Source: a virus. Taken from it: a DNA stretch of 64,000 bases. Position numbers and translations under genes: made by a program. The stretch lies in IMG/VR virus record IMGVR_UViG_3300028392_000034, positions 32,001 to 96,000 of that record; one strand, written 5' to 3'. This document shows, in pieces, positions 1 to 64,000 of the stretch; within the stretch, counting starts at the first letter, position 1, and the number at the start of each line of letters is the position of its first letter. The notes below the pieces were generated by a model. That model did not search any database, was not told the origin of the DNA, and was given only the letters and a program-made list of their open reading frames with translations.

Positions 1-330
1 TCTTCCGGACTTGGATTAGCTGATGTAGAAAAAATGCCAGACATGAGTCAGAGTTTAGATCAAGCCTTGTCCAACGTTGTTACAACTCAACAAGACCCTA
101 AAAACAATCAATTGGCAGTGGAAAAATATTTGATTCTGGTTGGTCAAGCCATGCAAAAATTGTCTGCCGAACAGCGAGCAAAAACACGACAACAAGGCGG
201 CGGAAACAGAGTTTCTTCTCTTATTCCATTATCAAGAGTGTTGAATCCTGATCAAATTGAAACTCTTAAAACTATGGCCAAAGATCCAGCTGCTGCAAAC
301 GAAATTAAAATAGCATTGGGATTAAGATGA
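1..330 (+). CDS. Hypothetical phage protein, 5'-truncated by the window edge
   Basis: The frame is open from base 1 through the ATG at 34. The stop overlaps the next start (ATGA). Confidence 0.6.
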   Translation, partial: SSGLGLADVEKMPDMSQSLDQALSNVVTTQQDPKNNQLAVEKYLILVGQAMQKLSAEQRAKTRQQGGGNRVSSLIPLSRVLNPDQIETLKTMAKDPAAANEIKIALGLR

Positions 331-2252
331 TACAATCTTTACAAGAAGGCGGCAATGTATTCAAGAACGCCAAAGGGCAGGCAGTAACACAGCGCATCAA
401 TCAAACGGATGTTCGGCCTACTCTGGCCTGGTTGGAAGAGCTTCTGCCTGGTCTAGATTTACAAAGCAATACACTGGGATCCACCGGTATCAAAGATACG
501 TCGGGCGATTTAGACATTGCTGTAGATGCCAATACCGTTACCAAAGAACAACTAGAAGCCAGACTCAAGCAGTGGGCTGCCAGCCACGGATTTAAACCCG
601 AAGACTATGTTAAAAAGTCCGGAACAGCGGTACATTTTCTTACACCCATCGTTGGAAATCCTGCTAATGGCTATGTTCAAACAGATTTTATGTTGTTGAA
701 GAATGTACCTTGGTCAAAATTTGTGTTGGGTGCAATGCCAGCTGATAGCAAATACAAAGGACGTGAACGTAATGTGTTAATGAACAGCTTGGCAAAAAGC
801 ATGGGCTATAAATTAAATCAAATTGGCGGTATTGCTGATCGCAACACCAACGAAATTATTTCAGACGATCCAGATCAAGTGGCCAAAATGTTGTTGAACA
901 AATCAGCCACACGTCAAGATTTAGCGTCGGTAGAAAACATATTACAAGCTCTCAGCACAGATCCTCAACGTGAAGCCAAACTAGCTGACTTCCGTCAGCA
1001 CATGGAACGTGAAGGTTTACCATTTTTAGAAAGTGCTGAATTTTACAAGCCAGTTTCGGATGTTCACTTTCTAGCACGTCTGCGTGACCGTATTGTAAAC
1101 CAAGGTATGCAGGTCATTGTGGAAGCCGAAGTGCAAGGCGGCCGCGCCAAAGGTATTGAGCATTTGGAAGACTATGTGTTCCGTAACGGCAGTGACGGTA
1201 TTAAAAAAGCCATGGACATTGTAAAACACACAGCCGCTGACACAGGTAAAACTACCACAGTCAAATGGGACGGTAAGCCAGCATTGATATTTGGTCGTGA
1301 TGCCAACGGAACATTTATTCTAACTGATGTTTCTGGATTCACAGCCAAAGGCTATAACGGCTTGTTTACAAGTCCTCGACAAGTTACACAACATTTAGCC
1401 GCCAGAGACGCTGATGCTGCGGCGTTGGGCAAACCTGCTACTCGTGTGCAGGATCTTGCACCAATTTATAACAAACTGTGGGGTATGTTAGATGCCGCAG
1501 TACCACCAAACTATCGAGGATTTGTGCAAGGCGACCTGTTGTATATGGATACCCCTCCATTGGAAGCCGGCAACTATGTGTTTACACCCAACACCATAGA
1601 ATACAAAATTCCAGCCAACAGTGATGTGGGCAAGCGCATTGGCGCCAGCGAAGTTGGCATTGCCATGCACACTAGATATGCCGAACCAGGTGCCGCCAAA
1701 GAACCCATTGGTACAGTTAAATTTAAACCAGTTTCTGGATTACTTTTATTAGAGCCAGTGTATGCCAAAGAAAATGTCAAACCCGATCGAGAATTAACGC
1801 AACAGCTGAGAACAGTTTACAGTAGTCAAGGAGCTGCAATTGACCAACTGTTTAATCCTGCTGAACTTCGTGCGCTACAGATCACTGACTTGCCCAAGTT
1901 ATGTATAGACTATATCAACAGTCGTGTGGGTGTTGGATTTGATAACTTAGTAGCTGATTTTGGCCCTTGGTTACAACAACGTGTTACACCTAAAAAGTTT
2001 CGAAATATTGTAGAATACTTACAAAGTCCACGTAGCAACCTGTCGGGTATGGCCGCGGCATTCACGGCTTGGGGACTACTACACGATATCAAAATGGATG
2101 TGCTACAACAATTGGATCTACAGCATCCAGGGCAAGAAGGTTGGGTTATGGCCACTCCGGCTGGTATGGCCAAGGCTGTGAATCGTCTCGCCGGTGGATT
2201 CACCGCGGCAAATCGTCAAATAAACAACCCAGAATCTGTGCCTAACTCCTAA
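327..2252 (+). CDS. Two-domain protein: N-terminal Pol-beta-like nucleotidyltransferase fused to a C-terminal KxDG ligase-like (DUF6267-type) domain
   Basis: N-terminal LGSTG-x5-GDLDIAVD (GS...DxD) motif; C-terminal IEHLED...TVKWDGKPALIFG...QGDLLY...FTPNTIEY...EGWV motifs. Confidence 0.55.
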   Translation: MIQSLQEGGNVFKNAKGQAVTQRINQTDVRPTLAWLEELLPGLDLQSNTLGSTGIKDTSGDLDIAVDANTVTKEQLEARLKQWAASHGFKPEDYVKKSGTAVHFLTPIVGNPANGYVQTDFMLLKNVPWSKFVLGAMPADSKYKGRERNVLMNSLAKSMGYKLNQIGGIADRNTNEIISDDPDQVAKMLLNKSATRQDLASVENILQALSTDPQREAKLADFRQHMEREGLPFLESAEFYKPVSDVHFLARLRDRIVNQGMQVIVEAEVQGGRAKGIEHLEDYVFRNGSDGIKKAMDIVKHTAADTGKTTTVKWDGKPALIFGRDANGTFILTDVSGFTAKGYNGLFTSPRQVTQHLAARDADAAALGKPATRVQDLAPIYNKLWGMLDAAVPPNYRGFVQGDLLYMDTPPLEAGNYVFTPNTIEYKIPANSDVGKRIGASEVGIAMHTRYAEPGAAKEPIGTVKFKPVSGLLLLEPVYAKENVKPDRELTQQLRTVYSSQGAAIDQLFNPAELRALQITDLPKLCIDYINSRVGVGFDNLVADFGPWLQQRVTPKKFRNIVEYLQSPRSNLSGMAAAFTAWGLLHDIKMDVLQQLDLQHPGQEGWVMATPAGMAKAVNRLAGGFTAANRQINNPESVPNS

Positions 2253-2265
2253 TTTTTGCCAAAAG

Positions 2266-2274
2266 GTATAAATA
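2266..2274 (+). promoter_or_regulatory. T4-like late promoter TATAAATA
   Basis: GTATAAATA upstream of a probable structural gene that has an AAGGAG RBS. Confidence 0.6.
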
Positions 2275-2315
2275 AAAGTAGGCCCACAGTGGCCATATAC
2301 TAAGGAGATTTAAAA

Positions 2316-2717
2316 ATGGCTTATATTACTAAAGTTTCTGGTGGTTCACAACCAGTATTTGCAACTGACGTATTGAATGGTAACGTTGCTCCAACAGCAG
2401 CAATGAACGTTCAAGGTCCAATTCAAGTAGCAGGTCCAAAGTTAGACTTTTTCAGCGTAACAGCTAACGGTAACGTGTCGCTTCAAGGCGCTGTTAATGG
2501 TTATGTTGCTAACGTGTTGCAAGCAGTTCAACAAACAGCTACAGTTTCTATGTACCAAGTGGCTGCTAACGGCACCACAATCAGTTTTGGTGTTTACCCA
2601 GCTGGTGCATACACTAGTGCTACATTTGTTGCCGCTGTTCAAACAGCCAATACAACAACCATTGGTGTTCCAACAGGAAACGTTTCTACTACAGCTTCGT
2701 TTACAAACCTTGCATAA
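2316..2717 (+). CDS. Probable highly expressed virion structural protein (Ala/Thr/Val/Gly-rich)
   Basis: Late promoter, strong RBS, own terminator and structural-type composition. Confidence 0.5.
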   Translation: MAYITKVSGGSQPVFATDVLNGNVAPTAAMNVQGPIQVAGPKLDFFSVTANGNVSLQGAVNGYVANVLQAVQQTATVSMYQVAANGTTISFGVYPAGAYTSATFVAAVQTANTTTIGVPTGNVSTTASFTNLA

Positions 2718-2739
2718 TTAAGTTTTTGCATAAAACATC

Positions 2740-2762
2740 AAACCTGCTGAGGCAGGTTTTTT
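2740..2762 (+). terminator. Rho-independent terminator
   Basis: AAACCTGC-TGAG-GCAGGTTTTTT. Confidence 0.8.
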
Positions 2763-2862
2763 GTTGACTGAATTTTACAGGTATAAGTAATTGTGCTCGT
2801 GTAGCAATCTTGTCCTGCATAGGGCGGGACCGGAACGACACACACATACACAGGAGAAAAAC

Positions 2863-3090
2863 ATGAGCAAAACACCTTACGAGATTCGTCTCGAACTTTT
2901 ACATCTGGCCAAGGAAATACTTCAAACGCCAGTGCATGACAAGCGCAGTAGCCTAAGCGATGAATATCATTCCAAGCTGAATGATGCTAATCGTGGAACT
3001 CTTCCGTATCCAACCATGCCTGATTTTCCAAGTACCACAGACATTGTGGTCAAGGCTGAAGAACTCAAAAAGTTTGTAGACGCAGCGTAA
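2863..3090 (+). CDS. Small conserved-looking phage protein (MSKTPYEIRLELL...)
   Basis: AGGAG RBS before ATG 2863, so the longer start at 2791 is unlikely. Confidence 0.7.
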   Translation: MSKTPYEIRLELLHLAKEILQTPVHDKRSSLSDEYHSKLNDANRGTLPYPTMPDFPSTTDIVVKAEELKKFVDAA

Positions 3091-3093
3091 TTG

Positions 3094-3117
3094 AAAAGCA
3101 CCTTCGGGTGCTTTTTT
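3094..3117 (+). terminator. Rho-independent terminator with cUUCGg loop
   Basis: AAAAGCACC-TTCG-GGTGCTTTTTT. Confidence 0.85.
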
Positions 3118-3163
3118 GTTGACTTTAATATGGGTCTTGCAACAACGACTTAAATACTAGATC

Positions 3164-3418
3164 ATGATGGTCAGCAAAATAACAGAATTAACAGTGTTTG
3201 AAAGTCCAGATGGCGGGCGAACAGTATATGCTCGCAGCCCTGGCGCAACCAAACGAGAACTACATTGGCAAGATCCTAAACTACAACAAGAACTCAAAGA
3301 CTTAGAAAAATCAAAACGTTGGGTTGAAATTTTTCAAGCTCGCCGCGATGACCCAGAACTTGATCACTTGTGTGAACAAGTAGAAATACTCTATGAACTA
3401 AGCAGGCGCCCTGAATGA
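3164..3418 (+). CDS. Hypothetical phage protein (FESPDGG motif)
   Basis: ORF follows a TAAATA box at 3151-3156 and is coupled to the next gene. Confidence 0.65.
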   Translation: MMVSKITELTVFESPDGGRTVYARSPGATKRELHWQDPKLQQELKDLEKSKRWVEIFQARRDDPELDHLCEQVEILYELSRRPE

Positions 3419-3843
3419 AATTTGCCTGCCAAACCCTGTTTGATATTACAGCCACCGGAGTAACCGGTCACTGTAAACAAAGCCGAATGCCATTTCATGA
3501 CCATGCTGGACAACTAATACACGATTCTGAATCTTGGAATCGCAGTCGCAACCAACAACGCAATTGGGAAACAATTACACAAATTTTAAGTCTACGTACC
3601 CAGTTGTTTGCGTTGACTGATCCTATACCAGATCAAACAGGCACACGTTGGATGTTTGAATTTGAAACAGAATCCGCCGGCATTTACGGCCCAGAATCAG
3701 ACCCTGTATCAGTGCTACGTGCTGATGCAGCGGGTGTGCCTATGTTGCGTGAGCTTGATAACGACCCAGACATTGACACTGCATTGATCACTGAAGGGGA
3801 CAGACAGAATATTTGGTTTGCACCCATTTCCATAAATACTTGA
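3415..3843 (+). CDS. Hypothetical phage protein
   Basis: ORF track; ATGA overlap. Confidence 0.65.
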   Translation: MKFACQTLFDITATGVTGHCKQSRMPFHDHAGQLIHDSESWNRSRNQQRNWETITQILSLRTQLFALTDPIPDQTGTRWMFEFETESAGIYGPESDPVSVLRADAAGVPMLRELDNDPDIDTALITEGDRQNIWFAPISINT

Positions 3844-3855
3844 TGGAGATTAATC

Positions 3856-4119
3856 ATGGTTGAGCCAACTGATATTGAAAAGAAAAGCCTGGAAGCACAC
3901 GTAGAACTATGTGCCGAACGCTACAATGCATTAGAAGACAAAATGACTGCCATGAGTGTTAGCATTGCACATCTGTGCGATATGGTTGCAGAAGTTAAAG
4001 ACAATGTAAGCCAAATGAACAATCAACGAAATACTCAACTGATCAATTGGGCAGTGGGTTCTATTGGAGTATTGACAGCAGCATTGGGCTACATGATCTC
4101 TCACTACATCATTAAATGA
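3856..4119 (+). CDS. Small coiled-coil protein with a C-terminal transmembrane helix (holin/XhlA-like topology)
   Basis: GGAG RBS; heptad-like N-terminus; hydrophobic WAVGSIGVLTAALGYMI. Confidence 0.5.
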   Translation: MVEPTDIEKKSLEAHVELCAERYNALEDKMTAMSVSIAHLCDMVAEVKDNVSQMNNQRNTQLINWAVGSIGVLTAALGYMISHYIIK

Positions 4120-4610
4120 AACCAGACCAAGAATTTGAACGCATGTTCCGCCAGGAATTTAAAAATGTTGCACCCAATTTGATCTGGGTCAGTGATGATG
4201 GATACGAAGTATTTGGGCACTATCGAATACAGCCTGTATCACCAGGTTATCAAGTTGTTTGTGGCATTACAGAAGTGGGCACGTTCAGCAGCACACGCAC
4301 AGCACTCAGCTGGTGCATAGCCGATAAAAATCATGGTTATAACACAGCCCGAGAAATACTAAGAACCGATAATAAATTAACAGCACTTAAAAACGACATT
4401 AATACCAGAGCAGCAATTGGTGATCGTAGCCGAGATCCTAATTTACGAGAAATTATTCTAACCAAGCTGGAAAGCAAAATCATACAAAAGAAATTGCTGG
4501 AAAATCAGTTAAACAAATATGTAAACTGGGCTAAATATATACAATTAAGAGGATTCAATAATGAAACTGCAAGAACTGGCCGTAGCCAACCCAATACAAC
4601 AAGCCGCTAA
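4116..4610 (+). CDS. Hypothetical phage protein
   Basis: ORF track; operon overlap. Confidence 0.6.
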   Translation: MKPDQEFERMFRQEFKNVAPNLIWVSDDGYEVFGHYRIQPVSPGYQVVCGITEVGTFSSTRTALSWCIADKNHGYNTAREILRTDNKLTALKNDINTRAAIGDRSRDPNLREIILTKLESKIIQKKLLENQLNKYVNWAKYIQLRGFNNETARTGRSQPNTTSR

Positions 4611-5751
4611 GGTTTTTGAAAGCTATTTTGGCAACCGTGTTGATTTCAACACAGTATCAAAAGGCCAAGCACGAAACATGCTCAAGCGTGTGCGTGGCTT
4701 AATTGCTGAACATCGTCGCACTCCAGAATTTCACTACAGTGAGCGAAATCCATCATACTTGAAATTGGTCATGATGGAACAGGCTCTGGCCGCGGCCGCA
4801 ACTACTCCAGGCGCCGCTCCTGCTGCAAATCCTCAGGCACAAGCTGGAATGCAAGCCGCACAGATCCAGCAAAAGAAAAAGCAAATTCAAGATGCTATCA
4901 AAGCCAAGCAAGGCGAGATTGCTCAATTGCAAAAGCAAATGAATGATCCAACCATGATGGCCATGGCCGAAGCTCAACTTGATGAACTAAGTCCGGCAAC
5001 ATTGACTAGTTATGCCGGTAAGAGAGCAGGTCAAGGAACATGGGCAGGTGGTGTTGCTAAAGGATTAGCAGGACGTCCTGCTGAAAGAGATGGTTACGCA
5101 GATAGTCATTGGACTGACCCTAAAGTAAATTACGGCCCTGAAGGTGAAAAATATGCCAAGTTCAATCAAAAGGCTTTGGGCAATATAAAGAAAGCACATG
5201 CTAAAGGTGCAACTCCTAACAATCAATCTTACGATTGGGGAAAAGAAGGTGGCTACGGTGATGCAAGTAATCCTGTAACTAGAAAAAAGGGCGTAGCAGA
5301 AGGCAGTCGTGCTCGTCGTTTGCGTGAAGCCAGTGAAATTCAACAAGCTCAAGTTGTGTTGGCAAGCCAAGACATGGTAGACCAAGTTCAAAAGATGAGT
5401 GAGCAAGTGTCTGCTATGCAGTTTAAAGATTTGCCAGCCCTGTTGGATCAAATTAGAAATGAAGTCGGGGTCGATCAAGCTACACAATACAATGCTGATG
5501 CCAGTGCTGCATTGAGTGGCCTATTAGGAAACTTGCAAGGTGCTAAACAACAGTTGGAAGCCGCACTGGGTGTAATCACTGGACAAGCACCACAAGTTCC
5601 TGGTGCCGAAATAGGTGCCGCTCCAGACATGGGTGCTGACATGGGTGCTGAACTTCCTGCCCCGGGCGAAGAAGTTGCAGACTTAGATGCCGCTGGTGCA
5701 GACTTGGATGCTGCCGCACAAGCAGCCGGTTTAGGCCGTGAACGCAGATAA
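4561..5751 (+). CDS. Probable head-associated or internal protein (Ala/Gln-rich, several xxE protease-type sites)
   Basis: GAGGA RBS; motifs MKLQE, QLDE, GVAE, RLRE; acidic low-complexity C-terminus. Confidence 0.5.
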   Translation: MKLQELAVANPIQQAAKVFESYFGNRVDFNTVSKGQARNMLKRVRGLIAEHRRTPEFHYSERNPSYLKLVMMEQALAAAATTPGAAPAANPQAQAGMQAAQIQQKKKQIQDAIKAKQGEIAQLQKQMNDPTMMAMAEAQLDELSPATLTSYAGKRAGQGTWAGGVAKGLAGRPAERDGYADSHWTDPKVNYGPEGEKYAKFNQKALGNIKKAHAKGATPNNQSYDWGKEGGYGDASNPVTRKKGVAEGSRARRLREASEIQQAQVVLASQDMVDQVQKMSEQVSAMQFKDLPALLDQIRNEVGVDQATQYNADASAALSGLLGNLQGAKQQLEAALGVITGQAPQVPGAEIGAAPDMGADMGAELPAPGEEVADLDAAGADLDAAAQAAGLGRERR

Positions 5752-6086
5752 TGTTAATTCGAGAAGTTGCAGATCCCAACACACAACGACTGGCTGCATT
5801 AAGCCAGTTTTTGCTTGGACGGAGTGAAGATGAAGCCGCCGCAAAACAAATTAGTCAACAGGCTTTTATCGACGCTGCAAAAAGTTTAGGTGTTAATGTT
5901 ACTTCGGCCAACCTAGGCGATTTGATTAGTAAAGAACCTTTAAGCAATATATTAGAACCGCTTGAACCCAATTCGGGTGTGGTTCGTTTCAAAGGCAATA
6001 CCGAAGCCGAAACCGGTATGAGCGTGGACCAAGCTCGAGCCGTGGTAGACAGCAATGCCAAAGCGGCATTAAAACGTCGCCAGTAA
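5751..6086 (+). CDS. Hypothetical phage protein
   Basis: TAATG coupling; MLIRE N-terminus. Confidence 0.6.
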   Translation: MLIREVADPNTQRLAALSQFLLGRSEDEAAAKQISQQAFIDAAKSLGVNVTSANLGDLISKEPLSNILEPLEPNSGVVRFKGNTEAETGMSVDQARAVVDSNAKAALKRRQ

Positions 6087-6126
6087 ACACATTAGTCGTA
6101 AATATCTAACATCATCTGATTATTAG

Positions 6127-7044
6127 ATGATGCACTATACTATGAAAAAACACTTATTCTCCAAACTCGAGTTCTATATAACCAACGTTTGTAATTTGAC
6201 CTGCGAAGGTTGTAATCGATTCAACAACTACTCATTTGCTGGTTGGCAACGATGGAGTGACTACGAAGCCGACTATGCCAAATGGGCCGAACATGTAGAT
6301 GTTGATCGGATTGTAATACTAGGTGGAGAACCCCTGCTTAATCCAGATATACTTGATTGGGTATATGGAATCAATCGTATCTTTAAGAGAAATGTGCAGA
6401 TTTTGTCAAACGGCACACGTCTAAACAATGTAAAAGGACTTTACGAAGCACTACAGGCCAATGGCAACTGGATGGGTATCAGCTGGCACAATCCCAACAC
6501 CATTGATGAGTTTGAAACAGAGGTTTACAAGTTCCTTAAAGGTAATATTACAAAAATAGAAAAAAATGATCCTCGCAACGAATATGGTGCCGACGTAGCA
6601 TGGGTAGATGAAAATAAAGTTGTTATTCCTTTGTGGATACAATATGATTTTTATGACAGTGCAATTGGTCGTGATGCTACTGGTCGATTTACACTACACA
6701 ATAGTAGACCCGAAGTAGCACACAACAGTTGTGGATTTAGGCGCCATAAAAATTATCATATGATCAAAGGTAAACTGTATAAATGTGGCCCAGCTGCATT
6801 ATTTCCAGAGTTTGATCAACAACACGGATTTGATATTTCGGACGCGGATCGAGCCGTATTAAATTCTTACCGGCCATTATCTCCTTATGAGTATGCAGAA
6901 CGCGGACAAGAGTTTTTGGACACGATTGATGAGCAATTGACCATGTGTAAATTCTGCCCAGAAAGTCTGGACTATAAAAATAGATTATTTGCAGTTACCA
7001 AAAATCAAGCTCGAAAACAATACACCCTAGAACCAGTCGTATAA
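6127..7044 (+). CDS. Radical SAM protein
   Basis: CNLTCEGC (CxxxCxxC), GGEPLL, SNG, plus C-terminal Cys cluster (KC...CKFC). Confidence 0.85.
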   Translation: MMHYTMKKHLFSKLEFYITNVCNLTCEGCNRFNNYSFAGWQRWSDYEADYAKWAEHVDVDRIVILGGEPLLNPDILDWVYGINRIFKRNVQILSNGTRLNNVKGLYEALQANGNWMGISWHNPNTIDEFETEVYKFLKGNITKIEKNDPRNEYGADVAWVDENKVVIPLWIQYDFYDSAIGRDATGRFTLHNSRPEVAHNSCGFRRHKNYHMIKGKLYKCGPAALFPEFDQQHGFDISDADRAVLNSYRPLSPYEYAERGQEFLDTIDEQLTMCKFCPESLDYKNRLFAVTKNQARKQYTLEPVV

Positions 7045-7058
7045 TCCGTTCAAAAAGG

Positions 7059-7087
7059 TTGTAAATACAACAGTTACATGTTATAAT
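7059..7087 (+). promoter_or_regulatory. sigma70-type promoter of iscU
   Basis: TTGTAA-N17-TATAAT with TG extension. It overlaps the palindrome GTTGTA-AA-TACAAC and a TAAATA box. Confidence 0.55.
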
Positions 7088-7105
7088 ATAAAACAGGAGA
7101 AGTAA

Positions 7106-7483
7106 ATGGCATATTCAGAAAAAGTAATTGATCACTACGAAAATCCACGTAATGTAGGGTCGTTTGACAAAAGTGACGACTCGATTGGAACCGGTATGGT
7201 TGGAGCTCCTGCATGTGGCGACGTCATGAAACTTCAAATCAAAGTAAATACTGAAGGAGTAATAACTGATGCCAAATTTAAAACGTACGGGTGCGGATCA
7301 GCAATCGCCAGCTCAAGTCTTGTCACCGAGTGGGTTAAAGGAAAAACGCTTGACCAAGCAGGAACGATTAAAAATTCGGATATTGCTGGAGAACTTGCCT
7401 TACCACCGGTTAAAATACATTGTAGCATACTTGCAGAAGATGCTATAAAAGCCGCAATCGAAGACTACCGTAAAAAACACTGA
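7106..7483 (+). CDS. iscU: Fe-S cluster scaffold IscU
   Basis: MAYSEKVIDHYENPRNVG, GAPACGDVM, KTYGCGSAIASSS, LPPVKIHCS. Confidence 0.97.
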   Translation: MAYSEKVIDHYENPRNVGSFDKSDDSIGTGMVGAPACGDVMKLQIKVNTEGVITDAKFKTYGCGSAIASSSLVTEWVKGKTLDQAGTIKNSDIAGELALPPVKIHCSILAEDAIKAAIEDYRKKH

Positions 7484-7803
7484 TGATTTCAGTTACTGAC
7501 GTCGCCTCTAAAAAAATTGTATCTAACTTGACTCGACGTGGCCAAGGGGTAGGTATTCGACTTGGTGTTCGTACCACTGGTTGCTCAGGGCTTGCTTATG
7601 TATTAGAATATGTTGATACCATTAATGCAGAAGACATTGCAGTTGAACAAGATGGCTTTGTTGTAGTGATTGATCCTAAGAGTTCAGCATACTTAAATGG
7701 AGTCGAAGTAGACTATGTGCGCCAGGGTCTTAACGAAGGCTTTGAATTTAACAATCCTCTTGAACGAGACCGTTGTGGATGTGGAGAAAGTTTTAGGATT
7801 TGA
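7483..7803 (+). CDS. iscA: Fe-S cluster assembly A-type carrier IscA
   Basis: GCSGLAY and C-terminal CGCGESF; adjacent to iscU. Confidence 0.95.
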   Translation: MISVTDVASKKIVSNLTRRGQGVGIRLGVRTTGCSGLAYVLEYVDTINAEDIAVEQDGFVVVIDPKSSAYLNGVEVDYVRQGLNEGFEFNNPLERDRCGCGESFRI

Positions 7804-8246
7804 AAAGTAAATTTATCAAATATTTTATGGACATTGCTCAGCGCACTGCTGAACTTAGCCATGCTCGTCGATTACATGTTGGCGCTATTGTAGTAAAAAA
7901 TGATAGAATTATCAGTATCGGCTATAATGGCATGCCAGCAGATTGGGACAACAATTGTGAAGATGAAATTAAATGGCCCAATGGTGACATAAAATTTTTA
8001 ACAACCAAACCGGAGGTACTTCATGCTGAAACTAATGCAATCGCTAAGTTGGCAAGGTCGAATGAATCTGGCCTTGGCAGTGATATGTTTATTACTCATA
8101 GTCCTTGCTTGGATTGTGCCAAACTAATTTTTCAAAGTGGTATCAAGCGTGTTTTTTACAGAGAAAAATACAGGGATGATACTGGCACCCAGTTTCTTAA
8201 AAAATCAGGAATAGAAGTAAACCATGTTGACGATGAAAATGTATAA
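7800..8246 (+). CDS. dCMP deaminase
   Basis: VGAIVV, GYNG, HAETNAI, SPCLDCAK zinc motifs. Confidence 0.9.
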   Translation: MKSKFIKYFMDIAQRTAELSHARRLHVGAIVVKNDRIISIGYNGMPADWDNNCEDEIKWPNGDIKFLTTKPEVLHAETNAIAKLARSNESGLGSDMFITHSPCLDCAKLIFQSGIKRVFYREKYRDDTGTQFLKKSGIEVNHVDDENV

Positions 8247-8952
8247 CCCAAAATTTGATTACAAACCTCTGAGTCGTGTTACTGAAGATGGTCGACGTCT
8301 TTATGCTACACCAGATGGAAAACGATTGCCTAGTGTAACAACAGTTCTTGACCGGACTAAACCTGAAGAAAAAAAACAGGCGCTCAACGAATGGCGCAAA
8401 CGTGTTGGAGTAGAAAACGCACAAAAGATTACTACTGAAGCGGCTAACCGTGGCACACGTATGCACACCTACCTTGAAGACTATATCAAACAAGGTGAAT
8501 TAAAAGAACGTGGATCAAACCCATTTGGGTGGGCAAGTCACGCAATGGCACAGACTGTAATTGAAGACGGCCTTAAGAATGTCAACGAAATTTGGGGTGT
8601 AGAAATTCCCTTGTATTTTCCTAGTTTGTATGCCGGTACTACAGATGGCTGTGGGTTGCACTTAAACGAGGAAAGTATTTTAGATTACAAGCAAACAAAC
8701 AAACCCAAACGAGAAGAATGGATTGAGGATTACTATCTACAGTTAACAGCGTATGCCCTGGCACACAATGAAGTTTACGGAACTAATATACGCAAAGGTG
8801 TTGTGTTGATGTGTGTTAAACCCCCAGTAGACGATATGGGTAACCCACAGGCCCGCCCTGTTTACCAAGAATTTGTATTAAAACCTGAACGTTTTGACTA
8901 TTGGGCAGATCAATGGTGGCGCCGCTTAGAGCAGTATTACCTACTGGCCTAA
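8224..8952 (+). CDS. PD-(D/E)XK exonuclease (phage exonuclease / MGME1-like)
   Basis: LPSVTTVL, RGTRMH, YAGTTD, LDYKQ, YYLQLTAYA. Confidence 0.8.
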   Translation: MLTMKMYNPKFDYKPLSRVTEDGRRLYATPDGKRLPSVTTVLDRTKPEEKKQALNEWRKRVGVENAQKITTEAANRGTRMHTYLEDYIKQGELKERGSNPFGWASHAMAQTVIEDGLKNVNEIWGVEIPLYFPSLYAGTTDGCGLHLNEESILDYKQTNKPKREEWIEDYYLQLTAYALAHNEVYGTNIRKGVVLMCVKPPVDDMGNPQARPVYQEFVLKPERFDYWADQWWRRLEQYYLLA

Positions 8953-8989
8953 CCAGCTAAATACTGAATAGAATTCAAGGAAGACTAAA

Positions 8990-10567
8990 TTGGCCATTGT
9001 TCAAATATCCCAAATTACAAACCGTAAAGGTTTAGCAGAAAATCTACCACAACTAGCCGGCGCAGAGTTTGGCTGGAGTACCGACACACGTCAACTCTGG
9101 ATTGGCAATGGCACCTTGGAAGATGGTGCACCAGTCATTGGCAACACTGAAATCTTAACGGAATTCAGTGATATTTTGAATTTTTCTACAACCTACACTT
9201 ACAAAGGACTGGCCGCTGGTTACACAGTGCAAACTGGCCCTACTTCGGGTACGCCAATTGATCTAAGTTTACAAAGTTGGCTTGATCAGTTTGCTTCAGT
9301 ATTAGATTTTGGTGCAGTAGGTGACGGCTCAACAGACTGCACAGCAGCAATCAATCGTGCGTTGTATCAATTGTATTGTAGAGAAGTTAACCCACAAATA
9401 CGTCGTAGTTTATTTTTCCCAGCCGGAGTATACAAAGTAACTGGCACGATCAACATTCCTCCCTATGCTACCTTGTATGGTGAAGGCCTAGATAATTCTG
9501 TAATTTCATTAGATTCAGGAGCAGCCTATGTGGCACAAACGGCTGACAGCTTGCAACAGACAGGAGTCAACATTGGATCTGGTGGAGCAACACCACCACA
9601 AAATATCACTATCACCAATCTTGGATTTCAAACGGTTGATACTGCAGCCAGCGTATTTTTAGTTGGCCAAGCCACTAATTGTCGTTTTAATAATGTAGGA
9701 TTTTATGGCCCAAATCAATCTGCACCAACTACAGACACTGCTGCTACTATTGCAGTAGATTTTAATACAACTGCTTCTTATTCATGCGAAAACATAATTT
9801 TTGATGGATGTGTATTAAGTGGAACAGTTTATGGAATCAACACCAATGAAGAAGTCAGTGGTGTTGCTATTTCAAATTCTGAATTTAATACATTATATCA
9901 AGGTGTGTTATTAGGAACTTTAGCACCTACACTGGTTTCGCCAACTGGTATTCGTATTACTAGTAATTTGTTTGATAACATTTATGCTGAAGGAATTATA
10001 TTTGGTGAGTACTCTAATTCAAATGCCTCTGGACATAATATTTTTTATAATGTAGGAAATCACGCACCCGACACTACTCCGTTTACTTCTATTATTGTTC
10101 TTAATAACAGTAATAACATTAGTATCAGCGATTTATTTTCTCGCAGTGACGCAGATGCTGTAACTTATCCTAGAGTGTATGCTGACATAGCCACCAACTT
10201 TGTTGCTACCACAAACGGTTCACAGATTGTATTGGCCACTGGAACTTATATAAGACAAAGTGGATCTCAAACTGAAATATCCAACGATGATACCAATACA
10301 GTTACTACGGTATCTACAGATCAAACTAGTGCGTTTGCAGTCAACTATACCATTGCAAGAGGCACTACACACCGCACAGGAACCATATTGATATCATCGG
10401 TTAACGGAACCGGTAATCCTGTTTGGTCTGATGACTTTGTGCAAAACGCAGACACCGGAGTTACATTGTCAGTTACTCAAGTTAACACTACAATAACAAT
10501 AACATACTCCGCTGAAAATACCTTGGGTAACGGAACAATTAACTATTCTATCAACTACCTAGCCTGA
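8990..10567 (+). CDS. Virion tail/baseplate protein with a pectate-lyase-like beta-helix
   Basis: N-terminal LAGAEFGWSTDTRQLWIGNG fibre-type motif; SVLDFGAVGDGSTDCTAAINRA and FFPAGVY motifs; TTG start with RBS. Confidence 0.7.
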   Translation: MAIVQISQITNRKGLAENLPQLAGAEFGWSTDTRQLWIGNGTLEDGAPVIGNTEILTEFSDILNFSTTYTYKGLAAGYTVQTGPTSGTPIDLSLQSWLDQFASVLDFGAVGDGSTDCTAAINRALYQLYCREVNPQIRRSLFFPAGVYKVTGTINIPPYATLYGEGLDNSVISLDSGAAYVAQTADSLQQTGVNIGSGGATPPQNITITNLGFQTVDTAASVFLVGQATNCRFNNVGFYGPNQSAPTTDTAATIAVDFNTTASYSCENIIFDGCVLSGTVYGINTNEEVSGVAISNSEFNTLYQGVLLGTLAPTLVSPTGIRITSNLFDNIYAEGIIFGEYSNSNASGHNIFYNVGNHAPDTTPFTSIIVLNNSNNISISDLFSRSDADAVTYPRVYADIATNFVATTNGSQIVLATGTYIRQSGSQTEISNDDTNTVTTVSTDQTSAFAVNYTIARGTTHRTGTILISSVNGTGNPVWSDDFVQNADTGVTLSVTQVNTTITITYSAENTLGNGTINYSINYLA

Positions 10568-10568
10568 T

Positions 10569-10985
10569 TTGATGTGGCCTGTAACATTTGATAATAGGCT
10601 ACAAGCCTGGGTAGAACTTCGCAGTCGTTGCCAAACTCTTAATTTAGAATCCGCATTAACTGCCGTTAATCAATGGTGGTTCAATTCCCCTTGGCAACCT
10701 TACTATTTACATTGGGACGACCAAACAGATTGGCCCGATCCTTGGCAACTTCTGAGCGACAATGTCTATTGTGATCTTGCTCGCGGGCTAGGAATCATGT
10801 ATACTATAAGTCTACTGGAACGTGCGGATATGGCGGATGCAGAGCTGGTTTTAGCTGAAGATGGCACTAATTTAGTCCTAGTAGCAAAAGAAAAATATAT
10901 ACTTAATTGGAACCGAGATTCAATCGTAAATAACGAATCCAAAGTTAATATCATTCAACGGTTTAGAAAAACCCAAGTTACGTAG
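10569..10985 (+). CDS. Hypothetical phage protein
   Basis: Trp-rich ORF following the structural gene. Confidence 0.6.
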   Translation: MMWPVTFDNRLQAWVELRSRCQTLNLESALTAVNQWWFNSPWQPYYLHWDDQTDWPDPWQLLSDNVYCDLARGLGIMYTISLLERADMADAELVLAEDGTNLVLVAKEKYILNWNRDSIVNNESKVNIIQRFRKTQVT

Positions 10986-11017
10986 TAAAATTTAAAATTA
11001 GAACAAGAAAGTAAAAG

Positions 11018-13333
11018 ATGCAGATAAGTGTAGTTAAAAGAAGCGGACTAAAAGAGCCACTGCAAATTGATAAATGGCAGGCCCAAGTTGCTAAAGTCTG
11101 CCAAGGAATTGCTGATGTAAGTCAGAGCATGATAGAAATCAAAGCACAATTGCATTTTTATGATGGAATCACCACACAAGAAATTGATGGCATTACGCTA
11201 CGAGCCATTGTAGATTTAATTGACGTTGAAAGTAATCCTGATATTGGTCACACAAATTATCAATTTGTTGCTGGCAAACAAAGATTGAGTATGTTACGAA
11301 AAGATGTATATGGAACATACGAAGTCCCTCATCTATTAGACATTGTAAAAAAGAATGTAGCAACTGGTCTATATACCAACGAACTTCTTGAGTGGTATAC
11401 TGAAGAAGAATGGAATCGTATGAATGACATGTTGGACCATAGCAAGGATGAACAGTATTCGTATGCCGCAATTGAACAATTGATTGAAAAATACCTTGTG
11501 CGTAATCGTGCTACTAAAGAAATTTACGAAACTCCACAAATTCGTTATATGATTGCAGCCGCTACAGTGTTTCACAAGGAAGAACCTAACAGCGCAAGGA
11601 TGCGTTACATAAAGGAATACTACAATGCCGCAAGTGATGGATTATTTACCCTTGCTACTCCCGTCCTTGCTGGTCTCGGTACCCCTACTAAGCAATTCAG
11701 TTCGTGCGTTCTCATTCGCAGTGATGATGACCTGGATAGTATTTTTGCTAGTGGTGAGATGATGGCCAAGTATGCGGCTAAACGAGCCGGCATTGGTCTT
11801 GAAATTGGTCGATTACGGCCTTTGGGCGCACCTATCCGTGGTGGAGAAGTAATGCACACCGGTATGGTACCATTCTTAAAGAAATGGTTTGGTGATCTGC
11901 GTAGTTGCAGTCAAGGAGGTATTCGTAATGCAAGTGCTACAGTTTTTTATCCTATTTGGCATTATCAGTTTGATGATCTTATTGTGCTTAAGAACAACCA
12001 AGGAACAGACGAAACCCGAGTCCGTCATATGGATTATGGGGTTGTGCTTAGTGCTCTCTTCTGGAGACGATTTAAAAATAAAGAAAACATAACATTCTTT
12101 GATCCTAATGAAGTTCCGGACTTGTACGAAGCATTTTATAAAAACACAGAACGATTTGAACAGCTCTATGTCAAGTACGAAAAACGTAAAGATCTACGCA
12201 CCAAGACTATGGCCGCAGAAGATGTATTCAAAGGCGGCATATTAAAAGAGAGAACAGACACCGGTCGTATCTACCTGGTGTTCATAGATAATGTTCAGAA
12301 TCAAGGTTCGTTTGATACTGAATATCATACCATTTACCAAAGTAATCTTTGCTGTGAAATCCTATTACCTACTAAGTCTTTTAAACGTCTTGATGACAGC
12401 GATGGTCGCATTGCTTTATGCACCCTGGGTAGTATCAACTGGGGGGCCTTCAGGAATCCAGAAGACATGCGTCGTGCTTGTCGCATACTTCAGCGTAGCC
12501 TGTGCAACATTCTTGACTACCAAGACTTTCTCTCTATTCAGAGTCAACTTTCAAACGACGAGATTCAGCCATTGGGTATTGGAATCACTAATCTGGCCTA
12601 CTGGCATGCCAAGAGAGGCATGCAGTACGGAGAAAAAGACGCCTTGCATGAAGTCAAGACATGGATGGAACACCAGGCCTACTACCTGACAGAAGCCACT
12701 GTGGAGCTGGCCAAGGAACGTGGCCGTTGCAAAGATTCAGATCACACCTGGTATGGCAAAGGTGTATTTCCATGGGAACGTCGTGCCAAAGGAGTCAATG
12801 AACTAACAGACTTTGCTCCTGAACTAAACTGGGAAAGCCTACGTGCAGAAATGCGAGCGTATGGTGTGCGTAATGCTACTCTAATGGCAGTGGCACCGGT
12901 TGAATCTAGCAGTGTTGTTATTAACAGCACCAATGGTATTGAAATGCCTATGAGCCTTATTACTGTTAAAGAAAGCAAGGCCGGCAGTTTAATTCAAGTG
13001 GCACCGGAATACAATAAATTGAAAAACAAATATCAACTAATGTGGGCACAAAAAGATTGTGATGGCTATTTAAAAACCGCGGCTGTGTTGGCCGCCTATG
13101 TAGATCAAAGTATCAGTACCAACACATTCTACAATCCGGCACACTTTGCTGACCGTAAAGTGCCAACCACATTGATTGCTCAAAACTTAATGTTAGCCCA
13201 CCGTTGGGGACTAAAAACATTCTACTATAGTTTGATCAACAAACAAGGTAGCAAAGGCCAAGACGAACCCACAGCAGCATTGGAAGTAATAGACTTTGAC
13301 GATCAAGAAGATTGTGAAGCATGTAAACTTTAA
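11018..13333 (+). CDS. nrdA: Ribonucleoside-diphosphate reductase class Ia, alpha subunit
   Basis: ATP cone (VVKRSG), FSSCVL, QSNLCCEI, GLKTFYY, C-terminal CEAC. Confidence 0.97.
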   Translation: MQISVVKRSGLKEPLQIDKWQAQVAKVCQGIADVSQSMIEIKAQLHFYDGITTQEIDGITLRAIVDLIDVESNPDIGHTNYQFVAGKQRLSMLRKDVYGTYEVPHLLDIVKKNVATGLYTNELLEWYTEEEWNRMNDMLDHSKDEQYSYAAIEQLIEKYLVRNRATKEIYETPQIRYMIAAATVFHKEEPNSARMRYIKEYYNAASDGLFTLATPVLAGLGTPTKQFSSCVLIRSDDDLDSIFASGEMMAKYAAKRAGIGLEIGRLRPLGAPIRGGEVMHTGMVPFLKKWFGDLRSCSQGGIRNASATVFYPIWHYQFDDLIVLKNNQGTDETRVRHMDYGVVLSALFWRRFKNKENITFFDPNEVPDLYEAFYKNTERFEQLYVKYEKRKDLRTKTMAAEDVFKGGILKERTDTGRIYLVFIDNVQNQGSFDTEYHTIYQSNLCCEILLPTKSFKRLDDSDGRIALCTLGSINWGAFRNPEDMRRACRILQRSLCNILDYQDFLSIQSQLSNDEIQPLGIGITNLAYWHAKRGMQYGEKDALHEVKTWMEHQAYYLTEATVELAKERGRCKDSDHTWYGKGVFPWERRAKGVNELTDFAPELNWESLRAEMRAYGVRNATLMAVAPVESSSVVINSTNGIEMPMSLITVKESKAGSLIQVAPEYNKLKNKYQLMWAQKDCDGYLKTAAVLAAYVDQSISTNTFYNPAHFADRKVPTTLIAQNLMLAHRWGLKTFYYSLINKQGSKGQDEPTAALEVIDFDDQEDCEACKL

Positions 13334-13341
13334 GAGAAAAA

Positions 13342-14442
13342 ATGTCAAAAGAACAATACAATTTAAAAACAAAAACAGATTACCTACATCGCAAGATGTT
13401 TCTGGATCCAGCGGGTCCTGTGACCATACAGAGATTTGAGGAAGTCAAATATTCAAAACTAACTAAATTTGAAGCAGAGGCCAGAGGATTCTTTTGGGTA
13501 CCAGAAGAGATCAGTCTGACCAAAGATGCCAACGACTTCAAAGAAGCTAGTGACACAGTGCGTCATATCTTTACCAGTAACCTGTTGCGTCAAACTGCCT
13601 TGGACAGTTTGCAAGGTCGTGGCCCTACACAGGTGTTTACACCGGTATGTAGTATTCCTGAACTAGAAGCACTGATGTTTAATTGGGGTTTCTTTGAAAC
13701 CAACATTCACAGTCGTAGTTATAGCCACATCATTCGCAACATCTACAACATACCTAAGGATGTGTTCAACACAATTCACGACACACAAGAGATTGTGGAT
13801 ATGGCGTCAAGCGTGGGCAAGTATTATGATGCCTTGCATACAATCAACTGTTACAAAGAAACAGGCACTGATGTCGCTGAAAGTCATCACATCAAACATA
13901 TCTGGCTAGCACTCAATGCCAGCTATGCTCTGGAAGCATTCCGCTTTATGGTAAGTTTTGCCACAAGCCTGGCCATGGTTGAGAATCGCATCTTCATTGG
14001 CAACGGCAATATCATCAGCTTGATCCTACAAGACGAAATTTTACACAAAGACTGGACAGCCTGGATTATCAATCAAGTGGTCAAAGAAGATCCACGATTT
14101 GCACAGGCCAAACGAGACTGCGAGGCGGAAGTATATCAGCTGTATTTAGATGTTATTCGTGAAGAGAAACAATGGGCAGACTACTTGTTTAACAAAGGCC
14201 CAGTTATTGGACTTAACGCTAACATTCTTAAGGACTTTGTTGATTACACGGCCGTAGGCGCACTCAAAGAAGTAGGGATCAAGTATCAAACTCCTGCTCC
14301 TAAGACCACACCTATTCCGTGGTTTAATAAACATGTAAATACCAGTAATAAACAAACTGCATTACAAGAATCAGAATCGACTAATTATGTTATTGGAGTC
14401 ATGAGTGATGTTCTTGACTACGATGCATTACCCAATCTATAA
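13342..14442 (+). CDS. nrdB: Ribonucleoside-diphosphate reductase class Ia, beta subunit
   Basis: FFWVPEE, ETNIHSRSY, LEAFRF, DEILH, QESESTNY. Confidence 0.96.
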   Translation: MSKEQYNLKTKTDYLHRKMFLDPAGPVTIQRFEEVKYSKLTKFEAEARGFFWVPEEISLTKDANDFKEASDTVRHIFTSNLLRQTALDSLQGRGPTQVFTPVCSIPELEALMFNWGFFETNIHSRSYSHIIRNIYNIPKDVFNTIHDTQEIVDMASSVGKYYDALHTINCYKETGTDVAESHHIKHIWLALNASYALEAFRFMVSFATSLAMVENRIFIGNGNIISLILQDEILHKDWTAWIINQVVKEDPRFAQAKRDCEAEVYQLYLDVIREEKQWADYLFNKGPVIGLNANILKDFVDYTAVGALKEVGIKYQTPAPKTTPIPWFNKHVNTSNKQTALQESESTNYVIGVMSDVLDYDALPNL

Positions 14443-14458
14443 TATCAAGGAGTATAAA

Positions 14459-14683
14459 ATGAAAGCAACAGTATGGAGCAAGTATCACTGCCCTTATTGC
14501 GACCAAGCAAAGGCATTGTTAAAACAAAAAGGTATTGAATTTGAAGAGAAAAAAATTGGTGACGGATATACTAGAGAAGATTTGTTAGAAGCAATTCCTG
14601 ATGCTAGAACTGTGCCACAGATTTTTTTAGACGATAAATTAATAGGCGGGTTTACAGAACTACGAGCACATTTACAAGGATAA
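14459..14683 (+). CDS. Glutaredoxin
   Basis: CPYC, TVPQIF, IGGF; AAGGAG RBS before ATG 14459. Confidence 0.93.
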   Translation: MKATVWSKYHCPYCDQAKALLKQKGIEFEEKKIGDGYTREDLLEAIPDARTVPQIFLDDKLIGGFTELRAHLQG

Positions 14684-14684
14684 C

Positions 14685-14987
14685 ATGATAGTAGAAAAAG
14701 ACAAAGTTTACACATTTAAATTGACCAATGCTGACGAACTGGTTGGAAAAATTGTTGATATTACCGACAATGCCTACGTTGTTTCACAGCCACTCAGTGC
14801 TGTGCCCACAGAAAAAGGCATACAATTGATTTTTACAGTATTTACTGGCAATCCCAAGGAAAATGCGACTATAAATAAAACAGCAGTAGCAATGATCTGT
14901 CAAACTCGTGAAGAAGTTTGTGATCATTACTTGGAGGCCACCACTGGTATCAAAGCCGTGCGTAAGCCATCAATTATAATGGGGTAA
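14685..14987 (+). CDS. Small Sm-like phage protein (hypothetical)
   Basis: FKLTNADELVGKI beta-rich pattern; AAGGA RBS. Confidence 0.45.
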   Translation: MIVEKDKVYTFKLTNADELVGKIVDITDNAYVVSQPLSAVPTEKGIQLIFTVFTGNPKENATINKTAVAMICQTREEVCDHYLEATTGIKAVRKPSIIMG

Positions 14988-14991
14988 TACG

Positions 14992-15285
14992 ATGCCAGGC
15001 GTTCAACGTGTAGGAGATTTTAATTCCGGTGGCGGTATTGCCATTGGTCCAGGTCATAACAACGTGTTGATCAACGGCCGCCCGGCACTGATACCTATGA
15101 CTCCGTTTACACCACATCCTTTTTGCAGTCCTAAAGCTCCGCTGTGTTGCATCGGAGTGGTTGCTATAACCGGCACATCAAAGTCGGTATTTGCCAATGG
15201 TCAACCGTTGGTATTGGATGGTGGCAAAGACAGTTGTCTTAAACACGCTCGCGCTGGTGGCAGTCCCAACGTCAAGGCACGATAA
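14992..15285 (+). CDS. PAAR-like tail spike tip protein
   Basis: RVGD, VLINGRPA, H/C-rich motif, VFANGQP, GSPNV; late box TATAAATA near 14870. Confidence 0.75.
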   Translation: MPGVQRVGDFNSGGGIAIGPGHNNVLINGRPALIPMTPFTPHPFCSPKAPLCCIGVVAITGTSKSVFANGQPLVLDGGKDSCLKHARAGGSPNVKAR

Positions 15286-16256
15286 TGACCACTGGCACAT
15301 TAAGCAGTGTAAACCTTATTGCTGGTGCCGGTATCCTGGGAAATGTTGGCGGATATCCCATTGATGCCAATGCTGATCTTACAAATGCAATCTCAAGCTA
15401 TACATCAACCAGCGTGGTTGCAAGATTTTTAGCCATTGCATCGTCTGGATATGTCAATCAAAATATTGTGGCCAATACATTTCCAGCATTGACTGATGCT
15501 GTTCCTACAGCATATCAAAGTAACCTAGGAAACGCTACCTTGACCTCGACTGTAGTTGCGGCCAATAACCAAATACTGGGCGACAATGACATAGGAAAAT
15601 TTGAACAGGTATTTTCTTCAGCACAGGCGTTTGTTAGCCAAACCAATCAATTGATCAAGACCACACTGAATGCCGACTCATCGACTAACACCACTGGATA
15701 TACTTCGCAAGATAATTTAGCCACTGGCGGAATCAGTTCAATCAGCCAGGCCTTCTCTGCATTTGGTGCAGACTTAGCGCAATTAGGATTTTTAATTGAT
15801 CTAACCAATCTAAACAATTTAGGAAATCCAGCGGCAGTGCTACAGCAATTGGCCAAAGTGGCCAGCACAACTCCGGCATTGAACACAGCCCTGTTAAATG
15901 TTGGCATACCTGAGTCAGCAGCGGTTGATCCTCAGTCGGTGACTTTTACCGCCCAGCAACAACGTCTTATCTACATAGCAATGACACAGATCACCGGTAC
16001 TGACCTGCAACAAATTTTAAGTTTGTTGCGTGTGACCACTGCTGGTTTGACCACCATGGCTGATCTATTGAATCCTGTAAAAACTTTTCCAAGAAGTTAC
16101 AACACTCTGACCGCTCCTACTGCCAATGGTCTACGTGGTATCTATATCAACAGCTCTGGCGCAGTCAATAGTCGATTGGAAACTGAGTTACCAACCAATG
16201 TGCTTGTACCTCTAACTGGTAATCCGATACAGAACATGTCAACTCAACTAACATGA
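15285..16256 (+). CDS. Putative baseplate/virion protein
   Basis: Coupled to the PAAR gene; Thr/Ala/Asn-rich. Confidence 0.5.
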   Translation: MTTGTLSSVNLIAGAGILGNVGGYPIDANADLTNAISSYTSTSVVARFLAIASSGYVNQNIVANTFPALTDAVPTAYQSNLGNATLTSTVVAANNQILGDNDIGKFEQVFSSAQAFVSQTNQLIKTTLNADSSTNTTGYTSQDNLATGGISSISQAFSAFGADLAQLGFLIDLTNLNNLGNPAAVLQQLAKVASTTPALNTALLNVGIPESAAVDPQSVTFTAQQQRLIYIAMTQITGTDLQQILSLLRVTTAGLTTMADLLNPVKTFPRSYNTLTAPTANGLRGIYINSSGAVNSRLETELPTNVLVPLTGNPIQNMSTQLT

Positions 16257-17242
16257 GCACCTACAGTCAACTACGTCAAATAATTCCGCCTGATCAGGCT
16301 CTGGCCAGTAAAGCACTACAGGCCGGACTTCAACAGGTTAAAAATATTTTTGACACTGAACTTCCTCAGTTGGCCATAGCCACAGAAGGGTTAGAAAGCA
16401 ATGTTGGGCTTGAGGATATCGGCAACCTAACTGGCCCATTGCCAGCCAATGTCACAGCATATTTTACAGACACCTTGGCCACAGGAACTGGACCACAAGG
16501 CCTGTTGTTGTTAACTGATGTGATTGGCAGTATTACCGGCTACAACATTACCGGTGAAATCGCCAATACCACTGCTATTTTAAGCAACATGACCTCATCA
16601 GGAGATTTTGCCGCATTGACCAATCTCACCACAGGTGTGTATACTGTAATGGAAAACTGTATAGCCGGTGATTATACTCAGGTAATAGGATCAGTTCCAC
16701 CTTATACCTATCGTGTAGTAATTCCAGGAGGACTTCCAGGAGCCGGTACTTATGGACCAGACGGTACAGCCAATGCAGCCGTCGGCAATGCATTTACTAA
16801 TGGGCTAAATCCAGCCATGGTTACCACAGTAGGAAACATTATTGCTGCATATCCGACTGATGTGGCCAACACCACTGCCAATTTCAATATCATATGTGAT
16901 CAATTGCAAACACAGAACGTCAATTTAGCCCTGGCTGGAGTATCGTTTGCCAACTTGGTTCCAGGACTACAACCCTGGAGTTTGGTTTATAATTTAGCAT
17001 CAACTGGGTTGGAAGTAGTTGAAGGTGGACCAGCTTATGTATTGCAAAGCATATCCAACGTCAATACACAAGGCGGCCAAGCTATCATAAGCACCATGCG
17101 TCAAGCTCGTAATCAAGAGCGATTAAGTGCAGCCGGTATGCAAACGGATATTACCATAAGCGATCAATATCCAGAACCTCGAGCCAATTTCGGTACCACA
17201 CAATACACTGTGGCTCAGGCCACTAGTCAAAAAATTATTTAA
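16253..17242 (+). CDS. Putative baseplate/virion protein
   Basis: Same operon and composition. Confidence 0.5.
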   Translation: MSTYSQLRQIIPPDQALASKALQAGLQQVKNIFDTELPQLAIATEGLESNVGLEDIGNLTGPLPANVTAYFTDTLATGTGPQGLLLLTDVIGSITGYNITGEIANTTAILSNMTSSGDFAALTNLTTGVYTVMENCIAGDYTQVIGSVPPYTYRVVIPGGLPGAGTYGPDGTANAAVGNAFTNGLNPAMVTTVGNIIAAYPTDVANTTANFNIICDQLQTQNVNLALAGVSFANLVPGLQPWSLVYNLASTGLEVVEGGPAYVLQSISNVNTQGGQAIISTMRQARNQERLSAAGMQTDITISDQYPEPRANFGTTQYTVAQATSQKII

Positions 17243-17306
17243 TTTAGCCAAACCTTGTCAACTGACCGCAATGGTCAGGCGTTGTATTATTACACAAGGA
17301 GGGTTT

Positions 17307-17621
17307 ATGAAAAAACTCTTGATAGCAAGTCTAATTGGTTTCGCTGTGGTCAGCGCCCAAGCACATGGTCCTTATTACCACGGTTATGGACGAGGATGGC
17401 AAAGTAATCCGGGTTGGTGGGTAGCACCGGCTGTGATTGGCGGTGTAATAGGATATGAAATTAACCGACCCCCGGTTTACACTGCACCGCCAGTGATTGT
17501 CCAACCACAGCCGATGGTAATACAATCAAATCCTACAATTGTTTCGGGTCAGAATTGTGGTCCATGGACTGAAATTCGCAATGCCGACGGATCTACCACA
17601 TACCAAAGGACTTGTCAATAA
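17307..17621 (+). CDS. Secreted Pro/Tyr-rich protein
   Basis: AAGGAGG RBS; signal peptide MKKLLIASLIGFAVVSAQA. Confidence 0.6.
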   Translation: MKKLLIASLIGFAVVSAQAHGPYYHGYGRGWQSNPGWWVAPAVIGGVIGYEINRPPVYTAPPVIVQPQPMVIQSNPTIVSGQNCGPWTEIRNADGSTTYQRTCQ

Positions 17622-17639
17622 TGTTAATGAGGACAAAAA

Positions 17640-18020
17640 TTGTTTCGTACAAAGATAAAGATTGTTGGTTTGACGTTAAGCCTGGCAAGTATAGTATCGA
17701 ACGTGCAAGCACACGATATTCCTACAGGTGCGTTTGTTCGGACTGTGATCAAAAAAGAACAGGACCGTGCAACCACCAGGCCTCGTATCCCAAAAAATAA
17801 ACTTTTTCGCAGCAATCCGTTAAGAAAAAGTCTAATACTTGGAGGCACAGATCCTTGGGATACAGTCGACGATGAAGATGTCATTGCCAATGCTTATCGT
17901 AGGCCCATTGAGCCCAACACAATTAGCAATGATGACGATGAGTTGTCAGACCATGTAAAATTTAGATTATGGCTTGCCAGGCAGTTGGCACTTAAAAAAT
18001 ATTACGAAACCTGGGGGTAA
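17640..18020 (+). CDS. Hypothetical protein with a possible signal peptide
   Basis: TTG start after GAGGA; ends at a terminator. Confidence 0.5.
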   Translation: MFRTKIKIVGLTLSLASIVSNVQAHDIPTGAFVRTVIKKEQDRATTRPRIPKNKLFRSNPLRKSLILGGTDPWDTVDDEDVIANAYRRPIEPNTISNDDDELSDHVKFRLWLARQLALKKYYETWG

Positions 18021-18035
18021 AAGCCCGGGTTTTTT
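18007..18035 (+). terminator. Rho-independent terminator
   Basis: AAACCTGGG-GGTAAAAG-CCCGGGTTTTTT. Confidence 0.6.
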
Positions 18036-18052
18036 GTTGTAAAAACGCCACA
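18035..18052. promoter_or_regulatory. 18-bp imperfect palindrome TGTKG-N8-CMACA (copy 1)
   Basis: TGTTGTAAAAACGCCACA; similar copies at 48331 and 48352. Confidence 0.45.
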
Positions 18053-18097
18053 CACAATGGATCCTAAAAATGTAACTAAAAGTATTACATTTTGATT

Positions 18098-18152
18098 GGT
18101 TGACCAAAAACACCCGTTCGGTTATAATACTTGTATAGAAACTAAAAAGGAG
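18098..18152 (+). promoter_or_regulatory. Repeated early sigma70 promoter-RBS unit (copy 1)
   Basis: TTGACC-N17-TATAAT-ACTTGTATAGAAACTAAAAAGGAG. Confidence 0.85.
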
Positions 18153-18159
18153 TTGCAAA

Positions 18160-18576
18160 ATGGTTAACTGGACTGACTCTATCATACATTGGAATCAACT
18201 GCCTGGTACCGAAGTCAAGCGTCTGCTGGACACCTGGGGCAAGGATGAAGCATTCATTGCCCGATATGATAAGAAGCATGGTTATGCTGTGTCACCTGCA
18301 AAGACTGTGACCAAATCGGCCGCCAAAACGGAAGCCACGACTCCTGCAAAGGCTGTCAAAAAGGCAACCACGGCGGCACCTAAAAAGGTCACCACTCGTC
18401 AGAAGCATACCGGTCCTGACGGTGCGGTCAAATATGTTGAGCATCGTGAACTGTATGTGGGTTTCTTTGGCGGTAAGGTTGTAGTGACCAAACGCACCGA
18501 AGCGGCTTGCCGAGAAGTTTTGGCCAGAGAATACGGTGTAGAACCTGTTGGCAGCTGGGAAACTGTTAATGTATAA
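18160..18576 (+). CDS. Early hypothetical protein with a Lys/Ala/Thr-rich linker
   Basis: Directly follows the promoter-RBS repeat. Confidence 0.7.
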   Translation: MVNWTDSIIHWNQLPGTEVKRLLDTWGKDEAFIARYDKKHGYAVSPAKTVTKSAAKTEATTPAKAVKKATTAAPKKVTTRQKHTGPDGAVKYVEHRELYVGFFGGKVVVTKRTEAACREVLAREYGVEPVGSWETVNV

Positions 18577-18579
18577 ACC

Positions 18580-18634
18580 GGTTGACCAAAAAACCTAAAT
18601 CGGTTATAATACTTGTATAGAAACTAAAAAGGAG
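18580..18634 (+). promoter_or_regulatory. Repeated early sigma70 promoter-RBS unit (copy 2)
   Basis: Shares the identical 32-mer GTTATAATACTTGTATAGAAACTAAAAAGGAG with copies 1 and 4. Confidence 0.85.
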
Positions 18635-18640
18635 CCCGGT

Positions 18641-18973
18641 ATGAAACTAATGATTGCTACCCAGATCCAAGAGAACTATGGAGCCCACGATTGGGACGGT
18701 GAGGGTGAGTGCCCTCAATATTGGAAGTTCAAGGGCGGCAACGATTATTCGTATGCCTTGGGCAATTATAGTCGCAACCAAGAAGCTCTGGCCGAGTTGG
18801 TCACAGCCCTGTCAGAACAGATCAACGAAGACGGCCCTTACTACCGAGAGTATGTGATTGGCTGGTCAGTTGAGGCTGATGACTACCTTACTGAGTTTGA
18901 ACAAAGTCAGTTGGAGTATGATGGTCGTATTGTTTTCCCTACCAAACAACTCACCTTAAAGGAAATTGCATAA
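18641..18973 (+). CDS. Early hypothetical protein (ENYGAHDWDG...WKFKGG)
   Basis: Follows the promoter repeat. Confidence 0.7.
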   Translation: MKLMIATQIQENYGAHDWDGEGECPQYWKFKGGNDYSYALGNYSRNQEALAELVTALSEQINEDGPYYREYVIGWSVEADDYLTEFEQSQLEYDGRIVFPTKQLTLKEIA

Positions 18974-19200
18974 TGGCAAGCAAATACGTCGAAGGTTTGG
19001 CAGTAGAAATTGCCTGGATGACTAACGAATCACTTGGCCAATTGGCCCGAGAATTGGTAGCACGGCATAGCGAACGTGCTGACTACTTGGACATGATGAT
19101 CCGGGCCGAGTTCCAAGAAAAGTTAATGGCCTACAACGAGCGCCAGTCTCGCAAACAGCAAGTGGTACAGGCCATTGCAAAAGATTTGGTTGGAATATAA
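18973..19200 (+). CDS. Hypothetical protein
   Basis: TAATG coupling and RBS. Confidence 0.6.
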   Translation: MASKYVEGLAVEIAWMTNESLGQLARELVARHSERADYLDMMIRAEFQEKLMAYNERQSRKQQVVQAIAKDLVGI

Positions 19201-19201
19201 C

Positions 19202-19447
19202 ATGTCTGAAATCCGACTTGAAGGCCTGAATCATCGTCAGCAGGTACTGGCTGACATCATGTGGAGCATTGAAGAATGGGATGACGTAGAGCGTTTTATT
19301 GCCGCCCTACCCGCTCGTGAACGTATCGAGTGTGAAGGCATCATCGAAATGATGCGTTTAGAATTGGTTGAGCAATATCGTGCCTACCAGGAATCAGAAA
19401 ACACCCTGGAAGCTGATCAGGTGATTGACAAGATTCGAAAACTCTAA
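19202..19447 (+). CDS. Hypothetical protein
   Basis: ATG at 19202 immediately after the preceding stop. Confidence 0.55.
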   Translation: MSEIRLEGLNHRQQVLADIMWSIEEWDDVERFIAALPARERIECEGIIEMMRLELVEQYRAYQESENTLEADQVIDKIRKL

Positions 19448-19481
19448 TACAATAACATAAACTACACAACTGGAGTCGCAC

Positions 19482-19625
19482 ATGGGATCTTTTAAAGACA
19501 TTGAAATTGACATTATGGAATGGCAATCGCTGGGTCGTAGCATTGATGAAACTTATATCTATTTCAAAGACTATGTGACTCTTGAAGATGTGGTGCGTAT
19601 TTTTGCTCGTGAGGAAATACTGTAA
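19482..19625 (+). CDS. Small hypothetical protein (47 aa, not in the ORF track)
   Basis: TTGACA-N17-TACAAT promoter at 19425-19453, GGAG RBS, MGSFKDIEIDIMEW... Confidence 0.6.
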   Translation: MGSFKDIEIDIMEWQSLGRSIDETYIYFKDYVTLEDVVRIFAREEIL

Positions 19626-19810
19626 TGGAATCCGGTAAGCGTCACTTGTATACCATGCGGTATACCATGAAGAAGCAGGACCTTGATGCTTTCTTGGGTG
19701 GCTTGCATCAGATGCAAATGGACATGATTGAAACTGTGGTCACCAGTAAGGAACGCCAAGGTTTTCCTGAAGCGACAGTTTTAATAAAACACATTATGGA
19801 AAAGAAATGA
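19625..19810 (+). CDS. Hypothetical protein
   Basis: TAATG coupling. Confidence 0.5.
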   Translation: MESGKRHLYTMRYTMKKQDLDAFLGGLHQMQMDMIETVVTSKERQGFPEATVLIKHIMEKK

Positions 19811-19968
19811 AACGACAAAGTCCCTTCCGTACATGGTTACAAAATCTATGGTTAGAAAATTGTGACGAGCATGACGGTTATGGACAGCCGCGAATGACCA
19901 TGGACGAATACTTTTCTCGATACAAATATTGGCTCAAACGCGAATACCGTTTCCAACAGAAAAAATGA
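19807..19968 (+). CDS. Small hypothetical protein (53 aa, not in the ORF track)
   Basis: ATGA overlaps at both ends; MKRQSPFRTWLQNLW... Confidence 0.6.
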   Translation: MKRQSPFRTWLQNLWLENCDEHDGYGQPRMTMDEYFSRYKYWLKREYRFQQKK

Positions 19969-20246
19969 TTAAACATCTTGTTCTCGTCAGTGCCGTTGTG
20001 TTGGGTGGGTGTGCCAGTCAGGCACCTGTGGTACCGATATCTGTGATGTTGCCCTACTACACCATGGACACGTTCAAAGCGGATTGTGCATACAGCGAAA
20101 CTCAACGTAAATTCTTAGAAGATAGAATTGCTGAGTATAATCAGTATCATCTGACTCGTCCTTATACAGAACAAGATCGAACTTACTACACCAAATTGAA
20201 AAATGCACTATGGGGGCTAAGATCAGCATGTGGCGCAAATCGATAA
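19965..20246 (+). CDS. Putative lipoprotein
   Basis: MIKHLVLVSAVVLGGC lipobox. Confidence 0.6.
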   Translation: MIKHLVLVSAVVLGGCASQAPVVPISVMLPYYTMDTFKADCAYSETQRKFLEDRIAEYNQYHLTRPYTEQDRTYYTKLKNALWGLRSACGANR

Positions 20247-20791
20247 TCACAATGGCCATGGCTGTGACAGCCACTGCACAAGCCGAATGCTTTGTTAGGT
20301 CTGCAATAACCAACCAAACTGCCATACAAATCACCAGTATCGCTGATGTAAAGCCGTGGGTGGTACCTGTCTCACCTACACAGAACAAGTGTATAGTGAA
20401 TTTTAGGGCACAAGTAAATGGTGAATGGATCACTGCCGAAGGTGAAAATGTTGGTCCAAAAAGCCTAAGTGACGCCTTGCTTTGTCGAGGTGCAATGGAT
20501 CAAGGACGCACTCAAATTTTGAGTCGTGCAGATGGAAAGACTTTGGCCGTAGAACAAAACATGGTATGTACCGATCAGACACTGCCCAAGGTACGACGAG
20601 TTGAAGTGGGAGATCGGGTGTTAGAAAGCGAAGTGTTGCCGCACCCACATTTTCCAAAACAATTTGTTTACCATAATGCCACGTGTCGTTGGTTCGCAGA
20701 ACAAGAAGTTAGATCTGGAGATTTGCGACATCGTCAAGGTATCATTTGTCGTTCACATGACAACGAATGGCTAGTGGTTGACAAATGGTAA
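20228..20791 (+). CDS. Secreted Cys-containing protein
   Basis: Signal peptide ending ATAQA; several Cys. Confidence 0.55.
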   Translation: MWRKSIITMAMAVTATAQAECFVRSAITNQTAIQITSIADVKPWVVPVSPTQNKCIVNFRAQVNGEWITAEGENVGPKSLSDALLCRGAMDQGRTQILSRADGKTLAVEQNMVCTDQTLPKVRRVEVGDRVLESEVLPHPHFPKQFVYHNATCRWFAEQEVRSGDLRHRQGIICRSHDNEWLVVDKW

Positions 20792-20840
20792 CATTTGTAG
20801 TATAGTATTGTTATTGTAACCAAACCCGAAAGGTAATTGA

Positions 20841-21509
20841 ATGAAAAAACTATTAATTATAACAGCAGTGGCAAGTGTGCTAACCGCGTGTGGCACAACC
20901 AACAACACCGCACAACTGCAAAATGGCGGTGTGGCGCCAGTTTCACACATGGCTGCGGCCGTGAAAGAAGCTCCGGAGTGGATGAGCAAAATGCCCAAGG
21001 TACAGGGCTATGTATTCGAAAACGGAACTGCTACCAGTAGCGATTTTGGATTTGCAGATATCAAAGCCAAGACCATGGCTTACAGTAAGATTTGTAACAG
21101 TGCTGGCGGAACAGTTCGTAGCCAAACTAAGATTTACAAAGCTGACAACGGTGATACCGGAACCGAGCAGAGTGAATTGGCCATTCGTAGCATGTGTGCA
21201 GACGTAGACATTTCTGGTGTAGAAACTGTGGAAATGAAACACGTGGCCGAAGGCAATCGCATTCGCACCTATGTATTGGTGGCCTTACCGTTAAATGGTA
21301 ATGCAAATAAAAATACACGACGCAGTGCCCGAGAAGCATTCAAAGAACTAGACGAAATGTCACGTGAACAAAAAGGTGTCGATGCCACACCAGGTCGACC
21401 CACAACATTGAATTTGTTGCCAGTGGACAATGAGGAATACAAGGCTCGTCGAGATGCGGCACTGCAAAAACCCGGTGCTGTGATTGGACAAGTTACCATT
21501 GCCAACTAA
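20841..21509 (+). CDS. LPP20-like lipoprotein
   Basis: Lipobox LTAC, PEWM motif; TTGACA-N17-TATAGT promoter near 20778. Confidence 0.6.
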   Translation: MKKLLIITAVASVLTACGTTNNTAQLQNGGVAPVSHMAAAVKEAPEWMSKMPKVQGYVFENGTATSSDFGFADIKAKTMAYSKICNSAGGTVRSQTKIYKADNGDTGTEQSELAIRSMCADVDISGVETVEMKHVAEGNRIRTYVLVALPLNGNANKNTRRSAREAFKELDEMSREQKGVDATPGRPTTLNLLPVDNEEYKARRDAALQKPGAVIGQVTIAN

Positions 21510-21512
21510 TCA

Positions 21513-21812
21513 GTGACCGAACAGCAACAACTGATGTGGGATATGTTGAGAGCCGACCCGGCTACAATGTGTCATGTTTGGGCCCAGGATATTATGAAAT
21601 CCAAAAGAAATATGCATCGCAAAGCCGACCAATATTTAGGACTTGCTCTCAATTGGTTTACAGTTGAAGATATCACTGGCATAATGAAAACATGGATCTC
21701 GCATTATGACATGCCACTCAATCCCGGAAAGTTGACAAACTACGAAACGTTTCATCGCAAATGTGGACCGTATGTTTTTGCAAATTCGTGTTCGATTAAG
21801 GGTTTTGTATGA
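21513..21812 (+). CDS. Hypothetical protein
   Basis: ORF track. Confidence 0.5.
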   Translation: MTEQQQLMWDMLRADPATMCHVWAQDIMKSKRNMHRKADQYLGLALNWFTVEDITGIMKTWISHYDMPLNPGKLTNYETFHRKCGPYVFANSCSIKGFV

Positions 21813-22267
21813 AAAAGATTTATTATGAAAAAAAGGGTCGTAGATATGTTCCTGTTGCAGAATATGATAACGAATATTTGGACAGCTTTCCAAAGGGCAA
21901 TCATTTGGTTATGTGCTATCCCGGAGGTAGTAGTCGTCGTTTTCGCATTGACCCTGCTCTGGCTCCAATGATTGCAGCCGGGCGGTACGCAAAAGATGCT
22001 ATCTGTGATGCACTTCGTAAAGCCAGCGAAATCCAGCCAGCAGTCAAGGCTCTCACGCCGGAACAACTAGCGGCTTGGGAACATTTAGTCACGGTGTTTG
22101 GCGATGATGCCAGATGTCTACACAGGGCAAGTAGTCTTGATATTGCCGAAGCAGGTGTAACAGCTATGCAAGTAGAAGCTGACAAATTGATGCAAAACGC
22201 AAGTGTGCGTCAAGCATATGAACAGTTCCTTTTAGTATGTAAACTAACATCTAGCAAGATAGAGTAA
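21809..22267 (+). CDS. Hypothetical phage protein
   Basis: ATGA overlap. Confidence 0.6.
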   Translation: MKKIYYEKKGRRYVPVAEYDNEYLDSFPKGNHLVMCYPGGSSRRFRIDPALAPMIAAGRYAKDAICDALRKASEIQPAVKALTPEQLAAWEHLVTVFGDDARCLHRASSLDIAEAGVTAMQVEADKLMQNASVRQAYEQFLLVCKLTSSKIE

Positions 22268-22271
22268 ATAT

Positions 22272-23645
22272 ATGGACATAGATTTTACTGGTGAACAATT
22301 TAATGAGATCAAAGTGGCCGCAGACTGGATAAGAGACCTCGAGAGTAGCGACAGCCGTTTACACAAAGAATCAGTAATTGAAAAAGCACTAATGGCATCC
22401 AAGTTAGGATCGGCCAATGCTCAATGCTTCTTGTTCAACTGCTATCAGGCCTACAACCCCTATTTCGTATTTGGTGTAAAGAAAGTTCCTGAGACCAAAG
22501 ATCTCACAGACCGTCCAAATCCTTGGCCAAAGTTTTGGGCCATGTTAGAAGCTCTACGCACCCGTAGCCTTACTGGACACAACGCTAAAGAATCCATTGA
22601 GTGGATGAGTGAACAGTTTGACTCAGCAGAGTGGAATGGCCTGTGTCGTAGAGTCATTATCAAAGACCTACGCTGTGGTATCAGCGACAAGACACTGAAC
22701 AAAGTTCTAGGCAACACCGAGTGGAAAATTCCTGTATTTACTTGTCAGTTGGCCACAGACAGTGAAAAGCATACAGCCAAAATGACCGGACTGAAACGCA
22801 TCGAACAAAAGTTAGATGGTGTGCGTGTGTTAGCGGTAGTAACTAAAACCACAGTTAATCTATACAGTCGTAATGGTAAACCGTTTGATAACTTTCCACA
22901 GATTGTAGAAGCAATCGAAAATATCAAAAACAAATTTGCCATATTTCAAACTGCACCACATGGGTTTGTGTTGGATGGCGAAATCATTGGAGAAAGTTTT
23001 CAAGCCTTAATGAAGCAAGCTCAACGCAAGAGCAATGTCGAAACAACAGGCATGACATACAGTGTGTTTGATGTTGTGCCTCTGGTGGACTTTGAACGCG
23101 GTTTTTGGAATGCCCAGCAACATAAACGCTTGGCCATGTTGGAAGAATACCGTGCGGCGTTTGAATCAACTGACTGTGTTCGTATCATGGATGGTATTAC
23201 GGTAGATTTGGGCACGGCCGAAGGACACGACATTATGCATCGCTATGCAGAAGATGCTGTGTCTTTGGGCTTTGAAGGTATCATGATCAAAGATCTAGGC
23301 GCACCATATGAATGTCGTCGTAGCACTTTTTGGATGAAATGGAAACCTACTATAACAGTAGATCTCAATATTGTGGGTTTTGAAGAAGGCACTGGTCGCA
23401 ATCTTGGCCGCTTGGGTGCTATAATTTGTGAAGGAGTTGACAATGAGCGAAGTATTCATGTTAATGTTGGTAGTGGTTTGTCTGATGCTAATCGTGATGA
23501 GTATTGGATGGTCAGAGATCAATTACTTGGTAATGTTATTGAAGTCGAAGCTGACGCAGTTACGCAAAACCAAGACGGATCATACAGTTTAAGATTCCCT
23601 CGGTTTGTTCGTTTCCGTGGGTTTGAAGCAGGAGAAAAACTGTAA
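22272..23645 (+). CDS. ATP-dependent DNA ligase
   Basis: EQKLDGVR (motif I), LDGEI, FDVV, EGIMIK, WMKWK, SLRFPRF. Confidence 0.95.
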   Translation: MDIDFTGEQFNEIKVAADWIRDLESSDSRLHKESVIEKALMASKLGSANAQCFLFNCYQAYNPYFVFGVKKVPETKDLTDRPNPWPKFWAMLEALRTRSLTGHNAKESIEWMSEQFDSAEWNGLCRRVIIKDLRCGISDKTLNKVLGNTEWKIPVFTCQLATDSEKHTAKMTGLKRIEQKLDGVRVLAVVTKTTVNLYSRNGKPFDNFPQIVEAIENIKNKFAIFQTAPHGFVLDGEIIGESFQALMKQAQRKSNVETTGMTYSVFDVVPLVDFERGFWNAQQHKRLAMLEEYRAAFESTDCVRIMDGITVDLGTAEGHDIMHRYAEDAVSLGFEGIMIKDLGAPYECRRSTFWMKWKPTITVDLNIVGFEEGTGRNLGRLGAIICEGVDNERSIHVNVGSGLSDANRDEYWMVRDQLLGNVIEVEADAVTQNQDGSYSLRFPRFVRFRGFEAGEKL

Positions 23646-23737
23646 TGCATTGGCTATTGGTAGTGATACTGGCGTTTGTTAACTTGCCGCTGGCGTTGGC
23701 ATTGACAGCAATTTTTTTATTTTTTGAAAATCGATAA
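23645..23737 (+). CDS. Small hydrophobic membrane peptide (30 aa, not in the ORF track)
   Basis: TAATG coupling; MHWLLVVILAFVNLPLALALTAIFLFFENR. Confidence 0.4.
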   Translation: MHWLLVVILAFVNLPLALALTAIFLFFENR

Positions 23738-23743
23738 TAAACT

Positions 23744-24025
23744 ATGAATAAGACAACCGGTGAAGTGATGGATATCCTTCAAGAAGAATGCGCTGAAGTA
23801 ATTCAGGCTGTTAGTAAAATTCGACGCTTTGGTATAGACAATGCCAAACCCGGCAAGGATAAAACCAATCGAGAGCATCTTGAAGATGAGATTGGTGACC
23901 TGTATGCCATGATTGATATCTTGCAGGAGTTAGATATTGTCAGTTGGTCTGGAATCGAAAAAGCCGCAGAGGCCAAACGTGAAAAGCTGAAGATTTGGAG
24001 CACCATTTTTGAAAAGGCCGCTTGA
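23744..24025 (+). CDS. MazG-like NTP pyrophosphohydrolase
   Basis: EECAEVIQA...EDEIGDL (ExxE...ExxD). Confidence 0.8.
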   Translation: MNKTTGEVMDILQEECAEVIQAVSKIRRFGIDNAKPGKDKTNREHLEDEIGDLYAMIDILQELDIVSWSGIEKAAEAKREKLKIWSTIFEKAA

Positions 24026-24026
24026 T

Positions 24027-24311
24027 ATGGAAATTACATATGATACTGTTACAGAAGACGTAGATTCACGTAATCAAGAAATTCGTGACCTATTGCAACA
24101 TGGTATTTCTGAAATTACATTTACTAAACTAAATGGCGAACTACGAACTATGCCTTGCACCTTAGACACCACTTTACTACCGCCACAGCCGCTTAACGAG
24201 TCTCCTAAGACTCGTCCTTACAAGCCCGAGACATTAAGTGTTTGGTGTGTAGATAAATCAGAGTGGCGATCATTTCGTGTCGCTAACGTGACACGGATTG
24301 TGCAAATATAA
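24027..24311 (+). CDS. WYL_2/Sm-like SH3-fold phage protein
   Basis: FTKLNGELRTM...WRSFR. Confidence 0.7.
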   Translation: MEITYDTVTEDVDSRNQEIRDLLQHGISEITFTKLNGELRTMPCTLDTTLLPPQPLNESPKTRPYKPETLSVWCVDKSEWRSFRVANVTRIVQI

Positions 24312-24421
24312 TGGATTGGTTACTGCAGGCTTGGTTTGTTGAGGCTGTAGGAACTATATTGTTGGCTATACTGTTGGTATGGCTTCTTAGTAAGATATTT
24401 GAATTTTTAGACCGGGAATAA
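24311..24421 (+). CDS. Small membrane peptide (36 aa, not in the ORF track)
   Basis: TAATG coupling; one hydrophobic helix. Confidence 0.4.
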   Translation: MDWLLQAWFVEAVGTILLAILLVWLLSKIFEFLDRE

Positions 24422-24422
24422 T

Positions 24423-25589
24423 ATGGCAACAAAGTCAGAAAAACAACAACTTATTGACACACTGAAATTCACACCACGCACCTACAAGATTAGCATGTGG
24501 GGCTATGGCGGTGAAAAAGTCATGGGCACAGTAGACCGAGCGGTGTGGGATTACTGTATGGAGAACCAAGTCGACTTGTCTGAAATTGCCTGGAGTGATG
24601 AAGAAACAGTGCAAGATGAAATGGGCTTAGATGTAGACCGTCTGCCATTCGCTCCAGGATCGTGGTATGAATGCGATGATATGGCACATACTAACGGTGT
24701 TAGCCGTAATGCTGGCACACTACAAATTGAAGACGAAAACGGCACGGTAGTGTTTGAACGGAGATTAGAGGATTGCGATGGCGGCAGTGAAGACAGCCCA
24801 GTATGGAGTTGCAATGATGAATCTTGGGTTGGTAGTAAGCCTGCCGGCACTGTGGTGTTCATTGGCACTAGCAATGAAAAAGGCACATTCTTCGAAGGTG
24901 AGATTGCGCTTACACAACCATTTGACATTGAACTATTAGAACTGCACTACGATGACATCGACGGCGAAGAACTAGTCAATGGCGTTGTGTATGATGGTGA
25001 GGACATTGACAACTATGGCGGTAGTACCGATGGTAAGAGTTCAGACTTTGGAATGTATCTTGTAAAAGATAGTAATTCGTGGGAAACTTACGCCCCAGAG
25101 GAAAAAGACTGGGGACATCCTCCATACGGAACCGGCCCAAGTACCTGGGAAAAGTCTGAGACTTTTAAGTTCAAGAAAGTTAAACCTACACTGCCTGGCT
25201 ATTACAGTTGTACCTGGCGACATTTTGGCACAACATACGGCTCGGCCTACTGGGATGGGGAACAGTTTGGAGAATGGGAATACGGCAAGTTCAATCCAAT
25301 CACTGGAGAAATTGTTTCTTGGTCGGGATATAACTGGGATACCAGTAGTTGGGTCAACCAACCGCCGGAACCTGTAAATGTCAGTTGCGACAATAAAAAA
25401 TGTGGTTGGGTTGGTCAAGGCGAAGAACGTCGTACTGACGATGACTACACGGATCACTGTCCTGCATGTGATGGCACCGAGTTTACTTGGATTGATTATG
25501 ATCCAGATAGTAAACAAGGTCGTGCCAATCGTGCTAAGTATTGCAAGGAATGGGATCCTGCTGTGGCACTGGAGAAAATATGCAAGTAA
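24423..25589 (+). CDS. Acidic hypothetical protein with a C-terminal zinc ribbon
   Basis: CDNKKC...CPAC; Asp/Glu/Trp-rich. Confidence 0.6.
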   Translation: MATKSEKQQLIDTLKFTPRTYKISMWGYGGEKVMGTVDRAVWDYCMENQVDLSEIAWSDEETVQDEMGLDVDRLPFAPGSWYECDDMAHTNGVSRNAGTLQIEDENGTVVFERRLEDCDGGSEDSPVWSCNDESWVGSKPAGTVVFIGTSNEKGTFFEGEIALTQPFDIELLELHYDDIDGEELVNGVVYDGEDIDNYGGSTDGKSSDFGMYLVKDSNSWETYAPEEKDWGHPPYGTGPSTWEKSETFKFKKVKPTLPGYYSCTWRHFGTTYGSAYWDGEQFGEWEYGKFNPITGEIVSWSGYNWDTSSWVNQPPEPVNVSCDNKKCGWVGQGEERRTDDDYTDHCPACDGTEFTWIDYDPDSKQGRANRAKYCKEWDPAVALEKICK

Positions 25590-25786
25590 GAGTCAAAGAA
25601 AACCCAGAAGAATTCGGCCGGTGTGGTTGCGGTCGTAGTCCAACAGGCAAATGCTGTGGTTGGCATGGCCTTACCGAAGAAGCCTATCAAGCGGCATTGG
25701 AGCAATACGAGTTAGACAAATACAAGAAGCAAGCACAAGATATTTGGTTTAGTGATGGATCATGCACAGGTGGTCAACCAGGATGA
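25580..25786 (+). CDS. CDGSH-type iron-sulfur domain protein
   Basis: CGCGRSPTGKCCGWH; GGAG RBS before ATG 25580. Confidence 0.7.
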   Translation: MQVRVKENPEEFGRCGCGRSPTGKCCGWHGLTEEAYQAALEQYELDKYKKQAQDIWFSDGSCTGGQPG

Positions 25787-25818
25787 ATACTGCCATACTA
25801 TTAACTAAATATTAAACT

Positions 25819-27678
25819 ATGCTCTTTGGATACTCGATACTCGCTACAGCATTACTATTAAGCCTAACAGCCGCTTACTATTCCATTATGGGTCTTACGG
25901 CCATCTTTGCGGCAGCCACCTTACCAGTTATGATCATGGGCGGTAGTCTGGAACTAGGAAAAATTGTAGCCACAGTATGGTTACATAATAATTGGAAACG
26001 AGCTGGTATAGTATTTAAAACGTATCTTGTGCCGGCGGTGGTATTCTTAATGCTACTAACATCGATGGGTATTTTTGGATACCTATCCAAGGCCCACTTA
26101 GATCAAAATATCCCATCCGGTGATGCACAAAGCAAGGTTGCCATTTACGATGAGAAAATTAAAACAGCCAAGGACAATATTGAGGCCGCTCGTAAAGCTC
26201 TCAAACAGATGGATGAATCAGTTGACCAACTGATGGCCAGAACCACAGACGATACCGGTGCTCAACGTGCGGCCAACATGAGGCGCAGTCAGGCCAAAGA
26301 ACGCAGTGCCTTTCAAGCAGACATACAAAAGAATCAAGCCGAGGTGGCCAAATTCAATGAAGAACGAGCGCCATTGGCTGCTGAGTTCCGTAAGATAGAA
26401 GCCGAAGTTGGGCCGATCAAATATGTGGCCGCACTTTTATACAACGAAAGTGCCGACGAAGCAGTGTTAGAAAAGGCTGTGCGTTTTGTAATCATAATGA
26501 TTGTTATTGTGTTTGATCCGTTGGCACTTACATTAATCTTGGCCGCCAACAAACAGTTTGAATGGGCACGACAGGGCACCGGAGGCTTTGTTCACGATGA
26601 AGAAACTGACGAAGAAGCCAATAAAAGAATCGAACAAGAGTTAACAGAAACAATGCAGGATCTTGGCATATCGGCCGAGCCCAAGTATGAAGCCGATGAT
26701 GGTCCTTTAACCGACGAACAATTACAACAGATTCAAGAGTTGGCAAACAAAGATTTACCAACCGGCGAAGTAATTATTGAATATGAACTATTTCCGCAAG
26801 CAAAAGATCCACACCCTCCGGGTTGGATGTGGACTATTACTGCCGCACCGCAACCCACTTACCCTGATACTGATGAAGAAGTAGAAGAGTTTTCACAGGC
26901 CAAACAAACGGCCAAAGAAGAAGTAATCACAGCGGCTCTACCGGATCCATGGTCCCACATTGAAGTACCAGAAATCCATCCTGAAGACCAACATCATCAT
27001 TTAGCAAAACAATCTTATCTGGCACAACATCCTGAAATTGATGAAAGAACATTTTATGCACAACACCAAGACGGAGAAATAGATCATTTACCGTGGCATG
27101 ATGCAGAACATATTAATACTTTACCAATTAGTGATAGTGAGCGTAAACAATTGATCGACCGGTTTGCAAATAATTCTACGTCTGAGCAAGAAAAAAAGCA
27201 ACCAGAACTTGATTATCAATTTGTAGACGAAATCCACGAACCCGATCTCCATGTGTACGATGATGAACGCCTGGTATCAAAGTTTGACAAGATACAAGAC
27301 GATGGTAATCTATGGGTTTCTCAACCCGATGGTACGTGGGTCAATGCTGGCCCAGTGGATCAATTTGATTTAGGATTGTCTGCTGATAACGCACCCAAGT
27401 CTGCCGCTGGTGAAATGCGGGGCTTTGGAACTAGCTTTCCTGACAACTGCAACAAAGGCGATATGTTCCTTAGAGTTGACCAATTGCCAAGTGCCTTGTA
27501 TAAATTTAATGGTACCGGTTGGATTGAAGTAGATAAAAAATTAAGTGACCAATATCTTTATGACGAAGCATACATTGATCATCTTATTGAAAAAATTGGT
27601 ACCGGCGAGTATGATCCAGAGTTATTGAGTGATGCTGAACGGGAAAGTATCGAAAAACGATTAATAAAGAAAGTATAA
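25819..27678 (+). CDS. Membrane protein with several TM helices, a coiled coil and an acidic C-terminal region
   Basis: Hydrophobic N-terminus, coiled coil, IVFDPLA TM segment; TAAATA box 7 nt upstream. Confidence 0.6.
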   Translation: MLFGYSILATALLLSLTAAYYSIMGLTAIFAAATLPVMIMGGSLELGKIVATVWLHNNWKRAGIVFKTYLVPAVVFLMLLTSMGIFGYLSKAHLDQNIPSGDAQSKVAIYDEKIKTAKDNIEAARKALKQMDESVDQLMARTTDDTGAQRAANMRRSQAKERSAFQADIQKNQAEVAKFNEERAPLAAEFRKIEAEVGPIKYVAALLYNESADEAVLEKAVRFVIIMIVIVFDPLALTLILAANKQFEWARQGTGGFVHDEETDEEANKRIEQELTETMQDLGISAEPKYEADDGPLTDEQLQQIQELANKDLPTGEVIIEYELFPQAKDPHPPGWMWTITAAPQPTYPDTDEEVEEFSQAKQTAKEEVITAALPDPWSHIEVPEIHPEDQHHHLAKQSYLAQHPEIDERTFYAQHQDGEIDHLPWHDAEHINTLPISDSERKQLIDRFANNSTSEQEKKQPELDYQFVDEIHEPDLHVYDDERLVSKFDKIQDDGNLWVSQPDGTWVNAGPVDQFDLGLSADNAPKSAAGEMRGFGTSFPDNCNKGDMFLRVDQLPSALYKFNGTGWIEVDKKLSDQYLYDEAYIDHLIEKIGTGEYDPELLSDAERESIEKRLIKKV

Positions 27679-27679
27679 C

Positions 27680-28879
27680 ATGAGCCTAGCTATAGAGCAT
27701 TGCAGTTTCTGTGACAAGCACAAGGACCGTGTTGGTAAATTAATTGTCAGTCACACTGTGGCCATATGTAATGAATGTGTTGATCTTTGTGGCGGCCTAC
27801 TTAAAGATAGTAAAACCACTGCACAACCAATTTCAGACGCACCCACAGTCATTGATCCTAAGGACATACGAGATTATCTTGACCAGCATGTGGTCGGTCA
27901 AGACCAAGCCAAAATTATACTCGGTGTAGCCATTGCCAACCACTACAAACGTATCAGTCGGTCAGATTCAACCATTGCCAAATCCAACATACTCATGATT
28001 GGTCCTACTGGCACAGGAAAAACTCTTATGGCTCGAACTGTTGCTCAGTATCTCAATGTTCCATTTGTCATTGCTGATGCTACCTGTCTAACCGAAGCCG
28101 GTTACGTTGGAGATGATGTAGAAAGTATGATTGCTCGTTTATACACTGCTGCAGATGGTGATGTAGAACGATGCCAACAGGGTATTGTGTTCTTAGATGA
28201 GATAGACAAAATTGCCCGTAAAAGCGAAAGTGCCACAGTAAGCCGAGATGTATCAGGAGAAGGTGTCCAACAAGCCCTGCTTAAATTGGTTGAAGGCACC
28301 AAGTGTAGGATATCGGCACATGGTACTAAAAAAACTAGTAACACAGAAATGGTTGAAATTGATACTACAAATATTTTATTTGTTGCCAGCGGTGCATTTG
28401 TGGGATTAGATCGTGTTATACAAACTCGTGTGCAAGGAACTGCTATGGGATTTGGTGCAACTATTAATTCAAAAAATCTTCCAAGCACTGAGCCGGCTAC
28501 ACCAGATGACTTGGTCAAGTATGGAATGATTCCTGAATTTGTTGGCAGATTTAACAGTTATGTAAATTTACACGATTTGACCAAAGCGCAGTTGGTCAAC
28601 ATATTAACTGAAGTAAAAGGCAATTTTGTAGAACAATATAAATGGTTGTTTAATCAAGACAATGTAGAATTAGAATTTGATAGTGAAAGTTTAGATATAA
28701 TTGCTGAACGCACATTAAAAACTCGAACTGGTGCCAGAGGCCTACACAGTGAATTAGAGCGAGTTTTATTACCTCATATGTTTGATTTACCTAGATATTG
28801 TAAGCAGTCTATCCTGCAGGTCACTATTAATAAGACCCAGGTAAATACTCCAATGACATTAATACAGGAAAATTCGTGA
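27680..28879 (+). CDS. clpX: ATP-dependent Clp protease ATPase ClpX
   Basis: CSFC...CNEC zinc finger, [45 protein letters not shown] loop, TGARGL. Confidence 0.95.
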
Positions 28880-29097
28880 AAGAATACAAAAATTCAGTTC
28901 GTGTAGTCGATGGCAATGTAGAAAAAGCCTTGAGAAAATTCAAAAAGCGAATACAAGAATCCGGATTACTCGACGATCTTCGAGCCAGAGAATTCTACGA
29001 AAAACCCACAACCGAACGCAAACGCAAAAAAGGTGCGGCTCAAGCCCGTTTGCGTAAAAAATTACGCGAACAAGCACTGCCAAAAAAACTCTACTGA
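28876..29097 (+). CDS. rpsU: 30S ribosomal protein bS21
   Basis: [11 protein letters not shown]...[15 protein letters not shown]. Confidence 0.92.
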
Positions 29098-29098
29098 T

Positions 29099-29323
29099 GT
29101 GTTTATAGAATTTGATTTGCGACAGACACACAATTATCATTACGATTTAAATCTTATTAAACTGGACATTGCAGAATGGGCAAATCGTTACGGTATTCCT
29201 TACACACAAAAAACAATAAAATATACGCATAGATTGGCCTTTGATCAAGACCGTTTCTATACTGTGTTTGCTACTACCTGGAATAGTGAATTCGACTATC
29301 GACTTATTGACAGGAAGTGGTAA
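29099..29323 (+). CDS. Hypothetical protein (small F-x-F-D...F...W family)
   Basis: GTG start right after the rpsU stop. Confidence 0.5.
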   Translation: MFIEFDLRQTHNYHYDLNLIKLDIAEWANRYGIPYTQKTIKYTHRLAFDQDRFYTVFATTWNSEFDYRLIDRKW

Positions 29324-29343
29324 ATGTGTTATAAATATATTAT

Positions 29344-29394
29344 GTAGATGCCGATGGTCGGGTCTACTGTATATGTCACTTGCTTAATAAGGAG
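29344..29394 (+). promoter_or_regulatory. Structured 5' leader motif of hsp20 (copy A)
   Basis: GTAGA-TG-CCGA-TGG-TCGG-G-TCTAC...CTTGCTTAATAAGGAG; covaries with the copy at 40587. Confidence 0.65.
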
Positions 29395-29400
29395 AAAACA

Positions 29401-29847
29401 ATGACAAAAATCACAACTCTGGATCTCAATCCATTCTATCGCAATTCAATTGGTGTTGACCGATTATTTGATCGTATGATGCATCAAATTGATACTGCAG
29501 CTTCATCAACAACTAACTACCCACCTTACAATATTGTAAAAACAGGCGAGAGCACCTACGAAATTCAAGTGGCTGTTGCTGGCTTTACACAAGGTGAAGT
29601 CTCAGTTAATGTAAACGATGGACAATTGGTCATTACTGGTGAAAAGGAAAAGACCGATCTGCCTGAAGGATATGCGTATGAGTATCAAGGCATCAGTGCC
29701 CGACGTTTCATTCGCACATTTACATTGGCTGATTATGTAGAAGTAACTGATGCTGTCAGCAAGGACGGTATTCTTACTGTTAGCCTAGAGCGTCAAATTC
29801 CTGAAGCGATGAAGCCTAAAACTATTGCTATTACTTACAAAAAGTAA
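29401..29847 (+). CDS. Small heat shock protein Hsp20 (IbpA-like)
   Basis: NYPPYNI, VAVAGF, GISARRFIRTFTL, DGILTV. Confidence 0.93.
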   Translation: MTKITTLDLNPFYRNSIGVDRLFDRMMHQIDTAASSTTNYPPYNIVKTGESTYEIQVAVAGFTQGEVSVNVNDGQLVITGEKEKTDLPEGYAYEYQGISARRFIRTFTLADYVEVTDAVSKDGILTVSLERQIPEAMKPKTIAITYKK

Positions 29848-29910
29848 TATAATATAGTAAATACAGTGGAGAGCACGGTGTTCTCCACTGTTACTACTAA
29901 AGGATCTGAG

Positions 29911-30219
29911 ATGTCACATATTGGAACAATAACAAAAACACAAGTTAATGTAGGACTCACAGAACCACCTATGTTTAAACTTATCTATCTCAATGATAAT
30001 GCCACGCCAATGGAATTTGTAATTGAAACACTAATTGACTCATTTAATTACAATACAGAAACTGCTGAAAAGATCACTATAGATATCCACGAAGCCGGAT
30101 CAGCTGTGGTTGCAGTATTACCATATGAAATAGCCGAACAAAAAGGTATTGAAGTAACAGTTCAGGCTCGTAACAATAACTATCCGTTACAAATTAAATT
30201 AGAGCCCGAGACAGTTTAA
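29911..30219 (+). CDS. clpS: Clp protease adaptor ClpS
   Basis: FKLIYLNDNATPMEFV...IHEAGSAVV...YEIAEQK...YPL. Confidence 0.9.
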   Translation: MSHIGTITKTQVNVGLTEPPMFKLIYLNDNATPMEFVIETLIDSFNYNTETAEKITIDIHEAGSAVVAVLPYEIAEQKGIEVTVQARNNNYPLQIKLEPETV

Positions 30220-31007
30220 ACGTCAATTTCTATGCGTCGGGGATAGAACACAGATCGACTCCATTGGGTATTGCCTCGCCCTTTGGGATTGCTTAGATAT
30301 TGTATTCCACCTAGTTGTTGATCTACGGGTTGATGATAGTGCCCAAAACACCATGTTTTAATTTTATTTTCAGTGTCCCCGTTGATGGCCCTGGCAATGT
30401 GTGTGTTGCCCATACCATTAAATCTCCAAGTATCTATTAGATCTAAATCATGCGCGATTATCCACGGTGCTGGAACAGTATGGCTAGCTAACACTATTGC
30501 TTTTACCTCACTGTGTTTTTGTAGTTTCTCTACACTCTTGATCAAGTAGGCTGCGTCATGGTATGCTATACCGATTATACTAGTAGCAGCCGAATTACTA
30601 ATATGAAAATGCTCTTGAACGTGCATTACGCTTTGATCCACGTCCATTACAGGATCAAAATCATAGGTCCACCATCCATTAGTTCCTAATATAGCCACAC
30701 CGTTGACAATGACCACATTGTCTTGAAGATACACTACATTTTTAATTTGACTAACCCGTTGATATAAGTCACGGTAGCTTTCGCTTAGATCTTCGTAGTG
30801 GTTTTTGTGTTCTTCGTTGCCGTCGATATAAAATACTCCACCTGGATAACATTTTCCAAGATGTGTCAGCGTGTTGATCAAAACGTCTCTGTCTTGGGCA
30901 ACATCGCCTGCTACTACGCAGTAAGGCGCGGTGGCTTGACCGGTCCAATCAAAGTCGGGCCAAGTTTCTACGTGTAAATCGGAGATCAAATCAAATGCAA
31001 ATTTCAT
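30216..31007 (-). CDS. Calcineurin-like metallophosphoesterase
   Basis: SDLH, AGD, GNEEH, HTVP, FGHYH, NPKG. Confidence 0.8.
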   Translation of the reverse strand: MKFAFDLISDLHVETWPDFDWTGQATAPYCVVAGDVAQDRDVLINTLTHLGKCYPGGVFYIDGNEEHKNHYEDLSESYRDLYQRVSQIKNVVYLQDNVVIVNGVAILGTNGWWTYDFDPVMDVDQSVMHVQEHFHISNSAATSIIGIAYHDAAYLIKSVEKLQKHSEVKAIVLASHTVPAPWIIAHDLDLIDTWRFNGMGNTHIARAINGDTENKIKTWCFGHYHQPVDQQLGGIQYLSNPKGRGNTQWSRSVFYPRRIEIDV

Positions 31008-31053
31008 AACGTATTTAATTCGATAAATACCCATATAATAATAAGGAGCTGAT

Positions 31054-31608
31054 ATGTCAACTATTCAAGATCCAAAACCACTATCACGGTCTGAACGTGA
31101 AGCACAAATCAAAGACAAAGCCGGTTGGGTTATTGTTGTTTTAGCTGCACTGTTGGCCATTAACACATACCTGGGTAATGGCAACAGCGGAAAAGTATTA
31201 AACAATACCATTGATGCCAACAACACCTGGGCGTTTTATCAGGCAAAATCGATCAAAGTTACCCTGGCAGAAATGGCTCTAGATGATGCTGTGGTTCGTA
31301 AAGATGTAGCCAAGGTAGCTGTGCTCAGTAAAAAAATTGCCAGATATGAATCAGACCCTGCAACAGGCGAAGGTAAGAAAGAATTAATGGCCAAAGCCCG
31401 GTCTCTAGAAGCAGATCGTGCAGTGGCCAAACAACGTAGTCCTTGGTATACGTTTGCTGGATCACTGTTTCAAATTGCTATTGTGCTATTATCAGCTAGT
31501 ATATTAGCAGTCAACACGAGATTGTATACTGCCAGCTTGTATGTAGGCAGCGGCGCGATGATCTTGATGAGTCAAGCAATTTGGCTCTGGATTCCTACTA
31601 TACTTTAA
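31054..31608 (+). CDS. DUF4337-like membrane protein
   Basis: LAALLAI, WAFYQAKSIK, FQIAIVLLS; AAGGAG RBS. Confidence 0.65.
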   Translation: MSTIQDPKPLSRSEREAQIKDKAGWVIVVLAALLAINTYLGNGNSGKVLNNTIDANNTWAFYQAKSIKVTLAEMALDDAVVRKDVAKVAVLSKKIARYESDPATGEGKKELMAKARSLEADRAVAKQRSPWYTFAGSLFQIAIVLLSASILAVNTRLYTASLYVGSGAMILMSQAIWLWIPTIL

Positions 31609-31674
31609 ACCCAGCTTAATGTAACCTAAGAATCCTGTAAATACTTCAAGCTCTGACCAACAAGAGCATGGAGT

Positions 31675-31932
31675 ATGATGAAAAAATATAGGGCTATCCA
31701 CAGTGCTGTAATCTTGGTATTATTGTCGATACTATGCGGTTCTACGATGGTGTCAAGTTCGCCCATGTACGGTGGCGATCGTCCCAGTGTAGCACAAGAA
31801 CTACCTGCCAGAGAACGAGAAGTCAGACTCAATCACGGAGTTGCTGAATGTGTTAGGACCGCTTGGATCGGTGACGTCAACAATAGAAAACTGATCTGTG
31901 TTGAGTATCGCTATCGGAAAGAGGTTAAGTAA
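31675..31932 (+). CDS. Hypothetical secreted or membrane protein
   Basis: Hydrophobic N-terminus. Confidence 0.45.
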   Translation: MMKKYRAIHSAVILVLLSILCGSTMVSSSPMYGGDRPSVAQELPAREREVRLNHGVAECVRTAWIGDVNNRKLICVEYRYRKEVK

Positions 31933-32708
31933 TGGATCCATTAACCCTCTTTGCTCTGGCCAATGGCGCTGTGTCTGCAGTCAAGGCCGGATGTAAACTC
32001 TACAAAGATATCAAAGGTGCTGCCGGTGAGGTCAAGGACGTTCTCAAGGATCTTGACGAACAGTTTGCTAAACTACACCCTCCAGAAAAACCCGCAACTG
32101 TAGCACAGAAAAATGCCTACATACAAGAAAAAAATCGCGTCATTGAATTAAACAAACGCGATGGCGAGACCACTGGAATTTACACTGAAATTGGTGAACA
32201 TCTTGGTGCATACTATGACAACTATCACAAATGCATAGCCATCTTTGAAGAAGAAGAGCGGCGCAGTAAAAATGAAATATACACAGGTGATGCTAGCCTG
32301 GGCAAACGTGCCTTGCAACGTGTGCTGATGAAAAAGCAACTGGAACAGATGGAGGTTGAGTTGCGTGAAATTATGGTTTACCAAAGCCCACCGGAGCTGG
32401 GTGCATTGCACACCGAAGTGGAAGAAATGATGGGAGTCATGGGCCGGCAACAAAAAAGTCTCATCGTACAGCAGATGAAACAACATGAAATTGCAGAAAG
32501 AAAAAGAAAACAAAAATCACACCAATTGTATATGAATATATTAATTGGTATTGGTGCATTGGTAGTTTGTTGTGGTGTTGGGTTAACATTGTCGTATGTT
32601 GTAGAAGATAGAATTAAAAAGTATCCACAATACGGCACAGATTGGATACCAAAAAATCAGTCACAACGACAACGAGAAGCACAAAAACAAATCTATGTAG
32701 GAAGATAG
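31932..32708 (+). CDS. Hypothetical coiled-coil protein with a C-terminal TM helix
   Basis: MDPLTLFALANGAV N-terminus; GAGG RBS. Confidence 0.6.
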   Translation: MDPLTLFALANGAVSAVKAGCKLYKDIKGAAGEVKDVLKDLDEQFAKLHPPEKPATVAQKNAYIQEKNRVIELNKRDGETTGIYTEIGEHLGAYYDNYHKCIAIFEEEERRSKNEIYTGDASLGKRALQRVLMKKQLEQMEVELREIMVYQSPPELGALHTEVEEMMGVMGRQQKSLIVQQMKQHEIAERKRKQKSHQLYMNILIGIGALVVCCGVGLTLSYVVEDRIKKYPQYGTDWIPKNQSQRQREAQKQIYVGR

Positions 32709-32722
32709 AGAGTCATAATAAT

Positions 32723-34015
32723 TTATTGTGTTTTAGTTTTTAATAAATCTAAAATATGATCTAAATCTGCTCTAGTTGGCAAACATGTTTCTTGGTTGGC
32801 TGAAACAAAATCAATTATTTCAGGAGTAGATGCCAACTTGTTCCAATAATCACTTTTGTAATTTTTTGGATCATCCAGCTGATCAAATGCTGAAGTTAAA
32901 TTTGTTTTTAATTCATTAATCACTTGATTAAAAAAATCTTGGCTAAAAAATCTCTGACGATTATATTCGGCAATGGCCTGTGCTTCTGCCATATTTCGTT
33001 CACGCTGATGTGGCAACCAAGTTGAAATATATTTCATAAGCTCGGCAATCTGTATCAAACGTTCGGCAGGATCTTCTATTTGATCATAGCTTTCGTCCCA
33101 TACATCGCTAAATGTTTGAAATCCATAACTTTTTAAATATTCTAAACTACCGTATGTGCCGGCCAATATAAACGGTTGTCCAACCGCAACGGGTCGCAAA
33201 CTTTTTTCAGTCAGGTGTAACCGATCGTCATCAAATAAGGTTTCAAGAACTACTTCAATATCTGTTGAATTATAATCATTTGTGTCAAAGTCTGCGCTGT
33301 AACTGCTGTGAGCGTTGCTAATTGGAAAGAAATTTTCCAACACAGTATGTGGGCGCCACGTTGGATTTTTAAACTGGTGCGAGTCGTAGTGTATACCCAG
33401 TTCGGGTTCAATGGGATTGATGCTGGTTTTACAGTGCTCTTGTAGATTTAGAGATATCAATAGTTCAGCAAATCGTAAACGATATTCTCTAGTATTGCTC
33501 CAGGCACGATTGTAAATCAAAAATGTTTTGTCAGATTTTTTTGTCTGAGCGACATGTTCGGCATATCTAAACCAGTCTCGAGCTATTACCGCATGACTCC
33601 AGTAGTATACCGGTATCAATTCATTGCTGGCTTCATACTTTTTGAGATTGCTGGACCGCTGTTCACTGTGCAATAATATATTTTTTTCAAAAATGCTTTG
33701 TCGTCGATAATTCAAATTTGTAGTCGGGATATAGAAACCAGTAGACCTCATCAATGACGCAAATACGTTGTTTTTTTGATTGGGAAGATTTTTACTGTAA
33801 AAATCGTAATCCAGTGGTTCTTGATCATTACACCATATAGCAGGATAAGTGGTTTTGCATAGCCATTCTGTCAGTCCATAGTCTGTCAGGTTATTTAAAT
33901 CATTAATATTTTTTGAACCGTGCGGATAAAATCGATAAATTATTATGCGATCATTGTAAATCTCTTGGGCAACATTTTCAATATAATGATATAGCCGGTC
34001 TAACGGAATGCTCAT
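32723..34015 (-). CDS. Hypothetical protein, possibly a GT-B glycosyltransferase
   Basis: VLET...HLTEKSLRP...QPF...GFQTF...DESYD resembles the TEK motif of GT10-type transferases. Start chosen 7 nt after a TAAATA box. Confidence 0.45.
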   Translation of the reverse strand: MSIPLDRLYHYIENVAQEIYNDRIIIYRFYPHGSKNINDLNNLTDYGLTEWLCKTTYPAIWCNDQEPLDYDFYSKNLPNQKNNVFASLMRSTGFYIPTTNLNYRRQSIFEKNILLHSEQRSSNLKKYEASNELIPVYYWSHAVIARDWFRYAEHVAQTKKSDKTFLIYNRAWSNTREYRLRFAELLISLNLQEHCKTSINPIEPELGIHYDSHQFKNPTWRPHTVLENFFPISNAHSSYSADFDTNDYNSTDIEVVLETLFDDDRLHLTEKSLRPVAVGQPFILAGTYGSLEYLKSYGFQTFSDVWDESYDQIEDPAERLIQIAELMKYISTWLPHQRERNMAEAQAIAEYNRQRFFSQDFFNQVINELKTNLTSAFDQLDDPKNYKSDYWNKLASTPEIIDFVSANQETCLPTRADLDHILDLLKTKTQ

Positions 34016-34058
34016 AGGCATATATTTACACAGGAAACAGCACATTACAATTAAAATT

Positions 34059-34580
34059 ATGACACAGACTCTACACAAGTATCAATTATATCCATTTTGG
34101 GACAATGAATACACAGCATTAACGTATATTCAAGAAGCGTTCAATGATCACGATCTTGTTGCCAAGTGGCGTCAACAAGGATACATGCCCAAGTTTACCG
34201 GAGACATGTGTGATATGCGTAGCCCACAACCTGGCTGGAATCAAAGATTTGTAGAGATGTTTGAAGGACAAGGATGGAGGGATGTTGGAACCAGTTACTA
34301 TAGAATGACGACCGGCACCATATTACCAACACACAGCGATCTGTATTTAAAATATATCGATCTGTTCAACCTTAAAGGTCGCGAACACACCATACGTCGT
34401 GCCATAGTATTTTTAGAAGATTGGCAACCTGGTCACTACGCTGAATATCAAGATCAGGCCTATGTAAATTGGAAAGCCGGAAGTGTAGTTGAATGGAAGT
34501 ATGATACACCACACATGGCAGCCAACTTAGGATTAACGCCACGATACACACTACAAATTACAGGACATGTTGATGATTGA
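34059..34580 (+). CDS. Putative 2OG-Fe(II)/cupin oxygenase (Asp/Asn hydroxylase-like)
   Basis: LPTHSD...PHMAAN.G...RYTLQITG (HxD...H...R). Confidence 0.6.
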   Translation: MTQTLHKYQLYPFWDNEYTALTYIQEAFNDHDLVAKWRQQGYMPKFTGDMCDMRSPQPGWNQRFVEMFEGQGWRDVGTSYYRMTTGTILPTHSDLYLKYIDLFNLKGREHTIRRAIVFLEDWQPGHYAEYQDQAYVNWKAGSVVEWKYDTPHMAANLGLTPRYTLQITGHVDD

Positions 34581-35496
34581 TAGTCGCAATGAATGGGATC
34601 CGATAGAAGCCATTATAGTAGGTACAGCCACTGGGGCCAATTGGCCCATGACTGATCCGGTGTTTGCTGAGGAAGCTCGTAACAGTTTATGGACTGAATC
34701 TCCTGCCCCTAGCGGAGCAGTACCCCAATTCATCATAGACGAAGCCAATAGAGAACTTGACACATTATCAGAGACCCTGGCCCGTAACGGTGCCACGGTA
34801 TATAGACCCCGACCCATGGATTTTGTTGCGATGAACGGAATGTATAACTATTGTCCCAGGGACCGTTTATTGGTGGCCGGTGACACTGTGGTTGACTGCA
34901 ACATGATGTATCCATGCCGCAATCAAGAAATAGCCAACTATCCACGCTTGTTAGGTGATGCCCGACAGGTATTGACCATGCCAAGAGATTCGGGCATGAC
35001 GCTAGATGCAGCCAACATTTGTCGACTAGGCGATACTTGGCTGTTCTTGGAATCAGCTTCGGGTAATCGAGCCGCATACGAATGGTTGTGTGAACATTTT
35101 CCCAGCATCACGATCGAGTTGGTAAACTTTTATGCCGGAGTGCATATTGACAGCACAATTACACCGCTACGCGAAGGACTGGTTATGTTGAACGCCAGTC
35201 GTGTAACCTCGGACAACTGTCCCAAAGCATTTCAAGATTGGGAAAAAATTTGGGTAACTGAAGATCAAATTGTAGCCCAGGATTTTTATCAGTATCCATA
35301 CGCATCAAAATGGATTGCTATGAATATGTTGGCCGTGAATCCAGAAACAGTTATTATAGATGCGGCCCAAACTGAGCTAATTACTATACTAAAGAAACAC
35401 GGCATTGACAGTATTCCTTTAACCTTGAGTCATAGTAGAACACTAGGTGGTGGATTCCATTGTGTTACTTTAGATACACGGAGACATCATGCTTGA
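34567..35496 (+). CDS. Amidinotransferase (glycine / inosamine-phosphate amidinotransferase family)
   Basis: NEWDP, YCPRD, LDAAN, HIDST, MNML, GGGFHCVT. Confidence 0.85.
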   Translation: MLMIDSRNEWDPIEAIIVGTATGANWPMTDPVFAEEARNSLWTESPAPSGAVPQFIIDEANRELDTLSETLARNGATVYRPRPMDFVAMNGMYNYCPRDRLLVAGDTVVDCNMMYPCRNQEIANYPRLLGDARQVLTMPRDSGMTLDAANICRLGDTWLFLESASGNRAAYEWLCEHFPSITIELVNFYAGVHIDSTITPLREGLVMLNASRVTSDNCPKAFQDWEKIWVTEDQIVAQDFYQYPYASKWIAMNMLAVNPETVIIDAAQTELITILKKHGIDSIPLTLSHSRTLGGGFHCVTLDTRRHHA

Positions 35497-36769
35497 TACA
35501 GCGGCCATTGAGCAACTAGTACGACAACAGATTACAGAACAAGTAAGTGAACAAATTTCAGTTACATTAGGGTCAGATGCCTGGCTGGCTAGTTTTGAAC
35601 AACAAATAATTGAATATGTGCAGGCCCGTGTTATGGCAAAATTTGCCAACGCTGAATACCTGCCCGAAATAACCGATACAGTTAAATCAAGTGTCAGTGA
35701 ATTATTTAAACGCGGTGCGGTTCCTGGCATTGACCAATATGTAGATACTGTAACTATCCGTAGAACTATTGATACGGCTGTAGAACAATTGGTTGACAGT
35801 TCTATTGAGGTATTGGGCAAGGATCCTGTATGGCTAGCCAAAATTGAACAGCAAATTAATCAAGCAGTGGTAGATCGTGTAATTCGACAGTTTGGTCAAA
35901 TCGATCTCAACCCAATTATCAAAGAACGAGTTGATGAACACATGACTCAGTTCCAGCAAGATATTTTAAACAATTTTGCCAGCACAGGAATCAGTGATCA
36001 AGCCGGTACCTGTCAGTTGATCATAAATGATGATTCTGTTGTAGTTGGAAATCAATTGACCACACGTGATTTAACTGTGTCTAATGCGGCAGTGATACAA
36101 GATCTTGTGGTCAAAGGATCTGTCAACATTGACAATCCAAGCTGGGAGTTATTGGCCACAGGTATTAGTGAAAAAACAATCAATCGACTTTCTGATGAAT
36201 GGAAAACAGTATTAACAGCTCAAGTGGCAGAACAAATACGATCCAATGGTGTTGATTTTGATTCTGTAAAAATCAACGGAGAAACATTGGTCAGTGGTAA
36301 TACCTTGGCAAAAAGTATTACTGATACCAATATACGATCTGTGGGTGTATTAAAGACTTTGACTGTTGACGGAGAGTCTATATTTAATAATCAGACTCTG
36401 GCAGTATTAAACAAACGCATAGGTGTAAACACTATAAGTCCAGAAATGGCTCTAAGTGTGTGGGACGAAGAAGTCAGCATAGTAATTGGAAAAAACAAAG
36501 CCAACGAAGCCTACATTGGAACCAATAGAGCTCAAGGTGTTGCCATTGGTGTTAATCGACAACCGCAAATTGAGATCTCAGCAGATGGCCTAACACGAAT
36601 ACGACAATTACAGGTTGGGCTACATCGTGTCAGTCACGCCACACAGGTTCCTGGATGGTCAGGTACCAAAGGTGATATAGTATTCAATTCAGATCCTAAC
36701 GATACTCCTGTGTTTGCTTGGGTTTGTATAGGCGGCCATCGTTGGAAAACTCTTAAAAGCGCCGAATGA
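35489..36769 (+). CDS. Hypothetical protein (helical N-terminus, tail-fibre-like C-terminus)
   Basis: RIGVNT...P, GDIVFNS...WVC motifs seen in virion fibres. Confidence 0.5.
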   Translation: MLDTAAIEQLVRQQITEQVSEQISVTLGSDAWLASFEQQIIEYVQARVMAKFANAEYLPEITDTVKSSVSELFKRGAVPGIDQYVDTVTIRRTIDTAVEQLVDSSIEVLGKDPVWLAKIEQQINQAVVDRVIRQFGQIDLNPIIKERVDEHMTQFQQDILNNFASTGISDQAGTCQLIINDDSVVVGNQLTTRDLTVSNAAVIQDLVVKGSVNIDNPSWELLATGISEKTINRLSDEWKTVLTAQVAEQIRSNGVDFDSVKINGETLVSGNTLAKSITDTNIRSVGVLKTLTVDGESIFNNQTLAVLNKRIGVNTISPEMALSVWDEEVSIVIGKNKANEAYIGTNRAQGVAIGVNRQPQIEISADGLTRIRQLQVGLHRVSHATQVPGWSGTKGDIVFNSDPNDTPVFAWVCIGGHRWKTLKSAE

Positions 36770-37323
36770 ACATCAGTTGGGTAATAGCTGACAGTGCAGA
36801 GTTGGATCCTACTCAGAATATTGATGCACTTAAAAAATTAGGACCAATTTGGGGATCGTGGCGAACCTGGCGTGCCTATCAAACAGACAATGTTGTATGC
36901 CATAATCAAAACAAAGCAGAAGAGTTGGTCAAACGCAAGTTTCATGAACGTTGCAATTTTTATATTCCTGATTCGGTAAATGTATCATTAGGAAGACCCG
37001 CTGGAGTTCGGTTATACGCTGGGGATTTTGTTCACGATGTCATTAGGCAAGAAGAACTTGTGGCACTACATCTAGCCGCAACCACCAGTGATATTGTATT
37101 GTTACTAGGATGGGATCTTGCCAAACTAAAACCAAATTCTGATCGACTGGAATCAAATCAAGCACAGCATCACCGTAACCTATTTCACCAAGCGGTAAAA
37201 GATTATGGACAAACACAATGGGTAGCGGTGGATCATCTGGAGCCATTGGCTCCGTCATTGCAGGTTTTGGAAAATTTAGTCCTCGACACAATGGATGCGG
37301 TTTTGGCCCTAGCTCCTGATTGA
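36766..37323 (+). CDS. Hypothetical protein, weakly like Rossmann-type sugar-transferase domains
   Basis: ALHLAA...IVLLLGWD pattern. Confidence 0.4.
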   Translation: MNISWVIADSAELDPTQNIDALKKLGPIWGSWRTWRAYQTDNVVCHNQNKAEELVKRKFHERCNFYIPDSVNVSLGRPAGVRLYAGDFVHDVIRQEELVALHLAATTSDIVLLLGWDLAKLKPNSDRLESNQAQHHRNLFHQAVKDYGQTQWVAVDHLEPLAPSLQVLENLVLDTMDAVLALAPD

Positions 37324-37348
37324 CAACTAAGTTGTGATGCTGTATAAT
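37320..37348 (+). promoter_or_regulatory. Consensus sigma70 promoter of uvsE, probably giving a leaderless mRNA
   Basis: TTGACA-N17-TATAAT; ATG at 37355. Confidence 0.75.
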
Positions 37349-37354
37349 AGCAGT

Positions 37355-38416
37355 ATGACTACACTAAAGCGTATTGGTTTCTGTTGCAAATGGCTCAATG
37401 ATCCGTCCGAATGTGGCGGCATGAAAGTCAATGCAGTGGATCGGGACCTTAACGGGCGTTCAACTACCATGCGTTGGTTGCGTGAGCACCCACTTGAAGC
37501 CGAACAGCGCCAGTGGGACATTATGAATCACAATACTGCAGCCGCTGTACGGTTGATTGAACGTGTGGCCACACTGCCTGCTGAACGCAGAATGGTACGC
37601 TTGGGCAGTGAAATGCTACAAGGCTACACTGAAAAAGATTGGATCACTTGGTGGCAACGCAAGGAAATACAAGACCACTGTGCAAAGATATTTGCACCCA
37701 TTGGTGAAACTGCCCGCAGACTTGACGTTAGACTCAGCTTTCACCCTGGACAGTTTTGTGTATTGGCCAGTGAGAACGAAGGCATCGTAAATAGAAGTAT
37801 ACAGGAGTTTGAATATCATGCAGATATGGTCAGATGGATGGGATATGGTCGGTCGTTTCAAGACTTTAAAATCAATGTTCACATCTCAGGTAAAAGAGGT
37901 CCAGCCGGTATCAAAGACGCACTTAAACGACTCTCGCCTGAAGCAAGAAACTGCATCACAATCGAAAACGACGAAAACGCCTGGGGCATCGATTCAAGTC
38001 TCGAACTCGCAAACGATTGTGCCCTTGTGCTTGATATACACCATCACTGGATCCGTACAGGAGAATACATTCAAGCCACCGATAGTAGACTTGCTCGCAT
38101 AATTGATTCGTGGCGCGGAGTAAGACCAGCCCTGCACTATTCAGTAAGTAGAGAAGATGTGCTGGTAGATCATCCGGCGGATACTGTGCCTGATCATGCA
38201 CTACTATTAGAATCAGGCTACAAAAAACAAAAAATGCGAGCACACTCGGACTTTTATTGGAATCAACCAGTGACAGACTGGGCCTTGAGCTTTTGGGATC
38301 AGTTTGATATACAGTGCGAAAGCAAAGGCAAGAACTTGGCCAGTGCTCAGGTTTACAACAGGGCAGTAGAACTGGGACTAGCGGATGATACAGTTAAAAC
38401 TTTGGCCACCGCCTGA
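37355..38416 (+). CDS. uvsE: UV damage endonuclease UvsE/UvdE
   Basis: RIGFCC, RLSFHPGQF, NVH, IENDE, LDIHHH, HYS, AHSD, ESKGK. Confidence 0.9.
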   Translation: MTTLKRIGFCCKWLNDPSECGGMKVNAVDRDLNGRSTTMRWLREHPLEAEQRQWDIMNHNTAAAVRLIERVATLPAERRMVRLGSEMLQGYTEKDWITWWQRKEIQDHCAKIFAPIGETARRLDVRLSFHPGQFCVLASENEGIVNRSIQEFEYHADMVRWMGYGRSFQDFKINVHISGKRGPAGIKDALKRLSPEARNCITIENDENAWGIDSSLELANDCALVLDIHHHWIRTGEYIQATDSRLARIIDSWRGVRPALHYSVSREDVLVDHPADTVPDHALLLESGYKKQKMRAHSDFYWNQPVTDWALSFWDQFDIQCESKGKNLASAQVYNRAVELGLADDTVKTLATA

Positions 38417-38618
38417 TTGGCACGAGTGTGTAGTCAGTTGGGATTGGTTATTGGAAGATAATAGTCCACATATAAATGAAATATACAGTTGGTGCGATCA
38501 ACACGGTAGTCCCAGCAGATATCATGTGCATGGGTGGAAGTCAACTAAAGGATTTGCATTTCAATTTGAAGATCCCAAGGACGCTGTTTTGTTTAGTTTA
38601 ACATGGACACATCGGTAG
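38385..38618 (+). CDS. Small hypothetical protein (F-x-F-x-D-x-x-D-A-x-x-F-x-L-x-W family)
   Basis: FAFQFEDPKDAVLFSLTW. Confidence 0.55.
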   Translation: MIQLKLWPPPDWHECVVSWDWLLEDNSPHINEIYSWCDQHGSPSRYHVHGWKSTKGFAFQFEDPKDAVLFSLTWTHR

Positions 38619-38779
38619 AATACTACGGTGTTGAGTTGCACCGAGTCTCTACTCGGGTATTGGCATGGATAGTTGACACTTATGGCCCGCTGGGTGCAAG
38701 ACGTTGGTTTGTAAAAAATAAAACAATATATTTTTACAACAAAGCCGACTATGAAATGTTTCTATGGAGATGGATGTAA
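38603..38779 (+). CDS. Small hypothetical protein of the same family (58 aa, not in the ORF track)
   Basis: ...IYFYNKADYEMFLWRWM; TAATG coupling to the next gene. Confidence 0.55.
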   Translation: MDTSVEYYGVELHRVSTRVLAWIVDTYGPLGARRWFVKNKTIYFYNKADYEMFLWRWM

Positions 38780-39078
38780 TGAATTTTATTTTTGTTGCTG
38801 CCGCTAATGTTTGGAAGTATATCAAAACGGATTGGCATTCAAATCCAATTAGATTTTGTGCCGAAGCATTTGCCTGGGCCTGCAGTGTAATATCTGCTGT
38901 GATATTTGCGGTCACTATTCCTGATATTCCGGTAGTGCCACTTTACACTATCTTTATTTCCGGGTGTTGTGCCAGTTGCTGGGCTTGCTGGACTAGACGC
39001 AGCTTTGGCCTAATGGCCAACTCTGCATTTTTGGTTATTATCGACAGTATCGGTCTTGTACGATACTGGTTACATTAA
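38779..39078 (+). CDS. Small membrane protein with three TM segments
   Basis: Hydrophobic segments; TAATG start. Confidence 0.6.
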   Translation: MNFIFVAAANVWKYIKTDWHSNPIRFCAEAFAWACSVISAVIFAVTIPDIPVVPLYTIFISGCCASCWACWTRRSFGLMANSAFLVIIDSIGLVRYWLH

Positions 39079-39251
39079 GCCTTGGGAGTTCGTGGCTTAC
39101 GTGGCGCGGCTTTTTTAACAGCAGGCGTTTTGGCTACTTTTTTAACCGCTGGGGTAGTTTCTGCTACCGGAGCAGGTGTTTCGACCTTGTAAGGTGCTGG
39201 GCTTGCTTCAGTTGGTTTTGTACCAAAAATTTTCTTTAAAAACGATAGCAT
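39075..39251 (-). CDS. Small Lys/Ala/Pro-rich basic protein (58 aa, not in the ORF track)
   Basis: AAGGAGA RBS and CATAAATA box; MLSFLKKIFG...VKKAAPRKPRTPKA. Confidence 0.7.
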   Translation of the reverse strand: MLSFLKKIFGTKPTEASPAPYKVETPAPVAETTPAVKKVAKTPAVKKAAPRKPRTPKA

Positions 39252-39413
39252 AATAAATCTCCTTGTCGATTATTTATGGGCATATTATTCAATTACAAAT
39301 CTATTAGATTTCAATGAATTCTCTCAGTAGAAACACTGACTATTATTGCACCACAGCATAAATAAATTTGTAGAAGCCAAGAGCCTCTACTAAAATTTAA
39401 GGAAAAACACAAA

Positions 39414-39584
39414 ATGTCTTTAGAAAGAATATTAGAACGTCTAGCAGAAATGTTTCCTAAACAGGCTTATCAGAGCCGTTTAGAACAGTATATCAACAGC
39501 AAAAATCCAACCAATGCAGCAGAAGTGGACTATTGGCAACGGCAGTATGAAACCGAAGCACAACATTGGAGTCGCGGTGTATGA
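39414..39584 (+). CDS. Small protein, DUF3563-like (56 aa, not in the ORF track)
   Basis: AAGGA RBS; ...SRLEQYINSKNPTNAAEVDYWQRQY. Confidence 0.6.
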   Translation: MSLERILERLAEMFPKQAYQSRLEQYINSKNPTNAAEVDYWQRQYETEAQHWSRGV

Positions 39585-39688
39585 TGAAAATTATTTGGAA
39601 AATTTTAGAATCATGGGGTGAGGCTAGAGCAGCAGCATATCTAACCCGTAACGGCCGTATTGCAGAAGCCAAAGCAATATACAAATGA
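39581..39688 (+). CDS. Small hypothetical protein (35 aa)
   Basis: ATGA coupling; WKILESWGEARAAAYLTRNG. Confidence 0.45.
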   Translation: MMKIIWKILESWGEARAAAYLTRNGRIAEAKAIYK

Positions 39689-39780
39689 ACACAATTGAAG
39701 CATTTGGAGAGAAATACGGCAACAAGATTGCTGCCTGGACTATTGCGGCAATGATTATATATTTGGTTATTGCACAATAG
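39685..39780 (+). CDS. Small membrane peptide (31 aa)
   Basis: ATGA coupling; hydrophobic C-terminal half. Confidence 0.35.
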   Translation: MNTIEAFGEKYGNKIAAWTIAAMIIYLVIAQ

Positions 39781-39798
39781 ACTTTTGATAAGTAATTG

Positions 39799-40503
39799 AT
39801 GCTGACAATTATTGCAACCCTGGTGATGACACACATCACCATAGCCTGTGTTACCCTGTATTTGCACCGTAGTCAGGCGCATCGATCTGTGGAATTTAAC
39901 CCTGCAATAGCACATTTTATGCGCTTTTGGCTTTGGCTGACCACAGGCATGGTTACCAAACAATGGGTAGCTGTGCATCGCAAGCATCATAGGTTCACAG
40001 AACAAGAGGGAGACCCACACAGCCCACATGTGTATGGGATCGGGCGTGTGTTCTTTAAAGGAGCAGTGTTATATCATGCGGCAAGCAAAGATACGGTCAT
40101 GGTTGACACATACGGTCGTGGCACTCCTGCTGATTGGATGGAGCTTCACGTATACCAGCCTCACAGTAGACTTGGCATTGGCCTTCTCCTTGTGCTCAAT
40201 ACAGTGATATTTGGCTGGTGGGGTTTACTGGTTTGGGGTATACAAATGATTTGGATACCTTTTTGGGCCGCTGGAGTTGTAAATGGCGTAGGACATTGGA
40301 TAGGATATAGAAATGGACATACTAAAGATCATAGTCGTAATATTAGTCCTTGGGGCATTGTCATTGGTGGCGAAGAGCTTCATAACAACCACCACTTGGA
40401 CCCAGCGAGTGCCCGGCTCAGCAAGAATTGGTTTGAATTTGATATAGGTTGGTTTTACATTTGCCTATTAAAATGGTTAGGTTTAGCCAAATTACGAGCA
40501 TAA
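39799..40503 (+). CDS. Membrane delta-9-type fatty acid desaturase
   Basis: His boxes HRSQAH, HRKHH, HNNHH; GDPHSP; FEFDIGW. Confidence 0.92.
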   Translation: MLTIIATLVMTHITIACVTLYLHRSQAHRSVEFNPAIAHFMRFWLWLTTGMVTKQWVAVHRKHHRFTEQEGDPHSPHVYGIGRVFFKGAVLYHAASKDTVMVDTYGRGTPADWMELHVYQPHSRLGIGLLLVLNTVIFGWWGLLVWGIQMIWIPFWAAGVVNGVGHWIGYRNGHTKDHSRNISPWGIVIGGEELHNNHHLDPASARLSKNWFEFDIGWFYICLLKWLGLAKLRA

Positions 40504-40586
40504 AATTAGTGACCACTCACTAGTAGAAACCACTAGGAAATTGCGGCAGTGCCATGTATAATAGATAAATACAGTAGAGAAAAGAA

Positions 40587-40635
40587 GTTAGTGCCGACGG
40601 TCGGGCTAACACAAACCCTCGCTTAATTTAAGGAG
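40587..40635 (+). promoter_or_regulatory. Structured 5' leader motif (copy B)
   Basis: GTTAG-TG-CCGA-CGG-TCGG-G-CTAAC...CTCGCTTAATTTAAGGAG. Confidence 0.65.
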
Positions 40636-40642
40636 ATTTACC

Positions 40643-40867
40643 ATGTTTAATTTCAAATCCGTAGTAGACCAAGTAGCAACAGCAACTAAGACACCTTTGA
40701 TGTATGTTGAAGACAAAGCAATTCGCGCAAACCTAGAAACTCTAGTAGATGCTTATGTAGACTTTACTAAAACTGCATACGACACAGGTTTAGAGCTTTC
40801 TAAGCAAGTAGTTGAAGCTACTAAGAGTATTGACTACTCTAAGTATTTTGCTAAAGCAGGCAAGTAA
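40643..40867 (+). CDS. Small amphipathic helical protein, possibly phasin-like
   Basis: Strong RBS, own terminator, Ala/Thr/Lys helical composition. Confidence 0.45.
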   Translation: MFNFKSVVDQVATATKTPLMYVEDKAIRANLETLVDAYVDFTKTAYDTGLELSKQVVEATKSIDYSKYFAKAGK

Positions 40868-40894
40868 TAGTAACACATCCTATATAGGATTATC

Positions 40895-40918
40895 AAGCCC
40901 AGGTAACTGGGCTTTTTT
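40895..40918 (+). terminator. Rho-independent terminator
   Basis: AAGCCCAG-GTAA-CTGGGCTTTTTT. Confidence 0.85.
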
Positions 40919-40963
40919 ATTGCTTATTTTTTCACTAAATACTTGGTCTAACCGGAGAGTAAA

Positions 40964-41692
40964 ATGCGTGAGAGTTTTAACTGGAGTCAACTAGATCGCG
41001 ATAATCTTTATACCATGCTGTATACAGCCGGACGTGATATTGTTGGCAAAAAAATGCCAGTGAATGTCCTACAAAAACACATAAGCTCATACATCAAATC
41101 TAACTTGCCGGTGCGGGTAGTTCGTATTAAAAACAACAAGAAACAAAAGCCCAATACTGTCTATATGGGTGGCGCCTACTATAGTGATCTAGACCGGCAT
41201 CAGCGCAGTCGATTTATAGAAATAGTATTGAGTTATCATCCTGATACTAAGGCAATTCGAATAACCGACTATCGTTGGACCAGACTTTGCACACTATTTG
41301 CTGATACTATCTTGCATGAAGTTATACACATGAGACAGTATCGCAGTAGAAATTTTAAAGATATTCCTGGCTACGAAAGCACAGCATACTATCACAAACA
41401 ACGCATAACGCAACAATACTACGGCAACAGAGATGAAATGGGTGCATTTAGTTTTAATATAGCCTGCGACATGATAGATCGTTTTGGCAACAATACACAA
41501 GAAATAAAAAAATATTTAAATAGTATGCGAGCCAAGCGCCATAAGCATTCAAGCTGGTATGAATTTTTATCTGCATTTGATTGGGATTTAGATCATGCCA
41601 AAGTGCGTCAGATGCAACAGAAGATTTTTAAACAATTGGAATACGCCGCAATAGGCCGGCCGTTTAAGACTACTACACATTTAACCTATTAG
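40964..41692 (+). CDS. Putative zincin metallopeptidase
   Basis: ILHEVIHMRQY (HExxH) with downstream DEMGA. Confidence 0.55.
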   Translation: MRESFNWSQLDRDNLYTMLYTAGRDIVGKKMPVNVLQKHISSYIKSNLPVRVVRIKNNKKQKPNTVYMGGAYYSDLDRHQRSRFIEIVLSYHPDTKAIRITDYRWTRLCTLFADTILHEVIHMRQYRSRNFKDIPGYESTAYYHKQRITQQYYGNRDEMGAFSFNIACDMIDRFGNNTQEIKKYLNSMRAKRHKHSSWYEFLSAFDWDLDHAKVRQMQQKIFKQLEYAAIGRPFKTTTHLTY

Positions 41693-41722
41693 CATAAATA
41701 AAAGTAATCAGTAGGAGATATC

Positions 41723-42265
41723 ATGAGCACAGAATTATTTAGAAACTACATTGACCTTATCAATGAGAACAGTCAACCCAGGGTTCAACTGGATGAAGGC
41801 ATGATGGACACAATCAAGTCTGTAATACCCAAAGTGATGAAACTTTTGGGCGGTGATACTGCTCAACAAATTGCACAGCAAGTGAAACAAGTTACTGGTG
41901 GTGATTTTACACCCAGTAAAGAAAATGCTATCAAAGTGGCACAAGCACTTGGTTTCGACAAAATTGCACCAAAAAAGGCAGTGGCCGAACAAAAACTTGA
42001 TGAAGTTACTTGGGGCTTAGCAGGAGATTGGAAAGGTAAATTGATTCAACTTATATATACCTTGGGTTTAGCAGGCACAGCCGTTGGAGGATATCTAGGA
42101 GCACAACCGGGTGTGGCTGGCACAGATATAGGTGTAGCATCTGGTATTCTTATTCCAATCGGAATATTACTATTAATGTTTGCTGATACATTTTTTGGAA
42201 GAGGAACAGGGCAAGTCGGAGCAATGGGCCATCCAAAAGAAAAACACGATAACACAATGGGTTAA
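41723..42265 (+). CDS. Hypothetical protein with xxE protease-type sites and two C-terminal TM helices
   Basis: LINE, QLDE, AVAE, KLDE; late box and AGGAG RBS. Confidence 0.55.
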   Translation: MSTELFRNYIDLINENSQPRVQLDEGMMDTIKSVIPKVMKLLGGDTAQQIAQQVKQVTGGDFTPSKENAIKVAQALGFDKIAPKKAVAEQKLDEVTWGLAGDWKGKLIQLIYTLGLAGTAVGGYLGAQPGVAGTDIGVASGILIPIGILLLMFADTFFGRGTGQVGAMGHPKEKHDNTMG

Positions 42266-42283
42266 CCATTATTTGATTCACAC

Positions 42284-42308
42284 AAAAGGCTCTTCGGAGC
42301 CTTTTTTT
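42284..42308. terminator. Bidirectional terminator with cUUCGg loop
   Basis: AAAAGGCTC-TTCG-GAGCCTTTTTTT between convergent genes. Confidence 0.85.
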
Positions 42309-42324
42309 GTGTCAGCGTAAAATG

Positions 42325-43887
42325 TTAACGCTGGCGTTTACGTCCTAGTGCTTTTTCGGTGCCTAACTTCTCATCCGCAGCGGCTTTGATCCTACTACGC
42401 TGACTGCCAACTTGATCTAGATCTTTGGTGGACGCTTTGACGTTGGGTTGATCAGCCACGTCATTGGCCATCGGATCCAATAAGTCTGATTCTTTGGCAC
42501 CGTTCTTTAAGATCTTAAATGTAAAGTTGCCTTTGCCCTGTGTGCTCATGTAGGCCTTCGAAGCATCTAACAGCACACCGCTAACAGTGTCACTGGGATA
42601 CACAGCACGGAAGCTGGTGATTGAAATAGTGTCAGCTGTTTCTGTTGCTTCGGTATACATCTGCACCAGAGCCGAGTTGTTTAAAATCTCTGACGCAGCT
42701 TGTCCAAAATTGGTGTGCTCGTTGATGTAATCGGCTGTGTTATACGCCATCACACTGAGCATGTGCTCTATTGGAATAATCTTGGACCAATCTCTAGGAG
42801 TTCGACTTTGATACAATGTGTTTAACTTTTCATTCTTAAACTTGATTGGGTCGTTGGGACCACGTCCTTTTAATGCCCGTATTTCATTGGCCTCATCCGG
42901 GGTGATCAGTTTGTAGTCCACAGCCAAATCTAACGGAGCATTGGTGTGACCACGGTTATTAATGACGTTGAGAATCTCAACCACATCCTTGTGCTTTTCT
43001 AATAATTTTTTACCTTTGGGAGCCACTGACAATTCCTGAATACTTTTTAACAAGTTGACCACTGATGCATTGGCACCACTTTTACCTTTGCTACTTAATT
43101 TAATTTGTTTGCCGCCGGGACTCACAAGTAAACTGTCATACAATCCACCAGTTACGCTGTTGTTAAAACTGATAGTGGCATCACCGTATCCGCCTGCGGT
43201 AGGACCAAAGAATATAGTGGCTGCTTCTTGTGCATTGCCCTTGACTGGCTTGTTCATAACTAGCGCAACAGGTTGTAGCATTTCGCAAAAATAATCACGG
43301 AAGGCCGTGAAGTTGATCGAACCTTTGGGGAATGTAACAGGAAACTTGGTGGCCTGCATGAATGTAGCGGCTGCAACCACTTCATCACTGCCTTTGCCAA
43401 ACTTGGCCACAATTTGATTCATTATGGTTTCAGGAGTATTGTCCTGAAATTGTGTTAATACTTCACTGGGCTTGTAACCAGTATTTTCTTTGGCTCCGGC
43501 TTTGGATGCAAATTTAAATCCACCCGGAATGTCACTGTGAGCAAAGTTGTTTAAGGCACGATTTGGATTGATTTCTTTTACCCATTTTCCTAAATAATAA
43601 GGCTGGCCGTCTTCGCCTGTAAACGACGCAATCATAAATGCACGGGTCGATCCATTGGCCTGATTGACCCAATGCACATTAAGACCCGGCTTGTCCACAT
43701 TATCGACTTTGAGGCCAACCAACTCGCTGGCTGTGTCGACAGCACCAGATTCTGGATAAAAATCCACGCCCTGAAATGTAATAACATCACCTTCGGGGTT
43801 TTTAAACTGTTCGCCCGGGCGCCGATTGGTAAGCCCTACGCCTTCAGTTACAACAACGGTATCGAGTAAATTTAGAATATCACGCAT
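42325..43887 (-). CDS. Large hypothetical phage protein
   Basis: MRDILNLLD...TEG N-terminus; possible D...(S/E)xK nuclease-like motif YDSLL...KLSSKG. Confidence 0.55.
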   Translation of the reverse strand: MRDILNLLDTVVVTEGVGLTNRRPGEQFKNPEGDVITFQGVDFYPESGAVDTASELVGLKVDNVDKPGLNVHWVNQANGSTRAFMIASFTGEDGQPYYLGKWVKEINPNRALNNFAHSDIPGGFKFASKAGAKENTGYKPSEVLTQFQDNTPETIMNQIVAKFGKGSDEVVAAATFMQATKFPVTFPKGSINFTAFRDYFCEMLQPVALVMNKPVKGNAQEAATIFFGPTAGGYGDATISFNNSVTGGLYDSLLVSPGGKQIKLSSKGKSGANASVVNLLKSIQELSVAPKGKKLLEKHKDVVEILNVINNRGHTNAPLDLAVDYKLITPDEANEIRALKGRGPNDPIKFKNEKLNTLYQSRTPRDWSKIIPIEHMLSVMAYNTADYINEHTNFGQAASEILNNSALVQMYTEATETADTISITSFRAVYPSDTVSGVLLDASKAYMSTQGKGNFTFKILKNGAKESDLLDPMANDVADQPNVKASTKDLDQVGSQRSRIKAAADEKLGTEKALGRKRQR

Positions 43888-43942
43888 TTGCTTTTCTTTA
43901 AAAAATTTGTTATAATTACTTATCATTTATCTGGAGACCTTG

Positions 43943-44536
43943 ATGTCAAATTTAGTGCCAATTGTAGTAGAAAAAACCGCCAATGGAGAACGCAGTTACG
44001 ATATATACAGTAGACTCCTGCGTGATAGAATTGTCATGCTGGACACAGATGTTAACGAACACACAGCCAGTTTGGTTGTGGCTCAGATGCTGTTTTTAGA
44101 AAGCGAAGATCCGGACCGGGACATCCTATTTTACATCAACAGTCCAGGCGGTGTAGTCACAGCAGGCATGGCGATTTACGATACCATGCAGTTTATCAAA
44201 CCCGATGTCAGCACAGTTGTCATGGGTCAGGCTTGTAGTATGGGCAGCCTATTGGCACAAGCTGGTGCTGCAGGCAAACGATTAATTTTGCCCAATGCAC
44301 GTCATATGATTCACCAACCATCTGGGGGTGCCAGAGGACAAGCAACAGACATGCTGATTCAAGTTGAAGAGATTCTAGCTATGAAGAAAAATCTAACTGA
44401 GATCTATGTTCGACACAACACAGCCGGCAAAACTTTTGAAGAGCTAACTACAGATATGGAACGAGATAACTTTATGAGTGCCGAACAAGCAGTGGCCTAT
44501 GGTCTTGCAGACAAGATAGTTACCAAGAGAGATTAA
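43943..44536 (+). CDS. clpP: ATP-dependent Clp protease proteolytic subunit ClpP
   Basis: [24 protein letters not shown] (Ser), MIHQP (His), ERD (Asp). Confidence 0.96.
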
Positions 44537-45780
44537 TGGCCTTATCTGATACTTTTTGTTCAGCTCCGTGGTTCCAAACTAGAATTGATTGGGATGGTCA
44601 TTACAGACCCTGTTGCGGACTAACAGAAAACGCTAGCGAGTTTGAAGGTCGAACCCAATACTCAATAAAAGACACCACCGTGGATGAATGGATGTCTAGC
44701 GAGTATTCACAGTATCTAAGAAAAAATTTAACAGAAGGTATACAGCTAAAAGAATGCAATAATTGTTGGCAAAAAGAAAAACACAATGTCAAAAGTTTTA
44801 GACATGATGCTAACAATATTGTTACTAAAAATCAAAATAGCAATCTTGACAATACCTGGGTCAAACTTTTTGTAGACAAAAATCAAAATTATCAAAATTA
44901 TCAGATAGTATCAGCTGATGTCAAATTGTCAAATGTTTGCAATTTTAGCTGTGCTATGTGTTCGCCATTTAACAGTTCAAAAGTGTATGACAAATGGCAA
45001 TCTAATTTAGATAATAAATTTGTGCAAGAACGTTTACTACAGCAACCAACGTTTTTAAAAGATATTGCATCGACTTATCAAAGTAAACGGGGATATCAAC
45101 ATCTTAAAGATATATTAAAACATCCGTTGAGATATCTTAAAGTGCTTGGCGGCGAACCAACATTAGATAAAGACTTATTTCGTGTAGTAGATCAAGTACC
45201 AATTGACAAGAAATCAAAAATACATATAGAGCTAGTTACCAATGGCAGTCAAGATCTAATAGAAATTTCTAACCGATTACAAGATTACGGATCAGTAAGT
45301 TACACAATCAGCCTTGAAGGCGTTGGAGACATACAAGATTATGTGCGTAAAGGAAGCCACTGGCCTACCATTGAAAAAAATATATTGGCCGCAAAACAGA
45401 ATGGCATACACGTCAATGTTAATTATACTATACAGGCCATGTCGGTGTTAAATTTACATGAATTATTAAAATGGTGTTCCAATAATCAAATACCGATATC
45501 GTTTGGTGTATTAGATTATCCAGGTCATCTTGCTGTGTCAGTATTGCCCAAAAAAATTCGAAACAGTATTGTTGATAATTTACGCAAAAGTTCAGGTGTT
45601 GACGTTATAAATTCTCCAGACAGTACCGATCTATTGTCAATTGATAAGATAATTGAGTTAATTGACACTATCCCGGATCAGTCTGAACTTTACCCAAAAT
45701 TTCTTGAATATGTGGCATGGTTTGATCAGGACTCGATTCAACCGCTACGTGATATACAACCTTTGCTATATTATGTTTAA
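44536..45780 (+). CDS. Radical SAM protein with an N-terminal SPASM/Twitch-like Cys domain
   Basis: FCSAPW...PCC...CNNCW; CNFSCAMC; GGEP; TNG. Confidence 0.85.
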   Translation: MALSDTFCSAPWFQTRIDWDGHYRPCCGLTENASEFEGRTQYSIKDTTVDEWMSSEYSQYLRKNLTEGIQLKECNNCWQKEKHNVKSFRHDANNIVTKNQNSNLDNTWVKLFVDKNQNYQNYQIVSADVKLSNVCNFSCAMCSPFNSSKVYDKWQSNLDNKFVQERLLQQPTFLKDIASTYQSKRGYQHLKDILKHPLRYLKVLGGEPTLDKDLFRVVDQVPIDKKSKIHIELVTNGSQDLIEISNRLQDYGSVSYTISLEGVGDIQDYVRKGSHWPTIEKNILAAKQNGIHVNVNYTIQAMSVLNLHELLKWCSNNQIPISFGVLDYPGHLAVSVLPKKIRNSIVDNLRKSSGVDVINSPDSTDLLSIDKIIELIDTIPDQSELYPKFLEYVAWFDQDSIQPLRDIQPLLYYV

Positions 45781-45813
45781 GTAATAAAAGTGTAATGCTA
45801 TATCCGCTAAATA

Positions 45814-45883
45814 AAAGACCGGGCACAAGATAAGGTGTCGTGGGAATCCGTAATCCACGCTAAAGGACCTACCGGTCCTTTTT
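45814..45883 (+). ncRNA. Candidate structured small RNA or riboswitch-like element ending in a terminator
   Basis: TAAATA box at 45808. Hairpins GGCAC/GTGTC and GTGG/CCAC. GACCGG can pair with CCGGTC in competition with the terminator AAAGGACC-TACC-GGTCCTTTTT. Confidence 0.45.
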
Positions 45884-46885
45884 CTTTGGCGTCACTGGCA
45901 CCAGGTTGTCGCGGAATATCGCCCAGGCACGTTCCCAACTCCAGCGAGCACTACCCGCCCATACCTGTTGTCGATTCAAAAACAAACAATCAGTTACGGC
46001 CTGCCGCAGGTCTGTGTTCATACAGCCGGTAACACCTTCGTCAATGACATCTTCTGGCCCCTGAACAGGATAGGCTGCCACCGGTGTACCACAAGCCATA
46101 GATTCGATCATCACAATGCCAAATGTTTCCCACTGGCTAGGAAATACAAACACTTCAGCATTGGCATAGTAGCGAGCCAATTCTACTCCTGTTTTAAATC
46201 CTGTGAAATGCACATCTGGATATTGCTTACGATAGGTTTCTAGCATGGGTCCATCACCTACCATGATTTTCAAGAAACCCGGATAGTCCATTTCGAGAAA
46301 CTTTTCAAGATTTTTTTCTTTGCTGACACGACTTACGCACAAGATATATCGACTGATAGTTTTTTTTCTATGAGTAGGATTAAACGTTTCACGGTCAACA
46401 CCGCGTGTCCAACTCACAATCTCGCCTTTAAACCCGTGTGATCTTAATTCTTGCACCATTGAATCCGTTGTGGTCAATACTTTGCCTGAGTGTTTGTGGA
46501 ACCAGCGCACCATGGGCCAAGTCACTAGTTCGGGAATGCCAAACAGCTTTTTTAGCCCTTCAGGAAACTTAGTATGATAAGCGGTGTTGTACCTATAACC
46601 ACATATTGAAAGATACTTTCTAGCCCACAAACCAAGAGGACCTTCTGTGGCGATGTGGATATGATCCGGGTCAATTTCTTCAATCTTCTTGCCCATCGCC
46701 CGCGGAATGGCAAGTTTGACTTGGTCGTAGCCAGGACAATCAACATAGCGGAACCGCCCGGGATCAATATAATCAACCCGATAACCATCCAGTACCGCAC
46801 AAGCCTCAATGTTCTTGTAAGTGGTGACCACGCCATTAATCTGATCCGGTAAGTTGTCTGTTATTATCAATATCTTCTTTGTCAT
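45869..46885 (-). CDS. GT4 glycosyltransferase, Agt-like (candidate diacylglycerol glycosyltransferase)
   Basis: ITD...QINGVVTT, HIATEGPLG, YHTKFPE, RGVD, RVSKEKN, FPSQWETFGIVMIESMACGTPV. Confidence 0.8.
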   Translation of the reverse strand: MTKKILIITDNLPDQINGVVTTYKNIEACAVLDGYRVDYIDPGRFRYVDCPGYDQVKLAIPRAMGKKIEEIDPDHIHIATEGPLGLWARKYLSICGYRYNTAYHTKFPEGLKKLFGIPELVTWPMVRWFHKHSGKVLTTTDSMVQELRSHGFKGEIVSWTRGVDRETFNPTHRKKTISRYILCVSRVSKEKNLEKFLEMDYPGFLKIMVGDGPMLETYRKQYPDVHFTGFKTGVELARYYANAEVFVFPSQWETFGIVMIESMACGTPVAAYPVQGPEDVIDEGVTGCMNTDLRQAVTDCLFLNRQQVWAGSARWSWERAWAIFRDNLVPVTPKKKDR

Positions 46886-47630
46886 TTTTTTGTGTCCATG
46901 TTACAATCTCCCATGTGCCATCGTGATGTTCTACCAGTGCTGTGCATGATTCAACCCAGTCGCCATCATTCATGTAAGTGACGCCATCTATTTCTTTTAT
47001 TTCTGCGTGGTGTATGTGACCGCAGACCACGCCATCAAATCCTCTTTTCTTACAGTAGGTTGCGAGGTTCCGTTCAAAGTGGAAAATAAAGTCCACTGCC
47101 TTTTTGACCCTATGCTTGAGATACAGGCTAAGACTCCAGTAACCAAAACCCATACGATGGCGGATCCAATTAAATTTGCTATTAAGTCCCAGGATAAAGT
47201 CATATGCTCGGTCTCCTAAAAAGTTCAACCACGGTGCCAATCTTGTGATGCCATCAAACATGTCGCCATGAACCACAAGGTAGTGCCGCCCGTCGGCACC
47301 TATGTGTTCGGTTTGATTTACAATTTCTATCAGTCCAAACGAAAATCCGTAGGGTATCATCGGACGCAAGAATTCGTCATGATTTCCAGATATGTATACG
47401 ACCCTAGTGCCACGTTTAGCGTGACCAAGAATGCGACGAACAACGTTGGTGTGGCTTTGTTTCCATCTCCACCGGTTTTGTTGGATCTTCCAAGCGTCAA
47501 TGATATCTCCCACAAGATACAGGGTATCACAGGTGTTGTGTTTGAGGAAGTTGTTTAGTTCTTCTGCTTTGCAGTCCCTCGTCCCGAGGTGGATGTCTGA
47601 CACAAATATACTGCGATACGTTTTTTGCAT
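46836..47630 (-). CDS. LpxH-family metallophosphoesterase, PlcP-like phospholipase C
   Basis: SDIHLG, GDIIDAW, GNHDE, HGDMFD, GHIHH, NDGDWVES; directly upstream of the Agt-like GT. Confidence 0.75.
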   Translation of the reverse strand: MQKTYRSIFVSDIHLGTRDCKAEELNNFLKHNTCDTLYLVGDIIDAWKIQQNRWRWKQSHTNVVRRILGHAKRGTRVVYISGNHDEFLRPMIPYGFSFGLIEIVNQTEHIGADGRHYLVVHGDMFDGITRLAPWLNFLGDRAYDFILGLNSKFNWIRHRMGFGYWSLSLYLKHRVKKAVDFIFHFERNLATYCKKRGFDGVVCGHIHHAEIKEIDGVTYMNDGDWVESCTALVEHHDGTWEIVTWTQKNDKEDIDNNRQLTGSD

Positions 47631-47655
47631 CTAGTATTTAGGCAGAAATGTGTTA

Positions 47656-48303
47656 CTATTTTGTTACAAACAATTGATCTACAAATTCTAATAGCAGTTG
47701 ATGATGTTGACGATGGTGCCAGTGTGGTCGCATCCACGAATAACCTGTGTACCAAAACTGTTCGCTTTCGGGATGACATCCTATTAGCCCAATCTTGTTT
47801 TGATATATGGCCATTGCATCACCATTGGCATAGGTGGCTACTGTTTCAAATCGATCAGGATCGCCCACTAAGGCACAGCCATCATACCAAAACATTGACA
47901 TGGGTGTTCCTTGCCAAGTTATGGCAATATTTTTGGCATGTGGTCTACGAGTATCGGTTCCAGGTCTAGCAAGATATTGAACAGCATCTACTGAATCTAG
48001 TATATCAAAGTAATTGCTACCGGCCCAGTAGGCACCCATACAGATGCCTAGATAGCGTCCGCCCTGCTGAACAAATTCAGTTACCCTGCGTTGGTTGGCT
48101 TTTAGTAAGGTAGCAAAACTGTCAGCATCACCTATACCACCCGGAAACGCAACCATGCTTACGTCGTCAAAAAACGAGTCTTCAACTGAGTTCTTGCTGA
48201 ACAGTTTAAAACGATAATAATCGCCCAGGGCTTGCATTACGCCATTGCCCGATTGAACCGAACATTTTGGATCTTGAATGAATAATGCTATTGTGGGCTT
48301 CAT
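47656..48303 (-). CDS. BPL_N / class I glutamine amidotransferase-like protein
   Basis: FPGG, GGRYLGICMGAY, CHPE. Confidence 0.75.
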   Translation of the reverse strand: MKPTIALFIQDPKCSVQSGNGVMQALGDYYRFKLFSKNSVEDSFFDDVSMVAFPGGIGDADSFATLLKANQRRVTEFVQQGGRYLGICMGAYWAGSNYFDILDSVDAVQYLARPGTDTRRPHAKNIAITWQGTPMSMFWYDGCALVGDPDRFETVATYANGDAMAIYQNKIGLIGCHPESEQFWYTGYSWMRPHWHHRQHHQLLLEFVDQLFVTK

Positions 48304-48330
48304 GTTGGTGTATTTATAGCCCTGTTAACC

Positions 48331-48369
48331 TGTTGTTTTTAAACAACAAAATGTGGCTAAAAAACAACA
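48331..48369. promoter_or_regulatory. Tandem pair of 18-bp palindromes TGTKG-N8-CAACA
   Basis: TGTTGTTTTTAAACAACA (48331-48348) and TGTGGCTAAAAAACAACA (48352-48369). Confidence 0.5.
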
Positions 48370-48401
48370 GTTTTTGCCTGTATAAATTGGGCCCAAATAA
48401 C

Positions 48402-48456
48402 GGTTGACCCAAAATGGCCCATTTGCTAAAATACTTGTATAGTAATTAAAAAGGAG
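48402..48456 (+). promoter_or_regulatory. Repeated early promoter-RBS unit (copy 3)
   Basis: TTGACC-N17-TAAAAT-ACTTGTATAGTAATTAAAAAGGAG. Confidence 0.8.
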
Positions 48457-48462
48457 TCCGGG

Positions 48463-48615
48463 ATGAAAAACAAAATGACTGTAGCAGACTTGATCGAAAT
48501 ACTCCGCACTATGCCTGCTGACGCCACGGTAATCGCACATGACAGCGACTGGGGTTATACTGCACCTCTAGTGGAGATGGATGACGACGGCGAAGTTGTA
48601 ATATCAGCAGGTTGA
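48463..48615 (+). CDS. Small early protein (50 aa, not in the ORF track)
   Basis: MKNKMTVADLIEILRTMPADATV...; its stop codon lies inside the next -35 box. Confidence 0.75.
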   Translation: MKNKMTVADLIEILRTMPADATVIAHDSDWGYTAPLVEMDDDGEVVISAG

Positions 48616-48664
48616 CCCAAAATAGCCCTTTTGTTATAATACTTGTATAGAAACTAAAAAGGAG
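48610..48664 (+). promoter_or_regulatory. Repeated early promoter-RBS unit (copy 4)
   Basis: TTGACC-N17-TATAAT plus the identical 32-mer. Confidence 0.85.
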
Positions 48665-48669
48665 CGGAA

Positions 48670-48987
48670 ATGATCGACTCAAAACGCAAAGAAGATTTTT
48701 ATGTTGACGAAACCAACAGCAAGTCTGGCCCTGTGGTACGTTGGAACAGCAACGATCGTATTCCGTTTGGTGACATGTTGGCAGAGTTTGCTCATGCTGG
48801 TTGGATTTCTGTGCAAACGGTTGAGAACAGTTTGGCTCAGCGTAAAGTCGAAGACCGCATCGCACTTGAGGCTTATGCTAAAAACTACAAAGGCCCAAGC
48901 CAAGAAGACCTGTTTGAAATGCGAGCCGCATTTGGCTCTGGTGCTCGTGTAGTAAATGTTTTAACCGGCCACGAATATACCGTTTAA
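48670..48987 (+). CDS. Early hypothetical protein
   Basis: Follows the promoter repeat; EMRAAFG...VVNVLTG. Confidence 0.7.
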   Translation: MIDSKRKEDFYVDETNSKSGPVVRWNSNDRIPFGDMLAEFAHAGWISVQTVENSLAQRKVEDRIALEAYAKNYKGPSQEDLFEMRAAFGSGARVVNVLTGHEYTV

Positions 48988-48996
48988 GGAGACAAG

Positions 48997-49323
48997 ATGA
49001 AATTTACAAATAAAGCCAATGCCAACATGACCAGCCTCAAAGGTGAGTTTGTAATTACTTTTGCAGAACTGACGGAAATTTTTGGACGACCTGATCATGG
49101 CCCTAATGCTGACTTAGACAAGGTCACTTGTGAATGGGCGTTGACGTTTGAAGACGGCACCATTGCCACTATCTATGATTGGAAAACAAACCGCACCCCA
49201 ATGGGTGAATACGAGTGGCACATTGGCGGCCACTCTGAAGCGGCTGTAGACCGTGTCGTGGACACCATTGCCATGCATCGTGACCAACTGGTCAGTATGA
49301 TTAGAGGGTATCAAGGCGCATGA
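48997..49323 (+). CDS. Hypothetical phage protein
   Basis: AAGGAG RBS; DKVTCEW...TIYDWK...WHIGG. Confidence 0.7.
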   Translation: MKFTNKANANMTSLKGEFVITFAELTEIFGRPDHGPNADLDKVTCEWALTFEDGTIATIYDWKTNRTPMGEYEWHIGGHSEAAVDRVVDTIAMHRDQLVSMIRGYQGA

Positions 49324-49676
49324 AAGTATTCCAAGAAACCACAGAGTGGGGCATTCCAGGTGCTAAAAATCACATCTACTTTTTGTCGGATTCAAAGGAC
49401 AAGATGTATGCTTACATCAATAAGGAAGGTCGCATTGACGAAGTAAAGACGCCTTACCGATTCCATATCAAGGGCCGTAAATTTAAAGAAGTTGCCAACA
49501 CCTGGGGATTCTTTCCTAGAGAAGAATTAGAGTCAGTTGGAGAAACTCATCGGGTTGCAGGTAGCAAGGGTTCTGTTTATACAGTTACAAACGATCGTGG
49601 ATCGTGGACTTGCACTTGCCCGGCTTCAAAATGGCAAAAGGGCGACTGCAAACATATCGTGCAGTTAAAAGGTTAA
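49320..49676 (+). CDS. SWIM zinc-finger protein
   Basis: GSKGSVYTV...WTCTCP...CKHI. Confidence 0.75.
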   Translation: MKVFQETTEWGIPGAKNHIYFLSDSKDKMYAYINKEGRIDEVKTPYRFHIKGRKFKEVANTWGFFPREELESVGETHRVAGSKGSVYTVTNDRGSWTCTCPASKWQKGDCKHIVQLKG

Positions 49677-50794
49677 GGTCGGGTTATCAAATGCAAGAAT
49701 TCAGGCCGAGATTTTCTTATGGTTTGATCCAGGTTTGATATACACACCTGCCGCTCACACACAACAGACTGGTTTAAAAACGCAATTTTGGAACCCAGTT
49801 GTCCAATAGGTCCGCCATTCTGACAAGGACCGCGATACACTAGACCGTCGAAATCCAAAAATAAACTGTCTACACCAACAAAACAGCGCCAGCCATGAAA
49901 TTGATTAGCATTGTTGGATACCATAGTATCTGAGTTGGTTTCTGTGTAGTTGAGATCTTGGTCCCAGACGCCGATGTTTTGCCAAGCCGTGGCCGGTATA
50001 TGGGTCGCAAGCCAGTCAAGTTCGTCAGCAGTGTAGAATGTTTCTTCGGCATACACTTGGTAGAGTCGACGATCCAACGTATCTTTTTCTAATTTTTTAT
50101 GTTGTGTTTGTTGTTCTAGGGTGTATACTTGTTTGAGTATTTCCTTTTTGGGTGTAGTTTGCCACTCTTCGTGGGTTTCATTCAACCATGGTCGTATACG
50201 CCTCAGTGTAAATTTTATACCATTTGATTCCAGTATTGGCATCACAACGTTTTCAACAAACTGTAGTTTTCCCGGCGCACACATGACCTGCACACTGATC
50301 CAATGTTCGGGGTATTTGTGATGCAGTTCGATAATTTTATGTAGAGTTGTCTGTGTTTCAGCTTCGGGTTTTTCTAAGTGCAAACTCACAGTTAGGTGAG
50401 TTAGATATTCCAGCGATTGTTTGTATAATTTCAACGGCATAGATCCATTGGTTATTGCCGACAGTTGATCACCAAATGCTGTGGCCTGATGAATTGTTCG
50501 GAGTATCTCCAGTATGTCAGGATGCACAAATGGTTCACCACCGGTTATGCTCATGTTGAATGTTTTGTTCTGCAAAGCAGCCCAGTCATTTACTTGGCCA
50601 ACAAAATTTCTTATGTGATCGATTGGGTGATGTGGGCTTACCCAGTCATGCACATACGGGCTACAATAACTACAATCGTAATTGCACCTCTTGCCTAGAT
50701 TCCAATTGACCAGAACCACTTGAGGTTCAATGTTGTTGGCGTGATGCTCGCTGCGGAGACTACGCAAGGCCACTAGATTTTTTTCCCAAGTCAT
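49673..50794 (-). CDS. Radical SAM protein
   Basis: CNYDCSYC, TGGEP, TNG, C-terminal Cys cluster. Confidence 0.85.
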   Translation of the reverse strand: MTWEKNLVALRSLRSEHHANNIEPQVVLVNWNLGKRCNYDCSYCSPYVHDWVSPHHPIDHIRNFVGQVNDWAALQNKTFNMSITGGEPFVHPDILEILRTIHQATAFGDQLSAITNGSMPLKLYKQSLEYLTHLTVSLHLEKPEAETQTTLHKIIELHHKYPEHWISVQVMCAPGKLQFVENVVMPILESNGIKFTLRRIRPWLNETHEEWQTTPKKEILKQVYTLEQQTQHKKLEKDTLDRRLYQVYAEETFYTADELDWLATHIPATAWQNIGVWDQDLNYTETNSDTMVSNNANQFHGWRCFVGVDSLFLDFDGLVYRGPCQNGGPIGQLGSKIAFLNQSVVCERQVCISNLDQTIRKSRPEFLHLITRP

Positions 50795-50831
50795 GCTAAT
50801 AGTTATGCTAGATTACGTATCTAGCAGTAAT

Positions 50832-51563
50832 TTAAAGGCCGAATCTTGATCGATAGTATTCAAAGTTTTGCGTGACTTCTGTGCCAGTTAGTGCTGAGTT
50901 GTAAAGATTAACAATGGCCAATCGGCCGCCCCAGAACCCACCCGAATCCCACCGTGTCATTAAACCATATCCAATTGAGAGATTGGCGGCACCACCAGGT
51001 GGCCTATTGGTAGTTTCGACCAGGGTGTTGTTTACATACAGGTTGAGAGTGGTGCCATCAAATGTGCCCACAATCTGATACCAGTTTCCCGGTGTTAGTG
51101 TATATGGGTCAGTGGTTTGGAATCCTGGACCATACCACCAGGTCTGTAAATCAGACGCATTATTAGTAGAACCCAGGCCAAGATTGATAGTGCCACCGCC
51201 GTATGGGTATTCTGTGAATATGTTGGGTCCAGAACCCACATTGGTTCCATCATAGTAATGCCATGCTTCGATTGACCACGCGGCCAAGGTGCCCAAGTTT
51301 GTGGGGCTGGCTGCATACTGTCCTGCGCTGGGCGTGAACTGTATGTATCCACCGTTGGCACTGTTGTATGTGGGACCGTTTACCAGTGTAAATGTCATTG
51401 ATCCAACTGTGTCAGTCCAGGTCGAGTAGCCTCCTGCTCCGGGATAACTGGCAGGATTGCCAGCGTCCAGACTCAGCACTTGGTTGGTCAACGGGGATGC
51501 TGATGAGGAAGTAACTGTTGCACCAGCTCCTATTGCAATTCCGGGTCCGATTGTTATGGTCAT
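50832..51563 (-). CDS. LamG/concanavalin-A-like virion protein
   Basis: LDAGNPASYPG, WYQIVGTFDG...LYVN, YNSALT..EV.QNF...R.RFGL. Confidence 0.8.
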   Translation of the reverse strand: MTITIGPGIAIGAGATVTSSSASPLTNQVLSLDAGNPASYPGAGGYSTWTDTVGSMTFTLVNGPTYNSANGGYIQFTPSAGQYAASPTNLGTLAAWSIEAWHYYDGTNVGSGPNIFTEYPYGGGTINLGLGSTNNASDLQTWWYGPGFQTTDPYTLTPGNWYQIVGTFDGTTLNLYVNNTLVETTNRPPGGAANLSIGYGLMTRWDSGGFWGGRLAIVNLYNSALTGTEVTQNFEYYRSRFGL

Positions 51564-51576
51564 ATTAGTATTCTGT

Positions 51577-54500
51577 TCAACTTATTTTGGTCCAACCGTA
51601 ACGCACAGTGACATTACCGCCGCTGGTGTTGCGGATACCAAAGTCAAATCTATTGGTAGTTGCACTGGGAGCCACACTGCTTCTCACAATAGTATTTGAT
51701 GTTCCTACGAACTGATTGGGTATGCTGGTAAAGTCAATGGGCGTTCCGCCACCGTTGTAGACCCAGGCAAACTGTTGTCCTATCACAGGCACGTTGGTAT
51801 TGGTCACAGTGGCAGTGGCGTTCCAAACCAAGATACCATTAGAGATATTGCAATCAACCCACATGCTATATGTGCCGCTATTCACAGTGAAACTCTGGGT
51901 GCTGTTGCCCACAGGCACGTCCCACGATCCTGTTACTTGAGTTGCAACATTAGATAATGTTGCACCATTACCAATGAAGTTAGCGGCTGTGATGTTGCCA
52001 GCTACACTTATAGTATTGCCATAGGTGATTTCCTTGCTGGAGGTATTGTAGAACATGACTTCAGCAATGTTTGAATTATCATTTCTAACTGGGGCTACTG
52101 TGAATGTGTTGGCAGTGGTTTGATCCAACGCATCACCAGTGGCATTCAATATGATTGAATTGTTGCCTTGATTATTGTAACCAGCTTTTTTACCAATTGC
52201 TATAGATTGCTGACCTTGATTTTGATTAGCGGCCTTAAAGCCAATAGCTATTGCCTCAATACCTTGTATATTAGCTCCAGTATCTGTGCCAATGGCCACT
52301 GCAGCTTGGCCTTGACCATTACCACCAGCGCCTGCTCCAATTGCTATTGAAATAAAACCTTGTAAAGTTTGTCCGGCTTCTTTACCGATGGCCACTGCAC
52401 TATTGCCTTGATTGTTATTAGCAGAACCAGCACCGATTGCCACAGAATAAGAACCCTGGCTAACATAGCCGGCACCGTTACCAATGGCCACTGAAAAAAC
52501 TTGTTGACTTACAGCGCCAGCAAAATTGCCCACTGCTACGCTATTTAATGATTGATTGATTTCTCCAGCGCCATATCCAATGGCAATAGTTCTTGCCGCT
52601 TGCCCAACATTTCCTGACAATGTGCCAATTGCAATAGCGCCGTCGCCTTGGGCACCTGCTCCTGAATATCCAATTGCCAGAGCATTATTACTACTGTCTT
52701 TGATCAAAGTTCCATTGGCCAGTGTAACAGTTCTGGTGCTGATATTATTAACACCAAGGATGTTGCCGCTGGTCAGGACAATATCACCGCCCGACCCAGA
52801 AGATACAATTAAATTTCCACCTGCTGGCAAAGTCAAATTACCGGTTTCGCTAAAGCTCCATTGGCGTTGTGCTCCGTTCCAGTCCGTTTGGATAAACGCA
52901 CCATCGTTGCCAACACCCATGTAAGTGTTGCCAGTGCTACCAGCAAGCTCTACGTAACTGTTGGCAGCGGCATAAAGATCGTAACCAGTGAATACTGCAC
53001 CATTTGGGAACGTGGTATTACCAGTATTGCCAAAGGCCCATGAGTTAGCACCAGAGTTAGTTTGAATATAAACACTGCTATTACCAGCCAAGGTTGCTGT
53101 GTTAGCGGCGTAGTCTAGCCCTAAGTTTACTTGATATGGATCCGCTATGTTGGCAGTCAAACCTACTGTGTCTGTTCCCAAAGTCCATACAGCACCACCG
53201 CCCGGCACAGTCAAGTTACCAGCAGTGTCAAATGTCCAGTTAGACTCAACAAAATTGTTGTTGCCTTGATTGCCCAGCACATTATATTGGGTGATAACAA
53301 ATGTGCCTCCGGTGCCTTCAGACACAGTAATAACATCACCATTAACATATCCTGAGCCCGGATTTACTACAGTGACACTTGCTAATTGGTTACTCAGTCC
53401 ATAGCCTATGCCTACCGTCATTCCTGTGCCTGAACCACCAGTGGTTGCCTTCAAAGCACTTCCAGTATTATATCCACTACCGCCAGTAACAATGGTACAA
53501 ATATTAAATTGTCCACCGGCTGTTAAGGTTAACCCTTCTAGATTGATCAATCTGCCATCTGTGCCAAATGTCCATTGTGCTGAGTTGCCTACCGCATCAT
53601 TGCTGTTGACCACAATATTGCCAGTGTTGGCCAATTTCACATAAAGATTGTCGCTGCCTAGATACAGTTCAGTGTTATACAAATTGCCTGTGGTAAGATG
53701 TAAATGATTGCCTTCGACAACATTGCCAGTTGGGTATATTGCCAATTGTTGATCAATATTGCCACCATCGGCAGGGGTAATAATCACTGCATTGCCAGAA
53801 TAAGTTGTGACTGGTCCTTCTGATACGACACCGCCCTGGGGTAGCGTTAAGTCACCACCTGACCCAAAGTCCCAAGCCTGTGTGTTGCCAACGTTGCCAG
53901 AATTGCTTGTGATTACTGTACCGAAAGCATCTATGTTTAGTTGACCCTGGTCTTCACGGATGTAAACACTTTGATCTGCGCTGAACACAATGCCAGCACC
54001 TTGACTGGCATTACCTGGGCCAATCAAGTTGCCTGTACCTGTTTCAAATGTCCAAGTTCCGTAGCCATCCGTGCCCACATTGACTACCAAATTGCCGTCT
54101 GCTGTGGCTATGTTGGCATAGCTGTTACCGTTGGCAATGAGATTGGTTGCTCCACCACCTGATCCACCGTAAGGATTGCCGTTGGCATAGTTGATGCTGG
54201 CAATGTTACTGGGTAGTGTTAAGTTACCGTTTTCATCAAAGGTCCAACGAAGTGGTATACCATCACTTGCTTTCTGATTTTCAATGAATACTTGAGGTTT
54301 GTTTATTAAATTATCTTTGAATGTTACATCTATCCAAGACCATGCATCATTAGGTCCAGTAGCAACATCTTCTACGTATACATCCCAAACACCTGCTGTT
54401 TGATACTCTACTGTTCTATAATTTCCAAATGTTGTAGTGAGTTGCAATGATGTATCAGAAGTTATGTTACCTGTAGGGAATATTGTAGTTCCATTATTTC

Positions 54501-56118
54501 TAAATGACCAAGTGCTTGCACCGGAACCAATGTTTACATTACCGTATTCTGCTAGGCCGTTGGCCGAACCGCCACCGGTGATACTTACAGCAGCACCTGG
54601 ACCTGCTTGGCCAAAACCACCAATGATATCAACAGCACCTCCGGTGCCGCTACCACCAACACCACCTGTTATCTGAACATATCCGCCCGAGGTAGTGCCA
54701 CCTTGACCGCCGGTGATTTCAATAAAGCCAGGAGCACCATTGCCTTGCGATTCACCACCATCCATACGGATATAACCGCCGGTGCCATCTGCTGGAGCAT
54801 AACCACCACGGATCTTGACGTCACCACCCGAACCGTTGTTGTTGCCACCACGACCAGCCCATAAGTAGATGTCACCACCTTCTCCGCCGTTGCTGTCTTC
54901 ACCTTTGCCAGGATTGATTACCAAGCGTTGGCTATTAATACCATCTGCATTGCTACCATCTGGAGTTGAGATAATGGCTTCTTGTGTGGCATCACCAAAC
55001 AACAGGGTTTGACCACTAATTGTGCCCGACGGATTGTCACCACGTTGCACTGTTATATTTGGGAATATGGTGCTACGATCCGCACCAAAGGTCCAGGTGC
55101 CTGTGGCTGTGTTGATTGCCACATTACCTGCATAGTTGCTGACTGTCAATGCTTCTACGTTGGCATTTTGATTTGCTGGCAAATAGACATCTGCGGCACC
55201 TTCAATACCGGGATTGATACGAATACCCTCTGTACCATATTCGGCACCGTTGTATTCACCAATGGTCCACTGACCGTCCAGGTAGCCGATCAAGTTGCCA
55301 AGACCGTATTGTATAGTATTGGCGGCGCCGCTTGGTGTGTTTGGTAGTGCAATGGCGCCATTTACAGTGACATTGCCGTCGACCAAAAAGCCATCCGGTG
55401 TGGTCACAGTGATATTCACACTGTTGACATTGGCATAGATACTGCCACTAGGATCTGGAATGTTGACTTCGCTGAATTCGTTAATCAGTTTGCTTGCTGT
55501 TCCAATGTTGGCAGAGGCCACAATTCCAGTTAGCCCAGATCCGTTTCCTGAATAGTTGTAGGAATAAATTGTGTTCCAACGCAGAGTAGGAGCACCCAAA
55601 TTACGGACATGAGTCTGATCCGGCACAATGTTGACATTGCTCTTGACCATACCCGTTCCATTAGGAGCCAACACCAAGTTACCGTTGGTATTTGTGGTTT
55701 TTATGGTGTTGCTGACCATTTGGATATTGCTACCAACCGGACCTGCCGCAAAAACTTGGTCAAAGTTTAGATTGGTATCATTGAAAGCTGTGCGTAGCGG
55801 ATCGCCTGTGCCGTCGTTTGGCAAAGTGCCAATGTTGATTATTTGTTGTCCGCCCGAGCTAAATGTGCCAGTCATGACACCCGTGGCTGTGGTCAACCCA
55901 ACGACAGCACCGCCGGGCAAGCTGGTCACTGTGATGGTGCTGGTTGGGTATCCCGGAACGACGGTGCCGATATAATAAGTAGCACCAGCGGTTATTCCGC
56001 CAAATGTGGTGCCCGAAAACACAATGGGCATGCCTGAAAACATGTTGGTCGCCGAGCTGACGGTAATCGTATCGGTGGTAGCATTGGTGGCTGTAGCGGT
56101 TACTGTATAGGTGGTCAT
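51577..56118 (-). CDS. Long modular tail fibre protein
   Basis: NIGTLPNDGTGDPLRTAF N-terminal motif; Gly/Asn/Thr-rich; Gly-rich repeats; YadA-head-like repeats. Confidence 0.85.
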   Translation of the reverse strand: MTTYTVTATATNATTDTITVSSATNMFSGMPIVFSGTTFGGITAGATYYIGTVVPGYPTSTITVTSLPGGAVVGLTTATGVMTGTFSSGGQQIINIGTLPNDGTGDPLRTAFNDTNLNFDQVFAAGPVGSNIQMVSNTIKTTNTNGNLVLAPNGTGMVKSNVNIVPDQTHVRNLGAPTLRWNTIYSYNYSGNGSGLTGIVASANIGTASKLINEFSEVNIPDPSGSIYANVNSVNITVTTPDGFLVDGNVTVNGAIALPNTPSGAANTIQYGLGNLIGYLDGQWTIGEYNGAEYGTEGIRINPGIEGAADVYLPANQNANVEALTVSNYAGNVAINTATGTWTFGADRSTIFPNITVQRGDNPSGTISGQTLLFGDATQEAIISTPDGSNADGINSQRLVINPGKGEDSNGGEGGDIYLWAGRGGNNNGSGGDVKIRGGYAPADGTGGYIRMDGGESQGNGAPGFIEITGGQGGTTSGGYVQITGGVGGSGTGGAVDIIGGFGQAGPGAAVSITGGGSANGLAEYGNVNIGSGASTWSFRNNGTTIFPTGNITSDTSLQLTTTFGNYRTVEYQTAGVWDVYVEDVATGPNDAWSWIDVTFKDNLINKPQVFIENQKASDGIPLRWTFDENGNLTLPSNIASINYANGNPYGGSGGGATNLIANGNSYANIATADGNLVVNVGTDGYGTWTFETGTGNLIGPGNASQGAGIVFSADQSVYIREDQGQLNIDAFGTVITSNSGNVGNTQAWDFGSGGDLTLPQGGVVSEGPVTTYSGNAVIITPADGGNIDQQLAIYPTGNVVEGNHLHLTTGNLYNTELYLGSDNLYVKLANTGNIVVNSNDAVGNSAQWTFGTDGRLINLEGLTLTAGGQFNICTIVTGGSGYNTGSALKATTGGSGTGMTVGIGYGLSNQLASVTVVNPGSGYVNGDVITVSEGTGGTFVITQYNVLGNQGNNNFVESNWTFDTAGNLTVPGGGAVWTLGTDTVGLTANIADPYQVNLGLDYAANTATLAGNSSVYIQTNSGANSWAFGNTGNTTFPNGAVFTGYDLYAAANSYVELAGSTGNTYMGVGNDGAFIQTDWNGAQRQWSFSETGNLTLPAGGNLIVSSGSGGDIVLTSGNILGVNNISTRTVTLANGTLIKDSSNNALAIGYSGAGAQGDGAIAIGTLSGNVGQAARTIAIGYGAGEINQSLNSVAVGNFAGAVSQQVFSVAIGNGAGYVSQGSYSVAIGAGSANNNQGNSAVAIGKEAGQTLQGFISIAIGAGAGGNGQGQAAVAIGTDTGANIQGIEAIAIGFKAANQNQGQQSIAIGKKAGYNNQGNNSIILNATGDALDQTTANTFTVAPVRNDNSNIAEVMFYNTSSKEITYGNTISVAGNITAANFIGNGATLSNVATQVTGSWDVPVGNSTQSFTVNSGTYSMWVDCNISNGILVWNATATVTNTNVPVIGQQFAWVYNGGGTPIDFTSIPNQFVGTSNTIVRSSVAPSATTNRFDFGIRNTSGGNVTVRYGWTKIS
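52171..52650 (-). repeat. Ten tandem 16-aa YadA-head-like repeats Q-x-x-x-(S/A)-(V/I)-A-(I/V)-G-x-x-(A/S/T)-(G/A)
   Basis: QGDGAIAIGTLSGNVG through QGQQSIAIGKKAGYNN. Confidence 0.8.
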
Positions 56119-56170
56119 GAGTCTAGTTAGCCTTTTTAGTTATTTATGGTAAAATAGCTATCCAGACGGC

Positions 56171-56200
56171 ATTGCACAATGTGCAATTCAGTGTTATACT
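56171..56200 (+). promoter_or_regulatory. sigma70 promoter with a perfect palindrome over the -35 box
   Basis: ATTGCACA-A-TGTGCAAT overlapping TTGCAC-N17-TATACT. Confidence 0.6.
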
Positions 56201-56247
56201 AGCATCAGCTGTTGTTAAACAGCGTTTAACATTGAAAGGTAAAAACA

Positions 56248-56511
56248 ATGAAACATTTTAATCCAGAAACCAAGACGTTCAAAGTATTCACAGCATTGCA
56301 ATCCGGCAAGGCTTTGACTGCTAGTCAAGCCAGTAAAATGGGCGTAAAAAACCTGTCAGCTGAAGTGAGCAGAATCCGTTCAAACGGTTTTGCCGTCTAT
56401 ACGAATTCTCGTAAAGCAGGCAACGGTGTTACTGTAACCGAATACGTGTTGGGCAAACCAAGCCGTAAATTAGTAGCCGCTGGCTACCGCGCTCTTGCAT
56501 TAGGTATCTAA
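56248..56511 (+). CDS. Small winged-HTH DNA-binding protein
   Basis: LQSGKALTASQA...NLSAEVSRIRSNGF...Y.LG.PSR. Confidence 0.65.
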   Translation: MKHFNPETKTFKVFTALQSGKALTASQASKMGVKNLSAEVSRIRSNGFAVYTNSRKAGNGVTVTEYVLGKPSRKLVAAGYRALALGI

Positions 56512-56550
56512 TACCCTTCCGCTGTCCAATTCAGACTGGACACTGAGCCC

Positions 56551-56576
56551 AAACCCCGTGCAATGCGGGGTTTTTT
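56551..56576 (+). terminator. Rho-independent terminator
   Basis: AAACCCCG-TGCAATG-CGGGGTTTTTT. Confidence 0.8.
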
Positions 56577-56582
56577 CTTGAC

Positions 56583-56620
56583 TTGACCATTAAATTCATT
56601 TCCTGTATAATACTTGTATG
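56583..56620 (+). promoter_or_regulatory. Early promoter of the repeat family, leaderless variant
   Basis: TTGACC-N17-TATAAT-ACTTGT-ATG. Confidence 0.7.
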
Positions 56621-57073
56621 CTAAAACATCTATTCAAACGCCTGGGAAGATATAGGGTTATTATGGATCGCGAAAACAACGAACCATACCTGGAACGCTA
56701 TTATCTTTTTCTTCGAGATCGTACTTGGTTTCCATTCAATGTGTTTTTACACAAATTTTTAAAAAGTGATCCTGACCATGTGCATGATCATCCATGGCCC
56801 TATGCAACCGTAATTTTGCGTGGCGGCTACTGGGAATGGGTTCCGCAATTTGATGCAAACGGTCACAAAATTTGTGAAATTGCCAAATGGCGCAGACCCG
56901 GTCATGTTCGCATTTGCAGTGCTGACTCGTACCATCGAATCGAACTAGACCCTAGTGTTGTTACCTGGACCCTATTCATGCCAGGACCCAAACAGCGTGA
57001 TTGGGGCTTTTTGGTTCGCAATCGCTGGATACAACATGAACAGTATTTTGCTCAACGACAAGCCATTAAATAA
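56618..57073 (+). CDS. Cupin-fold protein
   Basis: SDPDHVHDHPW...GGYWE...HRIEL...WTLF...WGF. Confidence 0.7.
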   Translation: MLKHLFKRLGRYRVIMDRENNEPYLERYYLFLRDRTWFPFNVFLHKFLKSDPDHVHDHPWPYATVILRGGYWEWVPQFDANGHKICEIAKWRRPGHVRICSADSYHRIELDPSVVTWTLFMPGPKQRDWGFLVRNRWIQHEQYFAQRQAIK

Positions 57074-57077
57074 CAGC

Positions 57078-57653
57078 ATGACGTTAAAACCCTATCATCA
57101 ACTTGATTGTCCAGACGATCTGCAGAAAACTATTTCTGAAAAAACCATTGATTTTTTAAAAACAAAACATGATATTTTAAATGTAACAAAACCCTCGCTG
57201 TGGAACAAATTGGACACAGTAGAGTTTGTTCGAGCAGTTCCGGAGTTAGCACAATATTTCAAAACTCTCAAGTTGCAATTAAGAGAAGTGGCATTTACAA
57301 TTTGTGTCAGTAACGAAAATGCCAATCTACACATTGATGAATTACCAGTGACTGCTAAAATTAACTTTCCTATTTTGAATACCCAAGACAGTCGAAATTT
57401 ATGGTATTCGGTTCCGGCGGAATTAATGTCTCAAGTGAAACCGATCGTAAACAAATTTGGTGCAGCCTATTACGATCTAAGTGCAATTGATCTTAGCCAG
57501 TGCCAACAACTTGCTTCGGTAGAAGTTTTAAAACCAGTGGTATTTAACAGTCAAATTCCACACACGATTGACATGTCTAAATGTCAATCATTTCCAAGAG
57601 TAGTGTTAACCTGTATGTTTTTTAAAGAACCCGTCGATTTTCTTAAGGAGTAA
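57078..57653 (+). CDS. Hypothetical protein, possible 2OG-Fe(II) oxygenase fold
   Basis: LHID...INFP...FNSQIPH...PR; TAAATA box 5 nt before the ATG. Confidence 0.45.
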   Translation: MTLKPYHQLDCPDDLQKTISEKTIDFLKTKHDILNVTKPSLWNKLDTVEFVRAVPELAQYFKTLKLQLREVAFTICVSNENANLHIDELPVTAKINFPILNTQDSRNLWYSVPAELMSQVKPIVNKFGAAYYDLSAIDLSQCQQLASVEVLKPVVFNSQIPHTIDMSKCQSFPRVVLTCMFFKEPVDFLKE

Positions 57654-57655
57654 CT

Positions 57656-58183
57656 ATGCCCAATTGGTGTTCAAATCGTGCCGTTATTACAGGTCCAGCG
57701 CCGGTGATCGCTGAAATCAAACAGCGCCTGGCCCAGAATGATCCTGAATTGTTGGCTTGGATGGTGCCACAGCCTCGATTTGAAGGCGATCAAGATTGGT
57801 ACCAGTGGAATGTAAATAACTGGGGAACCAAGTGGGACATTTGTGATGTTGGTATCCTTGATGACACAGAGGAAGATTCAATCTCATTTGAGTTTTCTAC
57901 AGCCTGGGCACCACCTATTGAAGCGTTTCATACCTGGGCCGCTGGTGATGGACGGGTGCAGTTTAAATTGGACTATTGGGAGTCTGGTGTGGGTTTTATA
58001 GGAACCACCACATACGATGGCGAATACCTAGACTCAGATGACGTTGATGCAAACTCAGATCAAGAACGCTATCGAGAACTGGCAGCAGAGACGTGGGGCT
58101 ATGTTGAATGGGACGACCCGGAGCCCTTGACTGAATGGTATAAAGAAGGTGTAAAGAACAAAGGATTGACAAATGGAATTTGA
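57656..58183 (+). CDS. YubB/Api92-like ferredoxin-fold protein
   Basis: MPNWCSN, WYQWNVNNWGTKWD, FSTAWAPP. Confidence 0.7.
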   Translation: MPNWCSNRAVITGPAPVIAEIKQRLAQNDPELLAWMVPQPRFEGDQDWYQWNVNNWGTKWDICDVGILDDTEEDSISFEFSTAWAPPIEAFHTWAAGDGRVQFKLDYWESGVGFIGTTTYDGEYLDSDDVDANSDQERYRELAAETWGYVEWDDPEPLTEWYKEGVKNKGLTNGI

Positions 58184-58532
58184 TGACGTTTTAAATGTGT
58201 TACTGGGCGTTGTAATCGGAATTGGCCTGGTCTTGCTGTATGCATGGTACCAATTTCAAATTCTTAGAAGTCAAATCGATCACATAATCGATCAGGCAAT
58301 CACAGAAAAGTCTGCCATTGAATTGGAAATTGAAGTTGACAAGGGCGTGTATTTCTGCTACAATAACAAAGATAAACAGTTTGTTTGTCAAGGAAAAACA
58401 GCAACCGAAATCCGCGAAACCTTGCAAACTCGTTTTCCGGGCAAAGCGGCCTACTTGGTAGCCGGCGATCCTGTAATCGTAGCACAGTTCAAAGCAGAAT
58501 TAGAAATCAATGAAAATAGCTCTAGCGTCTGA
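58173..58532 (+). CDS. Membrane-anchored hypothetical protein
   Basis: N-terminal TM helix. Confidence 0.55.
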   Translation: MEFDDVLNVLLGVVIGIGLVLLYAWYQFQILRSQIDHIIDQAITEKSAIELEIEVDKGVYFCYNNKDKQFVCQGKTATEIRETLQTRFPGKAAYLVAGDPVIVAQFKAELEINENSSSV

Positions 58533-59433
58533 TATTCATTTGGAATTTGGTCCAATTGATCTAACCAATGATCAAGCAGCTGATGTGCTGATCCTGGCCG
58601 GAGATATCTGTGTGGCCGACGACTTTGTTAGTCCACGTGGTTTCAAGCAAGAACAGGCACAACAGTATCGTAAATTCTTTGAGCAGGCATGCAGTGAATT
58701 TCCGCACGTGGTTTACATCCTGGGTAACCATGAACACTATCACGGTGACGCGGCTAAAAGTTATAGTATTCTTCGAGAGCATTTGGATTTTGGAAATTTG
58801 CATATTCTTGAAAAAGAAACATGGCGTCATCAGGATCATACCTTTATCTGTGGTACCTTGTGGACTGATATGAATCGTGAGGACCCGATAACCTTGATGC
58901 ATACCAAAACGGCCATGAATGATTTCCGTGGAGTGGTGAACAGCCGTCGGACCATAGCACGTAAAGTACCACTTTACGAACCCAACCCACTGTGGACTGA
59001 AGATGGCCAGAATGGTGGGCGGTATCTCACAAATGAAGCAGGTCAAATGATTGTCATTGGGCATAAACGCAAAGAAGAGCCGGCCAACTGGAGCCCAGAA
59101 GATACTGTAGAAGAGCATCAGCAGATGTTGGCCTATATCAATACCGTGGTTCAGGATCCCGGCAACTACATTGTGGTCGGGCATCATGCACCCAGCAGTC
59201 GCAGTGTAGCAGAGTATTATCGTGCCGACACAGTGATGAATGGTGCGTTCCGCAGTGAGCTGGATGAATTTATTGCAGATCGTCCACGTATCCGACTATG
59301 GGTGCATGGTCACATGCACAACGCCAGTGACTACCGGATTGGTGAGACCCGAGTGGTGTGTAACCCACGTGGATACATTGGCTATGAAACATGTGCAAAC
59401 AACTTTGAACTAAAGTATTTGGAGGTCGAATGA
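58510..59433 (+). CDS. Calcineurin-like metallophosphoesterase
   Basis: SDIHLE, AGDI, GNHEHY, TLWTD, HHAPS, HGHMH, NPRGY. Confidence 0.88.
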   Translation: MKIALASDIHLEFGPIDLTNDQAADVLILAGDICVADDFVSPRGFKQEQAQQYRKFFEQACSEFPHVVYILGNHEHYHGDAAKSYSILREHLDFGNLHILEKETWRHQDHTFICGTLWTDMNREDPITLMHTKTAMNDFRGVVNSRRTIARKVPLYEPNPLWTEDGQNGGRYLTNEAGQMIVIGHKRKEEPANWSPEDTVEEHQQMLAYINTVVQDPGNYIVVGHHAPSSRSVAEYYRADTVMNGAFRSELDEFIADRPRIRLWVHGHMHNASDYRIGETRVVCNPRGYIGYETCANNFELKYLEVE

Positions 59434-59621
59434 AAGTAAAAGAATATACAGTGTTGGTAGATTGTATCGAGCGCGGAGTCAAATACGGTATGAACCGTGC
59501 ATATAAATATTCAGAAACCCCCACACGGGCCTACATTGAAGAACAGATTGCTGATGCTGTGTTGTTGGAAATTTCGGAGTATTTTACGTTTGACAATGAA
59601 ACAACCATGGAGATTGATTGA
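59430..59621 (+). CDS. Hypothetical protein
   Basis: GGAGG RBS; ATGA overlap. Confidence 0.55.
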   Translation: MKVKEYTVLVDCIERGVKYGMNRAYKYSETPTRAYIEEQIADAVLLEISEYFTFDNETTMEID

Positions 59622-60061
59622 TGAAAATCGGACTTAGTTATAGTCGATGCGTTCGAGACATTGTGGACGGCAAGGTAGACATTGCGGATGTGCTAGTGCT
59701 GATTACTCGTACCGATTTCGATCCGCATGATGACAAGCAATGGTCAGGTATTTGGATTGGCTACGGTGGTGGCACAGACAATGCATACAGCCGTGGATTT
59801 TTTAGCCACAGCAATCCCGAATGGGCCGGCTACCACGATGAAGATCGTTTCCGTAGTGTCAGCATTGAACTTTGGGAAACTGGTCGACTACATCAGCCAC
59901 GCAAGTTTGGCGTAAAACCTGCTCGCCGTCCAGAGATTTGGTTAGAAACTGTTTTGCCTAGTAGCGAACTGGAAAGTAATCCTGCGGCAAAAAGTGCATG
60001 GGATCAGTTTCAAACAGTGGCTGGCTTGACCAACGTTAGTTTAGATCGGGAGTATCGATGA
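59621..60061 (+). CDS. Hypothetical phage protein
   Basis: MKIGLSYSRCVRDIV...HQPR. Confidence 0.65.
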   Translation: MKIGLSYSRCVRDIVDGKVDIADVLVLITRTDFDPHDDKQWSGIWIGYGGGTDNAYSRGFFSHSNPEWAGYHDEDRFRSVSIELWETGRLHQPRKFGVKPARRPEIWLETVLPSSELESNPAAKSAWDQFQTVAGLTNVSLDREYR

Positions 60062-60240
60062 ACTGGCTAAGATACAGTGGCATCACAGTTAGATTGAATC
60101 TAAATCCATTCCACTGGTCTTATTTGGGCGGCGCCGGTCGTGAGTTTAGAGGTGAGTGGGCCGGACCCAATGAAAAGGGCTGGTATGTTCGATTTCTTTT
60201 TTTAACTGTTAGTGTTTGGATTGATGATGGGAGTTGGTAA
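60058..60240 (+). CDS. Hypothetical protein
   Basis: Operon coupling; ends IDDGSW. Confidence 0.55.
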   Translation: MNWLRYSGITVRLNLNPFHWSYLGGAGREFRGEWAGPNEKGWYVRFLFLTVSVWIDDGSW

Positions 60241-60443
60241 TGACTGAATTGGCACTTAACCGTAAACAGCTGGGCAAGTTAACCGAGATATATACTCATT
60301 TTAAAGAAGTAGAATGGTTTACGATCAAAGTGGATCACACCAGTGGCATTGGCACAGGACTGGTAGTTACATTCAATCTGTTCAACGATAACGACAAAGA
60401 TGTTGACACCACAATTGATATCACTGATGTAAGCACCTGGTAG
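60240..60443 (+). CDS. Hypothetical protein
   Basis: TAATG coupling; SGIG...DITDVSTW. Confidence 0.55.
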   Translation: MTELALNRKQLGKLTEIYTHFKEVEWFTIKVDHTSGIGTGLVVTFNLFNDNDKDVDTTIDITDVSTW

Positions 60444-60453
60444 TCGTTGAACT

Positions 60454-60858
60454 ATGGGCATGTTTGATAATATCCGTTATCGAGGCGAGGAGTATCAAAC
60501 AAAAGATACTCCGGCTCAGTTGTTGGATAATTACAAGATAGAACAGAATCAGGATGACGGGTATTGGTATCTATGGCATGAAGAATACGATGCCGAGTGG
60601 GTTGAGGATGATGCAGCATTGTTGGGCGGCTATATAAAACAGTCAAACCAGCATTGGATATGCTGTAATGAGTTTGATGGGGAAATACGTTTTTATCGGC
60701 ATGCATTAGAAACCCCGCAGAAATCATGGGAAAGCAATGCCTGGATAGAATACAAGGCCTTGTTCATGGATGGGCAGATGATAAAGATTCGAGAAATATT
60801 CAATGAACCTCTTACCGAATGGTACAAAGATGGTGTAAAGGAAAAAGGATTAGAATGA
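60454..60858 (+). CDS. Hypothetical phage protein (MGMFD...YQTKD)
   Basis: ORF track; shares a C-terminal tag with 57656..58183. Confidence 0.65.
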   Translation: MGMFDNIRYRGEEYQTKDTPAQLLDNYKIEQNQDDGYWYLWHEEYDAEWVEDDAALLGGYIKQSNQHWICCNEFDGEIRFYRHALETPQKSWESNAWIEYKALFMDGQMIKIREIFNEPLTEWYKDGVKEKGLE

Positions 60859-61532
60859 AAGTTTACATTAGCAAATATCGTGATCATTGGATCTCACCAT
60901 ACACCATCTTAAAAACTGTTTGTTTTTGGGAAAAGGATGAGGGTGTATTTTACGACCACGAAGATACAGGCCAAGGCCGATATGTCAAGTGGGTCAACTT
61001 CTTAAATCCCATTTGCGTTGCCGTGCGTAAGTTTTTAGACGTTGTGCATCCTCGAATCACGTATGTCAAAATTGATCGGTGGGATACCTGGAGCATGGAT
61101 CACACTTTGGCTGAAATTGTTCTGCCCATGCTTCGACAGTTGAATAAAGATAAACACGGTGCTCCGTATGTGGATGACAAAGATGTGCCCAAAGGCTTAG
61201 GCTTGCGTAGCACAGAAGCACCAGCCAAAGAAAACGAGTGGGATACTGATGCCAACCACTTCCGACGTTGGGATTGGGTGCTGGGTGAAATGATTTTTGC
61301 GTTCGAATGTAAAACAGATGACTCGTGGGAAGAGAAGTTTCGTTCGGGCGAGTTTGATCAGAAAACAGTGGCTTGTGCATGGGACGAAACCGGCAAGGCC
61401 ACCATGTATAAATGGGAAGACGGCCCTAATCACACTTACCAATGTGATTACAAAGGTATAGAAAAGGTTCAGAAACGTATCAAAAATGGGTTTGTGCTGT
61501 TTGGAAAATACTACCAGAATCTTTGGGACTGA
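60855..61532 (+). CDS. Hypothetical phage protein
   Basis: DTWSMDHTLA...WDWVLGEMIFAFE...LFGKYYQNLWD. Confidence 0.7.
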   Translation: MKVYISKYRDHWISPYTILKTVCFWEKDEGVFYDHEDTGQGRYVKWVNFLNPICVAVRKFLDVVHPRITYVKIDRWDTWSMDHTLAEIVLPMLRQLNKDKHGAPYVDDKDVPKGLGLRSTEAPAKENEWDTDANHFRRWDWVLGEMIFAFECKTDDSWEEKFRSGEFDQKTVACAWDETGKATMYKWEDGPNHTYQCDYKGIEKVQKRIKNGFVLFGKYYQNLWD

Positions 61533-62023
61533 TGACAGAAGAATCCAACATTGCCAAAGGCAGAGACAGTTTTGATATTTCTACTGGCAACACTTTAGTT
61601 GCCTTTTTCAATCGAAACATAACGCCTTACGCTACCAGCACCCTAGGACCCGCATTTGATCTAGTGCCGGTAGAAAAACAAAAAGATCTCATGATCAATC
61701 ATGCCAGGATGTATGCCCAGCAGGAATATGATCGTATTATGGAATTGGTCGCAGTGCTACAAAAACAAGCCGAAGATATTCGACGTAGACTAGAAGTCAC
61801 TGACCGGGTGCATGCCGCAGAATATCAGTTTCAAGTTGTGATGGGCAACTCGTATTGGTTGGTATGGCACCGGAGACGTGAACGAACTCTCTTGGTCATG
61901 ACCGGTCCTACAGAATGGAATACCGGTGTACCCGAAGATTATGAATACCTGACGCAGGTCAAATATATAGGAGATCATACTTGGTTAGAGATTGACACAA
62001 ATAGAGAAAGCGTGTTAAAATAG
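61532..62023 (+). CDS. DUF2452-like protein
   Basis: PY...LGPAF...A.Y.F...GPTEW...DHTW. Confidence 0.5.
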   Translation: MTEESNIAKGRDSFDISTGNTLVAFFNRNITPYATSTLGPAFDLVPVEKQKDLMINHARMYAQQEYDRIMELVAVLQKQAEDIRRRLEVTDRVHAAEYQFQVVMGNSYWLVWHRRRERTLLVMTGPTEWNTGVPEDYEYLTQVKYIGDHTWLEIDTNRESVLK

Positions 62024-62026
62024 AGT

Positions 62027-62272
62027 ATGACAAACCCTTTTGAACAGATAGTGGCCTTTGCCGATCAAGATAGTAAAATTCGTAAATCTATCTCTCAACA
62101 ACAATTCGAGCAATGGCGCCAGGAGTTCAGTTTTGATGCCTTGTACGGCATTAGATACGGGCAAAGTTTTTGTAATCACTTTGGTATTACTGATAATATT
62201 CTGTTTTATACCTTCGACGATCCAGCCAAAGCTGATCTTTACATAAAGAAACACTACATTGCACGACCCTGA
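62027..62272 (+). CDS. Hypothetical protein
   Basis: RYGQSFCNHF; TTGACA...TAAAAT promoter immediately upstream. Confidence 0.55.
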   Translation: MTNPFEQIVAFADQDSKIRKSISQQQFEQWRQEFSFDALYGIRYGQSFCNHFGITDNILFYTFDDPAKADLYIKKHYIARP

Positions 62273-62477
62273 ATATATCCACTCAATCACGGTTGCCCTG
62301 GACAACAAAGATGACATGTTGAGGTGGGATCAAATCTGTATTGACGCCATTGATCTGTTCGGCTTGCCTGGTGGTAGATACATAACTGATATTGGTGGCA
62401 ACTCAATGGATTGGATTTTTCGAGACCAACAAGATGCATTACTTTTTAAATTGAAATTCAGCGAGGTCGTATGTTAG
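62259..62477 (+). CDS. Small hypothetical protein (F-x-D-x-x-D-A-x-x-F family)
   Basis: FGLPG.RY...WIFRDQQDALLFKLKF. Confidence 0.55.
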   Translation: MHDPEYIHSITVALDNKDDMLRWDQICIDAIDLFGLPGGRYITDIGGNSMDWIFRDQQDALLFKLKFSEVVC

Positions 62478-62878
62478 AAAAGAATTTATATTTTGCTTAT
62501 GGTGCCAACATGCATCCAGAAGCCATGTCATGGCGTTGTCCTAAAGCTCAAGCCGATGGTGCTTTTATTCTGCAGGATTGGCAATTGAAATTCTACAACC
62601 ACGCCACCGTTGAGCCATGCAGAGGTGCAGAAGTAGCCGGAGTCTTATGGAACATTACTGCTGATTGCGAACGTAGTCTGGATGCATTTGAAGGATATCC
62701 GCACTACTACACCAAACGCACTTGGACACAAGATGGAGTAGAATTTTTCTTTTATGAAATGACCAGTCCTAAATCAGGCCGGCCTGGTGCAGGATATGTA
62801 TCTGACATTGCAGAAAGTTATGCACTTTGGCAATTGCCTACCGAGTTATTAACCGAGTCCTTGCAGTCACATGCCTAA
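62471..62878 (+). CDS. Gamma-glutamylcyclotransferase / AIG2-like protein
   Basis: YFAYGAN...GVLW...LDAFEGYP..Y. Confidence 0.8.
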   Translation: MLEKNLYFAYGANMHPEAMSWRCPKAQADGAFILQDWQLKFYNHATVEPCRGAEVAGVLWNITADCERSLDAFEGYPHYYTKRTWTQDGVEFFFYEMTSPKSGRPGAGYVSDIAESYALWQLPTELLTESLQSHA

Positions 62879-63137
62879 CGTCCAAGTTGAATCTGCTGAT
62901 CAGTTGTTACAAAGTCCCATGCAGTTTATGCGGGACAAAGACAGTTTTGATCATGCCTGTAGAATTCAAAAAAACTATGGTGTGTTGGAAGAGATCCTGG
63001 ACTGGTCCAAAAAATCATTGATAGACCAATGGCGATGGCAACTGGTCACTGTGAGTTCTAACGATCGACCCGGGGAATATATTTTCTATTTTGATAGCGA
63101 GCGTGATTACTTGGCATTTGTAATGAAATGGAGTTGA
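62871..63137 (+). CDS. Small hypothetical protein of the same small family
   Basis: YIFYFDSERDYLAFVMKWS. Confidence 0.55.
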   Translation: MPNVQVESADQLLQSPMQFMRDKDSFDHACRIQKNYGVLEEILDWSKKSLIDQWRWQLVTVSSNDRPGEYIFYFDSERDYLAFVMKWS

Positions 63138-63138
63138 T

Positions 63139-63888
63139 GTGACAGTAGATAATTTTGTAGTGTTAGACAGTGTATATGGTCGATTCATTGTGGCTAGGAC
63201 CTGTTTGTTTCAAGCAGAAGCATTGGTCAAAACTGGACGTACCCATATCGAGTCAGAACTGGCCAATATCTTTGCCATTATTGATACCTTGCCTGCAGAT
63301 GCGGTCATTGTGGATGGTGGAGCCAATGTTGGATTCTTTACTGTGCCTGTGGCCCATAGAACACAAGGCCGCGGCACTAGGATCGTTAGCTTTGAACCAC
63401 AGCGTCAATTATTCCAAGCCTTGGGTGGCAGTTTGGCACTGAATGGATATCGCCATGTGTATCTGCACAATTGCGGACTTGGTGCAGAACCCGGTATAGC
63501 CCAACTGCCCGAGGTCAATTACAGTGAAGTGCAAGATTTTGGTACTGTGTCGTTAACAGATGAAACTACCGTAGATGAAGATGGTTGGATGAACGACCGT
63601 GTGGTAAACATCACCAGTATTGACGCTATGGCATTGGCCAGACTGGATTTTTTTAAACTGGACGTAGAAGGCTACGAAGTTCCAGCACTAACCGGCGCAC
63701 TTGCAACCATAAAGCAACACCGTCCGTGGATTTGGGTTGAATATTTTATCACCGGAGCGGATCCAATTAAAACGGCTTTGGCTGAACTGGATGACTATGT
63801 TTTTTATTTGGTTGATTATCAAAATATGCTGGCGGCTCCTAAAGAACGACTAGTTAGCATCACTACAACAGGACTAAAAGAGGTATAA
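63139..63888 (+). CDS. FkbM-family SAM-dependent methyltransferase
   Basis: VDGGANVG, SFEPQ, KLDVEGYE...GA..TI...RP. Confidence 0.85.
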   Translation: MTVDNFVVLDSVYGRFIVARTCLFQAEALVKTGRTHIESELANIFAIIDTLPADAVIVDGGANVGFFTVPVAHRTQGRGTRIVSFEPQRQLFQALGGSLALNGYRHVYLHNCGLGAEPGIAQLPEVNYSEVQDFGTVSLTDETTVDEDGWMNDRVVNITSIDAMALARLDFFKLDVEGYEVPALTGALATIKQHRPWIWVEYFITGADPIKTALAELDDYVFYLVDYQNMLAAPKERLVSITTTGLKEV

Positions 63889-63889
63889 T

Positions 63890-64000
63890 ATGACAATGGC
63901 AACACGATTTACATCACCGGATGGTAAGATATTTGTAGTAGAAGAAGTTCGACAGGTTGAAAAGGAACTGTGGGTTTACTATAATAATGCCACTACCGGG
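63890..64000 (+). CDS. Hypothetical protein, 3'-truncated
   Basis: GAGG RBS; frame open to the window end. Confidence 0.45.
   Translation, partial: MTMATRFTSPDGKIFVVEEVRQVEKELWVYYNNATTG

Follow-up and report, generated by a model that had tools for sequence, protein, structure and literature searches.

Two genes of a viral genome share a leader

The leaders of a small heat-shock protein (sHSP) gene and of an unrelated small gene in a viral genome had been predicted from the sequence to share a covarying hairpin and a GCTTAAT-AAGGAG motif, which raised the question of what kind of element joins two such genes. The window, i.e., the whole stretch of DNA that was analysed, comprises 64,000 nt (positions 32,001 to 96,000) of the 148,970-base IMG/VR virus record IMGVR_UViG_3300028392_000034. 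Both hairpins were read in the sequence at the positions and with the letters given by the original prediction (Table 1), as were a TAAATA hexamer upstream of each (29332 to 29337 and 40566 to 40571) and CTYGCTTAAT..AAGGAG downstream of each (29379 to 29394 and 40618 to 40635), followed by ATG at 29401 and 40643. The 14-nt hairpin core occurs at exactly two sites in the window, where 0.36 were expected even with two mismatches permitted, and at exactly two sites across the entire record. Hairpin I of copy 1 consists of a 5-bp outer stem, a U.G pair, a bulged G, a 4-bp inner stem (CCGA/UCGG) and a 3-nt loop; copy 2 has the same layout, U.G pair and inner stem, with GUUAG/CUAAC as its outer stem and the bulged G at 40593.

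Copy 1 is the 5' leader of an HSP20-family gene, reaching its ATG, and is located in a clpX-rpsU-hsp20-clpS island. The hsp20 product matched Pfam HSP20 (2e-17) and PHROG 432 (7e-38) and showed 38% identity to Pseudomonas IbpA. The gene behind copy 2 does not encode an sHSP, and the position in an sHSP 5' untranslated region that marks the ROSE class is therefore seen for copy 1 only.

Table 1. Coordinates of the two leaders and of neighbouring features in the window
Feature	Position	Strand	Basis
Promoter-like region of hsp20	29307..29337	+	sequence read; promoter and leader conserved in relatives
Copy 1 hairpin I	29344..29367	+	RNAfold, ROSE_3 alignment, covariation
Copy 1 hairpin I, 5' half	GUAGA 29344-29348, U 29349, bulged G 29350, CCGA 29351-29354
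Copy 1 hairpin I, loop and 3' half	loop 29355-29357, UCGG 29358-29361, G 29362, UCUAC 29363-29367
Copy 1 hairpin II	29374..29406	+	folds, lower-stem covariation, SD/anti-SD pairs in 107 elements
hsp20, 148 aa, alpha-crystallin small heat-shock protein, IbpA-like	29401..29847	+	Pfam, PHROG, identity
Hairpin before orf39414	39370..39390	+	diverged copy of the AGTAGAAACCAYGAG motif, which follows TAAATA boxes in relatives
TAAATA box (40566-40571) and short single-stranded 5' extension before copy 2	40566..40586	+	putative start site
Copy 2 hairpin I	40587..40610	+	RNAfold; R1 54.3 bits
Copy 2 hairpin II	40613..40648	+	RNAfold fold, ROSE_2 alignment, lower-stem columns
Gene for 74-aa three-helix protein	40643..40867	+	189 clusters, all hypothetical; AlphaFold2 pLDDT 91
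Terminator-like hairpin after the 74-aa gene	40895-40914

TAAATA by itself was not enriched (53 found versus 53.5 expected), while TAAATA followed by GTAG within 1 to 9 nt was found 6 times versus 1.28 expected, with 0/100 shuffles reaching this count. The box before copy 2 is followed by CAGTAG, like other TAAATA..GTAG sites. The "looser" hairpin pointed out before orf39414 does exist according to RNAfold, but it is not a copy of the element: as a third copy it was rejected, with no match to R1 (the covariance model of the element, used to score leaders) and no UYGCU motif. At its position, 56 relatives of orf39414 carry a different conserved motif, AGTAGAAACCAYGAG.

Covariation supports a structure in the plus-strand RNA

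The compensatory change in the outer stem seen between the two copies held in relatives, i.e., in 28 distinct leaders and 86 further viral copies. Among the 28 leaders, 5 of the 10 pairs of hairpin I had changed on both sides (42 cells), which none of 500 shuffles equalled, and slid controls were far lower. In the 86 viral copies, the first free outer pair was always paired, with four pair types (GC-rich chance matches, 3/9), and the outer pairs together were paired in 86, 81 and 74 copies, with up to five pair types. The hairpin-I core (U.G pair, bulged G, CC/GG stem) was unchanged in 28/28 leaders, while the outer stem varied freely; in L048 and L049, a G-C pair is flipped to C-G (CCCA/UGGG versus CCGA/UCGG). 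The lower stem of hairpin II was 90% paired, with 3 of 5 pairs double-changed, and its 5' strand tracked the second codon (UGUCA, AGUCA or AACAU versus ACA, ACU or UUU). The position flanking the pairing between the Shine-Dalgarno (SD) sequence and the anti-SD was paired in 105/107 elements, changing from C-G to U-A where GGAG becomes GGAA. Furthermore, G.U pairs were present at two hairpin-I positions, in 9 and 10 sequences, and such frequent G.U pairs fit only RNA of the + strand and not a DNA palindrome.

These data bear directly on the idea that a repressor binds the inverted repeat as a DNA operator just past the promoter, as with CIRCE/HrcA or HAIR/HspR. The repeat does lie directly after a -10-like box before a heat-shock gene and is common to both copies. 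However, the conserved bulged G makes its two arms unequal, its G.U pairs would turn into C-A mismatches in the opposite strand, and an outer stem that varies freely while its pairing is kept is the opposite of a sequence-specific DNA site; moreover, the repeat makes up only half of the unit that aligns to an RNA family (ROSE_3, see below). A DNA operator is disfavoured, and we consider it extremely improbable. Together, the covariation and the G.U pairs support the cis-acting + strand RNA structure, present in the hsp20 leader as well as in that of an unrelated gene, that had originally been proposed.

Hairpin II pairs the Shine-Dalgarno sequence

Both parts of the shared leader belong to one short ROSE-like element, with the covarying hairpin as its hairpin I and the GCTTAAT-AAGGAG motif as its hairpin II. 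Two hairpins were predicted by RNAfold in both copies, and the covariation supports them. In copy 1, the lower stem of hairpin II pairs UGUCA (29374 to 29378) with UGACA (29402 to 29406), covering the U and G of AUG and codon 2, and the upper stem sets C-UUGCU-U (29379 to 29385) against the SD AAGGAG (29389 to 29394). In copy 2, CUCGCUUA (40618 to 40625) faces UAAGGAG (40629 to 40635), and a weak lower stem may form between AAAC (40613 to 40616) and GUUU (40645 to 40648), this stem being 4 bp only and absent from the RNAfold prediction. Both copies contain the U(U/C)GCU motif, as UUGCU at 29380 to 29384 (bulged G 29382) and as UCGCU at 40619 to 40623 (bulged G 40621). It was canonical in 107 of 116 related elements, its second base being U in 91 and C in 16, and 9/116 departed from it with UUCGU, in which the bulged G is displaced by one position. 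In the RNAfold minimum-energy structure of copy 1, the anti-SD was paired slightly off the ROSE register.

In the ROSE-like design described by Krajewski et al. (2013), the sensing part is hairpin II, where UYGCU pairs with the SD around a bulged G, and hairpin I of the Pseudomonas leaders remains unmelted and is believed to assist folding or to stabilise the mRNA (PMC3669281). The original prediction had taken hairpin I for the sensor and GCTTAAT-AAGGAG for an accessory; by this design, the roles are reversed. In-silico nearest-neighbour melting between 10 and 50°C raised SD accessibility only shallowly in copy 1 and almost not at all in copy 2, and a Pseudomonas leader of the experimentally validated type was equally flat in the same computation, so this approach does not discriminate.

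The element resembles bacterial ROSE-like thermometers

Comparison with Rfam, suggested together with the original prediction, revealed ROSE_3 (RF02523), the type of the Pseudomonas ibpA leaders, as a full-length but sub-threshold relative. Positions 1 to 69 of 69 aligned to copy 1 with 30.1 bits (E 0.0029; gathering cut-off 43), and the agreeing parts were the hairpin-I core GAUGCCGA..UCGGGUC, identical to the model consensus, and ACUyGCU..AGGAG. ROSE_3 matched 13/20 related phage leaders with 22 to 37 bits, never reaching the threshold, and was the only Rfam family to recur. Copy 2 had no ROSE_3 match; ROSE_2 (RF01832) aligned to it weakly over its full length with 18.9 bits (E 0.048 in a 111-nt search), below the gathering cut-off of 65. 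Since all phage copies fall below the Rfam gathering cut-offs, none would be annotated as ROSE. As a positive control, loci of Pseudomonas parafulva and P. guariconensis that carry the hairpin-I pattern and precede ibpA scored 78.6 and 74.6 bits with ROSE_3.

The features that define the Pseudomonas elements, i.e., two hairpins, a G+C-rich hairpin I of seven conserved pairs, one of which is either G-C or C-G, and UYGCU opposite the SD (PMC3669281), have their counterparts in the phage element: two hairpins, a G+C-rich hairpin I with a G-C/C-G pair, and UYGCU opposite the SD. Like ROSE_3, it has a two-hairpin architecture of about 60 nt, a hairpin-I core GAUG-CCGA..UCGG-GUC with a U.G pair and a bulged G, the same G-C/C-G flip, and a position upstream of an IbpA-type sHSP gene. 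Unlike ROSE_3, it is carried by phages and is also attached to non-sHSP genes, its hairpin II is AU-rich, without the flanking G-C clamps that are emphasised in Pseudomonas, its AUG is paired rather than unpaired, and its promoter is sigma-70-like plus TATAAATA in appearance rather than dependent on sigma-32. With classical ROSE (ROSE1, Bradyrhizobium hspA) and E. coli ibpA (ROSE_2), it shares UYGCU/SD pairing with a bulged G in the 3'-proximal hairpin, and with classical ROSE also a start codon within the hairpin; these elements differ in having three to four hairpins in 70 to 120 nt, with other upstream hairpins, and in belonging to genes on bacterial chromosomes that sigma-32 or RpoH controls. 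The phage lambda cIII RNA thermometer is likewise a phage-encoded, temperature-dependent mRNA fold that controls ribosome access, but it uses two alternative folds, is translated at lower and not higher temperature, and neither contains a ROSE motif nor is related to the element in sequence. Cyanobacterial hsp17/hspA thermometers and fourU elements are also short hairpins of the 5' untranslated region masking the SD of small heat-shock genes (PMC3074152, PMC4152365). They have neither UYGCU with a bulged G nor the conserved hairpin I. Attachment to non-sHSP genes has a precedent in bacterial ROSE-like elements before ABC transporter genes, in reports whose abstracts mention no phage copies (PMC11342760, PMC12857270).

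On sequence grounds, we regard the element as a divergent, unannotated relative of the bacterial ROSE-like thermometer, carried by a large freshwater phage, and each copy is probably a short two-hairpin RNA thermometer serving as the 5' untranslated leader of its transcript. A thermosensor was one of the two options in the original prediction. The analysis shows the sequence signature, the structure with its covariation and conservation, and the sub-threshold homology to ROSE_3; start site, melting and physiological role are inferred. Transcription would begin at or just before hairpin I, which, being G+C-rich with an invariant core, would be expected to remain folded, shield the 5' end and help the weak hairpin II to fold. 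At low temperature, imperfect pairing of U(U/C)GCU and its bulged G with the SD, and of the lower stem with the start codon and codon 2, would keep the 30S subunit from binding; on warming, the AU-rich imperfect helix would open and translation would begin. Opening of this SD-masking hairpin would in turn make production of Hsp20 and the 74-aa protein temperature-dependent, post-transcriptionally and without a dedicated regulator protein.

The element is kept mostly at chaperone genes

In IMG/VR, the element was kept in all 21 close hsp20 homologues (21/22 hsp20 loci) and in 12/12 true homologues of the 74-aa gene (R1, 54 to 87 bits). Scanning viral contigs for the pattern yielded at least 86 distinct copies; nearly all of these stand in front of hsp20, and one stands in front of a phage dnaK (L230). 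In relatives, the element was also seen upstream of groES-groEL.

The promoter-like region of hsp20 is made up of TTGACA (29307 to 29312), a 17-nt spacer and TATAAATA (29330 to 29337), from which transcription would be expected to start at about 29342 to 29344, at the foot of hairpin I. Contigs spanning hsp20 from inside hairpin I onward are present in lake metatranscriptomes assembled in four studies; because these are contigs only, the support is weak. One RNA-library contig starts at 29297, upstream of the proposed promoter, which counts against the proposed start.

A hairpin at the predicted 5' end could also mean that a genuine structure is insensitive to temperature, with hairpin I acting as a 5' stabiliser against RNase E and pyrophosphohydrolase and hairpin II setting translation to a low constant rate, or to one whose timing depends on a phage factor, for example the phage-encoded ribosomal protein bS21 of the neighbouring gene. 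Stabilisation of mRNA by 5' stem-loops is established. Krajewski et al. proposed such a role for hairpin I (PMC3669281), and both the shallow in-silico melting and the phage rpsU 300 nt upstream can be counted for it. However, the UYGCU with bulged G kept in 107/116 elements is a specific hallmark of thermosensing ROSE hairpins, the element occurs almost only at chaperone genes (hsp20, dnaK and the site upstream of groESL), and the homologous Pseudomonas leaders are proven thermometers (PMC3669281). We therefore judge a purely non-thermal role very unlikely.

The leader could also be bound by Hsp20

The 74-aa gene is not among the known heat-shock genes, which counts against the thermometer reading. 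Its product scored 14.8 bits with Phasin_2 of Pfam (E 0.034), under the gathering cut-off of 24.9, and a fold comparison gave no match; 4 of 27 relatives matched Phasin_2 (best E 4.7e-5). The phasin-like signal is thus weak, and the Atlas offers a lead only.

The leader may mainly or additionally be an operator for an sHSP, with phage Hsp20 or host IbpA putatively binding it and repressing translation until aggregated proteins titrate the chaperone and derepress it, so that hsp20 and the 74-aa gene would form an aggregation-sensing regulon. The invariance of the U.G/bulged-G/CC-GG core of hairpin I next to a free outer stem points to a constraint beyond the needs of a generic stabilising stem, and the core would be the candidate recognition site. 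The phage Hsp20 has NYPPYN and an invariant arginine in GISARRF, as do all five aligned proteins, and we take this tyrosine and arginine to correspond to Y34 and R93 of E. coli IbpA. The IbpA proteins of E. coli, Cedecea and Vibrio bind their own ROSE-type 5' untranslated regions and repress translation, which requires R93 and Y34; R93 is reportedly frequent among the IbpAs of alpha- and gamma-proteobacteria (PMC10474464). Because IbpA proteins bind their own ROSE leaders, we keep a protein-binding operator, which is compatible with thermosensing, as a minority hypothesis, although an unlikely one. Binding was shown for enterobacterial ROSE_2, whose consensus differs in its hairpin sequence, so the conserved phage core is not a known IbpA site, and the candidate arginine sits in a region of the alpha-crystallin domain that is conserved in general.

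The thermometer and such an operator could be combined if the hairpin-I core were the recognition site of phage Hsp20 and the leader defined a post-transcriptional regulon reading both temperature and the load of aggregated proteins, a proposal that we put forward as speculative and doubtful. If true, the regulon would comprise hsp20 and the gene for the 74-aa phasin-like protein in this phage, and dnaK and possibly groESL in relatives, and the phage could adjust its own set of chaperones to the folding load that virion production imposes.

Two hairpins form one leader upstream of hsp20 and of a small gene

The original prediction held that the leaders of hsp20 (copy 1) and of the gene for a 74-aa protein (copy 2) have in common a hairpin, here hairpin I, and a GCTTAAT-AAGGAG motif. 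Reading of the sequence confirmed both hairpins, in exactly the layout claimed, and CTYGCTTAAT..AAGGAG followed by ATG downstream of each. The 14-nt hairpin-I core occurs twice in the window, compared to 0.36 expected even with two mismatches, and twice in the entire record. While the sharing of hairpin and motif stood, their separateness did not: to judge from the sequence, they are two halves of one unit, in which the motif would form a second hairpin (hairpin II) that pairs a UYGCU anti-Shine-Dalgarno (anti-SD) sequence, with a bulged G, with the Shine-Dalgarno (SD) sequence. An intrinsic terminator or attenuator was rejected, as no U-tract follows hairpin I.

Coordinates of the leader elements and associated features (window positions unless a locus is named)
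Feature	Position	Strand	Details
HSP20-family protein gene	29401-29847	+	Pfam 2e-17
74-aa protein gene	40643-40867	+	no family
Copy 1, hairpin II upper stem	29379-29385 with 29389-29394		C-UUGCU-U, bulged G at 29382, against AAGGAG
Copy 2, hairpin II upper stem	40618-40625 with 40629-40635		CUCGCUUA, bulged G at 40621, against UAAGGAG (RNAfold)
Proteostasis and translation island	27680-30219		clpX (zinc finger and AAA_2 domains), rpsU (bS21), hsp20, clpS
Third leader copy	L052:1501-1600 and L050:1501-1600		relatives G001 and G005
hsp20 promoter	29307-29337		TTGACA-N17-TATAAATA, with TATAAATA at 29330-29337
Further TATAAATA sites	2267, 14870, 59502
Further TATAAATA site	48311	-
Third hairpin	39370-39390		before orf39414
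Copies related to AGTAGAAACCAYGAG	39326, 39369, 40522
AGTAGAAACCA(Y)GAG motif	39326-39340, 39369-39382, 40520-40536
TTGC-N4-6-GC(AA) box	39343-39356, 40546-40556
Possible SD-masking pairing	39396-39431		orf39414 leader

The leader is conserved among large freshwater phages

The source record (148,970 bases, IMG/VR), of which the window spans bases 32001-96000, is rated 43% complete, and since related records reach 317-357 kb, the window represents one piece of a very large phage. Sequencing runs containing the stretch, from many studies, were labelled as freshwater or lake-water metagenomes, and a megablast search with 29000-33000 found no match among 50,697 deposited phage genomes. Protein-based searches of IMG/VR, blind to the leader, yielded 22 loci for hsp20 and 14 for the small gene. 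The two-hairpin leader was present in 21 of the 22 hsp20 loci, the exception being the most distant (42% identity), which keeps a ROSE-type anti-SD, and in 12/12 true homologues of the 74-aa gene. The covariance-model scan proposed originally was run with a model built from the phage leaders (R1), which matched 28/28 distinct leaders at 54-87 bits. R1 found no further copies in the record; a weak minus-strand match at 18923-19023 (15.7 bits, E 0.29) was rejected.

A third hairpin, proposed as a looser version of hairpin I, is real, but it was rejected as a member of the thermometer family: it has no R1 match and lacks the anti-SD motif. In 56 relatives of orf39414, AGTAGAAACCAYGAG stands at the corresponding place, directly 3' of a TAAATA box, and while TAAATA alone occurs at chance frequency, TAAATA-N1-9-GTAG is enriched. 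The shared GTAGA is therefore probably promoter or start-site context rather than part of a thermometer.

Several other motifs were seen in this region. The motif AGTAGAAACCA(Y)GAG, with short complementary arms, lies near TAAATA boxes here and in the 56 related loci, upstream or downstream of the box, and could be a signal for processing or one linked to promoters. In the promoters of orf39414 and the 74-aa gene, TAAATA is preceded at a distance of 10-20 nt by a TTGC-N4-6-GC(AA) box, which is often palindromic (TTGC-N3-4-GCAA) and is also found in small-gene loci (L025-L036); a regulator of phage or host origin may act there. RNAfold, applied to the orf39414 leader, paired UUUAAGGA in the SD region with UCUUUAGA, which lies in codons 2-4 (z-score -1.95); this could be a separate SD-masking structure.

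Covariation supports both hairpins and reveals a third helix

The compensatory change first read from the two copies was borne out in hairpin I, where 5/10 pairs changed on both sides across the 28 leaders. Double-change cells numbered 42, compared to 13.6 in shuffles (0/500 as high), and slid controls collapsed. G.U pairs at two positions place the structure in plus-strand RNA. A DNA operator at the inverted repeat was considered unlikely and discarded, given the asymmetry of the two arms and the high frequency of G.U pairs. The inner stem flips from G-C to C-G in two relatives, a change that Krajewski et al. noted in Pseudomonas (PMC3669281).

A pattern scan of viral contigs (fixed core plus TYGCT) returned at least 119 stretches. 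Among the 95 distinct matches listed, 86, all in AT-rich DNA, have an SD and ATG downstream, and their first three free outer pairs were formed in 86/86, 81/86, and 74/86, with at most five pair types. In the nine listed matches in G+C-rich DNA, outer pairs were formed in 3/9 and 2/9. In hairpin II, the position flanking the core was paired in 105/107 elements, with U-A in place of C-G where GGAA replaces GGAG; of the 107, 91 have U and 16 have C as the Y of UYGCU. Nine relatives (L004, L005, L011, L014, L016, and L019-L022) have UUCGU, and in this variant anti-SD, CUUCGUUU, the bulged G is displaced by one step toward the loop relative to UUGCU, a natural test of bulge position setting the switching temperature.

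The original prediction missed a third helix, the lower stem. It joins UGUCA to UGACA, made up of the UG of AUG and codon 2, in hsp20 leaders, and AACAU to AUGUU in leaders of the small gene. Its upstream strand tracks codon 2 (reading AGUCA where that codon is ACU); the columns of the stem were 90% paired, with double changes in 3/5 pairs, and pairing scored 4.80 with an element's own start region, compared to 4.38 ± 0.10 with regions that have a different second codon. Because the lower stem covers the U and G of AUG, the start codon is masked too. The first R1 alignment (A4) was out of structural register in the small-gene subfamily (5-bp inner stem) and at the hairpin II bulge, so its "not paired" cells understate pairing in the hairpin I and lower-stem counts; anchor-based parsing was used alongside it.

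The leader probably belongs with ROSE-type thermometers

Comparison of the whole window with Rfam gave no match at gathering thresholds. In E-value mode, ROSE_3 (RF02523), the family of Pseudomonas ibpA thermometers, appeared below its cut-off, aligning 29342-29406 over the full model length (30.1 bits, E 0.0029). The ROSE_3 consensus holds the same GAUG-CCGA...UCGG-GUC core in hairpin I, with a U.G pair and a bulged G, and pairs ACUyGCU with AGGAG in its second hairpin. It was the sole Rfam family to recur on related loci (13/20, at 22-37 bits, none reaching the cut-off of 43). Copy 2 aligned weakly with the E. coli-type ROSE_2 (18.9 bits, E 0.048 in a 111-nt search).

Bacterial contigs were scanned with the hairpin-I pattern, and among the matches listed most were chance occurrences in G+C-rich genomes. 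As a positive control, Pseudomonas loci found in this way, upstream of ibpA, scored 74.6 and 78.6 bits with ROSE_3. A Shinella (Rhizobiaceae) sHSP leader also has the core. The full elements among the matches listed were five Pseudomonas loci and one Shinella locus, and the host could not be inferred from these bacterial genome contigs. R1 recognized only Shinella (23 bits), missing the other bacterial relatives because the phage model is too AU-rich.

U(U/C)GCU facing the SD is a hallmark of ROSE-like thermometers, whose two-hairpin short form was defined and proven on Pseudomonas ibpA (PMC3669281). The start codon is masked here, as in classical ROSE elements, whereas it is not in the Pseudomonas elements. 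The kind of element is known. No report of phage-encoded ROSE elements was found in the literature, and as far as our searches show, four things are new: the occurrence in phages, the distribution over numerous uncultured phage lineages, the association with genes that do not encode sHSPs, and an AU-rich form whose AUG is masked.

If the leader works as the proven elements of Pseudomonas do, hairpin I would stay folded and help folding and stability, while hairpin II would open on heating and free the SD and AUG. It is unlikely that the leader is purely a stabilizer. Nearest-neighbor partition functions from 10 to 50°C were flat, even for the Pseudomonas-type control, which makes this computation uninformative. 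A reading of the leader as a binding site for an sHSP that represses translation deserves attention, since IbpA proteins, via R93 and Y34, bind the ROSE leaders of their own genes and repress them (PMC10474464). In addition, the hairpin-I core is more invariant than its structure alone would require. Phage Hsp20 keeps matching arginine (residue 101) and tyrosine motifs, which we take to be the equivalents of E. coli R93 and Y34. However, this core has no known tie to IbpA binding, and the enterobacterial leaders with shown binding carry another hairpin.

Promoter, transcription, and gene context

The thermometer-like leader of hsp20 is preceded by TTGACA-N17-TATAAATA, whose position makes a start at the foot of hairpin I likely; promoter and leader are both kept in relatives. 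A sigma-70-like -35 and spacer are here joined to TATAAATA, the consensus of T4-type late promoters, so dual early and late expression of hsp20 is possible. In lake metatranscriptome assemblies from four studies, contigs span hsp20 from within hairpin I onward, and one begins farther upstream, at 29297. Being assembled contigs, in which uncovered stretches carry no weight as evidence, they are compatible with transcription and do not map its start.

The hsp20 copy lies within a clpX-rpsU-hsp20-clpS island in which rpsU overlaps the end of clpX. Two relatives have a third leader copy, with its own TTGACA-N17-TATAAATA promoter, between rpsU and groES-groEL; the window has no groESL at this place. 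Downstream of the third copy are a conserved 8-codon ORF (MSKHIYVT/MSKQIYLT) and a second sigma-70-like promoter for groES, and the copy could be a duplication relic or a thermometer-controlled leader peptide. On L230, a 524,565-base IMG/VR contig, the leader precedes a phage DnaK/Hsp70 gene on the minus strand (protein start MSKVIGIDLGTTNS); ROSE-type control of dnaK is unusual.

The 74-aa protein had a confident three-helix structure model, with no fold match in the PDB by Foldseek and no match in Pfam or PHROGs. Its Phasin_2 score was sub-threshold (14.8 bits, cut-off 24.9), and an Atlas lead was likewise weak. The 189 clusters of its family derive exclusively from metagenomes and large phage contigs, with relatives unnamed apart from two evidently spurious source names. 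In another relative (L051:1264-1506, minus strand) the element precedes a distantly related 81-aa helical protein with the best, still weak, Phasin_2 signal.

Implications

RNA thermometers are viewed as belonging to bacteria, with lambda cIII as the textbook example from a phage. On sequence grounds, a whole clade of large freshwater phages appears to carry ROSE-type thermometers on its own chaperone genes, as do, by the pattern scan, many other uncultured phage lineages. Annotation pipelines miss the phage copies because all fall below Rfam thresholds. For a thermosensor this small, over 100 natural sequence variants are now at hand, among them one with a shifted bulge and AU-rich ones, perhaps tuned to cool lakes. 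The conserved 74-aa protein would be tied to the heat shock response, which gives it a testable context. Together, these results suggest that infecting phages directly sense temperature or stress on proteostasis.
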